Source of the DNA: Ascidiella aspersa | Lineage: Eukaryota | NCBI GenBank assembly: GCA_963924565.1 | Contig: OZ004615.1 | Span: forward strand, 25,172,001 to 25,236,000 | Length of the DNA: 64,000 nucleotides | Direction: 5' to 3' | In this document: positions 1 to 64,000 of the stretch, one piece after another | Position numbering within the stretch: position 1 is the stretch's first letter | Layout: each line of letters opens with the position of its first letter | The notes under the pieces: model-generated | What the model was told of the DNA's origin: nothing | Database searches by the model: none | Seen by the model: only the letters and a program-made list of their open reading frames with translations | Program-made: the position numbers and the translations under genes

Positions 1-365
1 CACATAATCACACTATACACATATGTGGGCACACAACGACGAGACTCTGGATTTGTCAAAAAAAATAATAACCCTGATGCCTTGATCCTCCCACGAAACT
101 TTTCCCCTAATCCGCGTTTCTGTTCGCGAAGCTGAAATCCGCTGCGCAAACAAAAAGACAAGTCTGTTGTGTTGTGACAACTAGGGGGGGGGGGTATTTC
201 TGTCCAGATATGCCTTGCGCCTTTCTACACTTGCTATAGGCACACGTACACCAAGAGAAACGATGTTACGCACCATTTACGAGCAAATATTAGCACCGCA
301 CCGCACTTTTAACTTCTGCTGTGCCGGCTTAAAGCAAGCGAAACGATACAAATTAGTCTCTTTTT

Positions 366-670
366 AGTTGTAGTTAGAATAGCCCAACTAGAAGTAGGTA
401 GCATTTTGAATGTTTCGATTATCTTTTTTGTTTATGTTTACAAATGCAACCTACTTATGTATGGGTTTTGATATTCTTTCTACGTCTAACTACACCATCC
501 AGTCATTATCTTAAGATTTATTCGAAACGTTCAAAATGCTTCCTACTTCTATATGGGCATTGATATTCATTCCACGTCTAACTAAAAGCTATCTTAAGAT
601 ATGTTCAAAACGTTTACAGTATGCTACCTACTTCTGTATGGGCTTTGAAGTTATTTCTAAGTATGACTAT
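366..670. repeat. Dispersed/tandem ~90-bp repeat family A (ttattcgaaacgttcaaaatgctacctacttctgtatgggctttgatatt...acgtctaactacaacc)
   Basis: One inverted and about three tandem units here; further copies at ~6620, 12370-12680, 13120-13320, 19480-19700, 29530-29680, 37935-37990, 39800-39915, 42210-42330, 48085-48150, 54300-54430. Confidence 0.85.
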
Positions 671-1890
671 AGTGACTAATATTACGCTGTTGGCTACGAT
701 TTGTTTCGAGTCTATGGGGAAATATATTCGGGGTTCGCGCCTGTAAAAAAGATAGAAAAACCATTGTTGTATTGTTTAGACGCGTAAATTACCTGGTAAA
801 GTTAAGTCTACTTTTAAGTCTACTTTCACGTTCTAAGTGTTTTTTTTTGTTAACACGCGTAACAGTGCAAACCTTTCAAAAGCCACAACCGTCCCTCAGA
901 CAGCAAATCGTGCGTCAAAACCGAACTCGCGCGCACGTGACGTCATCGCCAAAGAGCGTGACGTCATTCGGCGGCGAAGAAATCACGCGCGAAACCGGAT
1001 CCAAAAAATCAACCGAAATCGCGTCAAAAGCGTTCAAGTCACGGAGTTGAAATTAAAGCCTCGCGCGCGGGTACTTCCCCCTTTGTGCGAGCGGCCACGC
1101 GTCTCTATGTGCTTAGTGATCTCTGTGTAAACAAGGGGGTCTTCGGCGCTGTGTAAGGGGGCTTGTGGCCCTCTTTAGGCCTCTTGGCGCCGCTTTTGAG
1201 ACTTCTACGAGGACTATAATCGTCGCTGGGCACCTTCTTATCGCGAGGGAAGTATAAACTCGCTGTTTTACCAGCTTTTGGATCCTATAAGCAAGAACAA
1301 TCACGTGAACGTTGATTTATTTTAGACTTATGCCTTAAAAAGAATTGCTTAAAGACGTCATTCATATTCAGCAGTTTTGTGAAAAAAACTAAAATAAGGA
1401 ATAGTGTTTGTTTGATTATTTAATAGTTTCAAGTACTCTATTTTCACTATTGGCTTGATCACAACTTACGGAAAAATTTAATACCATTATTATTCCGATA
1501 TTCGTATTTGCATTGCGTTCTGGACTTTAAAAGCGTTATAATTCTCACTGAACAAAAAATCATCGTAGTAAAACTTTGAATTTAAAGAATAAATAGTTTA
1601 AAACTTTAATTAAAAGTAATAAAAATTGTCAAAACTTTAACAAAAATACATAAAAATGTAAAAATTTTAATAAAAAAATAAAAATTTTAATACAAGTAAA
1701 AAAAAATTTGCAAAAAAATTAGGGGGTAACATTTTGCGACAGTGATAAACGAGTTGTGTTTGATCAATCACTGAGCTAACTTGTAGCAAAGTCAGCAATA
1801 ATCCGACAACATGGCGACATGACAATCCATCACTGATCACTAATAGCTGCAGGCAATATTGGACGCTAACTGTTTAACGCCTGACGGTGA

Positions 1891-3262
1891 TTTATTGGCT
1901 TCTAAGCATCGGCATTAGTTCACTGTGCGATACTTGTAATTCGAATCGTAATGTTAAACATCAAGGCTAAGTATGTCCGATACTTTCCGCTACCGATACC
2001 CGATTTTTTCTGCAGGTCCGATCCAATATCAGATGAACTCATTAATATGCTCAAATAAAAAGATAGGTAAAATTAAAACGTTTAAAGTATTTTTTCTCGA
2101 AATTTGTTCAATTGTGAGCTCAAAAAGGTTGGCAACCAATGTTTTACAAGATACAAAAAGAATTTTATAGCTCCAAGACAATAAATTTTTGAACGTTTGT
2201 TTGATACTTTAAAAAAATATATATATTCCGAACTTAAAAAACCAAAACAAAAACTTGGAATCTCGATAAAAAGCCACCGCGGTTGTGAAGGGCTTAATCG
2301 CCCGTAGCAGTTCGACTCTAAAGTTCATTTATTGGCTTCTAAGCATCGGCATTATAGAAGTCGCCAAGCACTGTGTGATTCTTGTAATTTGAATCATAAT
2401 GTTAAACATCAAGGCTAAGTATGTCCGATAAACGATATTTATTCCGATGTCCGATATTTTATACAAAAGTATCGCGAGCCGATACAAAGTAACGTCGTTA
2501 CAATGAAAAAAAAAGCAAAATAGATTAAACTTTTTTCCCGGTTTTAGGCCGAAATTCGATTTATTATAGGATCAAAAAGGTTGACAAACTATGTTTTACA
2601 AGATACAAAAAACATTTTTTATATCTCCAAGACAATAACTTGGACGTTTTTTTATACTAAATATTAAAAAAAAATAAAAAAGAAGCATGCTGAAAATTCA
2701 CGAAAAATTCGTGACAAAAAATTCCAAAGTTTTACAACAGTGATTCCTAAACTGTGTACCGCGGCACACTAGTGTGCCTCGAGAGATTAAAGAAAATTGT
2801 CACTTCGGCAAGGTTGGGAACAATACAATAGGTACGTCACTAATATCTACCTATATATGACGTCACCAATGTTTACGTCACACTGACGTCACTGTTTACC
2901 TCGGGGGGAGGGTCCGCGAAACTGTTTGAAATTTCGGAAAATAGAGAATTTATATTACCAATAGGTATACACGCAAGTACATCGATTTAAACACGCACTA
3001 TCCATTACTATTTATTAATATTGATAGATTTACATATAGTATGGCGTGTGTGAAGGGCAATTGTAAAATTACTTTATTGTAATCTGTTAAAAGTGTGCCT
3101 CGAAATATTTAAGATTTTTTGGTGTGCCGCGATACAAAAAAGTTAGGGGACCACTGCTTTACAGCGAAAAACAAGAACTTGAAATCTCGCCGTGATTTTC
3201 ACGATAAAAAGCCACCGCGGTTCCGAAGGGCTTAATCGCCCGTAGCAGTTCGACTCTAAAGT
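1891..3262 (+). repeat. Local tandem duplication (~435-bp unit); second copy interrupted by a MITE
   Basis: 1891-2325 is repeated at 2327-2737 plus 3157-3262 (tttattggcttctaagcatcggcatt...aagggcttaatcgcccgtagcagttcgactctaaagtt). Confidence 0.85.
2738..3156. mobile_element. hAT/Charlie-like MITE
   Basis: Ends CAGTGATTCCTAAACT...AGTTAGGGGACCACTG, internal GTGTGCC/GCGGCACAC motifs, degenerate 8-bp TSD ttttacaa/ctttacag. Confidence 0.7.
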
Positions 3263-6200
3263 TGCCGGCGGCGATTTTTGCCTAAAACATGGTCGATCGT
3301 GATTTTCACCGACGTCGTCGCCACGATATAAATTTGACGAGCTGTCACGCGACAAATAGACTTTCCTTGTATGACAACAAGCGGCGATCAGACCAATGTT
3401 TATGGCTCCACCCTGGCAGCGAAAATGTGGCCATTTTCGTCGAGGTAATTAGGCCAGAGGCCACTTGCTCTAAAAATTGGCCGGGCACATTTTTTGGTCC
3501 AGTTTTTTTACGCGATTTAGTTTATTTTTTGGGGGCTGTGAAAACTCCCGGTTTAATGCGTATTTATAAGTGTTTTTTGACTATTGTAAATCTGGACGAA
3601 ATGCCTTGACACACTTTAGGTATGGCACATAATGCAAGAAATAAATTGTAGTTAAACTTGTTTTAAGAAATGACAGGAATAGCAACCGAAGCAGCTTTGA
3701 AACAACTTAAGTTCTGATGCCACTTATAAATTTTGCTTAAAAACAGTATATTTGACGGGTTATTGTAATGTGTAACTAATCCACAGGTGACACAAAACAA
3801 AACGAAGCACAAGCAATTCAGTTTAGACCGCTTGAAAACGTATATATTTATAGTTTTTGTTTTGAACTTTTTCAAAGCTTGCTTGTAGATGCCTTCACAG
3901 ACCATAAGACAAATAAACGGTCCCCACGCTATTTGATTTACAGATCGGGCTCACGTTATTTTGGGTCCAATTAGAAAGATAACACGCGCCTACGCATTCT
4001 ATTCATTCACAAAAATCAAAATCAAAAACACCAGAAGATTTGCTTCAGTCTTATCTGTTCAGCCACATAGTCGATTTAAAATTAGCCTGCTACCTTCTTA
4101 AAATGTAGTTTTTAGGTTGCTTTTGCTTTGCTGGTTTGTAAAAGAAGCTCTCGAGTTAGCTGCGGTTATTTAAACTGTCTTAAGCAGCAATTGTAGCGAC
4201 TTGTTCACAAAATGGACGACCAGTCTTGTCACGAGTGTGATTAAAGAGCGCTCATCGGACAGATTGGGGTAATTAGCAGCCCGCTCATCCAGTGTCATCA
4301 ATACTTGTCAAAAGTTGCTTTGGAAATCGTGGGACCAGAAAGGAATGCCAGCTGTTACGTTGAGGCTTTTTATTCGGTATTTTTTGCTCAACAGCTGTCG
4401 AGGAGAACATCATTTTTGGTTGCAAAAAGTTACGTTTATCATTCAATAGTTTTCCCAATTAAACACTTTAAATCGTTAAAAAAAGAATTCTGCTACTTCT
4501 AAAGTTTCTGCTACTATAAAAAAAAGCCGGACTGTTTTACATAATTAATTTAAAAGGTTACTTTAAAAACAGTTTTTTTAAAAATTATATACAATTTTAA
4601 TATTTTTTTTTGCTGAGCCTTTGTCGAATTTTGTTTTCCGTCGTGTTTTTTGTGCCTTTCGCGCCAAGATTTGACAATAACTAGCGGGCTGCCCATAATA
4701 GTACAGTAGCGGCCACTAAAGCCATTCAGATACACGTTTCGTCGCCAAGCTGCCAATTCGTGTGAGACGCATGCCAGACGCTCAAAAAACGACCAGAAAC
4801 AACATGTTACGGCTTTAAAAGGGCGTATATTTATAGATTCCAAAACCATTGGCAGCAGGTTTCTGCTTGTCGATCACTGTTCCCCTGACGCGTATATTAA
4901 CAATAACAATAAAACTCAAAGTTTAGAGAGCCGAGTTCAACCAGAATCAGACGTTTTTATAAAGAAATGCCTTTTTTTTAAATGAAGTTATTCCAATCAA
5001 GGAACTGACTATGTATAGGCGAAATATTTATTTCTTAAAATGGTTTTTAAACTTTAGGTTTTATTGTTTATGTTACGGCTGCGTATTCAACCTCGGGTAA
5101 AAAAATGCGGCTAAGAGCGCTGAACAACGCATAATCGGCCGCATCTTCAAACCACACGTAGATAGGCCAGCGTGATTTTTAAAGGCCCGCTGCTTCTTGT
5201 AGCTACAAAGGCAACATGCGACCTGCAGAACAGGATTTCTTTTAGCTTTTTTAGCCTGATTGACGCTTTGATAATTCCGCCCTGATTTGATAATTCTGTC
5301 CTTTGGCGAACGTTAAAAACTGGGTTCGGTTGCTGGGTGTAATCCTGAAACTATCCGCAATAATTATGGTGCGAAAGAAACTTTTGGGGTACCAGTATAG
5401 CAACAAAAGAATCGTACATATCTATAGTTAAAGCTAGCTGCTTTGTCGTATACAACTTATTGAAAAAACTTATTGAAAAGCCTTTGAAAAACCTCAAGTT
5501 TTTCCAAAATTCTTCGAACTTATTTTATGATCAGCTAAAAAATTAAGTGTTTAGCAATTGCTGTTAAAAAAACATTAAAAAAATGACTTTTAATTGTGTT
5601 CACTATGACATCTCTACTGTTTTGGAACACTAAACACGGATATGTTCATAATCTTCAGTAGAAGGAGAGATATCTATTATTTGGTCTAATGTTTTGTTTT
5701 CCAATTATATTAAAAACGTCTAGCGATCCAATTTTAGGTCGACAAATTTCCTTTGAAAAATCTTTGAATGTCTTTGTTGTTTTTCATAAACTGTGTCGCA
5801 AAACATTACACTAAGAAAGAAAAGTAAAACTGGCCAAACATTTGCGTCTAAACGTCCCCACCATAAAAGTTGTGTGTTACATAAAGAGAACGTGGCTAAC
5901 TCGCGACTAAACGTAAAACGATAACAACTTGTAAAACCCGAAGTAAAATGATTATACAACGCAGAGATAAGAACTTGAGACAACAGCAGCCAATCAGCAG
6001 CCAGCAAACAGACACAAGCCCAAAACCCATATTTGCTTAAAAGTTCGCGCACCCAGAAATAATACCCAGCAGTCGGCGCCGACGCGTGTTTATTTAAATT
6101 TCCGACTGATTAGGGCGCCCAGGCCAAACGGGAACACTCGGCGCCGACGTGGCCCTCGGAGGCCAAGAGTCCCGACGCCCTGTAGATGTCAGATGGTGAG

Positions 6201-6495
6201 ATAAGGACCTGGTTGCGGAGTTATGATGCCGCGATAGCAGCCGACAGCGCCATTAGGCCCGCTGCCACGTCTTGTATTTGCTTGTTTTTGGCGTCGCTTG
6301 TTTTAGCTGCTCATGGCGGTTTTGCTTTTTGCTGCCTTGGTTTTAATTTGAGTTGACGTTTGTTCGAGAACGATGAGAAAATCTATTAATTTTAACAAAC
6401 TTGATAAAATAAATAAAGATACATTCGAAACATAGAGTTAGCTCCACCAGGTAACATATCAATAAATATAAATCTCTCTTCTGGTGTAAACGAAG

Positions 6496-6547
6496 TATAA
6501 ACCGACGTTTCGGCAGCAGATACCAGCTGACCTCATCAGGGTTAATA
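6496..6547 (-). ncRNA. Minimal type-I hammerhead ribozyme (Penelope-like/retrozyme type)
   Basis: Minus strand UAUUAACC-CUGAUGA-GG(U)CAGC-UGGUAUCU-GCUGCC-GAA-ACGU-C^GGUUUAUA: full core, stem I, stem II, palindromic stem III, GUC site. Confidence 0.85.
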
Positions 6548-7347
6548 ATTAAAACGAGAGTGCGTTAGCCATCTTATACACTGAGAAGTAAAAAATTGAA
6601 AAAACGTAGATTAAAATTATTTATTTATTCGAAACGTTCAAAATGTTTTTCAAGTATGGGCTTTGAGATTCTTACTACAATAAGACTATCGCCAAAATTA
6701 AATATACTGTGTTTGTTTGGTGATTAATTTTGGCGTCGCCCATTTTAGCTGAACATGGCGTTTTTTCTTTGGCTTTGGTTTTAAATTAGGATTTTTGCTG
6801 AAACGTCAGGAAAATCTATTCATTTTCTGAACAAAACTGCCTCCAAAATGGAATAACTCCAAAAATTGCGTTTGCTTGTTTTACGATATTTGGAAGATAT
6901 TTGCGCAATAATTCTTAGGTTTTCCTAAAAGGTTGATTGACGTAATGCTGACGTTTTCAGTCGACTACGCCCTTTTATCCTAATCTATCGACAAAGTTTA
7001 AATCTTTACATTTAAAAAATTTGCTTTCCAGCGATGTGATCTTTTTGATGCAATCCGTGCAAATTAAACACGTCATCCTAAAAACTTAGATTGGCCGATT
7101 GCTTAAACGTCGGATATTGACGGAAGCAAACAACTTCTTTCTTCAAGGTTCCAAAATAAAACGATTGTAAATTCTTGAGCGACCGACGTCATATGTTTGT
7201 AACTAAAAAAAACTAAAAAAAAAGATTTTAAGATTATGCAACCTTAATCTTTTGATTACCAATAATTCTACATTTCCTACTCTTTATATAATTAAACAAC
7301 AATTTCGTAATAAAAAATTGCAAAATAAATCAACCAGCGACAACACT

Positions 7348-7400
7348 ACCCGGTTCGGGATCCGAACCCGCGACCCTCGGAATTTAGTGCGTCGTAGACA
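7348..7400 (-). mobile_element. tRNA-derived SINE-like head fragment
   Basis: Minus strand gggtcgcgggttcggatcccg resembles a T-arm/B-box; similar fragment at 24492-24519; no complete cloverleaf. Confidence 0.3.
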
Positions 7401-10400
7401 CGTGTGCTCAAAGGTGGATGGTTACCGCAAAGCGACGCAGTGTCTCTGGTTGGCGTCGTCTTGGCTGCCCACTTGAGAGTCGCTGTTTCAACCGAGCTGT
7501 CTCGTGTCTTGTCTTCTCTTGGCAGACGCGACCGTCGCGGCGGTTACCGGCATATTTGAGCGCTGTTATTTGGCCAGATAACAAGACCGCTTCAAATCAA
7601 CCGGATTTGACGTTTTGGCAGCGATTTTTGAATCTTTGAGATCGTTCGAAAATTTACCGCCAAGCTTTTAAAAGTTGAAGGAATGCTGATTCTATTTCTC
7701 ATTTGGCTGAACTGCGTTATTACGTTTATTTACGAGATAAGCTATTTACAACTGTTTGTTCTGGATTTTGTAGAATGGCAAATAGTAACTAGGCTCGTTG
7801 GTGCTAAATTATGAAAACAAGCGATACATTTTTCGCCAATTAAGTCATAATACGTAAAGCGTCTCCAAAAGCTCGCGTTCTTACCTAAAATTTTGTATCG
7901 TTTTTTTATCTACAAAAACGGCCAACTTTGCTAAAAAAAACAACAACATTTTTTTCCAAAAAACGGGCCGCAAAATGGCCTAAAAATCGGTCTGTGTTCC
8001 GTGCTTGTAACGCGGTCTCTGCGGTTTGTAAGACAACCCGATTATCTTGCGCCTTTTTCTTATCTCGCTCTCCCAGCCAAGCTAGGCAAAGCAAAGCAGA
8101 GAGGCCAAAGCAAGGCTCGCTTTCCATTTGGGCAAGCGTCGTTCAGCAGACTAGAGCGCCTGGAATTTTGTGTACGCTTGTGTTTGGCGAGAGGCGAAAG
8201 GCCTGTGTAACACGGTAGCAGCAGCAGACCACAGAAAGAACCTCGCTGTACAAAGGTATGCGGCTGTGGTAGGTGGAGGTAAAACGACGTTGGCTGAAGA
8301 ATGACTGAGGTGTTTTTAGTCTGCTGCCCGTAAGTTTTTGTTTATCAAGAGATGCCGACTTAGGGAAGGTCTACTTCATTTTAAAGGTGCCTCCGGTGTA
8401 TCTTTGATCGTTTGTACCACTTCATCGTTGGTTAGTACCACTTCAGCACAGCTAGGATTGTCGCAGTTGGATTTCATAGCTTGGTCACTAAAGCAATAGG
8501 AGCAATAAGTGTGCCGTAATCGTTGGTCAGTACGAGTGTTTTACATCACGCAGCTACGCACATGTCTATAATAATTAGGTTGAGATGCTAAGATTTAGCC
8601 TTTTTAGGCGGTTTTGTTTCACTGTTTAGGTGACATTCATTTGCCCGAAATGTTGCAAAAGTTGTATTATTTACTTAGTGGCGGATTGTGTTTTCGCTAA
8701 ATGCGGCTCAATTCTAGTTTCACAATGGCTTTACGCCGATGCTAAGTGTTACACCGTTTCTCTAGCATTGTGTGTGTATTTGTAAGAGCGAATTTGACTT
8801 TAACTTCCAAACGAAACAAGGTATAACTTAAATGACCTCACAGGAATTCCCGTTAAACAGCTTTTAGTTAGAAGAAGTTCGTCCAATTAGCTTTTAGTTT
8901 CTGTTCATTCAGTGTTAAATGAAGGATTTTTTTCACTAGACGTCGTTTAAATTGAATTTTGGCGACGACAATAGCTAGGAAATTACACCTCTATCTAATA
9001 ACATTGGTTTCAATTTCCGTATATACTTTCAGATGTGTTGCAATTGCCTTAAACCTAGACTTCGCACACGCGAAATCAATTTGGCGTCACAAAAGGGAGA
9101 CATTGTTCGTGGAGTAAACCTTATTTCGATTTCGATTTACAACCGAGCGCTTCCCCGTACAATTGTGGATCTCAAAAGAGCTTTAGCGGTTTCCATATTT
9201 GTCCGGTTTCACAACAAGAAGTTTCGAAGCTCGTTTTGCGATTTTGACAAGCGAGTGCTGTATAGGTTAAAAGAAGTGAAAATCTCGAAACTTGGACTGT
9301 TTTACCTTTGGGGCAAACTAGAGTTGACAACATGATTCTTGGCGTAAACCGGTGGTTTTTACCCTAAGTTTTGTGGCCGTTTGATTGGGGTCGCCGACGG
9401 AACTAGTTTTTTATACTTAAGGTTATTGAGATTGGTTCTAAACAAAAAAATTGAACAAAACAAAAATAAGGTCGCCAAATACTTTTCTCCGCGAAAAAGT
9501 TTGAGAAACACAAGCATATAGTGTTATTTGCCGTTATATTCGGACAAAAAGTCATTTCTATAGGGAAAAAGGTCCCCTATAAATCGCTTCGATTTAAAGC
9601 TGGTTAAACATGAATTCAAGTAAATATGGCCTTGAGTGTTTTTTCAAACAAAAAGTAAACCAGGGTTTTTTTTTTCAAAAAAACACTGTATAAATAGCCA
9701 GAAATTATATACAGAAAATTTATAAAACGTTGAAATTTGCATACATTCGGTATAATAGGTTGCAAATGTTTTTTGCTCTGAAATTATTTAGTACTTGTTT
9801 ACTTCTCTTCGTTTTATGGTCGGGTAATTTCCCTTTTTACATCCGCTAATCAGCAGATAATTACAACAAACGTACGCGTGTGTCGCAAACTGTAGGACGT
9901 CCGTATTTATTTGTTTAAACTGCCCTAATAACCATTACAGGAGTCTACAAACGACCTGTAATCGTAATGCAATAACCTCCTAAAAACTACCGCAAATAAA
10001 AGAATAGAATCCAAGAAACCATCTTTACATTGTTTGTTATGAAATTACAACTCCTTTTGAAAAGCTTTACAAAATTATTCGGCCTGTTAAGGGTTCGAAA
10101 GGCACCGCTATATTATATTTAATAACAAGTGTGCCGTTATCGATAAAACTGTAGCCAGGGCGACTTAAGGATGTGGAAGGTCGCGAAATACACACATCGT
10201 GTACAAAAAGATGCGGTTCATTTGCGTTTTCGGATATATATTTGTAATCTTAAAAGCAAGGACATAAAACCAATGTTAAAACGTCAAGTCTCTGTTTTAA
10301 AATCGGTAAACAGTTCAGGTAACATTGGACCAATTAACTGTATTTTGAAGGCAGCAAATCTGGCCTAATTACCTCGCAAGCTTAAAACGTTGTTCTGTGT

Positions 10401-13400
10401 TTCGCCAAAGGCCATTGCTAAGGTTTTAATATTCGATGGGAACGAAATTGTGAGGTTTTTCTGAACGAGGTACTTTTTTAGTTTGTCTGTCCGCAGTTTT
10501 AATTTTTTTCCCAATTAAAAGCTTTAAAACCTGTTTGTTTTGGCCGCGGAAGCAAATCCGCAAACTTTAACCTGAAAAAAGAACGCTGGGATTGTTTCAG
10601 AAACGCGTTTGTTGTTTCTTGCAAATTTCTTCCGGCTTTACTTCGCCCGAAAAAGCGTTTAAATATCTCCGGGTATTTATCCGCGGGTCGCCAATGCGTC
10701 ATTATTTCGCGTCCAAAGACCTGCGCATAAGTCGTTGTTGCAAAAACAAGTTGGCAGCAAAAGCGGTGTTCCCGGCCGCAAATCCGACTTCACCGCGCAG
10801 TGTATTTACACTTGTTTGTCTGAAGCCTTTGCAGTTAGCTGATTAGTCGGCGACCCATTGGCGTCGGACGGTCTGCCCTCTCGCCCGTCTCTCTTGAGCC
10901 AGTGGGACGCGTATGACAGCTTCTAGAGCCTTTTCTGTGCGTCGCTCGCCCGAGCTAAAGGCGATTAAATCTGCCGGGCGTCGCACACAAGACATGTCCC
11001 ACTTGACTTGAGCATCGTCGGTGAAGCGACTGTAGCATCGTCGGAGATACTAACTCTCTCTTTCGTCTGCTATCTCTTTGCTAATGCCCGCTTTTTTTCC
11101 TGGCTTGAAACTGTTGCTTCTTTTTCGGGGACTGAGTCAGTCGGTAGACGCGTTCATGTTGAAGAGGCGAAACTAATTGATTTCACCCTGGACAGCTTCG
11201 AGACAAACTCAGCCTTGAAATCTGTAGTTTAGGAAAACTTTGTGTAGACTTGGAGATTTTTGAGCGGTGAAAAGATTTGTGTTTAGTCATGCTAAAATGT
11301 ATTTGGAAATGCGACTATTATATTTTGTCAGAAAATCTGAATCAGTAATTAGGTCATTTTTTGTGTAGCCTTGGATTTCGAGCGGCGATAGCATTTGTTA
11401 AGTGTGTTTATTAGACCAGCTGAAATATATTGACGACGCGACTTAAAGTTTTTGTCAGAAAATTCTACCGTCTTTTAAGGGTACGTGTTTTGCACACAGA
11501 CAGGTACAGGAAAACGCGCAAAACACAACAGAATAAATATAGGAATATTTGAAATTAGCTCTGCCGTAGTCTCGTTTTTGTCCACAGCGTTTTGCAACCA
11601 AAACAAAACATAGTTAATCAGGATAATCAATTACATACGCATTGCGTGTATGATGTGATCAGTCCTTCTGGATTCGTAGTGGTTAACGATAACGGCAGAC
11701 ATTATAATAGTACACCAGAAACCTGTTCTACTCGGGAAACCTGTTCAGATTCTAAGTTGGAAATTTACATTGCCGTGGCTTACTTAAATCGTAAAAGCTT
11801 TGCTGAGTTGGTTAAAGTATAGCGCTTTGTACAGAAACACCGTATTAGATCAACTGTAAAGTCCATTTCCATTCTGATACCAGTTTACTAACTTTACCCG
11901 AACAACTTTGTATGCAGGAAAACAATTTTACAAAACAGAAACCACCGCTTTGCAATAGTTCACCTGTATATCTAAGAAATTAAAGTAAAACTGCAACCGT
12001 TGAACCGAATTGATTAATTTTGGCGCGGATTTTTGACAAGTGACCTTGCAGCGGCGTTCAAGGTCACCGTAGCCCGCACACGTGTTTATCTAACGTCGCT
12101 CTGAAGTGTTTAAGGGTATTCCCCCGAATCAAACCCCGATCGGTCTTGATTAAAAAGCAAATTGTGTCAAGATTAAAAAAATCGAGCGAAGCGCTTGATA
12201 CCCGGTTAATGTACAACCGACTGTGGGCTTTCAAAGGTGGAAGGGCTTCGCTTCGAAGACCTCGGATTCATGTTGCTTTGAAATCAATTGCCCTTCAGTT
12301 TGTTTTAAATTCCCACCGGGTTTTAATGATTAATTCGTTTTTTGATCTTTGAAGCTTAATGACTTGAGGTTGTAGTTAGACGTAGAATGAATACCTAAGC
12401 CTATACAGGAGTATATGTTGAAAATTAATAAATACTAAGATGCGTTCACAAAAAAATGTCCGTGAAATGTTGCCTATTTCTGTGGAGGCTTGAATATTCC
12501 TATTAATTGGAAATTCAAACTCTTATTTAAACGTTAACAAAATGCTACCTACTTCTATACGTGCTTTGATATATTTCTTCTTCGTCTAACAATAACCGTA
12601 ATCCATTATCGTAAGATTTATTCGAAACGTTCAAAATGTTACCTACTTCAGTATTGGCTTTGACATATTTATTCTAATATTTAAAATCGTTTTTCGACTG
12701 ATGTCGTTCGAGTAATTGCAAAGGCTAATTGCCCATCCTCTAAACAAAGTGGCAGAGACTTAAGGGAGAGAGGAAGTGTTTCTGCTGGATGACGAATCTC
12801 CCCTTTGCCCTGTCTTGTCGTGTTTGTTTTAATTTCCCGGTCACGGGTCATGTTTGTCTCATTTCGGCGGCTAATTGCTCGCCAGGCGCTTGTTTTTGAA
12901 AGTCGGCACACAGTGAAGCAGGCAGATACCGGCAGACCTGGCGCCGCTGGCCCAAAGACCCCCTTTCGATGCCCCTTGTTTATTTTAGTTGGCGCTGGTC
13001 GGTTGTATAGTATATGTGTCCGTACTTTGAGACGTTGTTAAGTGTAAACCGTTTAGAATCGCCGTGTTATATCAATAAGTTTACGGTAGTTTTTGGAGCT
13101 TAATTGGTGGTAGTTATAAATGAATAAGGAGATATTCGAAACGTTCGCAAAATGCTTCCTATATATTTAATTATTTAAAACTCCATTTAATTAGTTCAAA
13201 AATGCTACCTACTTCTGTATGCGCTTTGATATTTATTCTACGTCTAACTACAACCCCCAGCCATTATCTTAAGGTATTTTCGAAACGTTCCCAAAATGCT
13301 ACTTACTGCTTTAATATCACTTCGACGTTTAAACATTAATTTTTAAAAAGTGCAACTTCGCTTTTTTTACGAGGTTATATCCCGTTACTTGTTTGCGGAA

Positions 13401-14248
13401 GTTTAAGCGTGTAAAATCACGTCCGTTGACCAGCAGAGATTAGGAAGTTAATGCGTTCCAGGGGGTCCATTTACACGGAATTTTAAACATGTTAAAAGTA
13501 TATCGCCAAACGCGATTTTGGTTGTTAGCTGATTTTGTTTTAATCAAGTCTTTAACTTTAACTTTGTCTCTTGATAGAAGTAACACTCCGTTATAAGACC
13601 CAGTGTTTAAAATTAACAAGATTGGGTAAAAAGTTAAATGTAGGTAAAAAGTTGCCTTTAGCGAAAATAACTTCACGTCCTCGGACAATCCAGTGTTACA
13701 TTCATTAAATTTAAAATATCCCCATTTGTGTATAATGTGCAATATATTTCAACAGCTATTTCTATTACACTAAATCTCAAACCCCTTAGCTTAGATCGCT
13801 ACCTAAATGTTTGATTATTCTATAAACATTTCATAGTTGGAAATATAATTTGAAGTTCGATCGAAAGATGACGTTTTTTCGCTGAAAAACAGAATTCCAA
13901 CTCAATAGAATTATCCAAACTTAGGGACCAGTCCGAAATGTTTGATTAATCTACAGAAATTCTAAAGTTGGAAATATAATTTGAAGTTCGATCGAAAGTT
14001 GTCGTTTTCAATCCATGTTCAAAAGTTCTCAAAACACGCAGAAAGTCCGCCGAACAGCGGGCTACGAATTTCCAGCCACGGTTTTTCTCGTTACAATCCG
14101 CTTCTCGCTCGAAGCCGACGATTATTATGAGCAAACAATGGGCGCGCGATGTCAGACTTCGCGGCGTCGCTCGGCCCATCGAGGTCACGTGACCATCGCG
14201 CGTCTTGTTTATCCCATTGTTACGTCATCAGCGTTCGCTTTGTTTTAG

Positions 14249-28600: not shown

Positions 28601-31600
28601 AAATTAAGTAAATTGAAATGGCCAATCTGGACTGACCTAGCCAGCGCCAGAATGCAGAAAACCTTGTAAGACTGGGTTAAACTTCCAACCATCACCTTGA
28701 TACATTTGTGTGATGTGGCCTGAAGAAAAACAAGCAAAAAAGCACCAACATTTCCATCAGTCGTCAAGTCCTTAAATCTACCGTTAACAAACATTTTTTG
28801 ACAGTAAACCACATTTCGTTGGTCGCATGCGTCAAATTTCCACCTCCTTAACACAAGGTAGATCGGCAGCAGCAAAGCACGCACACATTCATCAGTCGTC
28901 AAGTACTTTTAACTCGTCTTAACGCGTGCGGCGCCTAAAGTCGTTTATTTGCTCACGGATCATCGTTGGATCGTGTTTACTTGTCATGTCTGCGGGCTTC
29001 TAGGACTTCAAAACCGGCCGAAAAAAAAACTTGTTGTTCCGTGCAAATCGAACGTAAACACGGCGCGAGTGCGCATGTCGTTCAAGGGCGCCGTGCCGCG
29101 ACGACTTACCGCGTAATAGCGGGCACTTTGCAACTTTTAGTTCGCTTTAAATGCTGTTTATGACTCTTGTCCGTGAAATTGTACTTGAGGAGAGGGACTG
29201 CGAATCCATTTGCCTGACTTGGTGTAAATGAGCCGTGAGAGAATTTCACGTAAAGGGCGTTTGCAATTGTGGGTATATGTAAATGGGACACTGTATAATG
29301 ATTGAGTTACATGTAGCGCAATATCCATTTTTAAGGTTATATTTTTTTGTATTTACGGTTATCGGATGCTTTATTATAACAATCAGTTAAAATTTTTAAA
29401 ATGAAATACCTGAACTAGGTTTACGATAAGTTTTACTCTTTGTTTTGTGCCTATTTTTTTTAGTTAAAATTCAAGGGTTTTGGGATTTAAAAAATATTGG
29501 ATGTTTCAAAAAGTCTGTTTCTATCACTGGAAAACATCTAGGAGTCTAGGCGTATACGCGTGCCCCAAACTCTTACATTTGTTTTTAGCATAAAGACTGG
29601 AGGTTGTAGTTAGACGTAGTACGAATAATACCGAAATTAATATCACTGTATGGGCTTTGACATCCATTCTACCTCCTACAATTTTATTTACAGCTGAAAT
29701 GTTACATAAATCTATATAACAATTATTAAATTGTTCGTCCAATAATAACTTTTGTTTATTTTATCATTTTCCCGGGCGAAAAATTTAATCATTGATACAC
29801 TGGAGTAATCTTACACTAATTATAATTATTTTAACCCCTCTCTGTCGCCCCCAGTGGACGGTGGATGGACGGACTGGTCGAATTGGGCCACCTGCAGCCC
29901 CGAATGCGTCCACCGGCGCCGTCGTACCTGCAGCCGACCGATACCCCACAACAGTGGGATGGTCTGCAAGGGGAGCGACATACAAACAAGCAACTGCTCC
30001 GGTGGACTTTGCGCTGGTAAGACAACTTCTCTTACCTTTTGGCGGATTTTTACCTGTTTTTTTTTTCTGCACGAATTTCTGTTTTCTCTGCGCTGGTAAA
30101 AATTTTTTGTCAGATTTTCTGCGATTTTTTTAAAAACGTAATGCCGCCGGGAGTTCGATGTAAAAAGTTTTATTTGTAGTCTTACATTGGTTTTTAAAAC
30201 TTCTTGATATACAAAATTGTTTTAACTTTGAGGATTGATAAAAAGTAAATACAAAAAAAACCTTGACTTTCAGGTTAATTTGCCGGGAAAAGTGTAAAAA
30301 TACTTCGTCTAATAACTCAATTTGCAATATTAAAGTTGCCTATTTTTTTCGTAAAGACGTAATGACGTGTATGTGTTAAATGTAAACTTTTTTTCTAAAA
30401 AGTGTTTAACTTTCAAAGTAAATCCTTCAAAGCTAAGATGCCATTTAAAAACAAATTTTGTAAAATGGTTTACACTTTAAAAGATTAGCCATTTATGTAA
30501 CCTTTTTTAATTTACATTAACAATTAACTACACTCAATCTAACCTTTGACCTTTTGTTTTTCCTCTTCTCCTCATTTCCTCTTCATTGTGACGTCATCAC
30601 CATCACCAACCAATCCTCATCAAATTGGCGGCAATCTACAGAAACGCGGAACCCGGCGACTCTAAGCGGTGAGAAAAAGCGCCTGTGCACTTCCCTTCTT
30701 TTCGCGTTCTTGTCGCCTGTCATATTCCGTCAAAGTATGCTCTGTTATTTTTGGCGCCGCTTCAAGCGAGCGGTCATTAGGGTCACTCGATACGCCCAGC
30801 GCATTACTTCACCACTTGCCGGACGCCTTGGCCTCTGGTCATTACTGGAACTTCGCCGGCATTTTTTTAACTTTTTTTTGGAGGATTTTTTTCGCGATTC
30901 GAAGTTGAGCCGATTTTGTTTCGACGCCTGGGAATTGAAATGTGTGAAAAAACGTAAAGCGGCGCCCAAGTTTGCGACAAATTTAAGGTCGAATCAAGGT
31001 CAAACTTGTTTTGAGGAACGCTAAAATGGATTTTCCTGTAAATAAAGCACCCTAACCAAAAAATGCCATTAAAACAAATTTTCGCCGATCTAAGAATATA
31101 TCAACAACAACAAAAAAACATTTAATTCCCTTAGCGCTTTTCTATTACACAATAAACCTAAATCACTAAACATTTGCTTTAAGTAAAAATAACTTAAAAT
31201 TGAAAAAAAAATTGCGTAGTACAATTGATTTCCTTGTTTAAAATAAACGATTATAAAGCCTTGACTAACTACAACAAAAACGCATTGAAACGATTTTTCA
31301 TCTTGTACACAAACAGCCAAAACTCTTGATTTAATCCCGGTAGCTCTTTGGTAGTGAAAGCAACTCCAAACCCACACAAAAGCAAAAAAAAATATCGCAC
31401 AAGGCGAACAACCAACCAAATAAGACAGATCGTTATTTGCCAAGAAAAGAAAAGTTATTTGCCCTCCACGTACTTACAAGCCAAACCGCAGAACCATTGC
31501 TCAGAAACTGTGAACCAGCAGACAGCTGCCGCAAAGCCCCACGTTATCTTACCCTCACCCTCTGGGACCGCTTTTTAACCCCGAAACGGACCCTTATAGG

Positions 31601-34600
31601 GCCTTGGGTAACCGGCCCCTGTGTTGTGATAATAAAGCGCCCGAAACGAAGTATGATCGTCGAAGCTGCGAAGCTAAAAACAACACGAGATAAAGTTTGC
31701 GCCTGTTTTTGTGAAAAATAACCCAATAGCGACCGTTTTTGGTTCGTTTTTACACTTTTTGTTGATTTATTTTTCGGAAAAATAAAGTGTTTTGATAAAT
31801 AAAGCCGTAACATTCGATCAAATCCACATACTTTGTTGTTTTTAGGCGTTTAGGTAAAAGCCCCTTGTAATCGACGTTAATCAGCTATTGCCGAAAGTTT
31901 TAATATGTGATATTTTACTAAACAGCTTTGTAGCAAAGACAAATGTTGCTCAAATCAATTCAAACGTAACAAAAATCGTAAAAATGTGATAATTTCTCTC
32001 GGCAATTTCGTATTGCATTTTTCTGACCCATATAGCGTTAAAAAATTCACAAACGACAAATTTACCTCAAAAAAACAACAACAAACAAACACGGATGACC
32101 GCGCCGCGTCCGCACTTTAAATCCAAGCAGCGCAGCGCGTTTTCCCGACGGCGTGAAGTCGGTTTTGCGGTGAACATTTAGCACCAGAAGAAAGATCAAT
32201 CACTCTCCACAAAACCCTTCATACCTCGGGGTGGGGCTTTGATCTGCGGGTTTTTTTGCCCCTCATGACCCCGCCATAGCTTCCTGTACGTTGTGTAATC
32301 AAAACTGGGGCTTCTAGGGGGTATTAGCCCCCTATTTTGCGAAGGGGGCGTTTTGGGGTGAACTGCGTTGCCTTTGATGCGGCTTTTTGGTTTCATGAGT
32401 TGTTTCGTAAATGACTCTCCTTGGACTTACGACATTTTAAAATGACTTTTTTACAACACTCGTACAAGGCATAATAAAAAGTAAATTGAATTATAACTAA
32501 ACATATATGACCTGACATGGACTTAACTTGCTATGACAACGACTTGAACTGGACTAAGTTATTTTGCAAATGACTTAACTGGATGACTTGTTTTTAATAC
32601 TGGTACAACGATAATTAAGGGTAAAAAACTAAAAAAAAAATATAGGGCTATGACGGTTTTTAAAGAGTTTCAAATCCACTCAAAGCCTCATTAAAAAAGT
32701 TGTCTGGATATTTTCAAATTCGCACGAAAACTAGCTTCCCCAGCCCGCCCTAAACATCATAACCTCCCATTTTCCGCAAACGACCTGTTTTTAAGTAGAC
32801 GCAGTTTAGACGCGAAAGCAGAGATTGTTCTGACAGCCAGATATGATCGATGGATTCTGGCACAGAACGACAAGAAATGGCTGGAGGTTGGGGTCAGAGC
32901 TGGGCAAACAAGCTCACAAGCTCAACACGAGTTGGTTTTTGACTTAGTGCGATCGACTAGACCGCGTGTTCAGTTACAAAACAACTTGTTGTCACTTCTG
33001 CTGCTAATTGGCTTAAAAAGTTCATTTTTCGTCCTATAGAAGCCTGTTTTGTCATTTTTTCTTGATGGGTGGTTGTAGTTTCGTATCGGCATGTCAGACA
33101 ATTAGGTCAACGGTTAAGAGGTTTAGATTAGGTTTTGGCAAGTAGCAAGAATTTTTGGAATGTTTTTAAACGAGCTAAAAACTCAAAAACAATTCTTATT
33201 TTAACTGAAAACTAAAAGCTGGTTTAGCGAAGTTTACTGCTGTAACTTCTGAAAAAAATTATTTTAAGCAATTCCAAAGTATTAAGTATTACAATAGATT
33301 TCAGTTCTTGACGTATTCTTGACAGGCATTTCACGCAAGATAAAAAAAAATTGTTTAACAATCGGTCTGTGAAGTAACCCAATATTTGCCAAAGGGCCGT
33401 AAAGCGGCTAGCAAGGGAAAGGTTATGGATAACCGAGTAAATATCGACGAAAAAACAACCTAATATATTAAAAAAAATTGCTTAAAAATGTGTTATAGCT
33501 TCGGTTTCATTAAAATTGTCCCGTATGAAGAGTATATTAGCGTGTTCATAGTATTGACTTTATACATAAGTTCGTGGCTTGCGCCTTTGCTCAAAACGCC
33601 TTCCTAGAAATATTTTTCGACCGAATTTCTTGGTGCTTTGTCAAAAACAACACTCGGCGATAATTTTCGCGAGACCCCCATGGACTGTGGGAAAGACTTC
33701 ACCTGTCAAACCCCCCTCACCCCATTAAGCAGAAAAAACAGCACTTATCGACTTACGCTCTGTGCCTAAAAGCAGCAGTAGCCCGCTACCGAAGCCCAAG
33801 TTATTTCACCGGCCCATTTTTTTGCCAAACACAACAACTTAACGGCGTTTTCTTTCCAGCTGTGTTTCAAACTAAATCGCGATTGGCAAAGTTCGTTTTG
33901 TAAAATTTAAAGCTTTGGCCAATTTAAACGTTCAGCAAATATATGAAAATATAGCGTTTTGATTTTGAACGTTTTTTGCACCAAATATTAGGAAAACGTT
34001 AACTTAATGAGCAATAGAACTGTTTTTCTAACCAAATCAAGTCTTACCCGTTTTTTTCTTAATTGTCCAATAGTATGTCAAGTTAAACTGGTTACAAGGG
34101 GTCCATATAAACACAAGTTAAACAGTTCCAATGAATTTTGGCATACAGGGCTCGAAATATGCCAGTTTTTCTGTCCACGCGTCTCAGTCAGCTTTCGAGG
34201 CCTGCGTTTGCCCCCTAACATTTTACCCATTCGAGAAAAAGCACAGAAAACGACGCAAGTTGTCATTCTTGCACGCTCCAGTTTCCAAAAGCACTAGATT
34301 CTGTGAGACGCGCGCCAGCTCTTGTTTACCCGGGTTGATTTGTAATCTTTGCAAACCCTTTGTGATTTACTGAAGCGTCGGCTGTGCGGCTGCTTAACTC
34401 TTTCGTAGCGAAAACACGTTTTTGCGCCGAAATTGCCGCTTTTTCTGCAATTAAATTGCAATATTCGCGAAAGAAGTAAGCCACTAAATTGTTTTAAAAT
34501 GAAACACTATTTACCTTGAATGGGTTTTAAGCCCACAGCCTTCCGACTGGACGGTCTTGGTGTGATTTAAAAGTACAATCCTTTCAAAGATACAGCTGTT

Positions 34601-37600
34601 TCAAAAACCTGGCGTTTCAAATGATTAAAAGGTTTTTTTAGTGAAAACTTTGTATTGCCACAGTTTTCGAAACTAAGTTAAAATATATTTTTAAAAAGAA
34701 GAAAAGCTATTCACACCGTCTTATCAAAATTTACTTTTGCCCCACCGAAGGGACATTTATGACCCAAACATGCGTTTTTAAAGGGTGAAAACGAGTTTCC
34801 TGGCTCTGTACGGGGGCAATGGAGCCCAAGTAGGTGCCAGTGTGCTCTACTAGGCGGGGAAACCTTCTTATCGTGGCCTGTTATCGCTCTGTGTCCACAA
34901 GGATTGATAGGCGGCTCCAAAACCGCTTAAAACCTATTTTGCGCGGTCAATCGACTTTTCTTGCGCGTCTTAAAACAACCAGTTTTTTTTCTGGAGGGCG
35001 ACGTTTGTTTGCTTTCCTGTATTTTCACTCTATCGCTAAAGTAAAATAAATACTTTTCTGTTTGAACGCTTAAAGGTTGTACTATAAAAAATATTTTTTA
35101 TTTTAACGTTGAAACCTGACTACTATTTACTGACCTTAAAATCCTTATTATTACTGCTGTATTTTGTAATAGATTGATGTTAATTTTTATTTACAAAGGA
35201 TAATTTTTCATGACAAAAAGGAAAAAAACTAATATAATTTCTTGCAAAAAAAATTTGCTTGGCTTAAAATCGTTGATTTTTTACTCTTAACGCTAAAAAG
35301 TCGGTTTTATTCAAAAATAACCAATATAATTAACTAGACTCAACCATTGGCATTCTTTCGTATTCAACCCGGCACCTTTCTTGCAGAAAACCAGAACCTG
35401 GTCCTGTACAGCTGTCTTTTCGTCGCGCTTGGCTTGCTGCTCATGATCGTCATAGCAACGCTCATTGTTTTTCGGAGAAAAAGGGGAGGGGCCTTCTCTC
35501 GTTCCGCTTCACCGGCTTACGCGTCAGGCAGATCAACTAGCTCGTATCCGATATCGGCCGTTGGAAACCACATGAGAGGTAGGTTAAATATGTCTAACAG
35601 ATTACTGCAGTTTAAAGTTTAAATTCATTTTAGCAAGGTAACTTAGATCTGAGTTAAACTGAAGACAAATTACTTAATTCTCTAGTGTAGTGGTTCGCAA
35701 ACCGGGGTTTAAAGGGGTCGGCATAACATCCTCTTATTTTATTGGCCATTTCGTTACATTAGTCGAGCGAATAACAAATGTTTTCAGTTTGTCAACAGTA
35801 GGTATCGTTAGTATAACTACCAAACTCAATATTAGAGTAGCCAACCAATCATGTTACCATAAAATGGAAATTTTCGCTGTTTTAAACATTTAAAGAGCTC
35901 TGCCATTATTTCAAAAAAGCATAGGAATCCTGCAAGGTGAAACTGTTTAAAAAACACTTTTCTAGTTAGTATATTGCCGAAATAAGATAGTCCGGGACAG
36001 TTATTTACAAAATAACTTATTAGGTCGAGAAAAAGAAATTTTTGAAATAAGTCAAGCCCAGCAATTTGAGTCATTTTAAAATAAAGTCATTTCTATAATA
36101 AATCAAGTCTAAATGAAGTCATGTCTTAAACAGTTTGACAACCACCTGATTTAACCGCTTTATTTTATTCTCACAGACGACTTCTGCATCATCCCGACCA
36201 AACCGAGCCCAGGGGGGGACGGGGGTAAAAAGCCCTTCACGTTTCCCCCTGCCTACTCGGCCCTGGACCACGCCTACCAGCTCAGCAACCAGCAGCAGGG
36301 GGGTCACGGTTCCACTCTGGGGCGTACCGGGGAACCCCCAAACCAGGCCGGGTACACCCTTCTATTCGGTGGCCAGACCTGGCAGCCCACTTCTGCCCAG
36401 CCAACTGCCCCCATTGTTTGTTACCCCCCGGAATTGGTGCGACACCCCCAGCTCGGATGTTCCCGTGATGACGTGTCCGTTGCGCGCGTGACGTCAGAGC
36501 CAGACGACGTGACGTCATCGATCTACCACCAGAGGTCGGTAGAAATTAAGTCAATTTAAAAAAAAAAGGAATTTTTTTTATGATTTAACATTGATACTTC
36601 GTTACGATTCTAAGTGTTTTCGGGTAAAAAAAGGAATAGGGTTGTACAAGTTGTGTACAATGGAACTTTTTTTCCCAAATTTGAGCTCGACGAACAATTA
36701 ACAGTTGATCGAATCTTTAACGTGCGTCTTTGGTATTTAATATTATTAAAAATGTAAAAACGAAAGCCAAATAAACAGTTTATTTTTTTTCAGCAATATT
36801 GAAGACTATTTTTTATTATTAATATTTATTGGATTTTTGCGCGGTTTTAAAATTGTTGAACAAGTTGCTTTTTTTCACATATAACATTAGTAAATCAATA
36901 CAAACAAAAAAAAAATACAACAGGAGTCTTAAACAGCCTTCGACTTTTAGGTCTCTATCGCCACCTGCCGACAACCCGCGTTCGCCCGACCTGGCCGCAA
37001 GTGGGCAGCAACACACGGGAGCGAAGCGAGTTCGGTTTGGATCGGGAGGGGGTCTTTTGCTGAGTCACGATTACGACTCGGGGTTCGAGGGGGAGTCGAA
37101 TTTAGCCTCGCAGCAGCCGGTGCTGGGCAAGAGCCAACCCGCGCTGGAAGAAAAAGACTGCGAAGGTAAGAATTTACGATTTTAAGAAAAGTTACAAATA
37201 CTAAAAAATTTTTTTTTGTTCGTTTACGACTTTTTGTTCGACTTCTTTTTTTGTTATTTTTTTGCGGTTACGAAAATAATTTTTCGTTCGGTTAATGCGA
37301 AAAACTTGTATTTTTTTCGGTTGCGAACGTGGCACATTTAAAAATACTGTTAAGCAACGATAAATGTCTTGAGATTTAGTTAAAAGCAGAAAAATGGCTG
37401 TTTTGGCTTTTAGAAGTTAACTTGGAGAACAAAACACGTTTTTTTCTAGTTGGATGTCTTAAGAATGAAACGGTTATATCGTTTCAAAACGATCAATAAT
37501 AATAATTAATCGTTAAGGTATTAAATCTTAACTAGGCTTTTACGAGATTCAAGTGCTCAAATAATAATAATAATAGTTAATGTAGTAAAAGTTGCTATTG

Positions 37601-38915
37601 ACGTGTTGAAAATTGCAAAAGCAGACGAAGACATGGCTTATAAAAATTTAATTTGAACACATTAATGCTATTTGTCTTAGGTTTTGTCCGCTTACAAAGA
37701 GTTCAGTAAATAGAATTTGGTCGCCAAAGCTTTGCTGTTTGACTTAGCGTTTACAGTAGTAATTGAGACGCGGCGAAAAGAGCTAACAAAAACTGACTAG
37801 CAGAAATGTATTCATCAACATGAATTAAAGAACACTATATACGGATCTGTTCATAAGTTTAATGGTGAAGATAACGGCCCAAATAGACATAAAAAGCGAC
37901 ATGCTTTATTTGGGCCGTTATTTTCACCATTAAATGAATTAAAGGGTTATTCGAAACTTTTAAAATTATATTTCTGCATGGGCTTTAACTATACCTTTCG
38001 TTTTATTTAGCCAGTTATTTCAGGCGTTTAAACTAAGGTTTTCACTCGGTACATGTTCACGACATGCTCACGTGTCAGCTTGTAATGCAGATAATTGCAT
38101 CGACAAATCTTCCATTAGCGGGTTTGTTTTAATAACTTTGGCAAAAAGCTTCCCAGTTAAACGACGATATTGGAAGGCAATGTTCAGGTCTAAGAAAACC
38201 TGACTTATCAGTGCATAACTAGGTATTAAGGTAAGGCGCAAATTAATAATTAAGGTTTAGAATTCGCAATTGGCAAAATGACAAACAGAAACGCTACTAG
38301 GAACCGCAGATTTAATAAATCTTTTTCTTTGTTTAACAGACGATTGGGTCGATTCGAGCGATTCTTCTGACGCTGGCTACAGCGGCTCCGATCACGTCAT
38401 CAGTGACGTACATCCTGACGTCATCTGTAAAAATACAGCGTCCGCCAATACACAAAGAAGTAAGCGAAATAACTTTTAGACAAAATCTTTATGCTTAATT
38501 TGAAATACGCTAAGATGATCGGTTGACGTTGGTTCGATGATTCTTTTGATTTTACATTTTGATATCATTTTGTTTTCATTAGGAAACAAAATGCATAATT
38601 AGCATTAAGCAAATTTATCGTTATTTAATTTTTTTTATAAATATTATATATTTTTCTATTGGTTTTATCGGGATTGTTGTGTTATATTTAACATGATTAT
38701 TTGCAAATTTTGTAATTCCTTATTTGATAATGAAAACAAATATTTTGATAATTAAAATATTAGAGGTTTAAAAAACCTTACTTAAGTTAAGCGGGAGAAA
38801 AATCTAAAGCCACAAAATTTTCTCCCCATTAAATCTAACTAAACTCCCGTCACAAAAACTAAACAATTTTCTTCTTTCCTTAGGCTCTGACGTCATCTTT
38901 CCCGCTACTACGTAG
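16497..38915 (+). CDS. UNC5: UNC5-like netrin receptor (Ig-Ig-TSP1-TSP1-TM) with atypical cytoplasmic tail; multi-exon, first coding exon uncertain
   Basis: Phase-consistent GT-AG exons: 16497-16637, 17140-17362, 19270-19412, 19750-19854, 20250-20429, 27135-27302, 29855-30016, (30642-30668), 35387-35578, 36177-36534, 36951-37165, 38340-38459, 38884-38915(TAG). UNC5-typical motifs: PRFIIEPQD, YWCQCNA..KSRKAYIRIAYL, LHCRPPNGRPAPRVEWLK, DSGNYTCVARNMASKRRS, VNGGWSTWSSW, VDGGWTDWSNW..NCSGGLC. Confidence 0.88.
17140..17362 (+). CDS. UNC5: UNC5-like exon, Ig1 N-terminal half
   Basis: RPRFIIEPQDHFVHRNSPALLTC...VKCNGE; gtgcag acceptor, AG|gtttgt donor. Confidence 0.92.
19270..19412 (+). CDS. UNC5: UNC5-like exon, Ig1 C-terminal half
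   Basis: VSRNEVESFFAHHEYWCQCNA...KSRKAYIRIA; T|gtaagt donor. Confidence 0.93.
19750..19854 (+). CDS. UNC5: UNC5-like exon, Ig2 N-terminal part
   Basis: YLGRNFNQEP...LHCRPPNGRPAPR; ttttcag acceptor, G|gtgcgt donor. Confidence 0.93.
20250..20429 (+). CDS. UNC5: UNC5-like exon, Ig2 C-terminal part
   Basis: VEWLKDD...DSGNYTCVARNMASKRRS; G|gtgaga donor. Confidence 0.93.
21782..21807. repeat. (AT)n microsatellite
   Basis: Direct inspection. Confidence 0.9.
22340..22433. repeat. ~42-bp tandem duplication
   Basis: ttttttttaacaggaaaaatgaaaaaaatgaaataatgaat present twice. Confidence 0.85.
27135..27302 (+). CDS. UNC5: UNC5-like exon, thrombospondin type-1 repeat 1
   Basis: VNGGWSTWSSWSGCGSKCG..RRLRTCTSPKPQNGGALC; phase 1-1. 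Confidence 0.94.
29855..30016 (+). CDS. UNC5: UNC5-like exon, thrombospondin type-1 repeat 2
   Basis: VDGGWTDWSNWATCSPECVHRRRRTC...NCSGGLCA; G|gtaaga donor. Confidence 0.94.
30642..30668 (+). CDS. UNC5: Candidate 27-nt juxtamembrane microexon (ETRNPATLS)
   Basis: ctacag acceptor, G|gtgaga donor, frame-preserving phase 1-1; ~150-nt AG-free zone, distal branch point (ctaac ~30539) and pyrimidine tract upstream. Confidence 0.6.
35387..35578 (+). CDS. UNC5: UNC5-like exon, transmembrane helix and juxtamembrane region
   Basis: LVLYSCLFVALGLLLMIVIATLIVF followed by basic RRKR stop-transfer. Confidence 0.9.
36177..36534 (+). CDS. UNC5: UNC5-like exon, Pro/Gly/Gln-rich cytoplasmic region
   Basis: GC-rich and open in frame (DDFCIIPTKPSPGG...FPPAY...SSIYHQ); tcacag acceptor, AG|gtcggt donor. 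Confidence 0.8.
36951..37165 (+). CDS. UNC5: UNC5-like exon, cytoplasmic region
   Basis: RSLSPPADNPRSP...DYDSGFEGES...EEKDCE; G|gtaaga donor. Confidence 0.8.
37858..37934. repeat. 28-bp inverted repeat / hairpin in an UNC5-like intron
   Basis: tttaatggtgaagataacggcccaaata ... tatttgggccgttattttcaccattaaa; one G-U pair on the + strand; 21-nt loop. Confidence 0.85.
38340..38459 (+). CDS. UNC5: UNC5-like exon, acidic cytoplasmic region
   Basis: DDWVDSSDSSDAGYSGSDH...; strong pyrimidine tract, A|gtaagc donor, phase 1-1. Confidence 0.75.
38884..38915 (+). CDS. UNC5: UNC5-like probable terminal coding exon (SSDVIFPATT*)
   Basis: Strong acceptor ttttcttctttccttag; in-frame TAG at 38913-38915. Confidence 0.55.
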
Positions 38916-39131
38916 CGCTCATCCGATTAACAAACCCGTTCTCGAATCGGCTCGACAGCGCCGCAAGTGGCCGTGTGCGACGAAACTCAGTGTTACGAAG
39001 AATTAAGCTTCGCTCGCTCTCGACCAATGAGAAGCCGGCGTGCGCGCGCACGGAACTGTGGGTCATGTACAGCTGTTTCTTCTTTTTCGCGCCGTTTTGC
39101 CGTCACGTGACTTCAGAAGCAGAGTTGCTAG

Positions 39132-39260
39132 CTAGGGATGTCCGATAATATCGGATCGGAGCCGATACCCGATAACAGTCGGAAGTATCGCTACTCGTCC
39201 GATACTAGGCTTGTACCGGCGTCGATTCGATATCAAATTAAAACATATATGAAATTTCAG
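39132..39260. repeat. CCGATA/TATCGG-rich dispersed repeat family B (probable non-autonomous DNA transposon, TAGGGATGTCCGATA end)
   Basis: Related segments at ~1970, 2420, 28065-28140, 47160-47270, 47520-47610, 52000, 52530, 52790, 54010, 58800. Confidence 0.6.
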
Positions 39261-41739
39261 CCATGACCTTGCGACCATGATTAGAATAAAAGTATTTTAT
39301 TTAGAAATAGTGATTTACGTTCGAAAGTGCTAACTAGCTATATAACGTGTAAAACAAACTTTGGTCTTGTACATTACAAACGTTTGAACGTTAGGATTTT
39401 ATTCTAGTCACTTATTTGACCATGACAATGACGTTATTTGGTGTCGGCCATATTCTTGTTTAAAGTATCGCGCATCGGAATGAAATATCAAGTATCTGGC
39501 ATCCCTAGTTGCCCCTTTAAACAATGTTCGATGTGCAGTATTAAGTGTCTTGCCTCCATACTTGGTGTAAATGGAGGTTCCAGTATCAACAGCAGATTGT
39601 CGTTTAAACCCTTTATTCCGTTTCTTTTGGTTTTTCGTTTTAAAGAGTTTTGAAGCTTTCAGCTTGGCAAAGAAAATGACTCTTGCTTTACTATTTGCCA
39701 TTTGAATAAGCAAACTTTCTTGTAAATCAGGAGTTCACCAAACTTTTTGCATAAAGGCGGAATATACAATTCTTTATTGACTTGATTGATTCTTCTTCTC
39801 TCTATGTTGAAAATGAATAAAGAGTTATTCGAAACGTCCAAAATGCTTTCTACTTGTGTATGGGCTTTGATATTCTTATTACGTCTTACTACAACCTCCA
39901 ACCATTATGCTCCAAAGTTTATTGACTTTATTTGACTTAATTATTATAAAACGAAGGAAACATAAAAAATATACTTGAATATATAGTGAAGGTGTTAGTT
40001 TAGAATTTCATCAACATTTAGCTAAGTTTTGCATTTAACAAACAGTTCCCTTATTATATATAAGCTATTGCTGCCAGGCATAATATCAAGTTTGTAGAGC
40101 TCTTCTGGCAAATGTAATTTTTTTTCCCTTATTAAACGGAATTTTTGGGCTGTTTTCTGAAATAAGATGAAGAATTAAAACCAACGGTTCGTAGTTCATT
40201 GGTCCCTGCTCTAAATTATTGGTGCATTGTTAGTCTTGGAAACAAACCGACCTGTCTGACAACTATAATTTCGCTCACCCTGCTGTTCAAATTCGCACAA
40301 ATTTGCCAAACACGTGTGTTCATATTTGTTAATATTTGTATTATGCCGATGCATTGAAAGGGTATTATTTGAAGCTCCACTTTGTATTATAACGAACACT
40401 TCCTATTTGTGTTGAAACAGTCAACAGTTATCTCCGACGCTAAAACCTTTACTTTGTATGTTGTTTTTTCTATGCATTCTACCAAATAAACAAAAGCAGT
40501 CGCGCAAATATTAGTTGTGATCTACGGTAAAGTCCAATGGCAGGCATTTTTCTAAATAACTGGCTCTTAAAATTTTGAGCAAGTGTTGTAATTGGACCAA
40601 GTTTCTAGACGTTATGCCACCAGCTTGACTTGCAATCTGATATCTTGCTGCTGTGTTTTAAAACTACAGACAAGTTGTTTGTGTTTTTTAATATTTGGTA
40701 AGTTTCTCAAGTGTCATGACTCCTAAAACATTATGTTACTGTTTTATAAATTATCTACATTTCACAAGTGGAAGAACCTTTTTTAAAAGCGCTATTTTAC
40801 ATAAAATTATGTTTTTTTAATTATGGCTACCTTAGTTTTATAGAAACGTCATGCTTTTGTCATTTACACTTGACTCTTAAGGCTTTATAAATAAAGGAAA
40901 AGAATATTTCAGTCCGCAATTAAGTTAGAGAGTGCTGCAAATTTATACGACATCAGAGAAGTGGTCGACATTTATTGCAGTAGTTTTTCACCATTTCGTG
41001 ACATTATTTCAATAGCCAACTGACTTGAGCTACAGTTAGTATATCAGCTTACTAGCACAACAAAAGTGTAATCAAACACTGCTATTTGATTGCAGTTATT
41101 TAAGAAGACAAAAAGCATTTTTACCAAATACCAAATTAAGGCTATCGTCATTATTTTGTTTTGCCGCCAAATTTGTCTCAATAAATGCCAAGCGACGTTA
41201 ATACTAAAGGTCAACAAAAGGACAGCCTTTCACATAACTATGGAATAAGTTAAACGATGTTTTCGCAAAATGTAAATTAACTAGTCTTAAAGGTAACAGT
41301 ATTTTGTTCTGCTGTAAACTATAGTTAAGTCAGAATAAAATTGGGCGGTCAACAGAATTAGCGTATTGCTTTTAGCAAGGTATTTTTACTGAAAAGAATA
41401 GTTTGAAAAATATAAAAGCTGTATTTGCGAATGTGTAAATGCATTTGTAATAGTCAACCCTATTTATTCTCATTTGTTAGGTTCACAATATTCCGAGCAT
41501 CTGTTTGAAAGCAATATAACCAGTTAAACCTTGTTTGTAAGTGCGCAGTTTTAATTTAATGTTTTGCTTTCAATTGTTCGAGGTCACCAACCGATATCAA
41601 AATAAAAGGTCAACAAGAGGACACCGAGTCCGCGAAAAAAAAAACGCTTGAAGAAAAATCAACTTGTGTTTTAGTACGACAAGTTTGTCAAAAGATTAGA
41701 GTGCTTATTTTAATTGCTGTAAGTTGGCTAAGGGCTGAA

Positions 41740-43700
41740 ATGGAAGGCATTGAACAACCTGCACCGATTCCCCGTCGCATTTTTGTCGGTGGTTTCGACA
41801 AGCAGACCACTGAAGAAGAACTAGAGAAAGTTTTTCAGGTGATTGCAGCGTTTTTAGCCTGAACAGATTTATGCATGCAGTAAATTTTAGACTGGAAGTG
41901 TAACATACCATACTTAAAACGAGTTTTATATAGAGGTAGCTTGGGCGCTCGTCTAGAATCCTACCACAACGAACATTATTTGGGTTAGGGTGCCGGTTAG
42001 CGTTTGGGTTTGGGTGAGTCCAGTAATAGTGTTAAACAATATTACTTGACCTACCCACACCCAAACACTAACCGACACCCTAACCCACATATTATGCATT
42101 GCTTAATAATCATTTCAACGTTGTGGTAGGATTCTAGACCAGCGCCGTAGCTTGTGCTTGGTATAGAAGTGAAGTATATCCAAAACGATTAATAAATTTT
42201 AAATATAATAGTTGGAGGTTGTAGTTAGACGTAGAATGAATATCAAAGCCCATGCAAAATTAAGTAGCATTTTGTGAACGTTTCGAATAACTCTTTCTAG
42301 TTGGGCGTAGAATAAATGTTAAATTCCAGGTAGCATTAATCGCCAGATGCTATATTTTATCTAAAGAGATAATAAATATTGAAATTTAGCTTTATTTTAG
42401 TTTAAGAATATGAAAATTGCAAATAGGAACTACAACTACCGTCTGTTATTTATTTTATAACATGGTATTTTAGTGCTAACATGAATTTATTGCTCGACAG
42501 TTTATCGCTAACAAAACGAAAAAAGAGAAACAATAAGTTATAGTTTTATCCCCCATATGAGTAGCGTATCTTATGGAACAGAATATTACAAAAGTATTTA
42601 TTTTGTTGCAGTTTTGCGGCCGAGTTGTGGACGCGAATATTGTGAAGGAAACAGCAAATAACGCTTACGCTTTTGTGACCTTTTTCTACGAGGATTCTGC
42701 AGCCATGGTGCTCTCACAAAAGGTTAGTTGCTCCATTGCGTCGCAAAGACACATGATATTTGGTGTTGTATTCCGACACCGATAGTTTGATAAAAAGTAT
42801 TGGTAATGGAACCTTATCAGAATTGAGTTATTACTGTTATCAAATAGGCAAAAAGGATTAAAATTTGATAATAAATTAACACATTACCTGGAAATGATAC
42901 AAGCTCGTATCAAAACGTCTTATCAAGATGATGTCGATCTACTCGACCTTTTTGGCTTTGCAATTTATTATCAAGCTATATTACAGATCCGTGCATAGAG
43001 TACCCAAGAATTAAAATTATAAAGTAAAATTGTAGTTTTTTTAGGTTATTCGGCAAGAATTCGCTTCAGCCTACGTAAACGTTTTGATTTTCTCTTCGAT
43101 TTTTAATAAAACTTAACATCGGGTGCCGGCCCATATCTGCAGCTATTTACCTATGCTCGTTTTGTAATTAAAATTCCCATGACGAAAACCTGCAGATATT
43201 TTCCACAAAAAAGGCTCGGTCATATTAAAGTAGAAAAGCAACTACTAAATTTAAATAAGGAAAACATCGATTGGTTTCACTATGAGAACCGCTAAAGGAC
43301 ATTTTTCATCTTTGAAGTAAAATGTTTACACGCCGTACAATTGAAATTCGCCGAGATTAACAAGACTGTGTTATTTTTTTTTAAAGAATAAGGTTTATTT
43401 TTGTCATGGAATTAAATTATCAAAACGTTCACCTACAGTAAGCTTTATGTCTAAAACTGGCTTATTTCTTTCTATTTTTACCCTATTTTTAGACTCTTCT
43501 TATATAATTCGCCTCTTAATAACAAGCAATGTTTTTGCCACTTACTTTACGTAAAGAGCCAACATTATCACTTTTCTTTCTTGTTACAGTACAGCTTCTT
43601 TATTCGAGGGCAGCGTCTCCGTGTTTCACCTGCATATCTCAGAAACAAACCACGGCCCACTTATTTGTGGAGCTGTGTACATCACCAATGCTTTTACTAG
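41740..43700 (+). CDS. BOLL: Boule/DAZ-family-like single-RRM RNA-binding protein, 106 aa, 3 coding exons
   Basis: Exons 41740-41838, 42612-42722, 43590-43700 (all phase 0). IPRRIFVGG (RNP2; Boule has IPNRIFVGG), TTEEELEKVF, AYAFVTF (RNP1), GQRLRVSPA; AATAAA at 43843 and 43904. Confidence 0.75.
41944..42146. mobile_element. Foldback MITE (GG-terminal TIR, 8-bp TSD; Merlin-like) in RRM gene intron 1
   Basis: 28-bp TIRs ggcgctcgtctagaatcctaccacaacg / cgttgtggtaggattctagaccagcgcc (1 mismatch); perfect TSD GTAGCTTG; internal inverted GGGTTAGGG-like arms. Confidence 0.88.
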
Positions 43701-43934
43701 GTCTTGTGCACTGCCTAAAGCGTGCTCTCTAAATTCGTGTTCGTTATATGTTGAAACGTTTAAACTTACACTTTTATCAATGGTTTTGTTCGGCTTTTAA
43801 AACCTTTACTTGCTGTTTCCTTTATTTTTAAGTCAAAATCTTAATAAACTGGAAATTAAAAAAAAATCTATTTTAGTTTCTTCTGCAAAAGTTTCGCTGG
43901 AGGAATAAACTATTAGTTAAATCGACATATAGAC

Positions 43935-44366
43935 CAGGGCTTTGGAGCCGGAGCCCTGGAGCCGTGCATTTTTACCGGAGTTCTACGTGAAATTTAAACG
44001 GAGCTGGAGCAGTTGTTTAAAAAATAGCTCCGGCTCCGATGTATTTTATAAGATGCTATGCTACTACTAATGGCTAAATTAACATAATTCGACAGCAACC
44101 CTTACCAAAATTACGAATTGTTGCTTCTTTGGCGCCACCTTTTCTAACTAACCATTGCGGCGTTTTTTTATTGAGGTGTTTTGTTTGTGATTATTTAACG
44201 CTAGACATTGCAATTTAAGCGTTCATCCTTAAACCTTAGTTGTCGGCGTAATCGAGATGAAGCCGGAGCAGTGGTATCAATAAGCTCTGGAGCTGGAGCT
44301 AACCTATGATAAAAGAGAACTCCGGAGCCGGAGCCATTTAACATTTACGCCTGCTCCAAAGCCCTG
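43935..44366. mobile_element. hAT-type MITE, 432 bp
   Basis: 14-bp perfect TIRs CAGGGCTTTGGAGC/GCTCCAAAGCCCTG; 8-bp TSD atatagac/atacagac; subterminal GGAGCC/GGAGCT repeats. Confidence 0.9.
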
Positions 44367-45779
44367 ATACAGACACCAATGGGTATATTTTTATCCGAGA
44401 AAGCCGCGAAAATAGCCAATATGCACTTCATGTGGCTATTTTTCGGGCTAAAGTTATTTAAATGAATTTAGGCAATACATAATAGAAAACGTATAACTCG
44501 GAAAAAGAAATGTAACAAAACCATCACTCAAACGCCAACCCAAATCAATGTACAATCTCCAATGGGTGTATGTGTATTCCATCGACTCGGGTAAACAGTC
44601 ACTTTCAAATAAAAAAACGCCGCTTTAAAGATTGAAATTGTGTTTATAAGCGTTAGTTAAATTGCTTATTTTAAACGATGCATTAAATTTGTCCCGACGG
44701 CAATATTTTTTTACACACAACAAGAAAAAGCAGAAAAACGAAAATGCAGTGGAAAAACGTGGCGAACAATAATAATTAATTAAACCTTTTTATACAAATG
44801 TTTACGCTTTATGCTACATCCTGAATTTGTACCGACCAACGACAAGGTCACCAGTTCTACTATTTAAAATTTCTGGTTGTCTTAGTAAGGCATATTGAAA
44901 TCCATTGCTAAAAGTATACTGGAACAAAGTTCTGAGAAAATAATTTTCGCAGGTACGTCGTATCTGTAGCAAAATATTATTTTTTAAACCAGGCCAACCC
45001 GTCATCCCCTTGAACCAAATATTCCAGTTGCATACTGCGCACGATATAGAACGATTACCCCAGGTTCGTTACTTGTTTTATAACTTATATATTACGGCAG
45101 CCATAGGTATCAGCTTGTTATCCGAAAGCTCGTAAACGCTGCATTTCTAAAGTTTGTATCCTGTTATTTAAGGGCAGATTTTGTTATTTCTAAATGACGC
45201 AATTTCTAAATATTTTCCTGCGCTTCGGTGAAAAGATTATTCTATTTTTACCCCTGGTGAAATCTGTTGCAAGGTTAGAATGACGAAGGTCGTGAGCTAG
45301 ATGCGAGAAAATAATATCGTCGTTGCAATATAAATGTTGGGTCGCATACTTCATCAAAAACTTTTACCATTAGTGTGTAAAATGTTACAACTCGCGCCAT
45401 ATAAATTAGGATAAATTCCACTTAATAATAGTTTAGTTACAGAAATGTTTGTCAGGTGCACTTCGAAACTAAATTTTGATAGAATTTTAAATAAACGACA
45501 ATTTGTTTAAGCTCGCTAGTTTTAAGTAAATATTTTTTATATTTTTTTACTTTATTAATAATCAAGCCAATAAAATTCAAGTCAAAAATTAGTCAAAAAT
45601 TTCGTAAAAAATTCAGGCAAAACGTGGTCAACGAAATTTAAGGCCAAATCTAGTAAAAACAAATTAAAATTATCTCTAGCTTGCGATCGCCAATCCCTAC
45701 ATTTACCCTGAATTCTAAAAAAAAAATCGTGCCCCCTGCTTAAAACTTCAGTCATTAAAACCAAAATCAAAAAATTTCA

Positions 45780-48700
45780 TCACAGCTTTGTCAAAACCGG
45801 TTTCTCGTCAGGGAATTCCCCGCAGTCTTCCACAACATAATGGTCGTCGTCCAAAGTGTCCACAGGGGTCATGGTGGAGGGAGGGGGCAAATGCACCCCT
45901 ATGAGGAGCTTGTAGACCATGGCCCCCAAAACACCCCCGATTAGGGGGCCAACGATGGGAACCCAGAACCAATACATGTTGTTTGGCGCCCTGGGCGTAA
46001 AATATAAATAAACTTTTTTTTAATTTTCTTTATACTTTTAAGCATATTCAAAGTCAGTCATTTCATTTTACCAATTCATTATTTTCATGCTATAAATTTG
46101 AACGGTTTCATTTGAAGTCATTGCCGTAATTTAATCACAATGGGCCAGACGATATTTACAAAACATTTATTTTGGTATTTCCTTTAGTAATGTTTTTGTG
46201 AAATTACCACTAACATAAGAGGTGTAAAGTGTAAACTTTTGCAGAAGCAGTACGCATTGTGTTTTAAGATGCATAAATATCGCAGAAAAATAAAATATAA
46301 TGCACTATTTTTTAGCACAGGCAAAGTCAGCCATTTAATAACAAGTTCATGAGAAATACATTTCACAAATATTGGCATTATCAGTCGACTAATTATAATG
46401 GTAAATTACATTACAAATGTAAACCAGACTGGCGAAGGTGGCGAATTTTTATATCTTATTGCCCCTGTCATCACAGCCAAAAACGTCTAGTAATTCATAT
46501 GATCTTGATAAAGACGTTTCGATATTTTAGTTATATTAATCATGATGGTACAAGCTCGTATCGCAACGCCTTAATAATCAAGATGATGTCGATCTACTCG
46601 ACCTTTTTGGCTTTAACTTTCATTATCAAGCTACATTACAGATCCGTGCATAGTGTGCGTAAGTATTCTGTAACTTACGTAATAACCTCGCCTCAGAATT
46701 GTTTTACTCAAACGACATTAAAAGGGCATTAATCAAACATTCTTGTGGTTTTGACAATAATAAAATAATAGTTTGATACATTGTAAAAGGCAGATAATCT
46801 TGATAAAGACGTTTCGATACGAACTTGTATCATCTTCATCTAACGTTTAAAAAATAACAATAACTAATGCTGATGCAAGCTCGTATCGAAAGGTCTTAAC
46901 AAGATGATGTCGATCTACTCGACCTTTTTGGCATTGCAATTCATTACGAAGCTGCATTACAGATCCGTGCATAGTGTGCCTAAGTATACCGTTACTTACG
47001 TGAAAACTTCTCCTCCCCAACCAGCGATGTATGTGAAGAATCGTGGCCCGAAGTCCCTTGCTGGGTTGATCGCGTAGCCACAGTTTAAGCCGTAAGACAA
47101 ACCTGGAACACAATAACACAAACTACAGGACGGTGCCGACTGGGTATTCTGTAAAGTTACAAGTAGGATTCCGATAATATCGGACAGAAACCGATACTTG
47201 ATGCAAAGTGGCAGGATTATTACGATATATATTCGTTTTATTCCGATTGGCAGTTCCGACATTTTAAGCCTAAACTTTACGATCAAATCACAAATTACGT
47301 CATTAATACACTCTAAAGCAAAATATGTGAAATTGACACTTTCACAGGTTGCTCTGTTTTCTTTTTTTCAGGGTTGTTAGGCTAAGGATTTTCTTCAGCG
47401 TTATAATGTTAAGGTATTCTTCCAGTTGGTATAACCTATTATTTTTTGATATATTTAACTTTAAGTGTCAAATCGCTGCGTTGATCGCAAATCTGAAATT
47501 CCTATATTTGGTTTTGGATCTGCACCGATACCACCCTAGTATCGGACGATTACCGATACTACCACATGGTATCGGGTATCCGCTCCAACCGATATTGTCG
47601 AACATATGCCTACTGCTAGCCTGTTTACCACAACGCATTTCAAGAATGTTTCATTACAGACCGGGTATACTGTCAAACGCATGTAGATTTTCTGTGTCTT
47701 TTAGAAAATACCTTGGATAAACTGTAGGTTTGTAATCTGCTACTATAGGTTGTAACATACACTTTGGAAAAACTTCAAGATTATTAACCTATCATTGTAG
47801 AATGCGAACCGTCGGCTCACTCAAGGTGTGGCCAGATTTCAATACACAGCTTATTCACTATACCAGGAAAATCAGGTTCAGGTTTAATCTAATCTCCACT
47901 CACCCAACACAAACACAATGAATCCGATCGCTATTGGTTGAAGTCCCGGTGCAACCTTGCTGTTCCGCTCATCCGTTATTGCGAAGACTAATCCGACCAG
48001 CATGGCTGTCCCGAAAATCTACGGATTTCGATTTGAATATAATTTTGCTATGAGGCATTGTATCAATTGTAAAAGTTTGGAGCATAATGGTTGTAGGTTG
48101 TGGTAAGACGTAATGAGAATATCAAAGCCCATACAGAAGTGGTTGGCATTTAAAATAATCACTTCTAATTGTAAAATTGTTTTTTTTAATAAATATAGGC
48201 CTACCCACATTTCGACAACCTATACAGGAAATCTTCATCAGGGCAATAATATTGCAACTGGGAAATAAAATGTATATAGCAGTCAAAAAACAAAGAAAAA
48301 TCAATGGAACACGGTTTGTAAAACGATGTTTCGCTGTGTTTCCTTTCTGTATAGGTTTCAAAACGTTGGTAAATTTTTTAAATAATATTTGCCGGAAGAA
48401 CAATTTTACAATTGATGGATCTCGATTTTTTTGTTTATTACCATGAATACGGAAGACTGCCTTACATGATATGGTGGTTGGGTCAAATTAAAAAAAACTT
48501 TTTTATTAAAACTATTTAAATTGAAGACTTTCTAAAACACTGTAGAAATATCTTAAACGAGCATTCACCTAAGATTTTAAAACTTACATTTGATAAAGCA
48601 TACGTGTATTTGAACATATTGGCAAAAGTATTTCCTTAAAAGGTTTTTTAAACTGTTTATTTAAACAAATGTCTGTAACACATATCAACAGTTAGAAGAT

Positions 48701-51700
48701 CTACGGATTTCGATTTTTTGTTTATTACCGCAAATATACAAAAGACTGCTTCTTGTAAATGTTTGAGATTACTTTTGCGATCGATTATACTTAAGCTGCT
48801 TGCACGACGATTTAAGCTTTCTAGAATTTGCAAGTGCTTTTAAAATGAAGTTTTGACAAATAAAACCTACAGAATAAGGCAAGCTACGGCCCGCGGAGGA
48901 ATTTAATCCGGTCCGGAGCCGACTTTCTTTAGGTAAAAGTAAAAAGTAAGTATTTACGTTTTTTATGAAGTTAAGAATTTTTATTGAATAGATTACACTT
49001 GCAAGGCGTCCTAACTTATTCTTATGTTGTACATACTAATAGCGGCTTGTCAAAACTAGAATATTTATACGCTTCTTAACAAGGAAATCACACTTTATAT
49101 TTTGTGTATTTCAGATACCCTTTTTCAACCTGTCAGAAAAATTTTTCAAAACATTTTTGATGCCTGTCAAAAATAATTGTCCACCCCTGCTATAACATAT
49201 GCTTTGTAAAACACAAATATCCACTCATTTACAAAGATATTTTTAGTGAAAACATTTAAAGTGTATGTTTTCCAAAAGGCTGCAGATATTAAAGAAACAA
49301 AAAAATATGTGTATTTAAATATATATTTCCTTTATCAAAAAAAAAATACATACTTGAAAAGTTTTAAACGTATGTTATTTAAAGAAATGTCTAAAATACC
49401 TTAATAAAAAAACACTAAAATATATATCTATTGGTTAGATAATTTTTTTAAATTATAAGAAATAGTTGATGGGCAGAAAGCCCAATCCTTTAGTAATTAG
49501 GTCAGATTGTATTTACTGCAAGTGCTTTATTTGTTGTGGGAAACGTTAACGTTGGGCCAGGCGTGTATATTTAATGCGTAAACGGTTTAGAGATTAAAAG
49601 ATTAGAAGGCGTGTCTCCCTTATCAGAGATGAATGTGCAGATTAAAACTGGTTTAACGCGCTGTGGAATGTGAGGAGTAATTATGGCACTTAAATTTACC
49701 GAAGAACGTATAATCGTATGCATTCTCACAGGATGACGCTCTCTATATGTGCACAAACTTTTTACTGGAGAAGAAAAGTTTAATGTGCTAAAATGGTTTT
49801 GGTTATGGCAACAACATAAAAAAAAATCTTTTGGGTTTGGCGCTCATCTTGTTCCTGCACCGAGTGTAAATTAAAAAAAAACTTGGTTTTATCCCGGATA
49901 AACAGTCGTTGCGGTTATTATAAGATGCGTAAAGTTTACACTACACCGTTTAAAAAATAACGGCCCGCAAAGACCTTTCATTTTATTTTTGCCCCTGACT
50001 AGAAAAAGGCTGCCCACCCCTGATTGAAACCCTTATGTACCTTAATAAAGCACCTTCATGTGAGTATGAGACGAAACATCTACTCAGAGTAGAAATATAT
50101 AAGGTTTTTGTGTGGGGAGCATCTGTCCCTAATGTACCCACCTGGTCCCACAGCCCCCCTCCTATAGAAAGGTAGTCCTGGGGGTAGGTGCAGAATATAC
50201 CCCCTGTTCCTGTTGGGCCAAGGATCTGTCGGACGCCGCCGTCGAAAGCGTTGAGGCCGTCTGAACATATATTAAAAATAAGTTAATTACGAGAAGATGA
50301 TACTCTTAATTCAGTTCTACATATTGATAGTTATCAATTTTAGGGCTTTTGTCAAGAAAACGTTTTTATAAATCTGATTTTTTTTAAATTTATGGTAAAC
50401 TCTGTATAAATAGACGATTTAGACGTTTTAACTTCAGAAATGAACTTCTGTCAATACAAACGATTACTACCAATCATATGAACAGTAAGCAACAATGTTA
50501 ATCCATTTTTCATAGCCTTTTGACTTTAATACCATGTGGAAAATTCAAATTTTTAAATAATCGAAAAAAATTAGCCACAAATCATAAGGCTATTCATAAA
50601 TCGAGTGAAATCCCGGAGTATAGCTATACTTCATACCATAGTAAACAGAGTAGACGGCTGCTCCTGACACAAAAGCCCCAAGAACTTGCGAGAAAAAGAA
50701 GAAGGGAAGTTTGTAAGCAGGTAACTTGCCGAACACGCACATCGCTGTTGAAACTGCAGGGTTGATGTGTGCGCCTGCAAAACATAAACCGGTTCAAACC
50801 ACCACAACATAATTACCGGCCTCACCCATCAGCCGTCCCTGGGTATTTGACGTGAAGTAATGAATTAAGTTAAAAAATTAAGTGCACTCATATCACTCTT
50901 TTCTAATGACTAAACTTAAGTCTTTTGGACAAACGACTTGACTTGGACTTACTTTATGAAAGCTATTGTATGTAAAAATCTCACAATTAAAGAAAAGTCA
51001 ATAAAAAATTTGCAAAACATATTTTGTGTTTTTATATTTTAAAACGGCGACTGCGTAGTGCACCTGCAAAGCACAAACCGGTTTAGACGACCACAACATA
51101 TTTAACGGCCCCACCTTAATTCTTTCGTGGTTTCTTAGCTCCTAACCTGTTTGGCCAGTGCTAATTAATTGTAAATTTGACAGTTTTTAATGACTTAAGT
51201 CAAACAATAAACTGGCCACAGTTTTCAAATGACTTTACTTAAGTCTTTTAGGCAAATTAGCTTGACCTGGCTTGAATTTTTCTTTTAAAAAATCTCATAT
51301 ATATAGAAAACTCAAGAAAAATTTTGCAGGACAGAATAATTTTGTGCATTTTATACTTTTAATCAGCGGCAGCGAAACAGTTTGTGAATAACAAACCGGT
51401 TTTCAAAACGACCAACATATTTACCGGCCCCGCCTTAATTCTTCACTGCCCTTAGCTGCTAACCTGTTTGATCAGTGCTATGCAATTGATTTGCAATCAG
51501 TAGCCATAGGTTGTAGAAAGCCGGCCCCGGACCGGATTAAATTCCTCCGCGGGCCATAGCTTGAATTTAATTGTTTTATTCAACATTTTATTATAAAATT
51601 GAGCTATTTCATTTTTCCACCTAAAACAATAAGATGGCCCAATGTCGTATTATTGGTATTTTTTACTTGGGCTTTTGCCAACAGTCGAACAAGTTCAACA

Positions 51701-54489
51701 TATATTTTACATATTTACCGACCTCAACCTAATTCTTTTGTAGAATTTTTTAGCTTTTGACTTGCTTAGGCAACCGATTTTTCTCAGCCGCCTTGGATAT
51801 CTAGCAACTATTTTTAAATGAATAAAATACCAGACAAGGCATTTGCAAAATAATTTAAGTCCAGACAGATAGATAGTAGGTTAACAACTGGAGTTAACTA
51901 AACTAACTGGCGCTAAGCAAATTTCGGTCAACTACCCTTTAAAAATACCTTAAACGATTCATTTCATTTGTTTTGCTTGTTTGAGCAAAGTAATGACGTC
52001 ACTTATCGCATCGGAATAAAATGTCAAGTATCGGACAACTCTACTGGTAGAATTAATTAAAAAAAAACAGTTATTTAAACCTTTTTTGAGAACAATATGC
52101 ACTTTGAGCCGAAAGAACAGGTTAACAACAGACGACACACCCCTTTTAAACCGGTGACCACCCCCCCCCTATGACGCACATTACTACACACAATACAAAC
52201 AGATATAAGTGCGATTACGGGGAGCAATAAACGTGGCGTTAAAGTTGTTTGAACAGTTTTTACTGAGATAGTAAAGTTAAGTTTGCTGACTTAGTATGCG
52301 GATCGGCACAACTTGTTGTTTTCAAGCATATGTTTTTTTTTGTCAAAATGCGTTTTTCGCTCTTCGTAACTAAATTCAAGTGGGAGGTTAGCATTTCTGA
52401 TAAGTTAGTGTTTCTCAGCTTTTTACGCTGCGACCCAAATACTTTCACTAAACTTTTTACATGCCAACAAACCACACGGCAACGACAGAAATAAGTTCGT
52501 ATCTGAGTAATATGGATAATTACATTAAAGTGTTAGTATCAGTACTCGTCCGATACTAGAAGTGGTATTGGTGCCGATTCGATAGCAAATTAATACAGGA
52601 ATTTAAACCAATCATTTGCAAAGCAACCAACGATCAACGATGATAGCAAATTTGTCAAAAAATATGAGTTTAACAACTGAAAGTAGCTAAACTTCTGAGC
52701 ACCAAAGCAAATTTTGGCCTAAAAACAAATAAAAGTTACATTTCAACATTTCAATGCACCTATCTTGCATGTTGGAGAACAGTGATGACGTCATTTGGTA
52801 TCGTATCGTATCGCGATACTTTTTGATCTAAAATATCGGGTATCGGTATCCCTGCTTAGGACCACTATTCTAGCAGCTCAAAGTACCGAATTAGGGACTT
52901 ACCCGACACACTCCCAACGGCGTATATTGCCATGGTAACCCCGAGGCCGTAAGCCCAGTTGATCGAGATAAAACCACCGTTGGCTTCTTTGCTCAACACA
53001 CTCTGCGCCACTGAACCGTTGCCGAATATCTACAAAGAGTTGGAAATTATAGAAACCTGATGGATAGGCATTATCATGTTCATATTCAAATAGAACATAA
53101 ATAGGCTATATATAGAAATTTAAATCTTGGTCAATCGTAGTATTTGTCTTATTTAAAAAATGAAAACAAGTAGCAAAGTTGTATTTTACTGTTTGAGTAA
53201 GACTTAATACCTTAACCTGATGAAGCACGGTTGTGCGAAGCTCGTCAATATTAAATACTATTTCTCAACAGTTCGTGTTAACCATTCGATTCACATCTTT
53301 CAAATTTGAAAAGACGGCTTTTTAGCAAGGTTTTATGTTTGGTTACGAAAACTGAGTCAAAAGTATACAGACAAAAGATTTGTTATTATATCGATGTAAA
53401 AAAAATTACCTCCAATTTAGGAATTTTTTTGACTGTGTGCCTTTTATATGACTGCAAAAACTTTAGGTACTTTACGACCAGTGGGAAAGTAAACCGGGAC
53501 GATGGGAAAAAGCGCTGTGGTAAAAATATGTCCTTATTCTTTTCACGAAAGTCATGTCCAAAAACATGTTTGCTTCTTTAGTCGCATACTTATGAAGGAC
53601 ATAGCACGCTAGACCTATAGGTTGTTTAAGCTTGTGCATGATTTTTGAGTTTCCTTTAAGAATTTAGGACATCATTTCTAAAAGCTTTCATGCGTTCAGG
53701 TAAAAAAGTATTAATTTCACCCCCGGGTTACGCCTGGTTACGTTGAAAATTTGCGACACTCACCATCAAAATAAAAGTTCCCAGAAACTCAGCCAGCATT
53801 TCACGAGCAAGCTTGTTTTCGATTCTTAGGATAGACGAGATTTTTCGCCGCCATCGCGTTCCGAATGAAGCCGGTTTATCTGCAAACACAAAACAAGAAG
53901 TAAAATTGGTTACACTATGCACGGATCTGTAATGTAGCTTGATAATAAATTGCAAAGCTAAAAAGGTCGAGTAGATCGACATCATCTTGATCGAGACGTT
54001 TCGATACTTCTTTATTCGATAAGTTTCGATATGAAATCATACGGTATCGATATAGGAATAAAATGTCAAGTATCGAACATTCTTGTCAACCAGTAAAACT
54101 CAATTTAATAAAATCAAAACCCCGAGTAGCAAGTTGAAGCAGACGTTCGCAACAAACAGCTTTGAGTTTTACTTGTTGAGTAAATTCGAATTCTTGCTAT
54201 TCGTAATGACAATTACATTTACCACTTTATTATCAAAAAAGGTGATAGAAAAAGCGTTATCTGCTTCTGATAAAATCACAAACGTTTACTTGTTATAGAG
54301 CATAATGTTTGGAGGCTGTAGTAATACGAATAGTAAGAATATCAAAGTCCACACAGAAGTAGGTGGCACTATGTGAATATTTCGAATGTCTCTTTATTCA
54401 TTTTCAACATTTTATACTTCTATATGGACTTTAATATACTTAGTACATTTATCCGTTAATTACACGTAGAAAAGTTTGCACTCACCCAT
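45780..54489 (-). CDS. Aquaglyceroporin (AQP3/7/9/10-like MIP channel), 310 aa, 8 exons
   Basis: Exons (minus strand): 54489-54486, 53879-53764, 53029-52903, 50774-50637, 50260-50142, 48018-47904, 47102-47000, 45990-45780; total 933 nt. Motifs [34 protein letters not shown] (NPARD is the glyceroporin signature), [10 protein letters not shown]. Confidence 0.96.
46500..46985. repeat. Repeat family F (two tandem copies), decayed hammerhead-bearing element
   Basis: gatacaagctcgtatcgaaacgtc...gatgatgtcgatctactcgacctttttggc...cagatccgtgcatagtgt; other copies at 42890-43005 (+) and 53912-54007 (-). Confidence 0.85.
48201..48246 (-). ncRNA. Degenerate hammerhead ribozyme in aquaporin intron 5
   Basis: UUGCC-CUGAUGA-A-GAU..CCUGUAUAGG..GUC-GAA-AUGU-G-GGUAG; position 17 is G, so probably inactive. 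Confidence 0.55.
48876..49189. mobile_element. Decayed hAT-like MITE (ggcccgcgg...gtccacccctg)
   Basis: CCCCTG end and GGCCCG subterminal motifs; related fragments at 49960-50022, 51520-51562 (inverted) and 59040. Confidence 0.45.
50772..51760. repeat. Degenerate ~300-bp tandem repeats in aquaporin intron 3 that include the exon-4 acceptor
   Basis: cctgcaaa.ca.aaaccggtt...ccacaacata.tt.ccggcc recurs at ~50774, ~51063, ~51390 and partially at ~51710. Confidence 0.75.
53217..53254 (+). ncRNA. Degenerate hammerhead-like motif in aquaporin intron 2 (antisense)
   Basis: CUGAUGA-A-GCAC-GGUU-GUGC-GAA-GCUCGUC; A15.1 mutated and stem I disrupted. Confidence 0.4.
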
Positions 54490-54689
54490 TACTTCAGGTT
54501 ATGTCCAGGTGATTTCTTTGGCGACCACGTCTACAAATCTCCACACTATATTAACAGCGAATTCTTGCAAAGCCTAAACCGATTTCCACGAACACAAATA
54601 ACGACCGGTTTAGCAGCCTGAAGGCAACTAATAATAATCAGGCGACGATGCCGATGTTATACCACGCTCTGCAAACTCTGTAACCTGCG

Positions 54690-54710
54690 TAACACCTTAT
54701 ATATACATAG
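54690..54710 (-). promoter_or_regulatory. TATA-like box of the aquaglyceroporin gene
   Basis: Minus strand gtatatataagg about 210 nt upstream of the ATG-containing first exon. Confidence 0.4.
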
Positions 54711-57700
54711 CAGCGCTAAGTCTAGTTAAGCTAAAGGGACTTGCCATCTAATTCGAACGGAATAGCAACGCTGTTGTGTGAAATTTCCACATGACATCAA
54801 CTGAACCGATGTGCAACATTCCTGTGAGATTACACGCATGAGAATGACCCAATTGGTCACTGGGCTTCACAGGCTGACCGCTGACCAGATGACCCCGCAT
54901 TGACCCGTATAAAGTGACGTCACTGATCGACAATGTCCACTGCTAACTTATTTAAGACTTTCGTTGAATGTTATCACGTTCAAAAATTGCCCTCAGAAAT
55001 ACGTAGCTTATTGTTTAAGAAGCTCCAACACAACAACTCAGTGACTTGACCTACACTGTTTATTTTATTAAATATTTATCGAAATTATTGTTTTTAAAAA
55101 TGACTTATTTAAATCTTACGTTTGGTTATCAATTTTTTTGAGCTTGTTGCACGGTTGGAAAATAAAAAAAAATAAAAATATTTACCTGAGCAGCTCCTTA
55201 AATATTTAATCTCAAAGCCGATTTAAACTGTTACTACATTTTTTAATTAAAGTATATAGCTTGCTTGGTAAAACATGCGAGAGGATTATTATTCAAAAGC
55301 GCTAGGACTTTTTTTACGACGCTCTTAAACAGTTTTATAAAGATTCAGCTTTGGTAAACGCTGAGAAATTTGAAGATACCGCAGTTATTTCATCTAAGTA
55401 GCAAGTAAACTGATAAATATCTCTGTTTAGTTGCAGTGGTTGTGTAGGCTATACTTTAATATACAGTTCAGATTATGACGGCAGAAATCACCAACTGCAG
55501 AAAATGCGCCAATCGCTGCAATCTTTCCCACTTGTTAAACCACGCCATGTTAAACATTTGGAATTCGCCCTTTTTCCCGATCCTATTGAACCACAGTGGG
55601 CAACTGTCAGATTAGCTGCGGGCTGTTTGCATGCGGTTTTAGGAATCTGTTAAAAACTAAGCTTGGCGTGTCCAAACACAAAGAACTGGCCCCACATTGC
55701 GCAGCAGTTTGTTTACTTGCTTGTCCACGGTCTTTATGTATTTATGGACCACAACGTTTTAATCTTCCAGGTCATTTATAACCCATATAATTTGCCGGTC
55801 TTGTTAGTGCAAAAAATATAGTTGTGATATATTACATGCAAGATTTCGTGCAGTAAACGTTTTTCTGTGATAAGACACCAGAAAACAAAATTCCTATGTT
55901 GACTTGCAGAACACATAAGCTTTCTATGACAGACACTACATATTATATGATCTCTATGAATAGACCGCACTCATATTATAGTTTTGCAAAAATTAAGCAA
56001 GTAGAAAGATAACAGCAAAAAAAGTGTGTCTTAATGCAAAAGTAATGGGGCACGATGCGCTTAAACATGCCAAAAATGTGATATTTTTCTACAAAATTCC
56101 GGCTTTGTCGACTCAACGGCTTTCAATTTATGATGAAATCCTGTTTTAAAGACAATTTAAGTTGACTATATCAAAGGTTATGACTTTATTGTTTTTGCCT
56201 TATCCGTAAATTAAAACTATTGCTTTTTGATTTCTAGCTTTGGTACTTTCGTTGAAATGAAGCTACTATCGCTCTAATGTATATTTAATAATTATGTCAT
56301 AACAGATTCTTGCATATTTTTTTGGCCACCAACCCCTAAAAAATTATTTTTGATTTTCGTGGAGCAGTGTCATGATAAATGTTTTTTTAATGATGACGTC
56401 ATAAAAAAGTGGACATAAGAAACCCGCATTAAGTCGTACAAATATGAAACCGAATTAATTTGAAACTTATAAAGTAAGATTTTAATTAGGCCTTTATAGA
56501 CCCACAAAAACTACTCTAAACCCTCGAGGGGTACATGCACCCCCAGAACCACTGTATTATAAAATATCGAAGTATTTATCCCTCAAAGATAGGACAGTAG
56601 GCTATCAATTATAGAATCTGGAACATTGGAAAGCACGTTTTGCTGACGTATGCAATTTTGCTGAAGCGTATGTTAACAAGTGGATCTCTAACCTCAAAAA
56701 CATGCGCAAGGTCTAAGTCTAGCTTATGCTGAAAATAGTCTATAAAGTTAAAATCATCGAAAGATCCAAAATTGATAAACGGATTCCATCTCTTTGAATA
56801 AAACGAGACTGTGCTTTTTTTTACTTTTTTGTTTACATTAAAAATATTGGTTGTCGCAGTGGTTTTCAAAAGTTTTTCCTTACAACGGAGAAGTTTGTTT
56901 GGACTTGTAATTTCATTGATTTGTTTGTTTGTAACAAAACGTCAAAATCGAATCGCTCGTTTTCACTCTTCTTATCGTTTCGACTGGTCTAAAAGCTTTA
57001 CAATTTTGGCTATTTCACCTTGAAAAGATCGGCAAACTAGTTTTACTAGCGGCAAAATATTTAAAAGCGTTAACCGTTAGGTGCTGCTAACGAGCAAAAA
57101 AAATGTTGAAAAGGACTAAATCACTGTTTAGTCTAAGAATGCAGCGGTGGGTTGAACGGTACTGGGCGTTTTACATATTTTACCAGATAGACAATAACAC
57201 CGCGTTAAAAACTTTGTTTTTGCTAAAACTTTTAATAACCACTGGTTTTTAAACGCACGTATTTGCGAAATACTTGAAACGTAAATATTTCGCATTGTAA
57301 AATAGAACACCGAACAAAATGTTGTTATATCCTTTCATACCGTGATTAATTGACGTTGACATACTGGTGTGCAAAACGCCTATGTCGCTACTATTTAAAC
57401 ATTTGAAATCACGTTTATGGAAATAATGTCGTTTACAGGAACGCGAAAAGCTAAAATGTCCAACCTCCAACCTTAATGCTCCCAAAGGTAAAATCTTACT
57501 AAATTTGTGAAGAACCGGTAACAAGTGTCCTGTGTAATAATAGTAAAACCACCAGAGCAGATACGAAACTAACACAAATTGATACTACTGTACTAAAAGC
57601 TTACAACACAAAAAATCCTACTGGCGTTGTAATAACCTTAAACCCAATTTATTTTTTTGTTTTCTTTTATTTCTTGTTTCCAAGTTGCACAAAAAAATGA

Positions 57701-59556
57701 AACTAAACTGAAAAACTGCGTTGGCTTAGAACATTTAAAAATAATACTGCCGTTGTAATAACTTTAAACCCAACATGTGGGACTGCATTAGGCATCGTCT
57801 TTCTGCATTTTCAACAACAAATGTTACAGAGGGAAAATGTCGTATATAGGCGAACAGTAGGCCTAATAACTAACTAATAATTGATTAGATCGCGCGTTAG
57901 GGGGAAGCATGTTGACGGGATAATTTGGTTATGGCCAGATGAAACGTCACGTATTATTAATAACACCTTATGTGAAGCCACATGTGTGGATTTATTACTG
58001 TTGTTTACAAGTTAGGTTGAACTGACATAAGTGACTTGGGCAAGTTTCAGGGTGTTTCATTAAAAAAGGATCCAAGTTTCGCGCGTCGGTAACGGAAGTG
58101 CAGATAGTTTAGCAAACGATAAAAAGAAAGATTTGTCAGAGAAAAATGTGGTTTTGTAAAAAGTCGAAACTGGAGTTAAAATAATGAAAATCCCAAAAAG
58201 TGTGACGTCATGTTGTATGTGACGTCAAAAATGCATTGTATGGCGTCATCATTGGATCGTGGCGTTAAGCAATAAAATGAAGAAGTACAACAAATTACAA
58301 ACAAGCAGCTTAAAGTTGAAATATTCTACTTACCACATTGCATTATCAAGTTAAGTTGAAATTACCTGAGACGTAATCCTCGTTAAATTATAGTTAACAA
58401 CAAAAAAGCAAGCAAACTGTATTACATGAAAAATTGAAATAAATATCCCAATTTTGATGGCAAGCGAAACCATATCACTTTAATCCCTGTCATTTGACTC
58501 AATGTCCAAAACAAAATTTGTCCAGCATGAGTACCGGTATATTATATTATTTAGAAACTTTTATTTATTAACCAGTTAAACTAGAGTTTGATGTTTAGCT
58601 TCAAAAAGGGGGGCAACACAAGTGCTGGGATCCTATGCATGTAAGGCACCGTGGTTTCAACCAATACAAAATCAATGTGGATTTAGGCTACTTTTACTAG
58701 TTTTATTTTTTGCCTTCTCCCATTTACCCTATAGAAAAATGAATTTTAATTTACAGCCGGTTAGAAAGTACTGGTGTAAAAGATCATGGGTAAAACGAGG
58801 GATGTCCAATATTATCGGAAATGTTCGTCGGATGCAAAATTAAGCTAAATTTGGATTAAATTTACTAAACGACAAGTTCATAAAGCCCAGCATAAATTTT
58901 GATAAACGTTTCTTTTATCTTTTTTCGTTTAACAATAATTATCCTACGTTAAATAATGTCAATGCAAAATTTTACACCCGGCCAGCCATCTCCAATCTTT
59001 ACAACAGTCCTTAAAGTTATCTTGCCCTTTATAAACAATTTGGTCACCCCTGGACTGGTATAGGCTTAAGCAAAAGGGCAGTCGCAATAATGTGCATTCA
59101 CATGCGTAAATATTTGCCGGCAGAAATGAAATTGTGCTTCTATTCATTTCGCATGCACACCCAGGTGTATTTACTGCAGTAATTTGCACTAATATGCTAA
59201 CTTTGCAAAGCCGGTCGATGTTTACTTGAAGAGCGGTTAATGTTTTACCGAATATAGGCCCGTTGCTAAATAAAGCTTGATGAGAAAATCGTGTAATCAG
59301 CACTTGATTGAACTGCATTACACACATATGGAGCTCTGTAAAAGGTCATCAAAGTAATTGCTATCCCATAGAAGAGACTTAAAAACAACGAAATAAATGG
59401 CTCTTATTTTACAAACAGTATTTATTCATTTTGCCATTTTTACTTTGAATTTTACGTTTTTGTAACCATATTAGTAGCATAATCAAAGTATTCTTTCGAA
59501 TAACAAAATCTGCCTGAATCCGAATGGTGAAAACAAACGATTCTGGTTGCACATCA

Positions 59557-59746
59557 ATGATAAAGATTAAACTAAGTACAGAACTTAGTAAACCGAAAAT
59601 CAGTTTGTTTGTATGTAATAAAAGAACATTCATTCGAATTAAGATACTGATGATGCTGTATAGCGAAATATATTTATCTTTTCATTACATACAAACAAAC
59701 TGATTTTCGGTTTACTAAGTTCTGTACTTAGTTTAATATTTATCAT
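59557..59746. repeat. ~68-bp inverted repeat flanking a hammerhead
   Basis: 59557-59624 is the near-perfect reverse complement of 59677-59746. Confidence 0.9.
59641..59680 (+). ncRNA. Minimal type-I hammerhead ribozyme within a foldback element
   Basis: AAGAUA-CUGAUGA-U-GCU-GUAU-AGC-GAA-AUAUAU-U^UAUCUU; perfect 6-bp stem I, palindromic stem III. Confidence 0.75.
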
Positions 59747-60299
59747 ATTAGTAGCATCTTTAATTTTGGTGCAAGTTGTCTTTTGTATAAGGCTACTAAG
59801 TAGGCCTACAGGTTCAATTGATTAACAAGTAACCTACAACATGTTTTGTAGTTTTAAAGATTTTTAATAAAGAACCGCCATGCTTAAGTCGTGGATTATT
59901 GATATTTAAACTTGCAATTTTATCAACATTAAAACCCCTGGACAAAAGTTTTCTTAGGTTTTAAGAAAAATGTTAATACTAGAAATTATAGTTTTCTGTA
60001 GCTTACCCTCAGTCAAAATATAAAAAGTATGAGCGTTCTGTCTTACATAAGCAGTGATGCCTTTTATGAACTGACGACTTTATTACCTACAACTAGATAC
60101 GGTTGATTAGATTAAACACTTACAAGAAAAATGGTCACTTTAAAAATTTGGATTATGTAAAGTTTACCCCTAGACCTGATTGCATTCTAGCGCCTTCCCG
60201 CCAGAGATATTTTGCGTGGAATATCGCAGACTACGGAATTAACCAAAAAAAGTTGTTGTTTTTGGAGTATATATCGTCCTGTTTTGGCTTAGGATTTCA

Positions 60300-60760
60300 G
60301 CCGAAAAATAATTGGGCGTGAATCTTTGTCGGCCACAAATTATATAATTCAGTCAGTCCCCTAGAGGCCTAGAAAGATGTCTGTGTCGCCTTTAGCCTAG
60401 CGTTGGTGCGAATCAACTAGAAAACGCCCACCAAGCAAAGCCAAAAGCATGTGATCCAACCGTAACATGTGGGAACGACGGCAAAGAGAAAAAGACGTAC
60501 AGCGCGCACAAGTTTTATTATCCCTTTTCCGCCTTGACTCAAGCAAGAGCAAAAAGTCAGCGACCGGCGAGCCGTTCTACTCCACTGCGCGCAAATACAT
60601 GACGTAGTTCAGTCAACAGTTCGCCAGGAATGCAATGGTAGAGATAGGGAAAAAACACAGAGCCTATAGTGTAGGCGCCGTTACTCTGTGTGTTGCTTGT
60701 ATACCGCGTTGTATAGTGCTGGTCGAATTTCAGCTTTACGCCTTTGCTTTCAAAGCAACT
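60300..60760 (+). promoter_or_regulatory. CpG-enriched putative promoter region upstream of IPMK
   Basis: Local GC/CpG rise, TGCGCGCA and TGACGT motifs, located upstream of the IPMK exons. Confidence 0.3.
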
Positions 60761-62026
60761 GTTTTTCAGAATGTTGAGCGTTCGTTTGAAGTTAAGTTGT
60801 TGCTGTCCTAGAAAAGACTATAGGGCTGGTGTTTTTGCTCTGAAGTCAGTTGTTGTTGTTCTAGAAATACGTGACTAGCCCATAGTTTTGCCTTAGCCAA
60901 TTTGCAATCGCTCAGTTTGCAGTTAGCGGGTTACATCATAATTTGTGGTGTAAGTCGAGTGAAAAGGCTGCACTGTGCAACAGCCGCAGATGGTTTAACT
61001 TTGAAACGTTAAGCCGCTAAAATCCTGTTTTCAGATAGACAGATTATCGCATAATCGCGATAGACATGCTGACAATCTAAGCCTAAGCTGTTCAACATTC
61101 ACCCAGGCTAGGATATCGTGTTTTCGGCCGATTGTAAGGGGATAAGTCTATCGCGGTGCGCAGTAAGATAGAAATAATGCATTTAGCATGTCAGTTGAGC
61201 CTCCAAGCTCAGATAGAATGCACGATATGTGATCTCTAAATCGCTTCTAGTGTATGGTAGTAACGATTAGCCAGAACCATGACACTAAGGTGTGGCTAAA
61301 TGTTGCTAAAAATAGCCACAACGAATGCAGCTATCTGCTATAAATAAGACATCCAAGCTATTTTTAGTGGGCCTATTATTTTGAGGCCCTTCGATATAAA
61401 AATTAGCAATTATTTTTTGGCAAATTTAGATTGCAAATGCTAATAAGTTAAATCTGGTACGAAATGAGTGTAAAATACTTTTTGCCAAAATTTTAATTAC
61501 AGTTTTAAAAGTTTCGAAATAATTTGCATTGTCGGAAAAATTTTAATATTCAACAAGAAATAGGCTCTGTGTGTATTTTTGGTTCAGATACTTTAAAAGT
61601 TAACTGAAAATGACCTTGTTGATTCACCAGGTATAAGTTTGCTTTAGGGCACAGCCCACAACAACAAACAGACATTTACTTTCGGCCTTGTTGATTTAAA
61701 CAACCCTAATTTGAGTAGGACTGCCTCACCTAAGAGCTTAAAAAGTGTAAAGCAAGGGTTTAATTTTATTCAACAGGCTATCACTGTCTTGTTTAATTGG
61801 CAATAAATATTACTGTTACATGTTTTTATGTTAAATAAAATTGATAATCCAGTTTTAACATGTTGGAGTCAGGTCTGTGGAGTCGGTTTATTTTGCTAGA
61901 TTCGGACTTGGGTCGTTTCAACCAACTCTGCAGCCCTGGTTTGAGTGCATATTATTTACCAACAAAAACAATTTATTTCAGTGCCGTGTAGAACTGAATT
62001 TTAACCAAGCTAGTTGGTTGTGTGTG

Positions 62027-62761
62027 ATGTCTTTGAAGCCTGTGTTGCCGCACAAGACAGGGGATAATGCCTGCAGTAAAACGACTGGCGAAAATGCAAG
62101 TAGGTTTTGTTATCAGCTGTGAATTTGGCTCTTGGCGTATAGAGCATCTCTAAAGTTTGCTTAAATTTATTCAGTCTGTTTTTCAACTTATCGTACATTG
62201 GTGAAAATATCCTTTGGGATGACTCAAAACAATTGTTTTGCAATGTCAATTGAAGAACAGCGAATGCCAAAGAGTCATTTGATTTGATTTTTTGCATAAT
62301 CACAAAGTACAGCATTTAAAAATATCTTTTATAGTAGTATGCCCAAAATAATATAGTGTTTGTTTTTGCAATATCATTTGATGCAGTACGTTGTCCGATA
62401 GTATTATTTATTTTAGTAAGTCAATATTAAAAGTCATTTAATTTATTTTTCACAAAATTATTGCTGTAAACTTATTAAAGATAACTTTATGTTATGTGCC
62501 AAAAAAATTCGCAATAATAATGAAAGACATACTATTAAATTAAGCCAAAAATTTCAGTGAAACAGAAAATATGCCCCATTTAACGAATATTCATAAATGC
62601 CAGGTTAAAGACATATATATATAATGTTTATTTTCCAGTGACTGGTGCCAGAGTGGATTCAGGGGGTCTGCAATCATCGACCCTGGCCCTTCCGAAGGGG
62701 TGCAAACCTCTGGCACACCAAGTGGCGGGCCACAGATATGGCCAGGGCAGACTCGGAATTG
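62027..62761 (+). CDS. IPMK: Inositol polyphosphate multikinase, 5' coding exons (gene continues beyond window)
   Basis: Exon 62639-62761 encodes KGCKPLAHQVAGHRYGQGRLG, matching the IPMK N-terminal motif GCxPLSHQVAGHxYG. Upstream phase-1 exon 61982-62099 (ATG 62027); possible further in-frame ATG exon 61610-61630. Confidence 0.82.
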
Positions 62762-64000
62762 GTGAGATATATATTTTTTTGTTTTTACTTGTGCATAAAG
62801 CATTAAATAGTTATAAATCTATCTGTCTTCGTCACATTTTGCTACATGCAGTTTATACATTTATTAATATTTCAGTGATTTGAAAAGCTGTTTAACAATT
62901 TTTTGCGGAAAATTGTCAGACCCTACCCAATGGTTTAAGGTATAAATATTATGCATCTATTATCCATAAACATATCTTAAGGTCTTAAAAGAAGATTTAC
63001 AAATTTATTTGTATAAAATTTAATTTTCCACTGCCTATTTTGTAATATTCAGTCTTTATTTTATTTACCTTAACACCAAACACCTGTCATTTTGCAGTAA
63101 TAACCAGCCTAATATAGCAGGGCAGCCTAATAAGGCCTCAGCGTGGCACGCCATGTATTGGTAGTAATTTGCCGGGCAAACATTCAGTGCAGGAAGTGTT
63201 CATATGGGTCACGATGATGCGGTTAGATACTGGGCTGACTTTAATATACTGATACATGATACACACTATGGCAAAGACGCAGCCATGCTTTATGTGATTA
63301 ACTATGTACTATTGACTATAGCATTATTATATATCACGATTTTTGTAATTGACAAATATGTATTGTTTAAAACAAAAATTGTTTTAATTCTATCAGGGTT
63401 TAGTAAACTCCTTTTTAATCAGACCCCTGTTGGAGCAGTATCAGCAAATTTTTTTTAATTGTGTGACCTATGGAACTTTCTGTTTTTGATTCATGAAATG
63501 TGAAACTGGAGATTCTAAATAGCCTTTGATCAAGGAGAAGGCACTAAAGTGTTTTTTTTCAATTAAAGTTATTATTATACATAATATTTTTAATTAGGCC
63601 TTCGTGTACCCCCTAAAACTAGTCCACAAACCCTAGTTTAAAAACCTCTGTACTAAATAATTTGCAGAATAGTTTTAGCTCAAAACTCGTAAAAATAGCA
63701 ATCCAACTCTATTTTTTGCTGAACCTTGAAAAATTTCAAACAGACTATATTTTTTTTAATTTTTAGACAGGTGCTAACACATAAAAAATAATAAAATAAG
63801 TTTTTTATTTATGTTTTATACCTCAATTTAAAAAAAACTTAAAGGCTAACACTAAAAAAGCTAAACATTGAAAGCTAACACTTAATTTGTTTATATCCAT
63901 AACCAAAAAAAAACAAAAAAACATTAAGTTTGTTTTTTATGTTTTATATTTCAATTTTACCCAACTAAGGAAACTTACACTTTACTGAACCTTGAATGAA

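What the first reader, a model, noticed from the sequence alone, without database searches (positions are those of the whole stretch)
30533..30674. 27-nt microexon between TSP1-2 and TM with a dense upstream NOVA-type YCAY cluster
Seen in sequence: frame-preserving exon 30642-30668, no AG dinucleotide for ~150 nt upstream, and a branch point and pyrimidine tract displaced ~60-100 nt from the acceptor. Seven YCAY motifs fall within 30572-30620 (TCAT, TCAT, TCAT, TCAC, CCAT, TCAC, TCAT). Established: NOVA binds YCAY clusters, upstream binding promotes skipping, and vertebrate UNC5B has a short NOVA2-regulated exon at the equivalent juxtamembrane position. Inference: a possibly ancient chordate NOVA-UNC5 microexon switch.
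Basis: partly seen in the sequence, partly recalled or inferred. Interest (0 to 1): 0.75.

Follow-up and report, generated by a model that had tools for sequence, protein, structure and literature searches.

The report
Real 27-base UNC5 stalk exon
A tiny 27-base piece of a sea squirt's netrin-receptor-like (UNC5-like) gene is truly used in its RNA and sits behind an unusual control-like stretch, but whether it is ever switched off, by the splicing protein NOVA or anything else, remains untested.

Summary
Exon 30642-30668 is bounded by AG and GTGAGA and keeps phase 1. No AG lies in the 151 nt upstream. Exactly seven YCAY sit at 30572-30620.

New here: one spliced contig of public run X3 joins 30016 to 30642 and 30668 to 35387, both GT..AG. 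So the microexon is real and lies in the main mRNA of that sample. No joint that skips it was seen. The data could not have shown a minor form: contigs drop rare variants, and the raw RNA run laid only 12 reads.

The acceptor differs from four neighbouring acceptors. The AG-free zone and the YCAY density are both rare in 488,000 strand-bases of this genome. But local dinucleotide shuffles give the same YCAY total, so the cluster is a G-poor, CA-bearing pyrimidine tract.

The genome has a NOVA orthologue with KH1, KH2 and KH3. The exon occupies the same place as vertebrate UNC5B exon 8.

The gene also lacks a ZU5/death-domain tail.

Verdict: a real exon and a plausible but unproven switch.

The parts
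27135..27302 (+). TSP1-1 exon (168 nt, phase 1 in and out)
   Evidence: Pfam TSP_1 E 2.1e-9. Acceptor AG and donor GTGAGG read. The loose end of the X3 spliced contig matches 27268-27297.
29855..30016 (+). TSP1-2 exon (162 nt), donor GTAAGA at 30017
   Evidence: Sequence. Pfam TSP1 families match weakly (E 2e-4 to 2e-3). X3 exon depth is 38-51 and the joint leaves at 30016.
30489..30639 (+). 151-nt AG-free, G-poor zone (7% G) upstream of the microexon acceptor
   Evidence: AG gaps of 150 nt or more are 17 of 24,623 in the genome sample. The four neighbouring acceptors have 41-56 AG-free nt.
30507..30550 (+). Branch-point-like motifs: TTAAT 30507, TTAAC 30517 and 30524, CTAAC 30539, TTGAC 30546. 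They lie 92-131 nt from the AG.
   Evidence: Motif scan. The branch point was not mapped experimentally.
30550..30588 (+). Displaced pyrimidine tract
   Evidence: Sequence. The pyrimidine fraction at -100..-41 is 0.78, against 0.43-0.57 at the neighbours. At -20..-1 it is 0.50, against 0.70-0.90.
30572..30620 (+). Cluster of seven YCAY (six UCAY, one CCAU) between the putative branch point and the acceptor
   Evidence: The RNA fold of 30500-30700 is no more stable than shuffles (z +1.35).
30642..30668 (+). 27-nt microexon coding the extracellular stalk (TRNPATLS plus split Glu codons)
   Evidence: X3 contig joints 30016 to 30642 and 30668 to 35387, both GT..AG, depth 50.9. Frame. The stretch is unique in the genome.
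30669..30674 (+). Donor GTGAGA
35387..35578 (+). Transmembrane exon (192 nt), donor GTAGGT
   Evidence: Sequence. The hydrophobic run followed by RRKR is in the ORF. Four X4 raw RNA reads and one X3 contig splice from 35578 to 36177.

Best explanation
This is a real 27-nt exon of the genome's only UNC5-like gene. It codes nine residues of the extracellular stalk between the second thrombospondin repeat and the membrane. It is included by default.

Its 3' splice site is reached from a distant branch point (about -92 to -121) across a 151-nt AG-free, G-poor, unstructured tract. Exons built this way are typically regulated cassettes. The UCAY-rich part of the tract lies between the branch point and the AG. 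It most likely serves as a landing pad for a repressor, with NOVA as the leading candidate. In NOVA-expressing cells (neurons) the exon would then be skipped. Skipping would cut the stalk from 14 to 5 residues.

By analogy with long and short UNC5B, the length of the stalk would decide whether a sheddase can reach it.

Shown: the exon, its inclusion, the anatomy of the acceptor and the presence of NOVA.
Inferred: skipping, NOVA binding and the effect on the protein.

My odds: exon real 0.95; regulated cassette about 0.55; NOVA a direct regulator about 0.3.
For: - Both joints of the spliced X3 contig are GT..AG and are absent from the DNA runs X1 and X2.
- The acceptor is unlike four neighbours: 151 against 41-56 AG-free nt, proximal pyrimidine fraction 0.50 against 0.70-0.90, and 7 YCAY against 1, 2, 1 and 4 in -100..-1.
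- Rarity in the genome sample: 17 of 24,623 AG gaps are 150 nt or longer, and 2 clusters of 7 or more YCAY occur in 488,000 strand-bases.
- It is the only cluster of 5 or more YCAY on either strand of the window.
- There is no YCAY cluster after the two flanking donors or before the TM acceptor (0-1 each). By the rule quoted in PMC8358048, the only predicted NOVA effect is therefore silencing.
- The tract is unstructured (z +1.35).
- NOVA KH1, KH2 and KH3 exons lie in order on G000:C6 (E 6e-19, 2.5e-15 and 1e-26 against Nova structures).
- Human exons with AG-free zones of 100 nt or more are rare and enriched for alternative splicing (PMC1431707, passages).
- UNC5B exon 8 has the same position and an upstream YCAY silencer.
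- Long UNC5B is shed and short UNC5B is not (PMC12480741, sections 13, 14 and 18).
- Ciona Nova uses YCAY clusters.
Against: - No skipping joint (30016 to 35387) appeared in any of the four runs. The one informative sample shows inclusion as the assembled form.
- The YCAY total equals what the local dinucleotide content gives (P 0.34-0.44). The AG-free zone and the YCAY density both follow from one property, lack of G.
- Four of the seven motifs overlap in a 13-nt CAT/CAC string.
- Nothing is known about conservation.
- In Ciona Agrin, Nova enhances inclusion from downstream sites. Repression by tunicate Nova from upstream sites is not shown in the passages I read.
- The protein has no ZU5/UPA/death domain, so the vertebrate apoptosis read-out cannot apply.
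Confidence: 0.5

Rival explanations
1. A constitutive microexon. The 27 nt are always included. The distant branch point and long pyrimidine tract are simply how this very short exon is recognised, and the YCAY motifs are a by-product of a G-poor C/U/A-rich tract.
For: Only the included form was seen, as the single assembled path through TSP1-2, microexon and TM at depth 50.9. The YCAY total is not above local dinucleotide shuffles. Without the nine residues the stalk would be only five residues long, which may not be workable (frames).
Against: The acceptor architecture is rare. In human data it goes with alternative splicing. Vertebrate UNC5B, and by a screen's listing UNC5C, have skipping exons for this region. 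The RNA data here could not have detected a minor or tissue-limited form: 12 raw reads, and contigs drop rare variants.
Confidence: 0.4
2. A regulated cassette, but controlled by other proteins that bind pyrimidine-rich or CA-rich RNA (a PTB-type or hnRNP L-type repressor or activator; these binding preferences are recalled, not tested) rather than by NOVA.
For: Distant-branch-point exons are classic PTB targets (PMC1431707, passages). The tract holds UCUU twice and CAC three times.
Against: Only 2 UCUU, no UCUCU and no CACA, against 6 UCAY. The SRRM4-type UGC signal is absent (0 TGC).
Confidence: 0.2
3. The exon arose independently in tunicates at a spot that tolerates insertions (a disordered stalk between two phase-1 exons). 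Its likeness to UNC5B exon 8 is convergent, whatever regulates it.
For: No sequence comparison of the stalk peptides was possible. The lengths differ (27 against 33 nt). Position alone is weak evidence. The tunicate gene has a different cytoplasmic tail.
Against: The position is the same, the exon is frame-preserving, and a YCAY cluster sits upstream as in mouse, human and zebrafish. Two vertebrate paralogues are listed with juxtamembrane skipping exons.
Confidence: 0.5

Closest known systems
Vertebrate UNC5B exon 8 (UNC5B-delta8), skipped under NOVA2 (PMC8358048; passages read)
   Same: A short frame-preserving exon between the TSP1-2 exon and the TM exon. It codes extracellular juxtamembrane residues and has a cluster of more than 3 YCAY within 45 nt in the upstream intron.
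   Different: 27 nt against 33 nt. Skipping is not observed here and NOVA dependence is not tested. The sea-squirt protein has no ZU5/UPA/death domains, so the apoptosis output cannot be the same. No peptide similarity was tested.
Long and short UNC5B as isoform-dependent shedding substrates (PMC12480741; sections 13, 14 and 18 read)
   Same: The exon sets the stalk length between the last TSP1 domain and the membrane. Here the stalk is 14 residues with the exon and 5 without, read from the frames.
   Different: No shedding data exist for this protein. The stalk sequence is unrelated as far as can be judged.
Ciona Agrin Z microexons, included under Nova through intronic YCAY clusters (PMC12445529; passages read)
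   Same: A tunicate microexon with a nearby intronic YCAY cluster. A tunicate Nova exists and reads YCAY.
   Different: There the clusters lie downstream and enhance inclusion. Here the cluster lies upstream, which predicts repression. UNC5 is not mentioned in that paper (0 occurrences).
Distant-branch-point exons marked by AG exclusion zones (PMC1431707; passages read)
   Same: An AG-free zone of 150 nt or more, with branch-point-like motifs and a pyrimidine tract at its upstream end.
   Different: That class was defined in human. Its frequency and its link to alternative splicing in tunicates are unknown. The branch point here is unmapped.

Membership tests
UNC5 netrin receptors | N-terminal Unc5-type Ig domain | tested here: met
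   PF25609 E 7.4e-12 on the exon at 17184-17372. The two exons of this gene are the only matches in the genome.
UNC5 netrin receptors | Second Ig domain, two TSP1 repeats, then a single transmembrane segment | tested here: met
   I-set E 9.4e-9 and TSP_1 E 2.1e-9. TSP1-2 is weaker (E 2e-4 to 2e-3). The hydrophobic run followed by RRKR was read. No TM predictor was run.
UNC5 netrin receptors | Cytoplasmic ZU5-UPA-death domain module | tested here: not met
   The 3 ZU5 matches in the genome lie on C2 and C4, none on C9. The tail exons give no Pfam domain. The open frames from 36155 to 38476 are low-complexity. The gene is therefore UNC5-like, not a full family member.
UNC5B exon-8-type stalk cassette | Short frame-preserving exon between the TSP1-2 exon and the TM exon | tested here: met
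UNC5B exon-8-type stalk cassette | Both included and skipped mRNAs exist | tested here: inconclusive
   Only inclusion was seen, in 1 contig of 1 run. The raw RNA run X4 laid 12 reads, none on the TSP1-2 exon or the microexon.
UNC5B exon-8-type stalk cassette | Descent from the same ancestral exon (peptide or intron-phase match with vertebrates and other chordates) | not testable with these tools
   No vertebrate or other tunicate UNC5 locus could be fetched.
NOVA-regulated exons (YCAY-cluster map) | More than 3 YCAY within 45 nt, within 200 nt of the regulated splice site | tested here: met
   7 motifs (5 non-overlapping) at -70 to -22. The definition is as quoted in PMC8358048.
NOVA-regulated exons (YCAY-cluster map) | NOVA protein encoded by the organism | tested here: met
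   G000:C6 KH1, KH2 and KH3 exons hit Nova-1/Nova-2 structures best.
NOVA-regulated exons (YCAY-cluster map) | Motif enrichment beyond local base composition | tested here: not met
   Observed 7-8 against a shuffle mean of 6.1-7.3 (P 0.34-0.44). Clustering alone gives P 0.014-0.11.
NOVA-regulated exons (YCAY-cluster map) | NOVA binding and NOVA-dependent change of inclusion; conservation of the cluster | not testable with these tools
   This needs CLIP, a knockout or a minigene, and orthologous introns.
Distant-branch-point (AG exclusion zone) exons | AG-free zone of 100-150 nt or more, with branch-point consensus and pyrimidine tract at its upstream end | tested here: met
   151 nt; CTAAC at -99 and TTGAC at -92; tract 30550-30588.
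SRRM4/eMIC-type neural microexons | UGC motif close upstream of the acceptor (the feature itself is recalled, not taken from a call) | tested here: not met
   0 TGC in the 151-nt zone.

The most novel reading that the evidence does not exclude
The stalk cassette and its upstream NOVA silencer were already present in the common ancestor of tunicates and vertebrates. That would make UNC5 a second NOVA target kept for over 500 million years, after Agrin. Because the sea-squirt receptor has no death-domain tail, the ancestral purpose of the switch would be control of stalk length, and so of ectodomain shedding or ligand response, rather than control of apoptosis.
Probability: 0.12. Interest if true: 0.75.

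Novelty: new member of a known kind. Interest (0 to 1): 0.45.

Why it matters
If the exon is skipped in Nova-expressing neurons, it would be a second deeply conserved Nova target in chordates, after the Agrin Z exons shown in Ciona in 2025.

It would also give a simple system for asking what the UNC5 stalk exon does without the death-domain pathway: one UNC5-like gene and a small larval nervous system. The minigene and CRISPR assays already published for Ciona Nova could test this directly.

If the exon is constitutive, it is an ordinary, correctly predicted microexon with an unusual distant branch point.

Tried and rejected
1. Close relatives, to test conservation.
- The search for homologous proteins with the open frame around the TM exon gave 4 candidates, none scored. 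With the frame around the TSP1-2 exon it gave no candidate. The tool's length window shuts out full-length proteins.
- The search of protein representatives with the Ig1 exon gave 55 hits at E 0.001 or below. Of these 55 I read 15. They were multi-repeat Ig proteins, vertebrate-like UNC5 fragments and short fragments. None was a close tunicate orthologue, and none covered the stalk region.
- Cross-species conservation is therefore untested.

2. Allele variation in the YCAY region. Two loose ends in read laying, at 30551 (X2) and 30568 (X3), looked like divergent alleles. Both map exactly to one other locus, G000:C3:16840022-16840099, which shares 18 nt with the window. I rejected them as evidence of polymorphism. 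They also mean that X2 gives no real coverage of the cluster.

3. RNA structure: 30500-30700 folds no better than shuffles.

4. Rfam: 0 matches in 29800-35700.

5. Repeat origin of the exon: 30400-30800 has only its own match in the genome.

6. Papers.
- No paper links UNC5 with Nova in tunicates. The search 'Nova, YCAY, Ciona' gave 3 papers (2 listed), with UNC5 absent from the one I read. The search 'Unc5, ascidian, netrin' gave 4 papers, none on splicing by title or abstract.
- Supplementary files were not opened. Supplementary Figs 3 and 16 of PMC8358048 (motif positions, disorder) and the screen tables of PMC12480741 (the UNC5C exon) may bear on the comparison.

7. The spliced model was searched exon by exon only.
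Full report
WHAT IS THERE. The window is G000:C9:25172001-25236000 of a 308.6-Mb genome. Earlier notes of this scan call the animal a sea squirt; I did not test that label. The plus strand carries an UNC5-like gene:
- an Unc5-type N-terminal Ig exon (PF25609, E 7.4e-12)
- an I-set Ig exon
- two TSP1 exons
- an exon with a hydrophobic membrane span followed by RRKR.

I read the exon borders from the sequence and checked them against RNA:
- TSP1-1: 27135-27302
- TSP1-2: 29855-30016
- TM exon: 35387-35578
- next exon: from 36177.

All of these junctions are in phase 1.

THE OBSERVATION.
- A 27-nt segment, 30642-30668, is bounded by AG and GTGAGA and is open in the required frame.
- The nearest upstream AG is at 30487-88, leaving 151 AG-free bases.
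- Seven YCAY lie at 30572-30620, in the order given.
- Branch-point-like CTAAC and TTGAC lie 99 and 92 nt from the AG, ahead of a pyrimidine tract at 30550-30588.

IS THE EXON USED? Yes. I laid four public runs of the same species on 29800-35700. The kind of run X3 is not on record, but it behaves as RNA:
- Exon bins have depth 24-38, while intron bins have 0-10.
- The depth of the bin that holds the microexon equals 27 nt at depth 50.9.
- X3 holds one contig of depth 50.9 with two GT..AG joints, 30016 to 30642 and 30668 to 35387.
- The DNA-like runs X1 and X2 lack these joints.

No run shows a joint from 30016 to 35387. That absence is weak evidence. Contigs drop rare variants. The only raw RNA run (X4, about 6% of it read) laid 12 reads, none on the TSP1-2 exon or the microexon.

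So inclusion is shown in one sample of unknown tissue. Skipping is neither shown nor excluded.

IS THE UPSTREAM REGION SPECIAL? Compared with four neighbouring acceptors of the same gene, this one stands out:
- AG-free bases: 151 against 41-56
- pyrimidine fraction in the last 20 nt: 0.50 against 0.70-0.90
- pyrimidine fraction at -100..-41: 0.78 against 0.43-0.57
- YCAY in the last 100 nt: 7 against 1, 2, 1 and 4.

The window's two strands hold no other cluster of 5 or more YCAY per 49 nt. I then added 18 arbitrarily placed 10-kb stretches of the genome, giving 488,000 strand-bases in all:
- 2 clusters reach 7 YCAY: this one and a TCA microsatellite.
- 27 clusters reach 5.
- 17 of 24,623 AG-to-AG gaps reach 150 nt.

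Against this, dinucleotide-preserving shuffles of the local 66-153 nt give the same total of YCAY (P 0.34-0.44). Only the clustering is marginal (P 0.014-0.017, or 0.11 for the core). Four of the seven motifs overlap in one 13-nt string.

The fair description is a rare, G-poor (7% G), CA-bearing pyrimidine tract. The AG-free zone and the YCAY density both follow from it, so they are not two independent signals. The tract is not structured (z +1.35), matches no Rfam family and is unique in the genome. It has 6 UCAY, 2 UCUU and no UGC.

A NOVA orthologue exists. Three KH exons lie in order on G000:C6 (16458877, 16467249, 16468367). Their best matches are Nova-1 KH1 (E 6e-19), Nova-1 KH2 (E 2.5e-15) and Nova-1/2 KH3 (E 1e-26), far ahead of PCBP, hnRNP K or IGF2BP.

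In Ciona, Nova is necessary and sufficient for inclusion of the Agrin Z microexons, and it acts through intronic YCAY clusters (PMC12445529, passages). Those clusters lie downstream and enhance inclusion. The passages I read do not show repression from upstream sites in a tunicate.

COMPARISON WITH WHAT IS KNOWN.
- Vertebrate UNC5B exon 8 is 33 nt and codes a disordered extracellular stretch next to the membrane. It is skipped when NOVA2 binds a YCAY cluster in intron 7. The arrangement is kept in human, mouse and zebrafish (PMC8358048, passages).
- The same exon codes the stalk between the TSP1 domain and the membrane. Long UNC5B is shed by metalloproteases and short UNC5B is not. The cleavage site is 16 residues from the membrane (PMC12480741, sections 13, 14 and 18).
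- That paper's screen also lists UNC5C among genes with juxtamembrane skipping exons.
- Human exons with AG-free zones of 100 nt or more are rare (0.68%) and enriched for alternative splicing (PMC1431707, passages).

The sea-squirt exon matches these in position, frame, small size, upstream cluster and distant-branch-point build. Reading the frames exon by exon, the stalk between the last TSP1 cysteine and the hydrophobic span is 14 residues with the exon and 5 without.

It differs in three ways:
- No skipped form is known.
- No comparison of the stalk peptides was possible.
- The protein has no ZU5/UPA/death-domain tail. The genome's 3 ZU5 matches are on other chromosomes, and the tail exons are low-complexity without Pfam matches.

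This gene is the only Unc5-N-domain locus in the genome. It is UNC5-like rather than a full member of the family. The apoptosis read-out of UNC5B-delta8 cannot carry over.

WHAT COULD NOT BE DONE.
- Exon-level protein searches found no close relatives.
- The exhaustive representative search with the Ig1 exon gave 55 hits. Of these 55 I read 15, and none was a close tunicate orthologue or covered the stalk.
- Two apparent divergent alleles in the reads turned out to be contigs of another locus that shares 18 nt with the window.
- The spliced model was never joined. All searches were made exon by exon.

VERDICT. The position matches UNC5B exon 8, the architecture is that of a regulated exon, and NOVA is present. 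But alternative use, NOVA dependence and ancient common descent all remain inference. The YCAY count does not exceed what the local composition gives.

My odds:
- exon real: 0.95
- regulated cassette: about 0.55
- NOVA a direct repressor: about 0.3
- ancestral chordate NOVA-UNC5 switch: about 0.12.

It is a new member of a known kind. It is of moderate interest because it is cheap to test in an established system.

Noticed in passing
window 35387-39110, and genome-wide: This UNC5-like gene is the only Unc5-N-domain locus in the genome. It has no ZU5 on its chromosome, and its tail exons are low-complexity.
   Followed up: partly
G000:C6:16458877-16468567 (+), outside the window: A NOVA orthologue. 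Its KH1, KH2 and KH3 exons lie in order and match Nova-1/Nova-2 structures best.
   Followed up: partly
window 32361-32754: Word depth in the DNA-like runs jumps to about 2,000-2,400, against about 58-110 around it, with many loose ends. This is a high-copy repeat inside the long intron.
   Followed up: no
window 31967-32360 and 32952-33739: A few raw RNA reads of X4 lie inside the intron, all with the first mate on the minus strand, at depth about 0.3-1.3. They may be pre-mRNA or an unannotated transcript.
   Followed up: no
window 30551-30568 and G000:C3:16840022-16840099: An 18-nt pyrimidine string is shared with an unrelated locus on another chromosome. It makes contigs of that locus lie partly on the window and mimic divergent alleles.
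   Followed up: yes
window 41701-42785: Two plus-strand open frames give weak RRM_1 matches (E 0.015 and 2e-4). A separate RNA-binding-protein gene seems to start about 3 kb after the UNC5-like tail.
   Followed up: no

Follow-up and report, generated by a model that had tools for sequence, protein, structure and literature searches.

Exons 2 to 7 of an aquaglyceroporin gene of the ascidian Ascidiella aspersa lie between oppositely oriented copies of one transposon end, and the locus is an ordinary reverse-complementary match of the Alu-like kind. The account that most probably applies as a whole combines two independent 3′-end insertions of a Penelope-like element, which are likely, a nearness to the splice sites that is likely accidental, and a circle of exons 2 to 7 that, where it is formed, would be a low-level by-product. 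On the predicted folding, a detectable circle of these exons in an expressing tissue would be possible, if rather doubtful, and a selected function of the pair is decidedly unlikely. The window, i.e., the whole stretch of DNA analysed, comprises 64,000 nucleotides, and all coordinates refer to it.

The minus-strand gene encodes an intact 310-aa aquaglyceroporin of the AQP3/7/10 type, whose frame is open once the exons are joined. It contains a MIP domain (PF00230, matched by five of the seven exon pieces) and NPA motifs at residues 87 and 219, the second in the form NPARD; the best PDB matches of the exon 7/NPARD region are AQP3, AQP10 and AQP7 (E 1e-12 to 1e-10). All seven introns show GT-AG borders, intron 1 measures 606 nt, and the two splice sites that concern us are the exon 2 acceptor at 53880/53879 and the exon 7 donor at 47000/46999. 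In one RNA run, exon 8 reaches a depth of 2.4, on the expected strand only, and depth is zero in the bin 54506-54800, so that exon 1 stays putative. A lookup of RNA records for exon 8 listed none, which counts neither for nor against its expression. A genome search with exon 7 returned a single candidate and no aquaglyceroporin paralogue.

Table 1. Exons of the aquaglyceroporin gene and repeat-related features, in the order of transcription
Feature	Position	Strand	Basis
Putative exon 1	54486..54700	-	3′ end with ATG G, GTGAGT donor, 310-aa frame on joining; 5′ limit provisional
Fragment of the Penelope-like terminal repeat in intron 1; its pre-mRNA orientation is element-sense	53906..54007	-	sequence matches to family
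Exon 2 (116 nt), candidate back-splice acceptor	53764..53879	-	gene model
Exon 3 (127 nt)	52903..53029	-	gene model; MIP match E 0.014
Other inverted repeat, intron 3 arm	51515..51563	.	pairs with 48880-48928 (49 nt, 94%)
Exon 4 (138 nt), first NPA	50637..50774	-	gene model; MIP E 1e-9
Exon 5 (119 nt)	50142..50260	-	gene model
Other inverted repeat, intron 5 arm	48880..48928	.	partner is 51515-51563
Exon 6 (115 nt)	47904..48018	-	gene model; MIP E 2e-5
Exon 7 (103 nt), NPARD, candidate back-splice donor	47000..47102	-	gene model; PDB matches
Terminal repeat in intron 7, copy 1; its pre-mRNA orientation is antisense	46857..46987	+	sequence matches to family
Short inverted arm of copy 1	46794..46846	-	local hairpin with 46867-46908 (-41.6 kcal/mol)
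Duplicated flank: decayed exon 7 end and second GTAAGT, 322 nt into intron 7	46657..46694	-	
Terminal repeat in intron 7, copy 2; real donor about 340 nt away	46529..46656	+	sequence matches
Short inverted arm of copy 2	46472..46524	-	sequence matches
Exon 8, coding portion through stop	45780..45990	-	gene model; MIP E 0.001
Fourth copy of the family, intronic in the adjacent RRM gene	42880..43007	+	

The copies occupy, in opposite orientation, the introns that flank a block of exons with canonical splice sites. The intron-1 copy (53912-54007) matches the opposite strand of 46883-46977 at 89.6% over 96 nt (E 2e-31) and that of 46558-46656 at 86.9% over 99 nt. Measured from the BLAST cores, the gap to the exon 2 acceptor is 32 nt and that to the exon 7 donor 22 nt; measured from the family ends, the gaps are 26 nt and about 12 nt. 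These values bear out the earlier note, which had described the first copy as about 95 nt long and about 30 nt from the acceptor, its opposite as about 20 nt past the donor, a second opposite copy at about 46545-46660, and an identity of 85-90% by eye. Both intron-7 copies have in common a flank of about 38 nt that takes in the donor and some 19 nt of exon 7, and therefore represent one duplicated insertion. The RRM-gene copy is nearer to the intron-1 copy (93%) than either of them is. The presumed order starts with an older insertion next to the exon 7 donor and continues with its local duplication together with 38 nt of flank; the insertion ahead of the exon 2 acceptor would have come later, or may be the less decayed one.

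The sequence identifies the repeat as a Penelope-like retroelement's 3′ terminal repeat, with a genome-wide family. One of its 15-mers has 989 exact matches in the genome (control, 0) and the repeat has 1719 candidates, which puts its copy number at about a thousand or more. The terminal repeat is present at 11 of the 12 loci found via an endonuclease-like fragment, and a GIY-YIG-like frame precedes it in long copies; at locus L090 it lies about 100 nt behind a frame of 309 aa, which, like that of L085, shows a YVDD motif and VVY..CxC..YIG. An Atlas score of 0.96 connects the element to clusters with PF26215 (90-98% of members) and GIY-YIG (13-14%), and Pfam gave no match for any of three element fragments. 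The minimal hammerhead core pattern occurs in 30 of 41 loci and is missing or defective in each of the four copies in the window: that of intron 1 is 5′-truncated ahead of the CUGA core, and the short arm of copy 1 has a core with A in place of C3. An active ribozyme cutting the pre-mRNA is thereby ruled out. An Rfam search returned no hammerhead, the minimum-free-energy structure of the monomer differs from the ribozyme fold, and eight miRNA-like Rfam hairpins, all below threshold, were dropped. An inverted truncated arm lies within 500 nt at 17 of 29 loci outside the window and in five of ten insertions over 264 kb, both intron-7 copies included; passages of PMC8557442 and PMC4209133 describe Penelope-like elements (PLEs) with 5′ truncation and such an adjacent arm. 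A MITE with terminal inverted repeats was rejected, because the length of the second arm is variable and long copies continue into a reverse transcriptase-endonuclease frame.

Equilibrium folding predicts an 86-bp duplex between introns 1 and 7, with a gain of -81 to -86 kcal/mol over the local folds (net about -85), in a pre-mRNA where two other inverted pairs compete. It had been claimed that the ends nearest the exons pair with each other; the geometry for this holds, whereas folding prefers the distal duplicate, copy 2 (0.81), over the donor-adjacent copy 1 (0.12). The duplex would be possible if intron 1 had not yet been spliced out by the time the polymerase has made intron 7, 7 kb further on. 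There is about an even chance that the pair is silent, the 606-nt intron 1 being already removed when transcription reaches intron 7, and the copies there folding on their own inverted arms. Short introns are in general spliced co-transcriptionally, the intron-1 copy and copy 1 are separated by 6.9 kb, and the local hairpins (-41.6 and -23.5 kcal/mol) can form immediately, all of which counts for silence; yet the local arms span no more than about 40 nt, with about 70 nt left free, the long-range duplex beats the hairpins at equilibrium (a matter of folding energies), and intron 1, whose own 3′ end starts in the repeat, may splice slowly. A silent pair is a silent version of the accidental-insertion explanation, and the two overlap.

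For the RNA check, a single raw RNA run was aligned to the gene together with three sets of contigs. From the 1177 million letters of the run, the exon 2 bin receives about 19 (depth 0.06), which is too thin for back-splicing, and no back-splice or skip joint appears among the 15 of 553 joints listed, at a depth too low to count. Repeat-derived reads dominate, just 39 of 2234 RNA reads being at least 99% alike, and mask joints and editing; T>C and A>G places in this repeat-swamped run are even (47 and 46), as in DNA-like runs. As for the products, exons 2 to 7 sum to 718 nt and the joined gene model reads across the back-splice junction with the very letters given in the earlier note, which had also put the circle at 718 nt. 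An endless circular ORF is ruled out, since 718 is not divisible by 3 and the junction itself makes a stop codon. Skipping from exon 1 to exon 8 is out of frame and would leave a 17-aa peptide.

It has also been considered that the pair is an exapted switch, in which pairing yields either the 718-nt circle or the exon 1-8 skip and tunes dose. Both arms adjoin the right splice sites, the net pairing gain is the one given above, inverted repeats of 30-40 nt suffice for back-splicing in human-cell minigenes according to parts of PMC4201285, and the 17-aa frameshift would provide a clean off state. Such a switch is nevertheless very improbable: the preferred partner is the distal duplicate, the joints listed, at their very low depth, include neither product, TE-flanked mammalian circles are argued in a portion of PMC8516420 to be mostly by-products, and the arms show no sign of co-adaptation. 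Indeed, identity to the majority of 48 genomic copies is 96.9% for the intron-1 copy, 91.8% for copy 1 and 89.0% for copy 2, an unequal decay of 3% versus 8-11%, and none of the three changes of the intron-1 copy is found in either intron-7 copy. In the duplex with copy 1, 11 positions depart from canonical pairing (three G-U, four A-C, three other mismatches and one bulge), and comparison of the arms with the family majority gives no shared or compensatory changes and no G-U bias. The match of copy 1 to the intron-1 copy (0.887, against a median of 0.856 for other copies) is surpassed by 10 of 34 unrelated copies. A selected docking/selector pairing fails on compensatory changes (no shared change, three G-U against four A-C), and a Dscam-like docking site with alternative exons is ruled out, as the duplicated donor has just about 19 decayed exon bases; splicing from this donor would lengthen the transcript by 322 nt, preceded by an immediate stop. 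Also very improbable is that Penelope repeats are this lineage's Alu-equivalent and that the pair was recruited as a switch into a stable exon 2-7 circle, which, given the junction stop, could encode a 213-aa channel without its last helix.

The match between the arms is far beyond random-sequence chance because they belong to a transposon family. For a pair in the gene's introns, the chance that both inner ends come to within 30 nt of the correct splice sites is 8e-4; a rough null expects 0.4-4 tight pairs per genome if the repeat-rich region is typical and 20-40% of pairs lie within one gene's introns, two assumptions that probably inflate the expectation. Inverted pairs of at least 60 nt and at least 80% identity within 10 kb number 12 in 264 kb, with two more in the aquaglyceroporin gene. 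Local clustering of the family is unexplained by uniform insertion: 264 kb hold six exact 15-mers where 0.85 would be expected, and 11 kb hold three independent copies where the expectation is 0.04 (both post hoc). By eye, the immediate flanks of family copies are AT-rich. This clustering, these flanks and the size of the 38-nt duplicated flank, which matches the 30-40 bp PLE tail mentioned in part of PMC8557442, would suit a family that favours insertion beside splice sites or local re-insertion and so produces clamps above uniform chance. Near counts also exceed far counts for acceptor-like (109 versus 89, p 0.18) and donor-like motifs (21 versus 15, p 0.41), each of 989, but neither excess is significant, and these sequence motifs, as distinct from annotated splice sites, are mostly chance matches with low power both ways. 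Such a bias is improbable, and accidental placement remains the preferred reading. At present the locus is one more TE-made inverted pair whose use is hypothetical; a circle, if made, would be a natural test of duplex closeness to splice sites (12-32 nt) and would show Penelope-like ends able to drive back-splicing, a subject on which the literature matches, going by their listing, held only retrozyme circles or reviews. The part of the matches covered for circular RNA and ascidians held nothing on topic.

Among known systems, the gene resembles the aquaglyceroporins AQP3/7/9/10 in its two NPA motifs, with NPARD in the second, and in its top PDB matches to AQP3, AQP10 and AQP7, and differs in having eight exons, of which the putative first, a separate one, holds the ATG. 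The family shares with Penelope-like elements with a C-terminal GIY-YIG, as portrayed in sections of PMC4209133 and PMC8557442, the 5′-truncated copies, the inverted truncated arm and, in long copies, CxC between GIY- and YIG-like motifs; like the minimal hammerhead ribozymes in PLE pLTRs, it carries one additional base between positions 9 and 10.1, together with a G10.1-C11.1 pair and the palindromic ACGU. Unlike those elements, the window copies comprise 100-200 nt of non-coding end sequence, and their ribozyme is truncated or mutated. Compared with the inverted Alu, MIR and rodent B1/ID pairs that flank circRNA exons, the repeat here is a Penelope-like terminal fragment and not a SINE, the arms are about 96 nt long and just 12-32 nt from the splice sites, and they enclose six exons and 6.9 kb, the circle being hypothetical here. 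Like those pairs, as far as extracts of PMC4201285 and PMC8516420 describe them, it combines an abundant young repeat in opposite orientation with a long predicted duplex and arms near the splice sites.

Both elements of the geometry described in the earlier note hold up: the intron-1 copy of family F, a ~96-nt repeat, is reverse-complementary to the donor-adjacent intron-7 copy (copy 1; 89.6% over 96 nt), and a second, distal intron-7 copy (copy 2) opposes it at 86.9% over 99 nt. Between the intron-1 repeat core and the exon 2 acceptor lie 32 nt (26 nt if measured from the family end), and copy 1 starts 22 nt after the exon 7 donor (~12 nt if measured from the family end), in keeping with the closeness to both splice sites reported there. 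The host gene comprises eight exons and seven GT-AG introns (606, 734, 2128, 376, 2123, 801 and 1009 nt), and its joined exons give an uninterrupted frame of 310 aa, in which NPA falls at 87 and NPARD at 219; Pfam MIP is matched by five of seven exon pieces, AQP3, AQP10 and AQP7 are the best matches to exon 7 among 16 PDB sequences, and exon 1 is presumptively placed from its ATG and donor only. Exons 2-7 sum to 718 nt, exactly the circle size proposed, and the gene model returns the same back-splice junction sequence. In the predicted circle this junction runs straight into a stop, so that the longest ATG frame is 213 aa, without the exon 8-coded part, while the predicted exon 1-to-8 skip is a frameshift (17 aa).

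Features discussed in the text (window coordinates, unless a contig of the same genome, prefix G000, is named)
Feature	Position	Strand
Aquaglyceroporin gene	45780-54700	-
Family F, intron-1 copy	53912-54007	
Family F, copy 1	46883-46977	
Family F, copy 2	46558-46656	
Alignable intron-7 segments	46496-46694; 46791-47015	
Duplicated donor, 322 nt into intron 7	46657-46694	
End of intron-1 copy to acceptor	53880-53915	
Intron 3 direct copies	50780-50830; 51065-51115; 51385-51440	
Intron 5 hammerhead-like core	48200-48248	-
Local hairpins	59557-59746; 41967-42150	
RRM gene	41740-43700	+
Surveyed 264 kb	G000:C9:25072001-25336000	
Long open frames	G000:C7:11295759; C3:20857725	

Searching the genome with the repeat yielded 1719 candidates, of which the 40 scored are 92-97% identical, and one family F 15-mer occurs exactly 989 times genome-wide (control 15-mer, 0). 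An inverted shortened arm lies at most 500 nt away in 17 of 29 non-window loci, and at one of these the longer arm encodes the end of an endonuclease-like frame. This endonuclease-like fragment, used as query, gave 150 scored matches among 376 candidates, and the repeat is present at 11 of 12 fetched loci; at one genomic locus (L090) a 309-aa frame precedes it by ~100 nt, and at another (L085) a YVDD motif is found upstream. None of three element fragments matched in a Pfam search; in the Atlas protein-cluster resource the 309-aa piece scored 0.96 with clusters bearing PF26215 (90-98%) and GIY-YIG (13-14%). A minimal hammerhead core occurs in 30 of 41 loci, with the same extra base, G-C closing pair and palindrome as in a passage of PMC4209133, and inverted shortened arms plus a 30-40 bp tail are presented as standard for Penelope-like element (PLE) insertions in part of PMC8557442. 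Together, frame link, Atlas placement, hammerhead core and inverted arms identify family F, judged by its sequence, as the 3′ terminal repeat of a Penelope-like element. An intact ribozyme core is found in none of the four window copies.

Other elements were also encountered. On contigs C7 and C3, a 62%-identical endonuclease end sits within 880- and 848-aa open frames, marking a related Penelope-like family whose open frames are long. Intron 5 carries another repeat family's hammerhead-like core, sense in the pre-mRNA and likely inactive because its cleavage triplet is GUG. Two near-perfect local hairpins with 67-nt arms (97% and 82%) are probably other foldback or inverted insertions.

The intron-7 copies are 85% identical, alignable across the donor and ~19 nt of exon 7, and have two changes from the family majority in common; this shared flank and these shared changes mark them, by sequence comparison, as a single duplicated insertion. 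They diverge from the majority by 8% and 11%, the intron-1 copy by 3%, and none of the latter's three changes is common to them. When 48 copies were taken and 34 kept (14 being short or <70% alike), 10 of the 34 were closer to the intron-1 copy than copy 1 is and 16 closer than copy 2, although neither intron-7 copy falls below the median match (0.856). Non-canonical positions in the copy-1 duplex comprise 3 G-U, 4 A-C, 3 other and 1 bulge. Given the unshared changes, the better-matching unrelated copies and this mixture, comparison across the arms and the 34 copies gives no sign of selection preserving pairing.

The duplication also carried along ~19 nt of exon 7, now decayed, and a GTAAGT donor, which might act as a decoy 5′ splice site. 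The intron-1 copy ends GTGTAACC where most copies end GTGTACCC, creating a TAAC ~31 nt before the acceptor that may serve as branch point, then at the duplex edge. In intron 3, three decayed direct copies resemble, by eye, the exon 4 acceptor region and suggest that this gene underwent a further local duplication spanning a splice site.

Folding predictions give -141 and -144 kcal/mol for the isolated duplexes and a net gain over local folds of -81 to -86 kcal/mol. With both intron-7 copies present, the predicted equilibrium between two excised pieces pairs the intron-1 arm with the distal copy (0.81) rather than the donor-adjacent one (0.12), owing to the stronger local hairpin of copy 1 (-41.6 kcal/mol). 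If intron 1 is still in place once intron 7 has been transcribed, exons 2-7 would be looped out by the distal pairing too, the duplex then lying ~340 nt from the donor. Introns 3/5 and 3/6 of the same pre-mRNA hold two further inverted pairs, and the real exon 7 donor is predicted to form a local hairpin with the element end, though a weak one (-5.2 kcal/mol).

Could such a placement arise by chance? Counted as motif matches rather than annotated sites, splice motifs are not significantly enriched at the 989 family ends (acceptor-like, 109 near vs 89 far, p 0.18; donor-like, 21 vs 15, p 0.41). The 264 kb around the gene hold 12 inverted pairs (at least 60 nt, at least 80%, within 10 kb), and the probability that a pair placed at random in the introns of this gene has each inner end no more than 30 nt from its proper site is 8.3e-4. 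Scaled from this region with the gene's own pairs removed, and assuming that 20-40% of pairs fall within one gene's introns, 0.4-4 tight pairs are expected per genome, a rough figure and probably an overestimate, given how rich in repeats the region is. The local clustering of the family argues against purely uniform chance: 10 insertions in 264 kb and, in post hoc comparisons, 6 exact 15-mers vs 0.85 expected (~seven times the genome mean) and 3 independent copies within 11 kb vs 0.04 expected. The fourth window copy lies in an intron of the neighbouring RRM gene, which runs convergently towards the 3′ end of the aquaporin gene, matches RRM_1 with two of its exons and presumably resembles boule/DAZ.

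RNA was sampled as 1177 million letters, ~6% of one run. The exon 8 bin reaches a depth of 2.4 on the expected strand, against 0 on the opposite one; depth drops to 0.06 by exon 2 and to 0 by exon 1. The gene is therefore weakly transcribed in this sample. Nearly all of the 2234 reads aligned to the gene derive from other repeat copies, and among them no editing skew is visible. The exon 2 bin received ~19 letters, enough for no more than one read across the back-splice, and the 15 listed of 553 joints include no splice or back-splice.

At the level of titles, literature on Penelope/back-splicing and ascidian circular RNA offered no report of PLE ends in a back-splicing role. The proposed exon 2-7 circle is possible; a detectable low-level circle seems to us somewhat doubtful, and a selected switch very improbable. 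According to PMC4201285, repeats of 30-40 nt are enough for circularisation in minigenes, some repeats are ineffective and more stable hairpins can inhibit, and a five-mammal study (PMC8516420) makes the case that most circles with young TEs on their flanks are by-products. By analogy, the inverted family F pair would act like an inverted Alu pair.

Follow-up and report, generated by a model that had tools for sequence, protein, structure and literature searches.

Penelope-like elements (PLEs) of the EN+ class, such as A. vaga Pen2a, carry a C-terminal GIY-YIG domain, form partial tandems and are accompanied by an inverted, 5'-truncated copy; they also have a tail at one end, a pLTR plus tail overlapping the 5' region of the open reading frame (ORF), and a target site duplication (TSD) (PMC3846280; PMC8557442). 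The tail at one end, known from both accounts, can be explained by the in vitro behavior of the Anolis Poseidon protein PAc, which uses two internal start sites of reverse transcription (RT) bounding the tail; the same report describes PLE protein as cutting and extending both DNA strands in vitro and as using uncut RNA (PMC11167929). The minimal hammerheads of metazoan PLEs contain an extra base between positions 9 and 10.1, a G10.1-C11.1 pair and a palindromic helix III (PMC4209133). In D. virilis Penelope, the 5' strand of helix I coincides with a 3' splice site, and helix I differs between spliced and unspliced RNA (PMC4209133). For intron retention in PLEs, the relevant part of PMC3846280 leaves undecided whether the template is antisense and self-primed or sense and unspliced.

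In the present study, we analyzed a 64,000-nucleotide stretch of Ascidiella aspersa DNA (the window; all coordinates below refer to it), in which a hammerhead within a foldback had been annotated. The layout, tail, TSD and minimal hammerhead found here are already known features of PLEs. What appears to be new is the probable trans-splicing of a leader at the hammerhead edge, recorded in the genome as ORF-less stubs. We consider it very probable that the locus is a 263-bp Penelope-like insertion with head-to-head arms in a 14-bp TSD, the hammerhead-bearing arm likely being the reverse-transcribed 5' end of a trans-spliced, capped mRNA.

Structure of the insertion

Comparison of copies delimited the insertion to 59481-59743, within a perfect TSD whose left and right copies (59467-59480 and 59744-59757, plus strand) are the only places where this 14-mer was found; the first 3 nt of the right copy match the element too. 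The foldback of about 68 nt that had been annotated was recovered as two 67-nt arms of 97% identity (59557-59623 and 59680-59746; z = -13 for the fold), but the extent assigned to the element was too small: the left arm reaches 59481, which adds a 77-nt tail, and the TSD lies beyond it. Also overlooked were the 16 nt preceding the hammerhead, which correspond to a putative host leader that the parent does not have at this place.

The insertion is composed of (i) an inverted arm (59481-59623, minus strand), which aligns to parent locus L072, covers approximately u37-u179 of the unit (numbered from u1 = 59644) and ends at the long 3' end, with the tail as its outer part (~59481-59556); (ii) an arm-to-arm junction of 2-4 nt (59624-59627), in which templating was not evident from the sequence and alignments; (iii) the 16-nt leader SL-A (ATTCATTCGAATTAAG; 59628-59643, plus strand), a putative host spliced leader absent from the parent; and (iv) a sense arm (59644-59743, plus strand) comprising u1-u100 of the 5' UTR/pLTR, bounded by the splice acceptor and the short 3' end, with 93.5% identity to locus L065. 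As had been proposed, the insertion is fairly recent. The TSD copies are identical, the whole 143-nt inverted arm has an identical twin in locus L015, and the right arm departs from its nearest relatives at a small number of positions.

The distance from the insertion to the first coding exon of the aquaporin gene is approximately 5.7 kb, and that to the first likely kinase exon approximately 3 kb; nothing suggests a host role for the insertion. The annotated flanks (aquaporin and IPMK) were supported by a MIP/aquaporin exon on the minus strand at ~53 kb, with a Pfam match below the curated cut-off (E = 0.0017), and by a plus-strand exon beyond the window, which we take to be inositol-phosphate-kinase-like from a motif recognized by eye. 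The spliced 5' UTR also carries an upstream ORF of 17-18 codons (about u4-u60; 59650-59703), the start of which lies within the hammerhead, and a second ATG is present in the tail, 5' of the main ORF start.

The hammerhead motif

The minimal type I hammerhead was located exactly where it had been annotated, on the plus strand at 59641-59680. It consists of a 6-bp helix I (AAGAUA, 59641-59646, and UAUCUU, 59675-59680), the core CUGAUGA (59647-59653) followed by an extra U (59654), a helix II of 3-4 bp (GCU-GUAU-AGC, 59655-59664), GAA (59665-59667), the helix III palindrome AUAUAU (59668-59673) and U at H17 (59674), with the predicted cut at 59674/59675. Its features match those of minimal PLE hammerheads (PMC4209133), with the core, a base inserted after A9, the G10.1-C11.1 pair, a palindrome as helix III and a helix I. 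The last AAG of SL-A belongs to helix I, the strands of which covary across five Penelope families.

The description of this hammerhead as intact holds for the core sequence, but not beyond it. An Rfam scan did not detect a hammerhead at 59641-59680, and monomer folds of this region yielded no stable hammerhead (z ~0). Helix I was predicted to pair with a probability of 0.02-0.04 in read-through RNA including the foldback and of 0.19-0.25 in the leader-started arm alone. Since helix III of minimal PLE hammerheads requires a dimer (PMC4209133) and helix I is predicted to be unpaired in read-through RNA, cleavage at the window locus is doubtful.

A descriptor search of the window identified two hammerhead motifs, the one at 59641-59680 and another at 6.5 kb on the minus strand; in Markov-shuffled windows, the same descriptor gave one match in 3/30 cases, and a match as stringent as the 59641 motif in 1/30. 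Near 6.5 kb, no match to the family unit was obtained at E <= 1; at the DNA level, the two hammerheads are therefore unrelated, and their earlier assignment to separate families was borne out. The 6.5-kb motif (6490-6600, minus strand) has its core at 6539, an ACGU palindrome and no leader; a pyrimidine tract followed by CAG is located ~40 nt 5' of the core.

The parent family

The insertion belongs to a multicopy family: a DNA similarity search of the A. aspersa genome (309 Mb) gave at least 81 matches (40 of 972 candidates were scored), and the 30-nt core pattern had 120 exact matches. The interpretation of the locus as a Penelope-like insertion carrying an inverted, incomplete pLTR was strengthened by a parent family encoding both reverse transcriptase and GIY-YIG, with the latter located C-terminally (Pfam RVT_1, E = 1.2e-5, in L031; GIY-YIG, E = 5.8e-4, in L065; each match narrowly missed the curated cut-off). 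The parent family contains the linker CxxCxxC (CGHCGLC in L065). The window element is a member of the EN+ class and, judged by the linker criterion for the Neptune and Nematis clades (PMC8557442), likely belongs to one of these two clades.

The 3' unit recurs 239 nt after the stop codon of the parent ORF. In L072 and L145 the pLTR occurs in partial tandem, both before and after the ORF, and the unit plus tail run straight to the ORF start, ~10 nt past the tail. This tandem layout indicates that the unit is the 3' pLTR and also the 5' UTR of the next copy; acceptor, hammerhead and tail together make up the 5' UTR of the ORF that follows. In place of SL-A, the parent has TTTTTAG upstream of the hammerhead, with the AG 3 nt before the core. 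No unbroken full ORF was found among the copies of the window family, all of those seen being truncated or broken. Related families are abundant in the genome at 45-50% protein identity, and a protein search gave 82 relatives (35-58% identity), almost all unnamed and one from Phallusia.

Two other element types were considered and rejected. A MITE or foldback DNA transposon does not fit, as the two outer ends are unequal by 77 nt and different copies have different inner junctions, and neither does a non-LTR retrozyme with head-to-tail hammerhead tandems, as the copies are dispersed and either single or head-to-head.

Putative spliced leaders and their genes

Two leaders, SL-A and SL-B, were identified at the hammerheads. 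When followed by GT, SL-A had 2,301 genome matches and SL-B 354 (controls, 0 in both cases); a few of these matches are element copies that start with GT, and those listed are mostly tandem arrays, with a period of 429 bp for SL-A and 584 bp for SL-B. Both arrays contain the leader, GTAAG, a short hairpin and a U-rich tract (ATTTTT), which we take, from its pattern, to be an Sm-like site. SL-B is identical to the Ciona spliced leader (PMC1488885, Table 1). Gene structure and likeness to SL-B point to SL-A as a host spliced leader as well.

Loci L128 (G000:C7:14773000-14775500) and L129 (G000:C3:5407500-5410500) are two distinct arrays of SL-RNA-like genes; the Ciona-type leader resides in the 584-bp unit and the second, more numerous leader in the 429-bp unit. 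Several intron variants of the SL-B genes were observed (L118-L127).

Leaders joined at the hammerhead acceptor

A leader followed by CUGANGA within 6 nt was found at 228 junctions genome-wide (157 with SL-A and 71 with SL-B; controls, 0). In five families for which a parent hammerhead was found, a pyrimidine tract and YAG precede the core by 3-5 nt, and in 5/5 the leader joins exactly at the parent AG, lengthening helix I by 1 bp in 4/5. The spacers between leader and core (ATA, ATATA, AGA, GAA and ACAAA, the last seen once) are the bases that follow the parent AG; further spacers (AAA, ATAAA and rarer ones) were not matched to any parent found. At parent loci L137, L138 and L144, pattern search detected no hammerhead. 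Dispersed SL-A copies with a next base other than G numbered 247, and the first 30 included 16 with an exact core within 6 nt and four with near matches. Other repeats are headed by a leader with no core directly after it (L147, L155, L174, L114; L164, L165, L173; L110, L116; L112, L117), and could represent retroelements of other kinds or host RNAs that were retrocopied.

Within the window family, 100 arms reach the acceptor: 54 continue into unspliced parent sequence (ending TTTTTAG), 23 carry SL-A, 14 SL-B, and 9 were unclassed. For loci from L031 onward the corresponding figures are 53, 7, 8 and 5 (73 arms). Of the 37 leader arms, 17 stop at the short and 20 at the long 3' end, and none (0/37) runs past the tail into the ORF; post-tail sequence was found solely in the two unspliced tandems (L072, L145).

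The base preceding the leader (-1) is G in 44/95 copies versus a background of 15% (P = 3e-13), and in 30/58 copies from 60 loci retrieved specifically for this comparison, whereas the SL genes have T at this position. C is also raised overall (21/95), and is the base found in the window copy. An extra G from copying of the cap occurs in other retroelements, and the extra 5' G of the leader copies is, as expected, consistent with this process. The near-identical 5' junctions of leader insertions in L187/L188 and L230/L231 (25 kb and 82 kb apart, respectively) are likely local segmental duplications, which slightly inflate the -1 counts.

RNA reads were also inspected. In run X6 (~6% of the run sampled), 143 reads fell on the parent, and none of the loose ends listed carried a leader at the acceptor; the reads lie in both orientations and mostly continue into dissimilar flanks. 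One contig of run X3, from another study and under another organism label, carries G plus SL-B at the acceptor of the parent.

Arm ends, inverted pairs and target site duplications

Arms were analyzed at 110 distinct loci (113 less three duplicates) that came from the similarity and protein searches and from the first 100 of the 120 pattern matches; loci L001-L030 had been chosen by likeness to the window and are biased toward its layout. Most of the 177 arms end in one of two narrow intervals, u92-109 (78) or u165-177 (92), and only seven end elsewhere. One short and one long 3' end were combined in 55/59 head-to-head pairs; the remaining four comprise three with one degraded end outside these intervals and one long-long pair, 3.6 kb apart and without a TSD. 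TSDs of 13-16 bp border 28/59 pairs, and TSDs of at least 11 bp 31/59 (control, 2/150 at 10 bp or more).

The two arms of a pair tend to agree. Where both extend past the acceptor, they are of a single class in 13/13 pairs (10 unspliced, three SL-B), and a three-site haplotype is common to both in 29/42 pairs (5,000 shuffles: mean 12, maximum 23); most of the 13 mismatched pairs are older copies differing at a single site. Gene conversion between arms could add to this concordance. Head-to-head insertions of other PLE families with the same leader on both arms were observed in L162/L163, L159 and L198. A three-piece insertion was detected at L054:3844-4123, in which an inverted tail piece is followed by a tail end directly joined to GG, SL-B and the unit; this layout suggests a template jump from a capped 5' terminus to another tail start.

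Proposed mechanism

In the mechanism that we propose, the host would splice its own leader onto the acceptor of the parent, giving the mRNA of the element, and the reverse transcriptase of the element would start within the 5' UTR, at u100 or u179. On the spliced mRNA it would run off at the cap, often adding G, and leave ORF-less stubs such as the window copy; on an unspliced tandem precursor it would continue into the upstream copy, giving rise to insertions that contain the ORF. Each of the two nicked DNA strands would prime at its own start site on a single RNA, and the cDNAs would be joined head to head; this two-strand, one-RNA step is one that we infer from the sequences of the copies. 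The hammerhead would be mostly uncut in the templates. As the arm ends of the less biased set (2/21) show no pile-up at the cleavage site and helix I is predicted to be open in read-through RNA, the window copy is likely inert and the templates likely mostly uncut.

Because reverse transcription would start in the 5' UTR, splicing may act as a switch. With middling confidence, we propose that at least five PLE families keep an acceptor at the hammerhead edge so that the host leader completes helix I and the mRNA is formed; spliced RNA would be a source of protein and of dead-end stubs, and copying of the gene would require unspliced tandem RNA. If so, intron retention in Penelope elements would be explained without an antisense template, and the inverted ends by two rounds of copying of a single RNA, from two start sites. 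Moreover, an exon supplied by the host within a ribozyme helix means that splicing may tune cleavage.

Alternative explanations

A tentative alternative, which we regard as possible but rather unlikely, is that the acceptor ends a cis-spliced 5' UTR intron, and that leaders are added as a side product to read-through RNA from dispersed copies whose donor has been lost, rather than on the usual route to the mRNA of the element. The intron of D. virilis Penelope runs up to the 5' strand of helix I (PMC4209133) and is required for expression (PMC2377424), and trans-splicing is the default for unpaired acceptors (PMC1488885); the mixed orientation of the RNA reads and their unlike flanks also fit this alternative. 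However, inspection by eye showed no arm with upstream element sequence joined at the AG, and a leader is present on 37/100 arms. Expansion of a SINE-like non-autonomous family from one or a few chimeric masters would account for the fixed 5' end, the length of ~116-195 nt, the missing ORF and the hundreds of copies. This origin is nevertheless quite improbable: a single family bears two different leaders, at least five families are involved, always at the parent AG, the 5' flanks of the leader copies are unrelated, and G at -1 indicates a capped leader at each event.

The same base bears on the idea that the leader was acquired as DNA or cDNA, either through recombination with SL genes or because the template was switched to SL RNA at the shared AG. 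SL genes are present in ~2,600 copies and only 2 nt (AG) would need to be shared, yet the junction always coincides with the donor/acceptor point, neither the SL intron nor sequence upstream of the SL accompanies the leader, and -1 is G and not the T of the SL genes; a switch onto capped SL RNA accounts for the G but not for the precision, and we consider capture highly improbable. Finally, the inverted arm might be cDNA that ran off at the hammerhead cut of a template on which the ribozyme was active. The left arm in the window ends 2-5 nt short of the predicted cut, and 8/34 high-identity shortened arms end at u32-41; in loci from L031 onward, however, only 2/21 do so, with no excess over neighboring bins, and 100 arms read through the whole motif. 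Run-off at the cut is accordingly improbable, and arm ends were dropped as a record of cleavage, as the less biased set has no pile-up at the site. Trans-splicing of the leader before reverse transcription remains our preferred explanation.

Comparison with known systems

Leader-tagged copies with a cap-like G document, in the genome itself, the copying of spliced sense RNA and the absence of the ORF from the resulting copies, and the leader is a built-in tag by which spliced and unspliced templates can be counted across hundreds of insertions. In a search of the openly accessible literature, with most hits assessed at the level of the listing, we found no report of leader trans-splicing of PLE RNA or at hammerheads.

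The closest parallels outside PLEs are DNA copies of leaders. Those of dinoflagellate retrogenes likewise mark reverse-transcribed trans-spliced RNA, but of host genes. Six SL-bearing transposons have been described in S. mansoni; in the accessible part of that account they are unassigned and a possible misassembly, and a link to PLEs or hammerheads was not found there (PMC5832876). Non-LTR retrozymes consist of short units that do not code for protein, contain a type I hammerhead and are related to PLE pLTRs, but are described as head-to-tail tandems (10.64898/2026.07.22.740005), in contrast to the dispersed head-to-head or single copies with TSDs observed here.

Compared with the EN+ PLEs of PMC3846280 and PMC8557442, the window family has a longer tail (77 versus 30-40 nt), longer TSDs (13-16 versus 8-10 bp) and a host leader on a large share of its copies. 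The start sites of PAc are inside the ORF and no leader is involved, whereas those of the window family lie just before the ORF, and the rule of one short and one long end per inverted pair was not encountered in the accessible account of PAc (PMC11167929). Relative to the metazoan PLE hammerheads of PMC4209133, the distinctive feature is a helix I completed across the leader junction. The intron of D. virilis Penelope is spliced in cis and kept in transposed copies (PMC4209133; PMC2377424); the acceptor of the window family, in contrast, takes a leader in trans, and the spliced product is present in the genome as DNA.
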